Shown here: positions 1 to 25,715 of the stretch, piece after piece | How the letters are laid out: the number at the start of each line of letters is the position of its first letter | Numbering within the stretch: position 1 is the first letter of the stretch | Assembly (NCBI GenBank): GCA_031422435.1 | Contig: JANPLU010000110.1 | Coordinates: 1-25,715 of the forward strand | DNA length: 25,715 bases | Direction: 5' to 3' | Source: Acaryochloridaceae cyanobacterium VAR_48_metabat_390 | GTDB lineage: Bacteria > Cyanobacteriota > Cyanobacteriia > Thermosynechococcales > Thermosynechococcaceae | Made by a program: the position numbers and the translations under genes | The notes under the pieces: generated by a model | What the model was told of the DNA's origin: nothing | Databases searched by the model: none | What the model saw: the letters and a program-made list of their open reading frames with translations, nothing else

Positions 1-133
1 GAATTATTGTGTCAATGCGCGATGCTGAACCGGATGATTCAATTGGGTAAGCCTGTCAGTGTTCCAGTTGCTGCTTAATCCAACCTCAATAAAGGGGGAT
101 TTCTGTCCTAGATTCCACTTATGCAACAACGCC
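1..133 (+). mobile_element. Right end of an IS5-family (IS903 group) insertion sequence
   Basis: Frame +1 at 1-78 reads ELLCQCAMLNRMIQLGKPVSVPVAA*, like the IS903-type transposase C-terminus (ALNKMTKAGMPESVRIA). The terminal sequence read inward from 133 is GGCGTTGTTGCATAA, resembling the IS903 IR GGCTTTGTTGAATAA. Confidence 0.8.
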
Positions 134-951
134 GTTTCAAGAGCCACTTTCTCTAGACCACCATTGCTCTCTATCTTTTCTGTTGTTGCCTGCTGGAGCA
201 GAGAAATGTGGGAAAACTGTCGGAACCGTTCTGGCTCGGATAGCCAGTATTCTACGCCTGCATCGAAAGGATTAGCAGATACTGCGACAATGGATAAGGC
301 TTTTGTTTCATCAAAATTTAGTCCTATTAGGTCTTGCAGGCGCGAGAGAACATTCTGCTTTTTGATGTCGAAGTTCTGCTGATAATCTTCTTCGTCTGCA
401 ACGTCGGCTACTTCGTCAAAACGGCTGAGAACAAACACCGTACGCGGTAACAGATTCAGTTCACGGAAAAGCCAGTTCAGTTCGCTTGTGTGACTTTCCT
501 TGAGTGGATTAGTGGAGTTCATCACGTACAGGACGAGATGTGCCTCGCTAACGTATTTTCGGGTAATATCCTTGTACTTTTCTTGCTCTCCAGTGCTGTC
601 GCTGAACTTTTCTTTGTAGCCGAACAACCCTGGCGTGTCGATCAGGGTTAAGTCATCAGAAACGTCATATACAGCCACGGTATTGGAAGATTCTTGATGG
701 TTGATGTTCATATCAGACTGAAGCTTGCCCAACCACGCCGCCGCAATCGATGTCTTTCCTTCCGAAAAGCCACCGATTAGGGTTATTTTCAGTTTTGAAT
801 TGCCTGCAATAGACTGTTGCAACTTTTCTTTAAGGGCAGGATCGATGGACACACCTGCCGCTTCTCCTTGTGCTAGAAACTCCAATAGCTTGTCTTGAAT
901 GATACGAGCTTTGGTTTGCTGTTCTTTAAATGTATCCAGGCTCGCATTCAT
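134..951 (-). pseudogene. leoA: LeoA/HP0731-like dynamin-like GTPase, 3'-truncated by IS insertion
   Basis: G1 GGFSEGKT, G3 DTPG, G4-like SRFD, and SANPF motif. Native sequence stops at codon 273 (…VALET), where the IS IR begins; the remaining ~42 aa of the ORF to position 4 are IS read-through. Confidence 0.75.
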
Positions 952-3107
952 TACAAATTTCCTTCTGTTATAATTTTTTGAGAAATCAATTCCAGCCTTT
1001 TAACAAAATCATTTAGTAATGACGTAATCTTTTGCGCCTGTATTGCTGGTAATTGAAATTTGTTCTTGATGTTGTCTAGATTACTGTGTAATTTATGCTT
1101 TTTTTCCTTTAGTTGTGAAGTACAAGTGGATTCAATAGAGCAAAATATTTTTTCGATATTTTTATCAGCCGCTTTTCGTTGTTGAGCTTTTTTGTAATCA
1201 CTATCTAAGAATGCCCATACTGCTTTCCTGAAAGACAGGATAATGCTAAATGCACCGAAGGCTAAAGCCCAACCACCACTTACAAAAATTAAGGCTATTG
1301 AGCCAAGGACAGTCGTAATCAATCCAGAAACGCTGATACCATTGTCTATCTTTATTTCAAGTTCAAAATCTGTATCGCTTATCGTCAAGGCATCATCCAG
1401 AAATTCTTGCACATGCTCTTGGAATTGTGCAGCAATATCTTTGACTTCCTCTTGGAAGGTTTCAAACTGCTTCTTAATTTCCTCAGATAATTCTTTTTCA
1501 ATCCCTTTAAATTCATATTGAATGCAGTATTCTAGACAATGCTTAAAGTTATTATTACTTATATCTTGATCAATCTTCTCATATATATATCTTCGGGATT
1601 TTTTACGCTTTTTATCAAACACTGATACGACAGTGGACTCGATATTACTGTCCAATTCATCAACTGCACTTTCTAGCTGCAAGATTGAATCGTGCGCCTG
1701 ATTTTCAAGTTTATCAAGCAGTGGATTGAAGGTAATTTTGTTCAAGTCTTGAATCTTGTCTGCTAGTTGACGAATTACGTCATTAGCTTTGTTAAAGTTA
1801 GATTTTCGTATTCTCATCTTGACATTCTCCAGCATCTCTCCCAGCTTATGGGTAAGCGAAATGAAACCAGTTTTATGCAGAATGTCGTCTGACTTCATGA
1901 CCGCAAGAAACTTACTACGATCCTTACCTTTGATATTGCCAGGGATAAAATGATCGGTAGATGCAATAAAAGCAGGGTATGCGCTCACTATCAAAGAGTC
2001 TGCATAATGCTTGCCCAATTGCTGTTTCATCTCCGCATCCAGCACTTTGAGGCTATCTAATTCACCTTTATTGACCAATTGTGGTACACGCAACTGTTCT
2101 GCGGATTTGATGCTTTTGTTAAAGATTGTCCATACCTGAGTTTGCGCACCCAGATGCTCCTTGATCTTTTCAAGAGTTCCCTTTTCCCCAGGTTTGTTAT
2201 CACCTTTTTGTGGCGGGTCGGCCTTGCGGGTCACGTAGAATACGGCATGAGCCTTCTGTAGAGCCTGCATAATGGGTTCACGTACAAGTTCTTCCTTTCC
2301 CTCAATTCCAGGAACGTCAAGCAGCACGAATTTATGGTTGTTATTTACAGTGAACTCATAACTGCTTGTTTTACGGGTAAAATCTGATTGTCCATCACCA
2401 ATTATGTCGCCGTCCTGACATCCTTTCAGCTCGTTTATTGCATTGACAATATCAGCAATCTCATTATTTTTTGAATTAATTTCAGAAATGATCTGCAACT
2501 TTTGCTGTTCATGCTCTTTAAAAGTTTTCTCATTTTTGATAATTAATTTATTTAACTCTGTTTTGACAGCAATTAATTCAGCTTTAGCTTGCATCCAGAA
2601 TGGTAGGAACTTTATTTCTGTAGTCAGTTGGTCAACTTGTAAAGTAAGTTGCTGTTCTTGTGCATTTTGCTTTTTTTGTAATACGTTAAATTGTGAAATA
2701 AATATCTGTAGCTTTTCTTCATATCGAGCAATCTCTTGGCTTTTTTGATTCCACTTATCGGCGGCATTTTCATCAATGTTGAATTTTTCGCGCATCTCAC
2801 GGAACTTCCGTCGTGCTTCTTGTTTCTTGTTTTCACCCATCAGAATGCGTAGCGTTTCGATGATAGTGGACTTTCCTGCATTGGTTTCACCATAAAAGGC
2901 CACTGTAAACACATCCCATTCGGCATTTTTGTCAAGCTCTCGCAAGATGGCATCGGTTTGTTTTTTCAATGGCGTGACATTATTTCGGGCTGTTTCAATG
3001 GCTTTGGACAGTTCTACATTTTCCGACTGTGCCTCCAGAGCATTTAGAACTGCATTGGTTTCCCTGAGCACTTCTTTGTATATGCTTTTCAGTGATGTCA
3101 AATCCAT
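951..3107 (-). CDS. LeoBC-like dynamin-like GTPase (Eleos/Dynamins defence partner)
   Basis: 718 aa. G1 GETNAGKS, a long coiled-coil insertion, DGDIIGDGQSDFT, G3 DVPG, NKS G4-like motif, and a hydrophobic hairpin near the C-terminus. Stop overlaps the leoA start (TAATG). Confidence 0.75.
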   Translation of the reverse strand: MDLTSLKSIYKEVLRETNAVLNALEAQSENVELSKAIETARNNVTPLKKQTDAILRELDKNAEWDVFTVAFYGETNAGKSTIIETLRILMGENKKQEARRKFREMREKFNIDENAADKWNQKSQEIARYEEKLQIFISQFNVLQKKQNAQEQQLTLQVDQLTTEIKFLPFWMQAKAELIAVKTELNKLIIKNEKTFKEHEQQKLQIISEINSKNNEIADIVNAINELKGCQDGDIIGDGQSDFTRKTSSYEFTVNNNHKFVLLDVPGIEGKEELVREPIMQALQKAHAVFYVTRKADPPQKGDNKPGEKGTLEKIKEHLGAQTQVWTIFNKSIKSAEQLRVPQLVNKGELDSLKVLDAEMKQQLGKHYADSLIVSAYPAFIASTDHFIPGNIKGKDRSKFLAVMKSDDILHKTGFISLTHKLGEMLENVKMRIRKSNFNKANDVIRQLADKIQDLNKITFNPLLDKLENQAHDSILQLESAVDELDSNIESTVVSVFDKKRKKSRRYIYEKIDQDISNNNFKHCLEYCIQYEFKGIEKELSEEIKKQFETFQEEVKDIAAQFQEHVQEFLDDALTISDTDFELEIKIDNGISVSGLITTVLGSIALIFVSGGWALAFGAFSIILSFRKAVWAFLDSDYKKAQQRKAADKNIEKIFCSIESTCTSQLKEKKHKLHSNLDNIKNKFQLPAIQAQKITSLLNDFVKRLELISQKIITEGNL

Positions 3108-3141
3108 GTCTACCTTTGCGTCTTTAACAATCTCAATAGAG

Positions 3142-3227
3142 TTCTAACGTTAAGCTCAACGACTGCCGCAAGCGTCCCCTTTAGCTGCCCTGATGTGTCG
3201 AAAAGTCTCTTGAGCTTAATGTTCAGT
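3142..3227. repeat. Imperfect inverted repeat, attC-like
   Basis: AACGTTAAGCTCAA (3146-3159) pairs 13/14 with TTGAGCTTAATGTT (3210-3223); ends are TTCTAAC … GTTCAGT. Confidence 0.45.
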
Positions 3228-3388
3228 GGTGTAACTCTACAGTAGGGTTCCCTCTCAGTGGCTATTTATGACCATTAAATCTCTCGCTTGGCGTTTAAAA
3301 CCGCAGCTACAAGATCCTTCTCACCCCACAAACTAGAGATGCCCTCGCGGAATCCGTTAATCTAGAGTCACATTGATAGGGCGATCGC

Positions 3389-6019
3389 ATGACTTTTGTT
3401 GGACTTCATATTCACAGCGACTACAGCATGTTAGACGGTGCCAGTCAGCTTAATGACCTGGTTACACGCGCTGCGGAATTGGGGATGCCTGCGATCGCCC
3501 TCACTGACCACGGCGTGATGTACGGGGCAGTGGGGCTACTCAAAGCCTGTAAAGGCAAAGACATTAAGCCCATCATCGGCAACGAAATGTACGTCATCAA
3601 TGGGGATATTACGCTTCAGGAGCGTCGTCCCCGCTATCACCAAGTGGTGCTGGCAAAAAATACTCAGGGCTATCGCAACTTGGTCAAACTGACCACTATT
3701 TCCAGTCTTCAGGGCGTACAGGGTAAAGGCATTTTCTCGCGCCCCTGCATCAACAAAGATTTGCTAGAGCAGTACCACGAGGGCTTAATTGTCACCAGCG
3801 CCTGCCTCGGCGGTGAAGTGCCCCAAGCCATCATGAAGGGCAGGCTAGACGTTGCCCGTCGCATTGCCCGCTGGTACAAAGATCTTTTTGGCGAAGACTA
3901 CTATATTGAAATTCAAGATCACGGTTCCCAAGAAGACCGCGTGGTCAATGTCGAGATTATCCGCATTGCCCGTGAACTCGATATCAAAATTATTGCCACC
4001 AACGACTCTCACTACATCTCTTGCTACGACGTAGAAGCCCATGACGCGCTGCTCTGCATCCAAACGGGAAAACTCATCACCGAAGATAAACGCCTGCGCT
4101 ACAGCGGCACGGAGTACCTCAAATCTGCTGAAGAGATGGCGCTGCTGTTTCGCGATCACCTGACGGATGACGTGATAGAAGAGGCGATCGCCACCACTCT
4201 AGAAGTCGCTGACAAAATCGAAACCTACGATATCTTTCGAGATCCTCAAAGCCCTTCCTACCAAGTGCCCCAAGGGTATACCCCCGAAACCTACATGGAG
4301 GAAATCACCTGGCTGGGGCTGCTCGATCGCCTTAAGGTAAAATCTCGCGCAGACATTAACGCGGAGTATAAAGAGCGGCTTGAATACGAGCTAAACATGC
4401 TTGAACAGATGGGCTACTCCACTTATTTTTTAGTCGTGTGGGACTACATCAAATACGCCCGTGACAACGGCATTGCCGTGGGGCCAGGGCGGGGTTCTGC
4501 GGCGGGTTCTTTGGTGGCCTATGCGCTAGAAATCACCAATATTGACCCTGTACATCACGGCCTGCTGTTTGAGCGCTTCCTCAACCCAGAGCGTAAATCA
4601 ATGCCAGATATTGATACTGATTTCTGCATCGATCAGCGCGAAAAGATTATTGAGTACGTTACCCAAAAATATGGCGATGACCACGTTGCCCAAATTATCA
4701 CCTTTAACCGCCTCACCTCCAAAGCTGTCCTCAAAGACGTGGCGCGGGTGCTGGATATCCCCTATGGCGAATCGGATCGCATGGCAAAGCTGATTCCCGT
4801 CTCGCGGGGTAAGCCAGCCAAACTCAAGGTCATGATTTCAGACCAGACCCCCGCCCCAGAATTTAAGGAAAAATACGACACCGACCCTAGAGTGCAGCGC
4901 TGGATAGACATGGCAATCCGCATTGAAGGCACTAACAAAACCTTCGGCGTTCACGCAGCAGGCGTGGTGATTGCGGCAGAACCGATTGACCAGGTGGTGC
5001 CCCTCCAGCGCAACAACGACGGCTCGGTTATTACCCAGTACTACATGGAAGACCTAGAGTCTCTGGGCTTACTGAAGATGGACTTCTTGGGGCTAAAGAA
5101 CCTCACCATGATTCAAAAAGCTGCCGAGCTAATTCAGCAAAATCGTCATGAGACGATTGATGTAGACCAGCTACCAATGGACGATGCCAAAACCTACCAG
5201 CTCCTTGCCAAAGGCGAACTAGAAGGCATCTTTCAGCTAGAGTCTTCGGGGATGCGGCAGGTGGTGCGCGACCTCAAACCCTCCAACCTCGAAGATATTT
5301 CATCGATTTTGGCACTCTATCGTCCTGGGCCATTAGATGCAGGACTAATTCCCAAGTTTATTAACCGTAAGCATGGGCGCGAACAAATTGAGTATCAGCA
5401 CAAAATCTTAGAGCCGATTCTCAACGAAACCTACGGCATTATGGTTTACCAAGAGCAGATCATGAAAATCGCTCAGGAGATGGCGGGGTACTCCCTTGGG
5501 CAGGCGGATTTACTGCGCCGCGCTATGGGGAAAAAGAAAGTCTCTGAGATGCAGAAACACAGTGAACTGTTTGTTGAAGGCGCTGCTAAAAATGGCGTAA
5601 CAAAGCAGGTTGCCACAGAACTCTTTGACCAAATGGTCATGTTTGCAGAATATTGCCTTGCTGCCGATACTGAGGTGCTGACGGTTGAGCATGGCTGGGT
5701 CACCATTGGGCAACTGGTGAATCAAGAATTAGAGGCACAGGTTTATACGGTGCATCCTCAAGGCTATGTTTATACGCAGCCGATTTGGCAGTGGCATCAT
5801 CGCGGCTATCAAGCGGTGTTTGAGTATGAACTTGAAAATGGCGTGGTCATTCAGGCTACGCCAGACCATCAGTTTATGACAGCAGATGGGCAAATGTTGC
5901 CCATTGATCAGATTTTTGCCGATGGCTTGATGCTACAGCAAGTGGATCTGCCCCAACTCTACGTAAAAAATCAGCCGCAGAAAAAGCTATGTCTTTGCAG
6001 CAGAATTAGTTCGCGCTAA
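3389..6019 (+). CDS. dnaE: DNA polymerase III alpha subunit, N-terminal part, with N-half of split intein
   Basis: PHP domain ([18 protein letters not shown]), [12 protein letters not shown], catalytic PDIDTD, and LLRRAMGKK; then [17 protein letters not shown] intein block A. Confidence 0.97.
5654..6016 (+). other. DnaE split intein N-fragment (121 aa)
   Basis: Starts at Cys756 after the extein …FAEY; contains block [10 protein letters not shown] (TxxH). The ORF ends without an intein C-half or the polymerase C-terminus. Confidence 0.93.
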
Positions 6020-6149
6020 AGGATCTCGTTGAAGAGATTTACGATTGATGCGATCGATCGCACAGCACGCCCACGGGGTAAGCACTTATTAACCCATAGC
6101 TAAGGTTTCTGACTACCAGCACCCGTAGTTAGCCTTGTTTTGGAGGAGT

Positions 6150-6989
6150 CTAACTGTTAACAAGCCCTGTGAGGGGAGAACTGGCGCTGGCGTAAGCTTT
6201 GACAGGAATTCGCCCAGACAAGTACGCAAGACGACCCGCGACTGTGGCAAGCCCCATTGCACGCGCCATTGCAGCAGGATTCTGGGCTTGGGCGATCGCC
6301 GTATTCACCAGTAGCGCGTCTGCGCCAAACTCCATGGCTTGAGCCGCCTCACTGGGGGTGCCAATCCCCGCATCTACCACCACAGGCACCTTGGCATTTT
6401 CAATAATGATCTGGATATTGGCTGCATTGCGAATGCCCTGACCCGAGCCAATCGGTGAGCCTAGTGGCATAACCGTGGCACAGCCTGCATCCTCCAGGCG
6501 TTTTGCCAGCAGCGGGTCGGCATTGATATAGGGGAGCACCGCAAACCCTTCTTTGACCAGCTGCTCTGCGGCTTCCAGCGTGCCAATGGGGTCTGGCAAA
6601 AGATACTTTGCGTCAGGGATGACCTCTAGTTTGACAAAATTGTTGTCCTCTTGACCTAAAAGCTTCGCCATTTCGCGCCCTAGGCGAGCTACACGCACTG
6701 CTTCTTCTGCCGTTTGACAGCCAGCGGTATTGGGCAACATCCAAATCTGAGTCCAGTCTAATGCCTCGGCTAACCCCTCATGCCCCGGAGCCTGGGTTTG
6801 TATCCGCCGTACCGCAACCGTCACAATCTCGCAGCCGCTGGCGATGATGCTTTGGCGCATCTCATCAAAGTTGCGATACTTACCAGAGCCAGTCATGAGG
6901 CGAGACGTAAAGGTGCGCCCTGCAATGATAAGGGGAGGATCTAATAGCAAAGAAGCTGAAGGGGATGGGGACAGGTCTAAAGTCTGCAT
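6150..6989 (-). CDS. thiG: Thiazole synthase
   Basis: [23 protein letters not shown] (catalytic Lys), [12 protein letters not shown] and DAGIGTPS motifs. ATG at 6989 preferred over the upstream TTG at 7013. Confidence 0.95.
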
Positions 6990-7094
6990 GGATTCAGTTG
7001 AAGAAGAAGGCAATTTACCTATTGTCGCTTGGATTGGAAATGTAGCGTTATAAAATCCAAACGGAACAGATTGCGGTGGCGAGGCGGATCCAAC

Positions 7095-7164
7095 TCCAGC
7101 GTCAGAAACAGGGAACTTTTGGGCGAAGTCTAGCGTCAGGAACAGGGAACTGTATTATGGTCTA
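7095..7164 (+). promoter_or_regulatory. ECF-type promoter(s) upstream of sigG within a 23-bp direct repeat
   Basis: GGAACTT(7112-7118)-N16-GTCAG(7135-7139), and GGAAC(7139-7143)-N16-GTCTA(7160-7164). Repeat units 7095-7117 and 7129-7151 are 21/23 identical. Confidence 0.6.
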
Positions 7165-7173
7165 GTCCATCCC

Positions 7174-7833
7174 ATGACATCCAGTCTTTCTGTGCCTTGG
7201 TCAGGGGTCGAGGGGTCAGTACCTTCAGTGCAAATACCACCCCATAAACTTGCCAACAACGAGCTGGTGGCATTTTGCCAGACAAGCGGTCAACGACCTG
7301 ATCGCATCGGTTTTTCTGAGCTGATGCGTCGGCATCAGTCTCATGTAGACAGAGTGCTGTATCACCTTGCGCCAGATTGGGATGATAGAGCCGACTTAGC
7401 GCAAGAAGTCTGGATTCGGGTTTACCGCAATATTAGCCGTCTCCAAGAGCCGGTTAAGTTTCGCGGCTGGCTGAGTCGCATTGCGACCAACCTGTTCTAT
7501 GACGAACTGCGTAAGCGCAAGCGACACAAAAGCCCTTTATCACTGGATGCACCTCTTTCAATGGAAGATGGTGAGGTGAGCTGGGAGATTGCCTGTGAAG
7601 ACCCCAGACCCGATGATTCTCTGGCGACCAGTGAGTTTTATCATCAGCTTCATGTGGCGATCGCAGATTTACCCGAAGCCTTTAGAACCACCATTGTGCT
7701 GCGTGAAATTGATGGGATGGCCTATGAAGAGATTGCTGAGATTACGGGCGTTTCCCTCGGAACAGTTAAGTCCCGTATTGCCAGAGCGCGTCAGCGGCTC
7801 CAGTCTCAGCTTCAGCCTTATTTACAGAGCTAA
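7174..7833 (+). CDS. sigG: ECF (group 4) sigma-70 factor, cyanobacterial SigG-like
   Basis: Region 2 (DLAQEVWIRVY, FRGWLSRIATNLFYDELRKRKR) and region 4 (YEEIAEITGVSLGTVKSRIARAR); followed by an anti-sigma gene. Confidence 0.85.
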   Translation: MTSSLSVPWSGVEGSVPSVQIPPHKLANNELVAFCQTSGQRPDRIGFSELMRRHQSHVDRVLYHLAPDWDDRADLAQEVWIRVYRNISRLQEPVKFRGWLSRIATNLFYDELRKRKRHKSPLSLDAPLSMEDGEVSWEIACEDPRPDDSLATSEFYHQLHVAIADLPEAFRTTIVLREIDGMAYEEIAEITGVSLGTVKSRIARARQRLQSQLQPYLQS

Positions 7834-8058
7834 TTTCGCTCTAAATGTCGGGTATAAGGCTTAAGCGGTTCATCCTAATTCAAGAATCGTTGCTGCCCGT
7901 ATTCATATCAGCTCGACTCAGTGCAATAGGCTAAAGTGAGATAGAGCCTCAAAAACCGTTCAGTCCCGAGATTTATGATACGTCCTTCAAAACATAAATC
8001 TGACCTTTCATTTCTGGTCTTTTTTGACTACTCTGAGTCCCCCTTGCCGGGTCAATAA

Positions 8059-8604
8059 GTGATTCCCATGGACATCTCCATTCCCCTTCTGTCTGAAAAA
8101 TTTGAGCTTTTAAGTGCCTACCTCGATGGCGAAGTTTCCGCTACCGAACGGAAACAGGTAGAAGAATGGCTAACCTCAGATGCCGACCTCCAAAAAACCT
8201 ACCAGCAAATGCTTGCCCTCCAGGGTGGACTCAGGTCTATACCTGCGGCTCAGTCAATGCCGACTGAACAGCTTGTGAGCCAAGTAATGAAGCGTCTAGA
8301 TCGCCAACAAGCTAAGCTTTGGGCTTGGGGTAGCGTTGGTGCAGCAGCAGCGCTTGTTATTGGCGCGTTGTCTAGCCTGCTCACGGGTAATCAGAGCGGA
8401 ATGATGCAAATAGCACAGCAGCCAAAGTCCTCATCGCAATCTATTGAGGTTCCACAGCCTTCCATTCCGACGATTGCAATGCAAACGGAATCGGTCAATC
8501 CCAAGGCACTCATGATTATGTTAGAGCGTCCTGCTGTCGAAATTCCGGTTGTGCCGACTTCTAAATCGAATCGCTTAAATGACGATTCTGTATCTAATTT
8601 TTAG
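8059..8604 (+). CDS. Membrane-anchored anti-sigma factor
   Basis: N-terminal ELLSAYLDGE anti-sigma motif and a single TM segment (WAWGSVGAAAALVIGALSSLL), directly downstream of the ECF sigma. Exact start uncertain. Confidence 0.8.
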   Translation: MIPMDISIPLLSEKFELLSAYLDGEVSATERKQVEEWLTSDADLQKTYQQMLALQGGLRSIPAAQSMPTEQLVSQVMKRLDRQQAKLWAWGSVGAAAALVIGALSSLLTGNQSGMMQIAQQPKSSSQSIEVPQPSIPTIAMQTESVNPKALMIMLERPAVEIPVVPTSKSNRLNDDSVSNF

Positions 8605-8672
8605 ACCCCCGCTACGGTTAATTTCTAGAATTACCTAACGCCGCCAGTTTCGATTCTGCTTAGCCGAGCCAG

Positions 8673-9434
8673 CTAGAGACTCGTGCCGAGGTATGCGGCA
8701 ATGACGGCGGGGTCGGTCTTGACTTGAGCGGGTTCGCCAAGGGCAATAAGCTGCCCAAAATCGAGAACCGCAATGCGATCGCACAAGCCCATCACCAGCG
8801 GCACATGATGTTCAATCAGCAGCACCGTTAGGCCAAAGCGATCTCTGAGATCTCTAATAAAAGTGCTGAGGGACTGTTTTTCGTTGGGGTTCATTCCGGC
8901 AGCGGGTTCATCGAGTAATAGCAGCTTGGGCGCAAGCGCTAGGGCACGGGCAATTTCTAGCCGACGCTGATCGCCGTAACAGAGGTTTTGCGCCTTTTCT
9001 TGGGAGCGATCTTGTAGCCCTACAAGCGCCAGTAGCTCAGCCGCTTTTTCTCGAATCTCTTGCTCTTCTTGGGGTGCAGGAGCCAGCCCTAACACGCCTG
9101 TAAATACGCCGCTGCGGGTATGGACATGCTGGGCAATCAAGATATTTTCTTGAGCTGAAAGATCTTTAAAAAGCCGAATATTCTGAAAAGTGCGGGCAAT
9201 GCCCTTTGCTGCAATTTGATGGGGCTGCTGTTGCCCTAAAGGTACGCCATCAAACATCATTTGGCCTGCTGTCGGCGGAATTAGACCTGTTATCAAGTTA
9301 AAGAGCGTGGTTTTACCTGCGCCATTAGGACCAATTAGCCCAAAAATTTCGCCTTTTTTAACGCTAAAAGAGACTTGGTTGACGGCGACTAACCCGCCAA
9401 ATCGCCGCGTAAGCTGCTGCACCTCTAGCATCAT
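8673..9434 (-). CDS. livG: Branched-chain amino acid ABC transporter ATP-binding protein (LivG-like)
   Basis: Walker A GPNGAGKTT, GIARTFQNIRLF, LLLLDEPAAG, IEH. Confidence 0.9.
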   Translation of the reverse strand: MMLEVQQLTRRFGGLVAVNQVSFSVKKGEIFGLIGPNGAGKTTLFNLITGLIPPTAGQMMFDGVPLGQQQPHQIAAKGIARTFQNIRLFKDLSAQENILIAQHVHTRSGVFTGVLGLAPAPQEEQEIREKAAELLALVGLQDRSQEKAQNLCYGDQRRLEIARALALAPKLLLLDEPAAGMNPNEKQSLSTFIRDLRDRFGLTVLLIEHHVPLVMGLCDRIAVLDFGQLIALGEPAQVKTDPAVIAAYLGTSL

Positions 9435-10369
9435 GGACGCGCCCCCCGCTTAACGTTGGAGCGATTTAACAGACCCGGCGTAATCAGCCCTTGGGGGAAG
9501 AAAATGGTGCCTAACACAATCAGCAGTCCAAAAATGATCAGTCTCCCTTCTTTCAAAAATTGGCTTAGCCACTGTGGCAACCCTGGCACATCCCCGACGG
9601 CTCTTAAAACTTCAGGTAGTGCTGTAAATAGCATTCCACCCAAGACTGGTCCTAGGTAGGTGCGGGAGCCGCCGATGAGCACAAAGGTGAGGTAAATAAT
9701 ACTGGCGTCAAAGGTTCCTTGACGGGCATTCCAGGTGTTGAGGAAATGGGCGCTCAGCGCTCCTGCCACCCCTGCTAAAATTGCGCCCAGGGTAAAGGCT
9801 AAGACCTTATAGTATGTGGGGTTAATGCCCATTGCATCCGCCGCCAGCTCATCTTCACGCAGGGCAACAAAGGCACGTCCTACGCGGATTTTTTCGAGGC
9901 GGTACATAAAGGTGGCGCTCAATAGCAGCAAGGGCAACACTACCCATAGATATTCGATGGCGCTATTAAAGGGCTGCGGAATGCCAAAGATGCCGACGGC
10001 ACCCCCTGTAATGTCTAGGTTCAGCGACAGAATACGCAGAATTTCGACAAAGGCAATGGTGGCGATCGCCAAGTAAATCCCTTTCAGCCTTAGTGCCGGA
10101 ACCCCCACCAGCACCCCTAAAATGGCACAAAGGATTGCGGCGATCGCCATTTCTAAAAATAGCCAGTGCAGCGGAAATAGCTCACCCGTAGCGGGTTGAA
10201 GCACGCGAGTTGAAATAATAGCGGCAACATAGCCCCCTAACGCATAAAAGCCAGGGCTAGCCAAAGAAAGCTGCCCTGCCATCAGCGGCAAATAAAGAGA
10301 TAGCCCCAGCATTGCGCCCAATAGCATTGAAATGAGGAGAGAGCCATAAGTGGCAATAAAATCAGCCAT
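9431..10369 (-). CDS. livM: Branched-chain amino acid ABC transporter permease (LivM-like)
   Basis: Multi-TM protein with GQLSLA, LRLKGIYLAIATIAF, TGGAVG and GRAFVALREDELAA motifs. ATG at 10369 chosen to avoid overlap with vapC. Confidence 0.88.
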   Translation of the reverse strand: MADFIATYGSLLISMLLGAMLGLSLYLPLMAGQLSLASPGFYALGGYVAAIISTRVLQPATGELFPLHWLFLEMAIAAILCAILGVLVGVPALRLKGIYLAIATIAFVEILRILSLNLDITGGAVGIFGIPQPFNSAIEYLWVVLPLLLLSATFMYRLEKIRVGRAFVALREDELAADAMGINPTYYKVLAFTLGAILAGVAGALSAHFLNTWNARQGTFDASIIYLTFVLIGGSRTYLGPVLGGMLFTALPEVLRAVGDVPGLPQWLSQFLKEGRLIIFGLLIVLGTIFFPQGLITPGLLNRSNVKRGARP

Positions 10370-10377
10370 AGATTGAT

Positions 10378-10782
10378 TTAGAGTTGTCTCCAATTTTCGG
10401 TTTGTAGTTCTGGCACTCGATCAAATTCTCGTTGATTGGCTGTGACCATGATGAGCTGATGTTGAAGTGCTGTAGCAGCAATCAATACATCGTAAGCGCC
10501 AATGGGCTGGCCTTGAGTTTTGAGAATGGCACGAATTTCAGCAGCTTTTTCGGATTCTGGGTTAGCAAAAGGAAGGATTGTAACTGAACTGAGAAAGCTG
10601 GTCATCATCGGTTCGATTTTCTGAGCGCGTTGAGGGTTGAGTTGTAAGCCGTAACGTAGCTCCATCAAGGTGATGACAGAGATAGTGATATCGACGGGCG
10701 AGGTTTGCTTAATTCGAGCTTGAGTGCCCGGTTCTCCTTTGATGAAGTCGCTGATGACGCAGGTATCGAGTAAATAACGCAT
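10378..10782 (-). CDS. vapC: PIN-domain VapC toxin
   Basis: YLLDTCVIS, E42-type ELRYG, G.PIGAYDVLIAATAL, VTAN.REF.RV motifs. Confidence 0.9.
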   Translation of the reverse strand: MRYLLDTCVISDFIKGEPGTQARIKQTSPVDITISVITLMELRYGLQLNPQRAQKIEPMMTSFLSSVTILPFANPESEKAAEIRAILKTQGQPIGAYDVLIAATALQHQLIMVTANQREFDRVPELQTENWRQL

Positions 10783-11024
10783 TAGAACAACTCCGGTTCA
10801 CGGGGTGGAAGAAGTTCATCGCGGTAAGATTCAAATGCAGGGAAGTCTGGTTCACCATTGAATGCAAGGATGATGCCTGGCCAACCAGCAACATTAGATT
10901 GTTTTACTTGGGTGAGTTGATGCAAAGATTGAAGGATGAGAGTTTCTATAGAAATATTTAGTTGATTTGCTTGTTGGATAAGATTTTGTTCGAGGTCTTG
11001 GGGTAGGTTGATTGTGATTTTCAT
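10782..11024 (-). CDS. Probable VapB-type antitoxin
   Basis: 80 aa with an RHH-like N-terminus (MKITINLPQDLE); stop overlaps the vapC start (TAATG). Confidence 0.75.
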   Translation of the reverse strand: MKITINLPQDLEQNLIQQANQLNISIETLILQSLHQLTQVKQSNVAGWPGIILAFNGEPDFPAFESYRDELLPPREPELF

Positions 11025-11116
11025 AGGTAGATAAGCACTAGACGAGATTGAATTTTATCTTCACAGCCCCATTTCATTATCGACTTTTAGAGTTAATTTT
11101 TAATATCTAATCGGCT

Positions 11117-11514
11117 TCAGGAAGTTTTTTTAATAACGATTGTCTTTGCAATCTTATCTCCAAGTCTTTGTTGCTTTTCTGAGAAAACAAACATGCAATC
11201 TATTAGTCCTAATAATAAGCTAGAGTTGCGGATTAAAGATTGAATAAAAGTACATGGTCTTCCAGATTTTGCATCTATCACATAGATTTCCATGATTCGT
11301 TTTCCGAAGCTTTGTCCATGCATTAAACCATCTGCGCTAAACATATACGGCAGAGCAATGAAAACACCAAAAAACCTTGAAACTGAGTAATTTTCGCAGA
11401 AGAATAACAAAGTGCAAGTGAAATGCGGAGAACTAAAATAACGCTAAACTGATCAATCACAAAAGAAATAATTCGATCTCTAAGTCTTGCTAAATTATGG
11501 TTATTTGTCGTCAT
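11117..11514 (-). pseudogene. RDD-family membrane protein, frameshifted
   Basis: The N-part (LARLRDRIISFVID) is in one frame; the C-part (GQSFGKRI…V.D, LIRN, QRLGDKIAKTIVI) is in another. The frames switch around 11400-11415. Confidence 0.7.
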
Positions 11515-11689
11515 AAGTTTAATGTTTTTTGTCTGCTATTAATCAAAATAATTTAAGGAGGTCTTTAGTCATTACATAGTACGGCTAGCTCTATCCACTG
11601 ATCTAAAAGGCTTTCAAGCTATTGTTTTAATCTAGAAATTCTAGAGGCATTACTATAATGAGATACTAGTAGTTCTCTCAAAGCAATTG

Positions 11690-12130
11690 TCATGGCAAAA
11701 AGTCTTCATTCAGGATTTGAGAAGGAGTATAGGGAGATTGCCCTGGAAAAATCTTGCTCTCTAGTCCTGTTTCATCTGCTGCCTGTCGGCAAGCCTGACC
11801 ATAGCACTGCTCTAGAGTCTCTGCTAAAAAGTTGTTCAGACTCGGGCTATCTTCTAGAATATCTAGGATTCGGTTGCGATGTTCTCGAATGGTTGAGCGC
11901 CAGCTATTAGATTGACGATCAGGCTGATATTGCCACTTGAGCAAGTGCATGAGCAGAACCCGCAGGTTACTTTTTAACGCCTGCCTCTGACTCTTTCCCA
12001 AATCCTCAACCTCTTCAATGAGCGGATCTAAATCAACTTCATTAAGCCTTCCTTGCCGCAGTAGTTTTACCGTATGTTCCACCCAACAGGCGTAATCTGT
12101 ACTGTAAAGATTGTTTTTTACAAGGGGCAT
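11690..12130 (-). CDS. DUF29 family protein
   Basis: LYxxDYxxW, LIEEVEDLGKS, LLMHLLKWQYQP, SW..TI.EHR, SPSL motifs typical of cyanobacterial DUF29. Confidence 0.9.
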   Translation of the reverse strand: MPLVKNNLYSTDYACWVEHTVKLLRQGRLNEVDLDPLIEEVEDLGKSQRQALKSNLRVLLMHLLKWQYQPDRQSNSWRSTIREHRNRILDILEDSPSLNNFLAETLEQCYGQACRQAADETGLESKIFPGQSPYTPSQILNEDFLP

Positions 12131-12197
12131 TCTATACTTCCATAACCCTAAATGTCCTGTAGGGCAATTATACTGCCCACTTGATGAGGACTGGGCG

Positions 12198-13148
12198 CTA
12201 CACCTTTTGAACCTGCGATCGCCCCAATAACCCCTGGGGTCTCAGCAGCAGCATGGCAAACAAAATGGCAAAGGCGATCGCATCTTTATAGGCCGAAAAT
12301 TCGCTGGGCACGAAGGCTTCAACAATGCCAATCGCTAAGCCGCCAACCACCGCGCCAGGAATGCTGCCCAAGCCGCCGAGCACAATTACCGCCAACCCTT
12401 TAAGACCAAACCCAATGCCAAAGTAAGGCCCCGCAATGCTCACGCTAGAGCCAACTAAAGTCCCGGCCAAGGCACCCAGAAACCCGCTGACAAAAAACGT
12501 CAGCACAATAAAGCGGTCTGTATTGATGCCCAACAAGCTAGCTGTCACAGGATCTTCCGCCACCGCCTGCATTGCTTTGCCGTACTTTGTCGCGTTGACC
12601 CAATAGGTTAGACCCGTCAGAATGACCGCAGATACGCCAAAAATGATAATCTGCACCGTGCGGATGGGGATGGGGTTTTCAGTGCTACCAAAGTTCACCG
12701 CTGCGGGCAGGCTGCCATAGGTATTTGCTGGAAACGTATAGGTTTCGGCTCCCACCAGATACTGAATTAAGTTGACGATAATAAACGCAACCCCCAGACT
12801 TGAAACCACCGTTAGCAAAGGGTCTGCCCCTCGTCGGCGAAGGGGACGAAAGGCCAATTGCTCGATGGCGATGCAGACTAATCCAGACAGAGTACCGCTG
12901 AGCACAACTGCTAGGGCGAATGGCAGGGCGAACGGCAGTTTTAGATTAGCCAACAGCCCATTAAACCCAAATGCGCCGCCCATCAAGATATAGGTGAAAT
13001 ATGCGCCCAAGGTAAACACTGCGCCGTGGGCGAAGTTAATAATCCCCAGAATTGAAAACACCAGAGTATAGCCAAGGGCAAAGATGGCGTAGATGCTCCC
13101 GACAGAAAGTCCATTCAAAATATTTTGCAGAAATAGCGTAAGCGTCAT
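12198..13148 (-). CDS. livH: Branched-chain amino acid ABC transporter permease (LivH-like)
   Basis: NGLSVGSIYAIFALGYTLVF, INFAHG, GKAMQAVAED, VLGGLGS and RPQGLLG motifs. Confidence 0.9.
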   Translation of the reverse strand: MTLTLFLQNILNGLSVGSIYAIFALGYTLVFSILGIINFAHGAVFTLGAYFTYILMGGAFGFNGLLANLKLPFALPFALAVVLSGTLSGLVCIAIEQLAFRPLRRRGADPLLTVVSSLGVAFIIVNLIQYLVGAETYTFPANTYGSLPAAVNFGSTENPIPIRTVQIIIFGVSAVILTGLTYWVNATKYGKAMQAVAEDPVTASLLGINTDRFIVLTFFVSGFLGALAGTLVGSSVSIAGPYFGIGFGLKGLAVIVLGGLGSIPGAVVGGLAIGIVEAFVPSEFSAYKDAIAFAILFAMLLLRPQGLLGRSQVQKV

Positions 13149-14374
13149 TTCAAAAACGTAAATTTACCGTTGACTCCATCCGTATCCATTTTGATCTGCG
13201 CCACATAAAAGTCTTTTTGGATCACTTCTCCTTCAGGACTAAAGGAAATTTCACCCAAGGGCGTATCGTATTTACCTTTAAGGAGCTGCTGATTGAGCGC
13301 TACTCGCAGTTCAGCTAAGGGCTTTTTGCTGACCTTACTTTGTTGATCAAGCACCTTCAGTGCCTCTACAAAGACCTGAACACCTGCGAATGTTTGGGCG
13401 CTAAACTGGGGCGGCTCTTTCTGAGACTGGGCTTGGTAAGCCTTGCGAAAGGACTGGTTGAGGGCGCTCGGATACTCTGGGTTGTAGGCTTGGGCAATCA
13501 ACACGCCATCGCAGAGTGCCTTACAGACGGGTAGCACATTGGAGGTATTGAGTCCATTACCGCCAATAATGGTGCCCTTGTAGCCCAGTTCACGGAGTTG
13601 GCGCACGAGATTGCCGCCATCCGCCGCCAGCCCTGAGATGATGGCTAAATCTGGCTTAAAGTTAATGGCGGCGGTCGCCTGGGTTTGGAAGTCGGTATCC
13701 GTGGTCTGGAATTTTTGTACCGTAACTAAATCTAGCTTTTGATCCTTGACGGTCTGCTGAAAAATTTCGGTTTCAGACTTGCTGAAGGCATCATTTTGAG
13801 CAAAAAACACCGCTACCTTTTTGATTTTAGGATTAATCTTTAGCGCAGCCTTGACCGCATTGGGAGCCACAATTGAGACGGGTGCAGAGACACGAGCCAC
13901 AAATTCCCCAATTTGCGGAATGCCTTTGGCGGTATTGGAGGGACCAATGACGGGTACCTTGGCGCGATCGGCGATAGGGTCGGCGCTAAATGCCTGCTGG
14001 GAGAGGGTAGGGCCGACAATCCCTACGACTTTATCTTTACTGATGAGTGCTTGAAAGGCATTGATGGCTCCGGCTTCATCTCCGCCTGTATCCTGAAAGA
14101 TGAGCTTGATGGGGGTGCCGTTAATGCCGCCTTTTTCATTAAAGTATTGCTCTGCAAGTTTAGCCCCCGCCACTTCTTCTTGACCGAGGAGCGCTACGTT
14201 ACTGGTTTGAGCAACCCCAATTCCAATAGGGATGGCTCCCTGGGCTGAATTTTCACTGGCGCTGGGGGTGGTAGAGGTTCCAGAAGATTCTGGGGGGGCG
14301 CTACTGCTGGTGCAGGCTCCTAGGGTAAAAACGAGAGGCATAAAAAGGGCAATGCAGTGAAAGATTTTGCTCAT
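13145..14374 (-). CDS. Branched-chain amino acid ABC transporter substrate-binding lipoprotein (LivK/J-like)
   Basis: Lipobox LGAC, a Ser/Thr-rich linker, N.KGGING.PIKL..QD, and DFQTQ motifs; overlaps the livH start. Confidence 0.88.
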   Translation of the reverse strand: MSKIFHCIALFMPLVFTLGACTSSSAPPESSGTSTTPSASENSAQGAIPIGIGVAQTSNVALLGQEEVAGAKLAEQYFNEKGGINGTPIKLIFQDTGGDEAGAINAFQALISKDKVVGIVGPTLSQQAFSADPIADRAKVPVIGPSNTAKGIPQIGEFVARVSAPVSIVAPNAVKAALKINPKIKKVAVFFAQNDAFSKSETEIFQQTVKDQKLDLVTVQKFQTTDTDFQTQATAAINFKPDLAIISGLAADGGNLVRQLRELGYKGTIIGGNGLNTSNVLPVCKALCDGVLIAQAYNPEYPSALNQSFRKAYQAQSQKEPPQFSAQTFAGVQVFVEALKVLDQQSKVSKKPLAELRVALNQQLLKGKYDTPLGEISFSPEGEVIQKDFYVAQIKMDTDGVNGKFTFLK

Positions 14375-14453
14375 GGTGCAACAAAAGATCTGGATAGATC
14401 GGCTGAGAGGAACTGAGTAATACGGTCATCATTTCATGGATTTGGATTACAGC

Positions 14454-14485
14454 AATAAACCCCCAGCAAATACCGGAGGTTTATT
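14454..14485 (-). terminator. Hairpin downstream of map (possible intrinsic terminator)
   Basis: Minus strand AATAAACCTCCGG-TATTTG-CTGGGGGTTTATT forms a 13-bp stem with two G-U pairs, 35 nt after the map stop. Confidence 0.55.
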
Positions 14486-14519
14486 AATCTTTTCGATTCT
14501 CAATCTCTAGGCAATTACG

Positions 14520-15344
14520 TTAGAGGTTATTTCGGTCGGTCAAGATTTCGTAGCCTGTTTTGGTGACGAGTACGGTGTGCTCAAACTGGGCAGAAAGGGC
14601 ATTATCGACCGTTACCGCTGTCCAGCGATCGCGCAAAATCTTCGTGTGACGCGACCCTGCGTTGACAATGGGTTCGATTGCCAAGGTCATGCCTTCACGT
14701 AGGCGCACGTTTTTGAGGTCGTGGGTACGGGTGTTAAACACAGAAGGCTCTTCGTGGAGGTTGCGGCCTACGCCGTGGCCTGTAAATTCTTCGACGACCT
14801 TAAAGCCATTCGCCTCAACGTGATCCTGCACGGCACCTGCTAAATCCATGAGGCAGTTGCCTTCTTTGACCTGCTCAATGCCTTTATAAAGCGCTTCTTC
14901 TGCCACTCGGATGAGTTTGGCTGCATGGTCGGTGACGGGGCCAACGGCGATTGTAATGCAGGAGTCGCCGTGGAAACCTTGGAAAAAGGCTCCGGTGTCT
15001 ACCTTCAGCACATCCCCTTCACGAATCACCTTTTTGCGGTTGGGGATGCCGTGAACCACTTCGTTATTAATGCTAGTGCAGAGAGAGGCTGGAAAGCCGT
15101 GATAGCCCTTAAAGCTGGGGGTTGCACCCATTTCACGAATGCGTTTTTCGGCATAGGCATCTAGATCGGCGGTAGTCATGCCGGGTTCGACCATGCCAGA
15201 AATTTCTTTGAGTACCGTTGCCACAATTTTGGCAGACTGACGCATGATATCAATCTCACGCTTCGATTTAATCTCGATGCCTTTGCGCTGCTTTGAAATG
15301 GTGGGTTGCGCAGGCTGAGCTAATAGGTTGGTGAGGATATTCAT
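14520..15344 (-). CDS. map: Type I methionine aminopeptidase
   Basis: [12 protein letters not shown]…GFHGD, GHGVG..LHEEP, AIEPIV and SAQFEHT motifs. ATG at 15344 preferred over TTG at 15398. Confidence 0.95.
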
Positions 15345-15618
15345 GCGGGTTGGGTTGAGCTGAAACAATAGGTGTGGAGGTGGAGGCTGCAACAGCAAAT
15401 GTGTAAGCTGGCAAACACTTTCTTCAGAATAACGCTAATTTAGGGCTTCTGACATTGCCCCAAAAGATAGCTCATAAAGTCTGTTCTGCTGGCAAAAGGG
15501 CGATAGCGGCGCACTAAGAGTCCGTATTTCTCATACCGTCAATCTTAAAAAGGCATCAACTCGGCAACTTTTTTGCAGGGCTGAAGGATTAGTCTGATAG
15601 AGATTTGAGGAAACCTGC

Positions 15619-16593
15619 ATGTCGAGACATTTAGAAAGACTTCTTCAGCTAGATACGCTGATCCGCTCAAGCCACCGTCATACAGTAGAGAGCCTAGCAA
15701 AGGCTGTAGAAAGAAGCGATCGCACGGTAAGAAACGACTTGGCATTTCTGCGCGATCGCCTGGGTGCGCCACTGCTCTACAAAAAGACTAAGGGGTTTCA
15801 CTATACTGACCCAGACTGGCGGTTGCCGAGCATTACGCTGAGTCAAGGGGAACTGTTTGCCCTGACGTTAGGGGCGCGAATGTTAGAAAACTACGCGGGG
15901 TCTGCCTATGCGGAGGAGTTGCGGGGGGCGATCGCCCGTTTAGCCGAACGCCTGCCTGAGCAAACTTGGGTAGATCTCCAGCAGTTGGCAAATGAAAACG
16001 TGTTGTTTCGAGTGGGGGCGCAGCTCGATCTAGATTCTGATGTGTGGCAGGTACTGGAGACAGCTTGCCAACTGAAGCAGCGGGTGTTGATGCGCTACTA
16101 CACGGCGGGGCGAAATGAGGAGACGGAACGCAAGCTTGACCCCTATCTGCTGCACTTTACGCGGAACAATCCTTATGTAACGGGCTATTGTCATCGGCGG
16201 CAGGCTATTTTGTGGTTTCGGGTGGATCGGGTGCGCTCTATTCAGCTCTTAAAGGAGCGCTTTGAGATTGACCCATCGTTTGATCGGCAAAAACATTTTG
16301 AGGATGTATTTCAGCATGAGGTGGGGAAGCAGGCTTATGAGGTGGCGATTTGGTTTGATGGGCAGACGGCTCCCTACATTCGAGAGCGGCGCTGGCATCC
16401 AACTCAGGTGATTGAGGAAGGGGAAGATGGAGGGTTGATTTTGCGGATGACGGTACGGGGGTTGAATGAGCTGAAGCGTTGGGTTCTATTTTATGGGAAG
16501 GGGGCGATCGCCCTGGAGCCGCCAGAGCTGGTGCAGATGATTGAAGATGAGATATCGACGATGTACCGCCACTATGAGGAGGGACGACCATGA
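15619..16593 (+). CDS. HTH-WYL-WCX transcriptional regulator (CRISPR-associated)
   Basis: N-terminal wHTH (SDRTVRNDL), WYL domain (Y…R.LDPY.L…YVTGYC..R…FRVDRV), and WCX (RWVLFYG…LEPPEL); located upstream of the cas operon. Confidence 0.9.
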   Translation: MSRHLERLLQLDTLIRSSHRHTVESLAKAVERSDRTVRNDLAFLRDRLGAPLLYKKTKGFHYTDPDWRLPSITLSQGELFALTLGARMLENYAGSAYAEELRGAIARLAERLPEQTWVDLQQLANENVLFRVGAQLDLDSDVWQVLETACQLKQRVLMRYYTAGRNEETERKLDPYLLHFTRNNPYVTGYCHRRQAILWFRVDRVRSIQLLKERFEIDPSFDRQKHFEDVFQHEVGKQAYEVAIWFDGQTAPYIRERRWHPTQVIEEGEDGGLILRMTVRGLNELKRWVLFYGKGAIALEPPELVQMIEDEISTMYRHYEEGRP

Positions 16594-17201
16594 TTCAAGC
16601 GTTACAGAGACTAATGACGTTTGAGGAGTTTCTGGATTGGTACCCAGAAGATGGGAACTGCTATGAGCTGATGGATGGGGAGGTGATATCTGTGCGACCT
16701 AGGGGCGAACACGAAGAGGTGATTAGCTTGCTGACCCGCAAGCTGGATCGGGAGGTGGAGCGACTGGATCTGCCGTGGTTTATTCCTAAAACCTGCTGTG
16801 TGAAGCCTGAGGGAAATCTGGATGGCTATGTGCCGGATTTGATTGTGCTAGATCGCGTTCAATTACAGTCGGAGCCGCTCTGGAAGAAGGCTTCTACGAT
16901 TGTGCAGGGTGCTTCTGCTCGGCTGGTGGTGGAGGTGGCGAGTACGAATTGGCAGGATGACTATGCCAAGAAGCTAGAAGACTATGAGCTGTTGGGTATA
17001 CCTGAGTATTGGATTGTGGATTATCGGGCGTTGGGGGGACGGCGATATATTGGGTCGCCTAAGGTGCCGACGGTGAGTGTTTATGTGTTGGTGGATGAGG
17101 TGTATCAGGTGCGGCAGTTTAGGGAGGGGGAGGCAATCGCGTCTGCTATTTTCCCTGAGCTAAGGCTGACGGCGGCAGAGATTTTGACGGTGGGGGAGTA
17201 G
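16590..17201 (+). CDS. Uma2-family PD-(D/E)XK endonuclease
   Basis: MTFEEFL, YELMDG, PDLIV, VVEVAS, DY..K..DY..LGIPEYWIVD motifs; ATGA overlap with the WYL gene. Confidence 0.92.
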   Translation: MIQALQRLMTFEEFLDWYPEDGNCYELMDGEVISVRPRGEHEEVISLLTRKLDREVERLDLPWFIPKTCCVKPEGNLDGYVPDLIVLDRVQLQSEPLWKKASTIVQGASARLVVEVASTNWQDDYAKKLEDYELLGIPEYWIVDYRALGGRRYIGSPKVPTVSVYVLVDEVYQVRQFREGEAIASAIFPELRLTAAEILTVGE

Positions 17202-17214
17202 TGGGGTGAAGTGG

Positions 17215-17298
17215 GCGATCACGCTGGGGCCATCGGAGTTGGTGGAGACGGTGCGGGAGGAGGTAAAAGTGATGGATCAAGCCTATCGGTTTAGTTGA
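17215..17298 (+). pseudogene. Orphan duplicate of the WYL regulator C-terminus
   Basis: Reads AITLGPSELVETVREEVKVMDQAYRFS*, homologous to WYL AIALEPPELVQMIEDEISTMYRHY; begins at a degenerate HIP1 site (GCGATCAC). Confidence 0.7.
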
Positions 17299-17339
17299 TG
17301 TTTTTTTCAGGAGAGCTTTTGTACCATGATTGATGAATG

Positions 17340-17345
17340 TATAAT
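17340..17345 (+). promoter_or_regulatory. -10 box for the mini-CRISPR
   Basis: Perfect TATAAT 6 nt upstream of repeat 1; no clear -35 at canonical spacing. Confidence 0.55.
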
Positions 17346-17351
17346 TGCATT

Positions 17352-17447
17352 GTGTTCGTCTCAGATGCCTTTGGCGTTGAGCACAGAAGTGCGACAGAAC
17401 CTGGCGGACTTTTGCATTCGCGCTCCCACCACTGATGCCGCAAGGCG
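17352..17447 (+). CRISPR. Single-spacer mini-array (degenerate Myxan/I-B repeats; crRNA-like regulatory RNA)
   Basis: Repeat 1 GTGTTCGTCTCAGATGCCTTTGGCGTTGAGCAC (17352-17384); 35-nt spacer 17385-17419; repeat 2 GCGCTCCCACCACTGATGCCGCAAGGCG (17420-17447), lacking the TTGAGCAC tail. The shared GATGCC..GGCG core and GGCGTTGAGCAC end are typical of repeats at Myxan-type I-B loci. Confidence 0.85.
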
Positions 17448-17488
17448 CTTTTCAAAATCCAACAAATAGGGTTATCCGAAACGATTTT

Positions 17489-17557
17489 ATGAGAAGAGCA
17501 ACTTAACCAGGGGGACTAGGGGGGTTGACAAACGAGATATCCTAAGTCAAGATATCT
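17489..17557 (+). promoter_or_regulatory. Putative ORF75/cas promoter with overlapping crRNA target site
   Basis: ATG PAM at 17489-17491, protospacer-like 17492-17526, TTGACA at 17525-17530, a weak -10 CAAGAT 17 nt later (17548-17553), and inverted repeat AGATATC-N9-GATATCT (17535-17557). Confidence 0.65.
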
Positions 17558-17584
17558 GGCAAGAGTATCTGAAGGCATCTAGTC

Positions 17585-17812
17585 ATGATTTCTCCTAGTT
17601 TTGTCCTCTGCTGTTCATCCTGTGGAAAACAACACTCGATCTATATCAATCAGAAACCGTTGGATGAGCTTACAGATGAGAATCAACAACTTAAGGAAGA
17701 GAAACTTTACCTCAACCAAGTGTGTGAAAGCTTAAGTGAAAGACTTGTTGCGGCGGAGTCAATGGCTGCTTGGGACGATATAGACGGTAATGCCATAGCA
17801 AATTTGCTTTAG
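17585..17812 (+). CDS. Hypothetical 75-aa protein (CxxC + coiled coil)
   Basis: ATG preceded by GAAGG; CCSSCGKQH then heptad-like LDELTDENQQLKEEKLYLNQVCESLSERL; lies between the promoter and cas6. Confidence 0.55.
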   Translation: MISPSFVLCCSSCGKQHSIYINQKPLDELTDENQQLKEEKLYLNQVCESLSERLVAAESMAAWDDIDGNAIANLL

Positions 17813-17892
17813 CAATAAAAAGTGAATTTCTTTAAGCAAACCCAAGCAGTTGATGCTGTAAGACGAAGGGACTTGAATAAAATTTACTGATT

Positions 17893-18558
17893 TTGAGGAA
17901 TATAGTCGTGTTAGTGATCGAACAGTTAAATCAGAAAGATAATGTTCTTGAGGCTCCCTATGTTGATCTTGATTTCAACATTATGGGAGAAACGCTACCT
18001 GCGGATCATGGGTATGGGTTGTATAGTGCGATCGCCCATCTTTGCCCTCAAGTCCACGAACAAGAAGGGTTGAGCATTCTAACGATCACAGGAATTCCTG
18101 ATAAAAAAGGCAAGATTTTTTTGACAGAGCGATCGCATTTACGCATTCGGTTGCCCTATGACTGTATGCCAATGGTCTATCACCTTGCAGGAAAACAGCT
18201 AACTATTGGGTCGCACTCAATTCGGTTGGGGATTCCACAGATTTTTATGTTACGTCCTGGGTCGAGGTTACGCGCTCGGATTGTGACGATTAAAAACCAT
18301 CAGGAGCCTGAGAGTTTTTTGGAAGCAGTAAGGTTGCAATTAGCTGCTTTGGGCGTTGTGGGGGAGGCAATTATACCTTTGGATGTGGAGGGTAGGCCTG
18401 CCCGAAAAACTATCAAAATCAAAACTTACTCTGTCGTTGGTTTTGGATTGGAGGTATCGGATTTAAGTGAGGAGGATTCGATCAAGTTACAGATTTCTGG
18501 ATTGGGTGGTAAGCACCGCATGGGGTGTGGTGTGTTTGTCCCGATGAAGGAGCTTTAA
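17893..18558 (+). CDS. cas6: Cas6 (Myxan-type I-B, Cmx6)
   Basis: LPADHGY.LYSAI, ARIVTIK, and the C-terminal G-rich loop GLGGKHRMGCGVF. Start uncertain (TTG 17893 or a downstream GTG). Confidence 0.9.
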   Translation: MRNIVVLVIEQLNQKDNVLEAPYVDLDFNIMGETLPADHGYGLYSAIAHLCPQVHEQEGLSILTITGIPDKKGKIFLTERSHLRIRLPYDCMPMVYHLAGKQLTIGSHSIRLGIPQIFMLRPGSRLRARIVTIKNHQEPESFLEAVRLQLAALGVVGEAIIPLDVEGRPARKTIKIKTYSVVGFGLEVSDLSEEDSIKLQISGLGGKHRMGCGVFVPMKEL

Positions 18559-18561
18559 GGA

Positions 18562-20922
18562 ATGACAAACTTGCCAGAACAACTATTAGCGAAAAGTAAA
18601 CTTAAAGATCGTCCACCAGTCACCTTACAAAAGCATCTGTTAGATACAGAAAAATCTGCCTGCCAAATTTTCCGTTTAAATGGACGTTGGGGAAAAAATT
18701 GGTGTCGTTTTTTCAAATTGATAACTGAGGAGGAACAACAGAAATTTATTTTGAATTTGCAAGTTTCGGCATTGTTTCATGACATTGGCAAGGCAAATGA
18801 AGAATTTTATAAAGCGGTCACAGGAAAATGCGACCAGACTTTTCGGCACGAACATATCAGCGCTTTGATACTGCATTTACCTCAAGTACGTTCTTGGTTA
18901 AATAGAGCGCCTTTAGATGTTGAAGTCATTACAGCAGCCGTTTTATCTCATCATTTGAAGGCTTCTGAGAAAGGCGATCGCCAATGGGCAAGTCCACGCA
19001 AGGGGACTCGTGGTAAAGCAGTTCAGCTTTATTTACTCCATGATGAAGTTAAAAGTATTTTGCTAAAAATTGCTAAGATTGCAGTTCTTGATGTACCACC
19101 TGAACTAAATTTTTCTACGTTCTCTCAAGATGCGATGTGGGGCAAAGCATGGAAGGAGGGAATTGATACTGCAAAGAAACTGATGCGTGATATTACTGAA
19201 GAAAGAAGAAGTCTGCTTTTAGCAGTTAAAGCAGGGCTGATTGTTTCTGATGCAGCGGCTTCAGGGCTAGTGAGAGAGAATAAAAATATTGATGAGTGGA
19301 TTGAAGATGTTGTGCATGGTGATGCGATCGCTAGCGCAGACATTACTGAAAACATTTTGGCTAAACGTGCGGCTCAAATCTTTGCAATCACTCAAAAGCC
19401 TTTTGAATTGCATAACTTTCAAAAGTTAGCGGCGCAGCAAGGATCGCGGGTTTTGCTTTTAGCGGCTTGTGGTGCAGGCAAAACTCTAGCAGCCTGGAAA
19501 TGGGCTGAAGAGCAGGTTAAGCATTGCAAGGTTGGGAAAGTTATTTTTCTTTATCCCACACGCGGTACAGCTATGGAGGGGTTTAAAGATTATGTGAGTT
19601 GGGCACCTGAAGCTGATGCAGCATTGGTGACAGGAACAGCACGCTATGAACTGGAGGCAATGGCAGATAATCCACCTGATTCGATGCAGGAAAAAGACTT
19701 TACAACTGATGATCGCCTATTCTCTCTAGGTTTTTGGTCGCGGCGATATTTTAGTGCGACGGTCGATCAATTTTTAGGCTTTATGGAACATAGCTATGGT
19801 GGCATCTGCCTTCTACCTGTTTTGGCTGATAGCGTCGTGATTATCGATGAGATTCATAGTTTCGATTTGAAGATGTTTGATAGTTTGATTGCTTTCCTAA
19901 AATATTTTGATATCCCAGTTCTTTGCATGACTGCGACTTTGCCTCCGTCTCGGCGCAAACAGCTTGTAGAGGTGGGGTTACAGGTTTATCCGACGGAAAG
20001 CGATTACCAAAGCCTAAAAGATCTAGAAATCAAAGAGAATCACCCACGCTATCAAATCCAACCTGTAGAGGTTTTTAATGAAGCCTTTGCAAAAGCTATA
20101 GCTGCTTATAGGCAAGGTAAAAGGATTCTATGGGTTGTAAATACAGTTGATCGCTGTTTGGCAATTTCTAAGCGGCTTGCAAATGAACTGAAATTAGAAG
20201 TGTTGACATATCACAGCCGATTTCGATTGATGGATCGCCAGAAAGTTCATGCTGACACTGTCAAGGCATTTGCTTTTCAAAAAGATGGCGATCGTAAACC
20301 CGCAATCGCAGTAACGACCCAAGTTTGTGAAATGTCTCTAGATTTAGACGCCGATGTTTTGATTACCGAATTTGCGCCAATTTCTTCGCTAGTTCAACGT
20401 TTTGGAAGAGCTAACCGCCATCCAGACTCTAGAACAGATAGAACTTTTAAAGCCAGACTTCATGTCTATAAACCACCGAAGGATTTGCCCTATGATCGCA
20501 AAGAGCTTGAAACCGCCCAAAGATTTATTGACGAGTTAGGCATCGGTGACATTAGCCAAAATCGTTTAGCGGTCGCTTTAGAAAAGTTTGCCAATGAGGA
20601 GAGAAAAGCAGATGGAATGCCATCATTTTTTACGAGTGGTTATTTTGCCACAATGGGCAGTTTTCGCGATACCGATGAGTACGCGCTTCCTTGCGTTCTT
20701 GATCGCGATCTAGAAAAAGTTAAGGCACTTGTGGAATCTAGACCTAAGAAGCCATACGACGGATTCATTATCAATGTCCCAGTCCCACGCAAGGGAATAC
20801 ATTCTCTTGATGACAAGCCGAGTTGGTTGCCTAAATATTTGGGTGTGGCTCAGTGGGAAGGTAACTACGATGAGAAATCGGGATTCTCAACAAAGAATTT
20901 AGAGGAGGTCAATCTTGGTTAA
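18562..20922 (+). CDS. cas3: Cas3 HD nuclease-helicase
   Basis: HD domain (HDIGK, RHEH, LSHH, SDAAAS), Walker A CGAGKT, DEIH, TAT, YHSRF, TQVCEMSLD and QRFGRANR; appears intact. Confidence 0.95.
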   Translation: MTNLPEQLLAKSKLKDRPPVTLQKHLLDTEKSACQIFRLNGRWGKNWCRFFKLITEEEQQKFILNLQVSALFHDIGKANEEFYKAVTGKCDQTFRHEHISALILHLPQVRSWLNRAPLDVEVITAAVLSHHLKASEKGDRQWASPRKGTRGKAVQLYLLHDEVKSILLKIAKIAVLDVPPELNFSTFSQDAMWGKAWKEGIDTAKKLMRDITEERRSLLLAVKAGLIVSDAAASGLVRENKNIDEWIEDVVHGDAIASADITENILAKRAAQIFAITQKPFELHNFQKLAAQQGSRVLLLAACGAGKTLAAWKWAEEQVKHCKVGKVIFLYPTRGTAMEGFKDYVSWAPEADAALVTGTARYELEAMADNPPDSMQEKDFTTDDRLFSLGFWSRRYFSATVDQFLGFMEHSYGGICLLPVLADSVVIIDEIHSFDLKMFDSLIAFLKYFDIPVLCMTATLPPSRRKQLVEVGLQVYPTESDYQSLKDLEIKENHPRYQIQPVEVFNEAFAKAIAAYRQGKRILWVVNTVDRCLAISKRLANELKLEVLTYHSRFRLMDRQKVHADTVKAFAFQKDGDRKPAIAVTTQVCEMSLDLDADVLITEFAPISSLVQRFGRANRHPDSRTDRTFKARLHVYKPPKDLPYDRKELETAQRFIDELGIGDISQNRLAVALEKFANEERKADGMPSFFTSGYFATMGSFRDTDEYALPCVLDRDLEKVKALVESRPKKPYDGFIINVPVPRKGIHSLDDKPSWLPKYLGVAQWEGNYDEKSGFSTKNLEEVNLG

Positions 20923-22567
20923 GAGAAATTCTAAACAGATGTCTCTTCTATCAGAGAATAAGGTATTGACACTTGACTATACGTTAGCTGAGTTACCATC
21001 TTCACAGCATCGATCTGGTTTGGCTGGATTGGTTTTGATGGTGAGATGGTTGCATCGTTTTGATGCATGGAAACAGGATAGTTCTGCTATTTGCGAGATC
21101 GAGAATTTAAGTGATCGCTCAGTCACCTTACGAGTTAACCAGTTAGGTTTACAAACTCTATTCAATGAGGTTTATCGAGCCTACTTTGAAGAGCGTAACT
21201 ACGATCAACCCAAAACGAAAGGGAAAGGCGAAAAAAAGACTATAGTTCCTTGGAAAGGATATCCTGATCCAGGAAGTATAAAGGATGAAAAAACTGGGAA
21301 GAGCAAAAAAGTCTATCCCTATGATGATGTTATCCCCAAGGGTGCATTTATTGCTGATATCGATCCTGATGGAGATCGCGGTCGATGGATTAAACTGTGG
21401 CGAGATTTGCTTTGGAGCATTTTGCGTGGTGTACCAGCTACGCGATCGCCCTATGAGTCAAGAGCGAATGGTAACTATACTGATGATGCCGATAAGGTAT
21501 GGAAAGAGCTGTTACAACCTGCTGAATTTACAGTCGATCTGCCCAGTACATATTATATTGGAGCGCAAGCCAGCAATCCTGAAAATGTGCCTTTTAAGGA
21601 TCGCGCAAGGTATCAATTTCTTTTACATTTTTGGGTGTTTGCTGCTTCTGTTTATGTACCAGCCGTCATCAATAATGAAGGAAAGCGCGATTTTGTGGGT
21701 TATGCAATAGCTATCCCTGACATCGCACAGCTAGGACTCTTCTGTGATGAATTTCTAGGACTATTGAAAGAACGTGGAAATGAAGTCACAGGCTATCGTC
21801 CCCGTGATGCTGTCGTCGATTTAGCAGTGGAAGGGGCGCTAGACCTGATGGCTAGATTGCGTGATCGCGTCTCTAGATTAGAAACTAGCATTGGCGATCT
21901 GGTCATGAGTGTAGATGTGATTCACACCGAAAAGCAAGGCAATAATGTTCGAATTCTCGGCGCAGCTCGTCTCGATCCACCCGAAAGAGAATGGATTGAT
22001 AAGTATCGCGAAATTCGAGAACACTTGTGGAACGCTACATTTCGCCACCAAAGATTACTCAATCTAGTGAGTAATAAAGCTTGGTATATGGGATTTGATT
22101 CGCTACTATGTACCATTGCCTATAAACAAACGATGGAAAATGACTATTTCTGTCATGATGTTCGCGAATCATTCAAATATGAGGTAGAAAATATGACCGA
22201 TGAAACAGAACAAAGTTCTAATGTTGAAGTTGCCGAATACTCTTGCGAAAAACTTGTTTTACGCTTGGTCAAGTCCTATGTCTTGAGTAAATTAGATGGT
22301 AAATATCAACTCAATTGGAAAGAGGTAGAAGGATCGCCGAAAGAGAAGGAGTATCGCGAGAAGAAGGCTAAAATTGCTAAGTCTGCTTTTCTAGATGTTC
22401 GCAGCCGCACTGAAAAGTCTGACTTTATCAATTACTTTGCTTCCACGATTTGCTCTGTATCACAGCGAATGAACGAGGATAGTTTTGAGAAATTAACTCG
22501 CGATCTCTATGAAGACACAGACAAAGTGCGTACTTTGACGATGCTTGCCCTCTCTGCTAACAGCTAA
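20915..22567 (+). CDS. cas8: Cas8 large subunit (Myxan-type Cas8a1/Cmx1)
   Basis: LAELPSSQHRSGLAGL, WIKLWRD.LW.ILRGVPATR, FLLHFW and TMLALSANS motifs; positioned between cas3 and cas7. Confidence 0.85.
   Translation: MVKRNSKQMSLLSENKVLTLDYTLAELPSSQHRSGLAGLVLMVRWLHRFDAWKQDSSAICEIENLSDRSVTLRVNQLGLQTLFNEVYRAYFEERNYDQPKTKGKGEKKTIVPWKGYPDPGSIKDEKTGKSKKVYPYDDVIPKGAFIADIDPDGDRGRWIKLWRDLLWSILRGVPATRSPYESRANGNYTDDADKVWKELLQPAEFTVDLPSTYYIGAQASNPENVPFKDRARYQFLLHFWVFAASVYVPAVINNEGKRDFVGYAIAIPDIAQLGLFCDEFLGLLKERGNEVTGYRPRDAVVDLAVEGALDLMARLRDRVSRLETSIGDLVMSVDVIHTEKQGNNVRILGAARLDPPEREWIDKYREIREHLWNATFRHQRLLNLVSNKAWYMGFDSLLCTIAYKQTMENDYFCHDVRESFKYEVENMTDETEQSSNVEVAEYSCEKLVLRLVKSYVLSKLDGKYQLNWKEVEGSPKEKEYREKKAKIAKSAFLDVRSRTEKSDFINYFASTICSVSQRMNEDSFEKLTRDLYEDTDKVRTLTMLALSANS
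22193..22567 (+). CDS. cas11: Cas11 small subunit from internal in-frame start in cas8
   Basis: SD-like GAGGT (22181-22185) precedes an in-frame ATG (cas8 codon 427, MTDETEQ…), giving a 124-aa helical C-terminal product. Confidence 0.7.
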   Translation: MTDETEQSSNVEVAEYSCEKLVLRLVKSYVLSKLDGKYQLNWKEVEGSPKEKEYREKKAKIAKSAFLDVRSRTEKSDFINYFASTICSVSQRMNEDSFEKLTRDLYEDTDKVRTLTMLALSANS

Positions 22568-22589
22568 TTTTTGATCATAGGAAAAATTA

Positions 22590-23471
22590 ATGACTAACAA
22601 GAATTTATTTGCAACCGTTCTCACTTATGCTGCACCAAGCTCTAACTATCGTGGTGAAAGCGAAGAGAATCGAACCGTTCTCCAGAAAATTGCCAAAGAC
22701 AAGAAAGAATATACGGTGATCAGCCCAGAATCGATGCGAAATGCTTTACGCGAAAGGTTGATCGCCGCAGGTGTGCCATCTAACAGAAAGCGTTTGCACG
22801 ATCAAGATCAACTTGCCGTTGAGTTCCAAGAGTTTCCAAATGCTGCCAAGTATGCCGATGACTTTTTGTTTGGCTTCATGGTTGCCGATAATGACGCGAT
22901 TAAAAAGAACAAAGGAATGCCGCCTAAGCGCGATAGTATTCTGCGGATGAATATTGCATTAGCTTTAAATCCCTACAGATTTGATGCGACTTTTCATCAG
23001 TCTCCCCAAAATGCGGGAGTTAGTCCTTGGAAAAATTCGGTTAACTCTGCACTACTACATCGTGAGATTTCCCACACAGCTTATCAATATCCTTTTGCAC
23101 TCGCTTACAATGACTGCAAGAGTCAGCCTGATTGGGTGAAAGCTTTGCTCAAAGCAATTAGCGAGCTTTCGGATGTAGCAGGTGGTCATGCACGTAGCTA
23201 TTACGAAATGGCTCCCAAAAGCATTGTTGCGCGGCTTACTCCTTGCCTCGTGGCAGGGTTTAATACTTACGGATTTGATGAAAATGGTAATTTCCCAGAA
23301 TTGTCGCGATTGAAACCTGACGATTTGCCTGCTGACGAGTTTTGGATGGGTGGCGAGATTGTTCGTAATATGAAATCAGAGGAACGCAAACGCTTCCAAG
23401 ATGCTGGCGCTAAGCTATACGAAAATCCGCAAAAGTTGCTTGCTGACCTTGCAAACGACTTTTTAGATTAG
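22590..23471 (+). CDS. cas7: Cas7 (DevR/Cst2-like)
   Basis: SNYRGESEENRTVLQKI, ISPESMRNALRE, DDFLFGFM, SALLHRE and VAGGHAR motifs. Confidence 0.9.
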   Translation: MTNKNLFATVLTYAAPSSNYRGESEENRTVLQKIAKDKKEYTVISPESMRNALRERLIAAGVPSNRKRLHDQDQLAVEFQEFPNAAKYADDFLFGFMVADNDAIKKNKGMPPKRDSILRMNIALALNPYRFDATFHQSPQNAGVSPWKNSVNSALLHREISHTAYQYPFALAYNDCKSQPDWVKALLKAISELSDVAGGHARSYYEMAPKSIVARLTPCLVAGFNTYGFDENGNFPELSRLKPDDLPADEFWMGGEIVRNMKSEERKRFQDAGAKLYENPQKLLADLANDFLD

Positions 23472-23480
23472 GAGAGCGCC

Positions 23481-24194
23481 ATGAATTGTATGTGGTTGCG
23501 TATTCGTGCGCCCTTTGCTGCCTATCGTGGTTTTCAGGCTGGCGTGTATCGTTCGACGATGCCGATTATGCCGCCATCTGCTGCTTTGGGTTTGGTTCTA
23601 AACCTTGCTGGAATTGAAATGCGGACTGGGCTGGATAAACCAACAACCCAGATTCGTGAAGATATTCCCCATTTGCAGCTAGCGATCGGTGCAGTTGATG
23701 GTTCGGAGAGTGAGGTGTGTTCTCTTTATCAGCAACTTCACAGTTATCCAGTTGGCAATTCTGGCAAAGAGACCTTAAAACCTCTCACTAAAGGTGCAAA
23801 ATTCTGGATTGTTCCCGTGCGAAGAGAGTTACTGGTTGGGCTAGATATGATTATCGGTATTCAGGAATTTGAAGGCTTATTTGATCGCATCCGGCAGGGT
23901 TTGCGAGGTGAGCTAAATGATTGTCGCTATGGTATGCCCTTTGCCGGAGATAATAATTTCCTCTTTGATCGCATTGATATTATCGACAGTCCGCCGTTAA
24001 CGCACTGGTATGAAAAGATGGAAATTGATTCAGCACCCCGCAAACGATCGCAACGATTGACCGTCGGCATTAATCGCCTTGATAACAGCAAAACCACGAG
24101 CTATCTATTTGCCCCGATCGCTTCACCATCTATCGAGCCACCAACCCTAGCTTGGACGTGGTCTCCCAAAGAACCTCAGTCAATCTCTGCATAG
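23481..24194 (+). CDS. cas5: Cas5 (DevS/Cmx5-like)
   Basis: LRIRAPFAAYR, PPSAALGLVLNLAGIE, YQQLHSYPVG, PVRRELL and RYGMPFAGDNNF motifs. Confidence 0.9.
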   Translation: MNCMWLRIRAPFAAYRGFQAGVYRSTMPIMPPSAALGLVLNLAGIEMRTGLDKPTTQIREDIPHLQLAIGAVDGSESEVCSLYQQLHSYPVGNSGKETLKPLTKGAKFWIVPVRRELLVGLDMIIGIQEFEGLFDRIRQGLRGELNDCRYGMPFAGDNNFLFDRIDIIDSPPLTHWYEKMEIDSAPRKRSQRLTVGINRLDNSKTTSYLFAPIASPSIEPPTLAWTWSPKEPQSISA

Positions 24195-24301
24195 ATTCTC
24201 ATGCTTTGAAGACATCAATGGTGTGCGATTGCTCCACTCAAAGACAATCGCCTCAACCCATTTCGCTCTAAATTTTAGTGATAATCCTCACCTTAATCCT
24301 T

Positions 24302-24616
24302 ATGAATCTTCAAAATATAGACCTCCCCCTTACCAAAATTCAAAGCACCTGTAAACGCTGGAAAATCCAAGAACTCGCTCTCTTTGGCTCTGTCCTTCGA
24401 GATGATTTTCGAGCTGATAGCGATATTGACCTGCTCGTCACATTTGAGCCTGACGCTAAACGAGGGCTTACCGAAACCTTGCAAATTCAGGATGAATTTC
24501 AAACACTTTTTGGACGCAAAGTTGACCTGATCGTCAAAAGCGCCATCGAACGAAGTGATAACTGGCTACGCAAGAAAAATATTCTAGAATCAGCCCAAAA
24601 TATTTATTTCGCGTGA
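24302..24616 (+). CDS. Minimal nucleotidyltransferase (MNT) antitoxin
   Basis: LFGSVLRDDFRADSDIDLLV (GS-x10-DxD) and LFGRKVDL; ATG at 24302. Confidence 0.9.
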   Translation: MNLQNIDLPLTKIQSTCKRWKIQELALFGSVLRDDFRADSDIDLLVTFEPDAKRGLTETLQIQDEFQTLFGRKVDLIVKSAIERSDNWLRKKNILESAQNIYFA

Positions 24617-24932
24617 CCTAGAATCTCTCATTGATATTCAAAATGCAGCACAACGGATCAAGCGATATGTTGATGGCATCAGCCGCTCAGCGTTAGAAGA
24701 AAATGACGAAAAACTCTCAGCCATTCTTTATCAAATTACTATCATTGGCGAAGCCACAAAGCGGATTTCTTCTGAATTCCGCGCTCAGCATCCTGAAATA
24801 CCTTGGCGAGAAATGGCTGGAATGCGCGATGTTATTATGCATGAGTACGATCAGCTTGATTTTGAGGTGATATGGGATGTCGTCAGTCACAAATTAGATG
24901 AACTACTCAGTCTTAGCGAGCATCTATCTTAA
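24606..24932 (+). CDS. HEPN (DUF86/HepT-like) RNase toxin with non-canonical ATT start or lost start
   Basis: Not in the ORF track. Frame reads (I)SRDLESLIDI…IIGEATKRIS.EFR.QHPEIPWREMAGMRDVIMHEYDQLDFEVIWDV…*, 108 aa, with intact R-x4-H-x-Y motif. Confidence 0.8.
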   Translation: MSRDLESLIDIQNAAQRIKRYVDGISRSALEENDEKLSAILYQITIIGEATKRISSEFRAQHPEIPWREMAGMRDVIMHEYDQLDFEVIWDVVSHKLDELLSLSEHLS

Positions 24933-25061
24933 AGTATGTGCGATCGCCCCACCCTTACCTCACCGAAGGGCGATCGTCTTCTCTTCAGCTCTAAAAGCTA
25001 CACTAAAGCATAACCTCCTGAGCAAGGAGGTTATGCAAGCGCCAACTCAGGAGTCAACACT

Positions 25062-25280
25062 ATGATGTCGCCTCAATTGCTCATTACTCTCGAAAAACTT
25101 CCTGAACCCCTTCAGAAAGAGGTTTTGCACTATGCTGAATTTCTAGCAAATAGATATAGTCAAGACCAACCTGAACCTAGTTTGCCGACAAAACGTCGTC
25201 AAGCAGGCATAATGAAAGGCTTGATTTTGATGTCAGATGATTTTGACGCACCGCTTGAAGACTTGAAAGATTACATGTAA
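25062..25280 (+). CDS. DUF2281-type antitoxin
   Basis: LPEPLQKEVLHYAEFL…R.AG..KG.I.MSDDFDAPLED; directly upstream of the PIN gene. Confidence 0.85.
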   Translation: MMSPQLLITLEKLPEPLQKEVLHYAEFLANRYSQDQPEPSLPTKRRQAGIMKGLILMSDDFDAPLEDLKDYM

Positions 25281-25287
25281 ATAGTCA

Positions 25288-25575
25288 ATGTTGCTAGACA
25301 CTCATGCTCTCCTCTGGTTTCTAGATAATGATGATCGTCTCCCCACTTATACAAAAGCACAGATCGAAACCACTGAAACTGTACTTGTCAGTATTGCTTC
25401 CCTTTGGGAAATTGCCATCAAGGCAAATATAGGGAAACTGACTCTGAAAACAACGTTCATCGCCATTCAGCAAAGCCTGATTACTCTGGGCATTAATATC
25501 ATTCCTATCACATTTATGGATACTGAAACCTATATTTCACTGCCGCTCCATCATCGTGACCCCTTTGATAGAATC
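25288..25575 (+). pseudogene. vapC: PIN/VapC toxin truncated by IS insertion
   Basis: LLDTHALLW, VSIASLWEIAIK and LP.HHRDPFDR; the sequence switches to the IS end at 25576, losing the expected …IAQA…T.D C-terminus. Confidence 0.8.
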
Positions 25576-25715
25576 GGGAGCATCTCACTTTTGCGATAAG
25601 TATTTATACTCAAGCATTTAAGACATTAAAAACGGGAGACTTGAGGCACTGTACTTGGAGTGAAGCGTATGACTCCCGAAGAAAAACAGACCATAAAAGT
25701 CCACTTGGATGCCGT
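25576..25715 (+). mobile_element. Left end of an ISKra4-like insertion sequence with transposase start
   Basis: Terminal GGGAGCATCTCACTTTTGC. ORF from 25669 reads MTPEEKQTIKVHLDA… with a GGAG RBS, resembling cyanobacterial ISKra4-family transposase N-termini; runs off the window. Confidence 0.65.

Follow-up and report, generated by a model that had tools for sequence, protein, structure and literature searches.

A mini-CRISPR with an ATG-flanked cis target as a putative CreR/CreA-type regulator in a cyanobacterial Myxan type I-B locus

Introduction

Self-control of CRISPR effectors by degenerate guides has already been published in other microbes, and the cyanobacterial Myxan case described here would be an extension of that principle. 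In the CreR units of Liu et al. (10.1101/2023.03.10.532045), one of two degenerate repeats (R1) keeps the handle and the other (R2) its 5′ part, and the spacer partially matches a site with the subtype PAM beside the cas promoter; both traits recur in our locus, where the promoter is a predicted one. CreR was tested in haloarchaeal I-B, Salmonella I-E, and V-A systems, whereas ours belongs to the Myxan/Cmx8 type, uses an ATG PAM, and has a protein-coding gene as the first one downstream of the predicted promoter. The main text of Liu et al. does not contain the string “cyanobact”; Figures S6–S7 of the same work may list cyanobacteria.

Mini-arrays upstream of cas6 were reported for ~19% of bacterial I-B loci (10.1101/2023.03.03.530964; PMC10120712). 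According to the main text of Shmakov et al. (PMC10120712), these crlRNA mini-arrays target the cas6 promoter region with a PAM and have swappable cargo between the mini-array and the cas genes, as found here. The cargo clades shown in that text are from I-D and consist of known toxin–antitoxin or regulator genes, in contrast to the I-B Myxan cargo of this study. The main text contains no cyanobacterial or Myxan term; its locus tables may list such loci.

The antitoxin RNA creA shows the same pattern of repeat decay as our mini-array (PMC8501985, accessible text). The layout of CreTA and CrePA is likewise shared: creA is followed by the target with the promoter and, ~70–120 nt behind the target, by a small ORF, all inside the cas locus (PMC8501985; 10.1101/2024.01.05.574328). 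As described in the accessible text, the I-F toxin CreP has a KilAC domain, and CreT toxins are RNAs (10.1101/2024.01.05.574328; PMC8501985); the 75-aa protein of our locus was unrelated to them by the searches run.

The closest effector described is the Myxan Cascade of Synechocystis sp. PCC 6714 (PMC11096372), with Cmx8/Cas8b, an AYG PAM, and GNS/GVP loops as in our locus, and with a 71-nt crRNA, the length predicted below for our guide. The accessible text of that paper covers interference and editing, and we found no regulatory guide in it. Our literature searches returned no paper on a guide of this kind from the Myxan I-B systems of cyanobacteria; supplements may list it.

We analysed contig JANPLU010000110.1 of Acaryochloridaceae cyanobacterium VAR_48_metabat_390 (assembly GCA_031422435.1), positions 1–25,715, hereafter the window (25,715 nt). 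A first-pass annotation had read a one-spacer mini-CRISPR in it as a guide by which Cascade represses its own promoter. Features are listed in Table 1.

Results

Cas operon and surrounding locus

The CRISPR-Cas system of the window is type I-B Myxan: cmx6, cas3, cmx8, cas7/DevR, and cmx5 all scored above the NCBIfam cut-offs. The GNS and GVP loops of Cas5 and Cas8 were assigned to reading of the AYG PAM in the accessible text of PMC11096372. The closest relative of cas6 (84% identity) was found in Altericista sp. CCNU0014 (L001), and all named related loci were cyanobacterial. Upstream, the Uma2 gene is followed by a second, decayed copy of the WYL 3′ end, which suggests that the WYL gene took up Uma2 at its end.

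The right end of the window runs into an insertion sequence which splits a PIN toxin gene; the split region comprises window positions 25288–25715 and the end of contig C15. Among eight right ends of the insertion sequence examined, one, on contig C15, carried the 9-bp target duplication, so the locus continues onto C15 (cas4/1, cas2, leader, repeat). This contig holds the only cas1, a cas2, and the only canonical repeat of the genome. Its array consists of this single repeat, one spacer, and a decayed repeat; no multi-spacer array is present in the assembly, where collapse is possible. A degenerate repeat located 69 nt upstream of the canonical one (C15:22957–23100) resembles the long-spacer class described below, and the 69-nt segment between them gave no convincing ATG target (best 12/15).

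Several other genes accompany the locus. An MNT antitoxin-like gene (24278–24940) is followed by a probable HEPN/DUF86-type partner, assigned by position, and further PIN modules lie at 10378–11024 and 25062–25599. Two adjacent dynamin-like GTPase genes occupy 4–3107. The N-terminal part of DNA polymerase III alpha (876 aa, 3389–6019, domains by Pfam) is consistent with dnaE being split in cyanobacteria.

Table 1. Features of the mini-array, its target, and the cas locus in the window.
Feature	Position	Strand	Evidence
HTH-WYL-WCX transcription factor gene	15619–16593	+	Pfam WYL, WCX, HTH_11
Uma2 family gene	16590–17201	+	PF05685
Decayed copy of WYL 3′ end	~17203–17295	+	translation resembles WYL C-terminus
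Predicted −10 box of mini-array promoter	17340–17345	+	TATAAT by sequence; putative function
Degenerate repeat 1	17350–17384	+	22/36 identical to canonical repeat; 6-bp hairpin
8-nt 5′ handle within repeat 1	17377–17384	+	8/8 vs. canonical repeat
35-nt spacer, putatively regulatory	17385–17419	+	sequence and genome-wide match
Degenerate repeat 2	17420–17455	+	24/36 identical to canonical repeat (contig C15:22957–22992)
ATG PAM	17489–17491	+	sequence; same in run X3; 22/23 homologous targets after ATG
Partial cis target	17492–17517	+	20/26 identical to spacer; conserved core ~positions 1–17
Predicted promoter (TTGACA, 17 nt, CAAGAT)	17525–17553	+	sequence; both hexamers kept in X3
75-aa cargo ORF (CxxC, then long helix)	17585–17812	+	four full-length homologues
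Decayed third repeat in cas6 leader, hairpin broken	17838–17873	+	20/36 to canonical repeat; no fold
cas6/cmx6	17908–18558	+	TIGR02807; likely GTG start behind GAGGA site; ORF open from 17893
cas3	18562–20922	+	TIGR01587/01596; HD nuclease and helicase motifs; uninterrupted
cas8b/cmx8	20915–22567	+	TIGR04413; GVP PAM loop at residue 172
Probable internal cas11 start in cas8b/cmx8	22193	+	
cas7/DevR	22590–23471	+	TIGR02585
cas5/cmx5	23481–24194	+	TIGR02586; GNS PAM loop
Left end of insertion sequence, splits PIN toxin gene	25576–25715	+	9-bp target duplication

Anatomy of the mini-array

The coordinates given in the first-pass annotation for the spacer, the target, the 20/26 identity, the mismatches, the ATG, the TATAAT at 17340, and the TTGACA at 17525 were all confirmed, and some of its descriptions had to be amended. 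The first repeat was said to keep the 8-nt handle, which it does, together with its hairpin (6 bp, 3-nt loop). The second repeat, described as a hairpin only, has that hairpin but retains more: it is identical to the canonical repeat at 14/14 of positions 15–28, at 21/28 before the predicted cut, and at 3/8 after it. The T-run noted behind it is real (four T), but the terminator scan found no terminator after repeat 2.

The two divergent repeats, with the handle kept in the first and the part before the cut kept in the second, fit the pattern of CreR and CreA. A canonical immune array would look different: here the repeats are 22/36 and 24/36 identical to the canonical one, and the searches described below gave no mobile-element protospacer for the spacer. 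Cas6 cut sites were placed by the 8-nt handle rule at the hairpin bases. In repeat 2 the predicted cut falls after 17447, which would release a 71-nt RNA (17377–17447).

Rfam gave 0 matches within the window, and the mini-array was absent from the 20 largest families of the repeat finder. The guide folds on itself at −19.6 kcal/mol (z −0.69). Self-folding of the spacer was considered as a family trait and dropped as weak (mean z ~−1.1 vs. −0.2 for 62 ordinary spacers).

Cis target match

The spacer and the target mismatch at positions 6, 9, 12, 13, 18, and 21, and the match is gone from position 27; a 35-nt footprint from the target start extends to 17526. When every sixth position is ignored, the target matches at 19/22 pairing positions with a seed of 7/7; among the mismatches outside the flipped-out positions are those at 9 and 13. 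This is the best match of the 3.7-Mb genome: the runner-up among 109,103 ATG-preceded sites reached 15, and in a PAM-free scan of 7.4 million positions only the spacer itself outscored the cis site. None of 2,000 shuffled spacers exceeded 17 in the intergenic region in a PAM-free search. The match is therefore beyond chance.

The ATG had been called the reported PAM of cyanobacterial type I-B Cascade; the ATG stands, but the preference published for Synechocystis sp. PCC 6714 type I-B Cascade is AYG and not strictly ATG (PMC11096372, accessible text). A perfect match of the spacer to a phage or plasmid, which would have spoken for an immune origin, was not found: IMG/VR gave 0 protospacer hits, and 3 phage and 18 plasmid records matched the spacer, none of them covering 80% of it. 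The single viral copy of the handle and seed (L199) was without hairpin or second repeat and was judged a chance hit.

Predicted promoter and transcription of the operon

TTGACA begins 7 nt behind the target end. The best −10 element (CAAGAT, 17548–17553) matches at 3/6 positions, and the promoter scan therefore called none. A related contig from run X3, ~90% identical, differs at five other positions of 17525–17553 and has both hexamers unchanged; it also bears one tolerated change inside the TATAAT, at 17344. A perfect 7-bp inverted repeat (17535–17557) overlaps the promoter spacer and the −10 element. The target had been placed next to the cas-operon promoter. The predicted promoter is there, but the first gene behind it is the 75-aa ORF, not cas6, which starts 380 nt downstream. 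The circuit may therefore be CreA-like, acting on the cargo, as well as CreR-like, acting on cas. A scan of the interval between cargo and cas6 found neither terminator nor promoter. Transcripts that begin at the WYL promoter and read through may likewise supply cas6.

Survey of homologous loci

We gathered 182 cmx6 loci, of which 161 were distinct. The commonest layout (69/161) was a WYL gene abutting cas6 (within 200 nt) without a cassette. Strict mini-arrays were present in 29 loci and ordinary arrays upstream in five; 21 were too short to judge, and the other 37 offered enough space yet gave no strict hit. Scanned less strictly, these 37 contributed six more loci in which a score of 13/15 or better coincided with ATG, a further one at 12/15 with ATG, and a single hit lacking ATG. 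No ATG-targeting mini-array lay upstream of WYL in the 60 WYL-cas6 loci scanned (0/60). Given these counts, the circuit is optional.

After removal of six near-duplicate spacers, the 29 mini-array loci yielded 23 distinct spacers in 20 spacer families. Local matches were scored on 15 positions with no PAM required and the flipped-out positions left unscored. The best local match followed ATG for 22/23 distinct spacers and TTG for the remaining one; by family the count was 19/20. In non-cognate control pairs ATG preceded the best match in 19/506, five of which involved kin spacers. Terminal spacers of ordinary arrays were rejected as cas6 regulators: 0/73 ordinary spacers scored 12/15 or higher in the leaders that follow their arrays, which are shorter. 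Homologous targets occur on either strand, which fits a guide that targets DNA and not RNA. In L117 and L173 the mini-array lies on the strand opposite to cas6, with ATG targets still present.

Covariation of spacer and target

The earlier suggestion to check spacer–target covariation in homologous loci was borne out. On spanning trees of kin spacers we counted 8 compensatory changes, 2 positions changed on both sides and unpaired, 2 changes confined to the spacer, and 4 confined to the target. Because kin loci are only partly independent, kinship inflates these counts somewhat; the inflation is too small to explain the ATG and covariation counts. The X3 contig carries C>T at 17401 (spacer position 17) together with C>T at 17508 (target position 17) and keeps the PAM, the seed, and both hexamers. 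The array has 6 changes in 108 nt, compared to 13 in the 41-nt linker. The match at positions 24–25 is lost in X3. The distal part of the match is not conserved, and the conserved duplex, first described as 26 positions, comprises about the first 17 nt.

Flipped-out positions and long spacers

Mismatches concentrate at position 6 (14/23), at position 12 (16/23), and from 18 on, a pattern in line with the pairing in segments of five bases seen in the structure of the Myxan Cascade (PMC11096372, accessible text). The target has A at position 6 in 16/20 families and at position 12 in 15/20, against a frequency of 0.31 elsewhere. The spacer has A there in only 6 and 7 of the 20 families, respectively. 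Because positions 6 and 12 were left out of the score, this bias cannot be circular. Cascade may prefer a target-strand T where bases are flipped out. Something similar has reportedly been described for a type I-E Cascade. Our literature search on such a preference returned no paper.

Nine of the 23 guides have spacers of 57–66 nt (L027, L049, L051, L054, L060, L078, L115, L160, L168), with ATG targets present all the same. The 3′ half of these spacers is leader-like by eye.

Third repeats in the cas6 leader

A repeat between the guide and cas6 was strong in 7/29 loci (L076, L143, L150, L155, L160, L168, L181) and weak in five including the window, where its score was reached by 245 of the 7.4 million genome sites. 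Single repeats before cas6 were also seen in L164, L171, L174, and L175. It is conceivable that Cas6 cleaves its own mRNA leader at the third repeat; no paper on such cutting was found in the literature search.

Cargo genes behind the target

The four homologues of the 75-aa ORF are 56–93% identical over full length and have the CxxC and the long helix in common. The protein had no significant Pfam, PHROG, or PDB match, and no toxin family was matched in the searches run. Its structure predicted from the single sequence was of low confidence (pLDDT 54.6). Viral contigs held no relative of cmx6 or of the cargo, and phage and plasmid records gave no cargo match.

A small ORF lay between target and cas6 in 21/29 mini-array loci and was missing from 8/29 (ORF lists read by eye). 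Twelve of the 21 were helical, eight fell into two HTH-like groups, and one was of another kind. Searches with cargo proteins led to four new places. In L117 and L190 the cargo stands behind cas3, each with its own mini-array and ATG target; in L027 one array has two ATG targets, at the cargo promoter and at the cas6 promoter; in L013 an HTH-type cargo stands behind cas3, and no mini-array was seen. Hence cargo often travels together with the guide, a behaviour that Shmakov et al. report for I-D (PMC10120712). The eight loci without cargo and the double target of L027 indicate that the cas genes are a target in the mini-array family.

Atlas hits below 0.9 were treated as leads only, and the high score of the window cargo in profile A2 was circular and thus discounted. 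A family of 61–81-aa helical proteins with a conserved RVDP(Y/F)S..SLAD tail (L040, L127, L137, L051, L054, L117, L190; P0003–P0014, P0017–P0019) occurs beside Myxan mini-arrays wherever the context is visible and is commoner than the 75-aa family. Membership of the 75-aa protein in it was rejected (BLASTP E 0.40, motif absent).

Discussion

Sequence and comparison establish the anatomy of the mini-array, its unique cis match, the PAM, and the covariation of spacer and target. The unit has the traits by which CreR and CreA are recognised in sequence, namely repeat decay, a seed-anchored cis match flanked by a PAM, and conservation in homologues; it most probably belongs to this described class, as a regulator of Myxan type I-B. 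The spacers and their ATG-flanked targets change together, and the searches of phage and plasmid sequences turned up no protospacer; both results support a regulatory role. The CreR/CreA-like circuit proposed at the outset is thus favoured by the homologous loci and the close relative.

We consider it very probable that the mini-array encodes a regulatory guide and that partial binding of Cascade without cutting damps the cargo and cas6-cas3-cas8-cas7-cas5. Weighing against this are the weak −10 element, the possible supply of cas6 from the WYL promoter, the optional nature of the circuit, the match lost at 24–25 in X3, and the mismatches at 9 and 13 and the self-folding of the guide. Beyond the sequence match, each step is what we would expect. 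The guide would be transcribed from the TATAAT promoter (17340–17352), cut by Cas6 in both repeats into a 71-nt crRNA-like RNA, and loaded into Cascade. The complex would bind at the ATG and open a partial R-loop of ~17–23 bp, extending toward and covering the −35 box. Cas3 recruitment requires a full R-loop in this subtype (PMC11096372, accessible text), so the R-loop would be too short to recruit Cas3 and no cutting would occur. Occlusion of the −35 box would exert negative feedback on the co-transcribed cargo and cas genes. Competition from canonical crRNAs, or inactivation of Cascade by anti-CRISPRs, may lift the repression; both were shown for CreR elsewhere, as the accessible text describes (10.1101/2023.03.10.532045).

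The same guide may serve as a CreA-like antitoxin, with the 75-aa protein as a CreP-like toxin freed upon loss or inhibition of Cascade. Such a function would add to the repressor role and is compatible with it; we hold it to be possible but rather doubtful. The small, swappable genes that fill the slot in 21/29 loci, from several unrelated families, speak for a CrePA-like toxin–antitoxin reading, as does the precedent of CrePA in I-F (10.1101/2024.01.05.574328, accessible text). Three of the four new-place cargo homologues adjoin a mini-array with an ATG target (L027, L117, L190), and the effector genes are intact despite the single canonical repeat and the missing multi-spacer array. On the other hand, the canonical array may have collapsed in the assembly, the searches run matched no toxin family, and eight loci are without cargo in the slot. 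The cargo in L013 stands where no mini-array was seen. A toxin co-transcribed with cas6 also cannot be fully shut off.

Repression might be confined to the cargo, with cas6 and the following genes transcribed from the WYL promoter or from a promoter in 17813–17907. The prevalence of WYL-cas6 operons without a cassette agrees with this, and the cargo could be uncoupled from cas6 by the third repeat that separates them. Nevertheless, the scan of this interval was negative and cargo-less homologues target the cas6 leader directly, and we regard such a restriction as improbable. Decay of an immune array, with a phage-derived spacer or an old eroded self-targeting one and no present function, would account for the degenerate repeats, and C15 likewise holds an array that seems to have shrunk. 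It is very unlikely in view of the protospacer searches, of the compensatory changes and the intact seeds and PAMs in 20 spacer families, and of the conservation of the array relative to the linker. We give equally little credence to control by the WYL protein through the inverted repeat with an incidental spacer match: the palindrome is perfect, overlaps the promoter, and has a WYL gene upstream, but in X3 its left arm is altered at 17536 and 17541, changes that have no counterpart in the right arm, so that a conserved operator is not supported, and such control cannot explain the covariation.

In a broader, speculative picture, to which we assign a low probability, cyanobacterial Myxan I-B systems would carry mobile guide-plus-promoter cassettes that repress the cas operon together with interchangeable small proteins. 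These would be new toxins that enforce retention of Cascade and sense anti-CRISPRs. Some cassettes would use a Cas6-cleavable repeat in the cas6 leader as a second brake, and operators would have evolved A at positions 6 and 12 for tighter unpaired binding.

As for the regulatory guide itself, it would, with direct evidence from covariation, extend RNA-guided autoregulation by Cascade to the Myxan/Cmx8 branch of I-B, which is used for genome editing and is related to I-B transposon systems. About 20 natural guide–operator pairs expose what appear to be the rules of binding without cutting: an intact seed, ~17 paired bases, and A at positions 6 and 12. Several unstudied small-protein families also become candidates for CRISPR-repressed toxins.

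Follow-up and report, generated by a model that had tools for sequence, protein, structure and literature searches.

The window analysed here, 25,715 nucleotides long, corresponds to contig C110 in a cyanobacterial assembly of 3.7 Mb. Its right part carries, in this order, an HTH-WYL gene, a Uma2 gene, a gap of 384 nt, a small open reading frame of 75 codons (ORF75) and the genes cas6/cmx6, cas3, cmx8, cas7/DevR and cmx5. The effector operon is of type I-B Myxan, with cmx6, cas3, cmx8, DevR and cmx5 all exceeding curated cut-offs. The following features, all on the forward strand, were assigned in this region:

15619..16593, +: HTH-WYL-WCX regulator gene (Pfam)
16590..17201, +: Uma2-family endonuclease gene (Pfam), a separate insertion that is absent in locus L001
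17208..17265, +: duplicated 3' tail of a WYL gene, which forms the left border of the cassette (blastn against WYL 3' ends; local alignment)
17340..17345, +: TATAAT, putative −10 box of the mini-array (from sequence)
17349..17384, +: mini-array repeat R1, a hairpin with intact 8-nt 3' handle (fold −10.3 kcal/mol, z −2.0)
17385..17419, +: regulatory-guide spacer, 35 nt
17420..17455, +: degenerate repeat R2
17489..17516, +: ATG PAM (17489-17491) and partial protospacer (17492-17516)
17525..17553, +: putative promoter, TTGACA (17525-17530), 17 nt, CAAGAT (weak −10)
17585..17812, +: ORF75 (protein P0001), 75 aa, ATG start, between the degenerate two-repeat mini-array and cas6/cmx6
17838..17873, +: solitary degenerate repeat, possible Cas6 cut site (p = 0.005 against shuffles)
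17950..18558, +: cas6/cmx6 (TIGR02807); the ATG at 17950 was taken as start, a longer TTG start lies at 17893
18562..20922, +: cas3, in which the HD, Walker A and DEIH motifs are all kept
20915..22567, +: cas8b/cmx8 (TIGR04413)
22590..23471, +: cas7/DevR (TIGR02585)
23481..24194, +: cas5/cmx5 (TIGR02586)

A repeat search found no multi-repeat CRISPR array in the assembly. Genes that we take to be cas4/1 and cas2 lie on another contig of the same genome (C15:22950-25213), where they adjoin one intact and one degenerate repeat. An intact effector operon without a full array fits addiction-based retention, or loss of the array in the assembly. Ahead of the mini-array (17208-17335), a leftover ribosome-binding site with an ATG was seen together with the duplicated WYL 3' tail. 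A frame of 47 codons spans the mini-array, and comparable frames are present in most cassette loci.

The mini-array guide and its target

The mini-array shows the features of CreR and CreA, namely two degenerate repeats around one spacer in the vicinity of cas genes, and its target combines a partial spacer match, a cognate PAM and a putative promoter. Mismatches between spacer and target fall on spacer positions 6, 9, 12, 13, 18 and 21, with position 9 lying within the seed region. In type I complexes every sixth position is not base-paired, and of the scorable (non-sixth) positions 18 of 21 match the target. None of 2000 shuffles of the region reached 18 matches (maximum 14), and among 109,108 ATG-flanked sites of the genome the own target scored best, followed by a site with a score of 15. 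The spacer match stops 8 nt short of TTGACA. A consensus scan returned no promoter-like sites; because of this result and the weak −10 element (CAAGAT), the promoter is counted as putative. The sequence behind R2, considered as a second spacer, has no target. According to the available text of the study on the Synechocystis 6714 Myxan I-B Cascade, the measured PAM of this complex is AYG (PMC11096372). The initial annotation had placed ORF75 behind a crRNA-targeted promoter, and at the level of sequence the targeting stands (ATG PAM, 18/21 match), the promoter itself staying putative. Judged from these sequence features, a regulatory circuit of a known kind appears well supported.

Variants of the locus were obtained for a related strain from runs X3 and X4, on contigs with a depth of 3-6. 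In X3 the linker between R2 and the PAM differs at 13 of 33 bases, and spacer positions 1-12 at 0 of 12. No change is seen in the PAM or in either promoter hexamer, whereas five bases between the hexamers differ. At position 17, spacer and target alike carry a C>T exchange in X3 and also in X5, and in the related strain target positions 9 and 12 are altered so as to match the spacer. The X3 and X5 variants suggest that the match between spacer and target is under selection. ORF75 of X3 differs at about ten bases and contains an in-frame insertion of 3 nt, which is also present in the homologue P0002. This corresponds to a divergence of ~4-5% in the ORF, compared to 39% in the neighbouring linker, with the single indel in frame. 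Six of the nine changed codons are non-synonymous, and therefore the codon test is not decisive on purifying selection.

A further repeat-like element of the cassette is the solitary repeat between ORF75 and cas6. Of 16 cargo loci tested, 8 contain a similar solitary repeat (p<=0.005). Potentially, cutting by Cas6 at this site would separate the ORF75 message from the cas message and would add a second Cas-dependent control.

ORF75 and its homologues

ORF75 is the first gene behind the targeted promoter-like site. As described before, this small ORF ahead of cas6 encodes a CCSSCGKQH motif (residues 9-17), a helical heptad stretch and an acidic tail (12 D/E vs 5 K/R in the protein). Nine homologues with about 32-93% identity were identified, and they keep the CxxC motif and the coiled coil: a word-indexed search returned P0002 (93% identity) as sole match, an exhaustive search seven more proteins of 60-89 aa with 33-57% identity, and a later search P0017. 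Two long coiled-coil proteins from the exhaustive search were discarded as false matches. In the family alignment C10, C13 and L54 are invariant, and starts and ends are aligned. Conservation of cysteines is limited to C10 and C13, C9 being a Tyr in the nearest homologue. The tail AAWDxxxGxxIANL is kept in seven of nine aligned members, and the other two end before it. The homologues and their invariant cysteines identify ORF75 as a conserved protein-coding family. It is a rare one: a profile search of 401 genomes found it in the own genome only, where no second copy was detected, and the genome context of CxxC-bearing members is known for the window and one close strain.

The AlphaFold2 model (pLDDT 86, tail low) comprises a CxxC beta-hairpin (residues 6-19) and one long helix (26-72). 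The invariant CxxC on this predicted hairpin would provide two ligands of a four-ligand zinc site, and ORF75 is predicted to combine a putative zinc knuckle with a coiled coil.

The initial annotation did not recognise the family, and indeed the protein could not be placed in any family of Pfam, NCBIfam, PHROG, PADLOC or PDB. Pfam yielded CtIP_N (E = 0.004) and CXXC_Zn-b_euk (0.048), and NCBIfam the SA0632 lipoprotein (0.001), all far below curated cut-offs. PHROGs and PADLOC gave no match to ORF75, and PDB sequences nothing convincing. For the model, Foldseek against PDB and viral structures gave none at E<=0.001, and VIA matched generic helices with a best Z of 5.4. The best score in the ESM Atlas was 0.88, to unnamed viral clusters, which we treat as a lead. 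Across Pfam, NCBIfam, PHROGs, PADLOC, PDB, Foldseek and VIA no toxin domain or fold was found for ORF75. YabA, ZapB, CtIP_N and the L33 zinc ribbon share with ORF75 a generic coiled-coil or CxxC likeness and were rejected as homologues, all being far below curated cut-offs. A tblastn search with ORF75 gave no match in plasmids, phages or IMG/VR contigs, and therefore a phage origin is not supported. The same search with L120, a member of the tail family described below, gave none in plasmids or phages.

The cargo slot beside cas6 in other loci

We collected 101 loci with a cas6 match and kept 86, after 15 duplicates or truncations had been dropped. In 37 of the 86 the WYL gene abuts cas6 (<=130 nt) without a cassette. 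The cassette is optional, as it is absent in L001 and in the closest named relative. The 37 loci with WYL directly next to cas6 include Altericista sp. CCNU0014, with a Cas6 91% identical. The sequence of the window suggests that the cassette was inserted at the former start of cas6.

In 17 of the 86 loci the mini-array spacer matches a neighbouring site at 9/10 or more seed positions, and all 17 targets carry an ATG PAM. The canonical array of L061 contains 15 sequences that follow a repeat, and no such seed match was obtained with any of them. Behind the target, 14 of these 17 mini-arrays have a small ORF of 53-107 aa, a count to be read with the kinship of several of the loci, which are not independent. 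The slot is empty in the other three (L041, L043 and L050); therefore, autoregulation alone is enough to keep a mini-array.

Besides ORF75, two groups of cargo occupy the slot, one of coiled-coil proteins (A) and one of HTH-like proteins (B). Group B (HTH_17, E = 2e-4, below cut-off) was found in L049, L046, L078, L087, L113, L114 and L008/L010/L015, in a slot before cas6 or cas8. Its proteins have 68-107 aa and an N-terminal motif of the type QL[SNT][LIF][FL], which presumably resembles a beta-clamp-binding motif. The group B proteins are candidate replication-blocking toxins. Profile searches of 301 whole genomes without a cas bait added three members of A and two of B. All five are preceded by a mini-array whose target has an ATG PAM, and they are located either upstream of cas6 or downstream of cas3.

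The starts of Cas8b in the window (20915-20960, QMSLL) and of Cas10d in L116 (2626-2680, QLSLF) are, as we see it, also clamp-motif-like. In L111 the mini-array is reversed, and two targets on opposite strands form an inverted repeat beside TTGACA.

A wider tail family in types I-B, I-C and I-D

With the ORF75 profile, no close member was found outside the window in 401 + 221 genomes, and there were four weak matches, of which two were noise. L106 and L107, weak profile matches, and the profile match L145 proved to be unrelated coiled coils. L105 and L115 are coiled-coil ORFs of type I-D loci, located between cas3' and cas10d (an HMM search confirmed both genes in L116/L118). They follow a reversed mini-array, the target of which is flanked by GTC; as we assume, GTC is the I-D PAM. 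A profile of the ORF75-family tail matched L115 (E = 5e-6) and L105 (2e-4), and one of the family-A tail matched L105 (1e-3) and P0011 (0.014), the best of 25,844 background frames scoring 0.24 and 0.44, respectively. Alignment of the two tails by hhalign gave a probability of 72% (E = 3.5e-5). The direct link between ORF75 and family A is weak (family-A tail against P0001, E = 16; full-length hhalign probability 3%); the connection runs through bridging sequences, and coiled coils inflate such scores. The wider family is defined by a coiled coil and the conserved tail 'DPYS-x-x-G-x-A-I', and ORF75 is linked to it by profile through its C-terminal half.

A joint profile gave 42 matches in 38 of 321 genomes, and the loci of 30 of the 42 were examined. 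Twelve of these 30 lie in cas operons. In seven of them the member immediately follows a mini-array target that is flanked by a PAM: L116-L118 (I-D; L116 being identical to the training locus L115), L130, L140 and L143 (I-B), and L144 (I-C), where the flank TTC is presumably the I-C PAM. L131 is a further cas-operon member with a slipped target match, and L128, L129, L132 and L136 have their member between cas6 and cas3 with no mini-array directly before it. In L132 (440-660) and L136 (540-760), the spacer of the mini-array matches the very beginning of cas6, whose ATG start codon serves as PAM.

In the remaining 18 of 30, cas genes are absent within about 1.5 kb and mini-arrays are mostly absent as well, and therefore the wider family is not CRISPR-exclusive. 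Ten are near hemC or behind a gene for a ~290-aa protein, three before a ribonucleotide reductase gene, three elsewhere and two doubtful. From their surroundings, these members away from cas appear to live without evident Cascade repression. The wider family looks like a mobile small-protein module that was recruited several times, and ORF75 is a real, unnamed protein that probably belongs to a new cargo family spanning three subtypes.

Outside CRISPR loci, a conserved all-helical protein of ~290 aa is encoded directly upstream in L119, L122-L124, L126, L137 and L138, and possibly forms a two-gene module with the tail-family gene. It has neither a known family nor a known fold, with no match in Pfam, NCBIfam, PADLOC, PHROG or PDB, and was not found in the own genome. 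In L133, L135 and L139 the tail-family gene is inserted before the ribonucleotide reductase gene, and in two of these loci (L133 and L135) the first codons of the reductase are also present as a copy further upstream, like in a mobile insertion.

Comparison with known modules

CreP, a protein of ~100 aa encoded between cas genes downstream of a CreA target, is characterised in the available text of Shu et al. (10.1101/2024.01.05.574328) and is the only Cascade-repressed protein toxin in the literature consulted. The CrePA module, consisting of the CreA RNA and the KilAC-domain protein CreP, belongs to type I-F of Acinetobacter (10.1101/2024.01.05.574328). It shares with the ORF75 locus the two degenerate repeats, the partially matching spacer and, within the cas locus, a target with a flanking PAM that precedes a small protein ORF. 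In contrast to CrePA, the ORF75 locus is of type I-B Myxan (with relatives in I-C and I-D) and cyanobacterial, and half of the loci of its type tested contain the extra solitary repeat after the ORF. ORF75 itself differs from CreP in its CxxC and coiled coil, in that no match to the KilAC/ANT family was obtained in Pfam, NCBIfam or PHROGs, and in that no phage homologue was found. CreP is toxic, whereas ORF75 is a candidate toxin from its layout.

Type I-B mini-arrays upstream of cas6, of the CreR kind, are treated in two preprints (Liu et al., 10.1101/2023.03.10.532045; Shmakov et al., 10.1101/2023.03.03.530964). As in CreR, the spacer of the ORF75 locus matches the promoter region before cas6 with a cognate PAM, and related loci exist with and without cargo, but here a conserved small ORF separates the promoter region from cas6. 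Shmakov et al. (10.1101/2023.03.03.530964, available text) had predicted regulatory mini-arrays ahead of cas6 in I-B and, for I-D, cargo located behind such arrays. The cargo named in the available parts of these sources comprises TA and regulators, mainly from I-D, and this coiled-coil family is not among it (10.1101/2023.03.10.532045; 10.1101/2023.03.03.530964). In Haloarcula, CreA is stated to repress both creT and cas8 (10.1101/2023.03.10.532045, available text); as with these haloarchaeal I-B CreTA modules and their RNA toxins, one guide might repress a toxin and cas promoters in the case of ORF75, too. In the literature searched, no description of the ORF75 family was found, and supplements (cargo tables of Shmakov et al., homologue lists of Shu et al.) may list some of the loci. 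The family is also unmentioned in the available text of a phage crlRNA preprint and a Synechocystis Ribo-seq preprint.

Proposed function of ORF75

We give about even odds (roughly 0.5) to ORF75 being a CrePA-like, Cascade-repressed protein that arrests growth through its conserved tail and is unrelated to CreP. This estimate is based on the presence of a dispensable, exchangeable and subtype-independent small protein as first gene behind the target, which is the CrePA layout. Following the precedent of CreR and CreA, Cas6 would mature the mini-array guide, and guide-loaded Cascade would bind the target without cutting, as proposed from the partial match, and thereby shut one promoter serving ORF75 and cas6-cas3-cas8-cas7-cas5. 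Loss of Cascade, or its blockade by an anti-CRISPR, would then raise the Cas supply and ORF75 together. The C-terminal tail, common to other slot cargo, might be the working end that binds an essential host protein, and the N-terminal knuckle or helix an exchangeable dimerisation unit. To name a specific host target, such as the division or replication machinery, is doubtful at best. The association of one family with I-B, I-C and I-D in a dispensable cassette fits a host-acting plug-in better than a subunit of Cascade.

The suggestion of a Cascade-repressed toxin in the initial annotation has gained a conserved family with relatives behind mini-array targets in other cas loci, and it has to accommodate the lack of a known toxin domain or fold, the empty slot in 3 of 17 loci and the 18 of 30 wider-family members not near cas. 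It is tempting to speculate further about an unnamed cyanobacterial family of coiled-coil toxins with the tail 'DP[YF]S-x-x-G-x-[AS]-[IL]' and swappable N-termini, of which ORF75 would be the zinc-knuckle form. Such a family might have been recruited repeatedly as a Cascade-repressed guard of I-B, I-C and I-D systems, be interchangeable with the clamp-motif HTH family, and gain Cas6-dependent message control from the solitary repeat. This larger picture is tentative and, taken as a whole, has somewhat more chance of being wrong than right.

Instead of a toxin, ORF75 might be a translated, non-toxic regulator or helper, for example a decoy or modulator of Cas, anti-CRISPR or host stress proteins, co-induced with the cas genes when CreR-type autorepression by Cascade is relieved. 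We regard this as possible, if rather improbable. ORF75 heads a putative transcript that also includes cas6-cas5, and a sequence scan found no terminator-like site between them; no toxin fold was found, the other slot family is HTH-like (with its HTH_17 match below cut-off), and the members of L128, L129, L132 and L136 lack a mini-array directly before them, all of which would suit such a role. Against it stands the absence of the cassette in close relatives, and a partner specific to Cas proteins is difficult to reconcile with a tail family that accompanies three subtypes of differing subunits and also occurs away from cas. Plain autoregulation of cas, with ORF75 as a real but neutral passenger from a mobile module that arrived in a gene-shuffling hotspot, appears unlikely. 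Regions of this kind are called shuffling hotspots in the available text of Shmakov et al. (10.1101/2023.03.03.530964), and the empty slots, the rarity of the family among the 401 genomes, the six of nine non-synonymous codon changes and the many non-cas members all agree with a passenger. However, members of the tail family recur directly downstream of targets that have a PAM and belong to different spacers, in I-B, I-C and I-D alike, and the ORF has diverged far less than the linker, its one indel being in frame.

It is very unlikely that the toxic agent is a CreT-like RNA and that the ORF merely engages ribosomes. Characterised CreT toxins do have mini-ORFs (10.1101/2024.01.05.574328, available text), but ORF75, unlike CreTA, is conserved at the protein level, with motifs kept down to about 32% identity, and has no rare-codon cluster at its start; moreover, the predicted folding of its 5' region is not more stable than that of shuffled sequences (z 0.84). 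That ORF75 is spurious is hardly credible: it is short, has a weak ribosome-binding site and a GC content of 41% vs 46% in cas6, but the nine homologues, in which the cysteines are invariant and both starts and ends align, largely refute this explanation.

A 2025 review (PMC12737573, available text) regarded the existence of similar modules in other CRISPR types, and with other targets, as an open question. The ORF75 locus and its relatives offer a candidate set of two unannotated protein families in three subtypes from cyanobacteria, with the empty-slot and no-cassette loci as natural controls. If toxic, these proteins would represent new anti-anti-CRISPR guards that act on a new host target, and they might serve as a kill switch in engineered cyanobacteria; if non-toxic, they would be an unexplained protein class co-regulated with Cascade.

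Other genes of the window

The contig starts with two dynamin-like GTPase genes on the reverse strand (4-3107), which we take to be LeoA/DLP-like. They are followed at 3389-6019 by what is presumably the N-terminal half of a split DnaE with an intein, an ordinary arrangement in cyanobacteria. Behind cas5 (24278-25599), an MNT gene with a HEPN-like gene and a DUF2281 gene with a PIN gene form toxin-antitoxin-like pairs.
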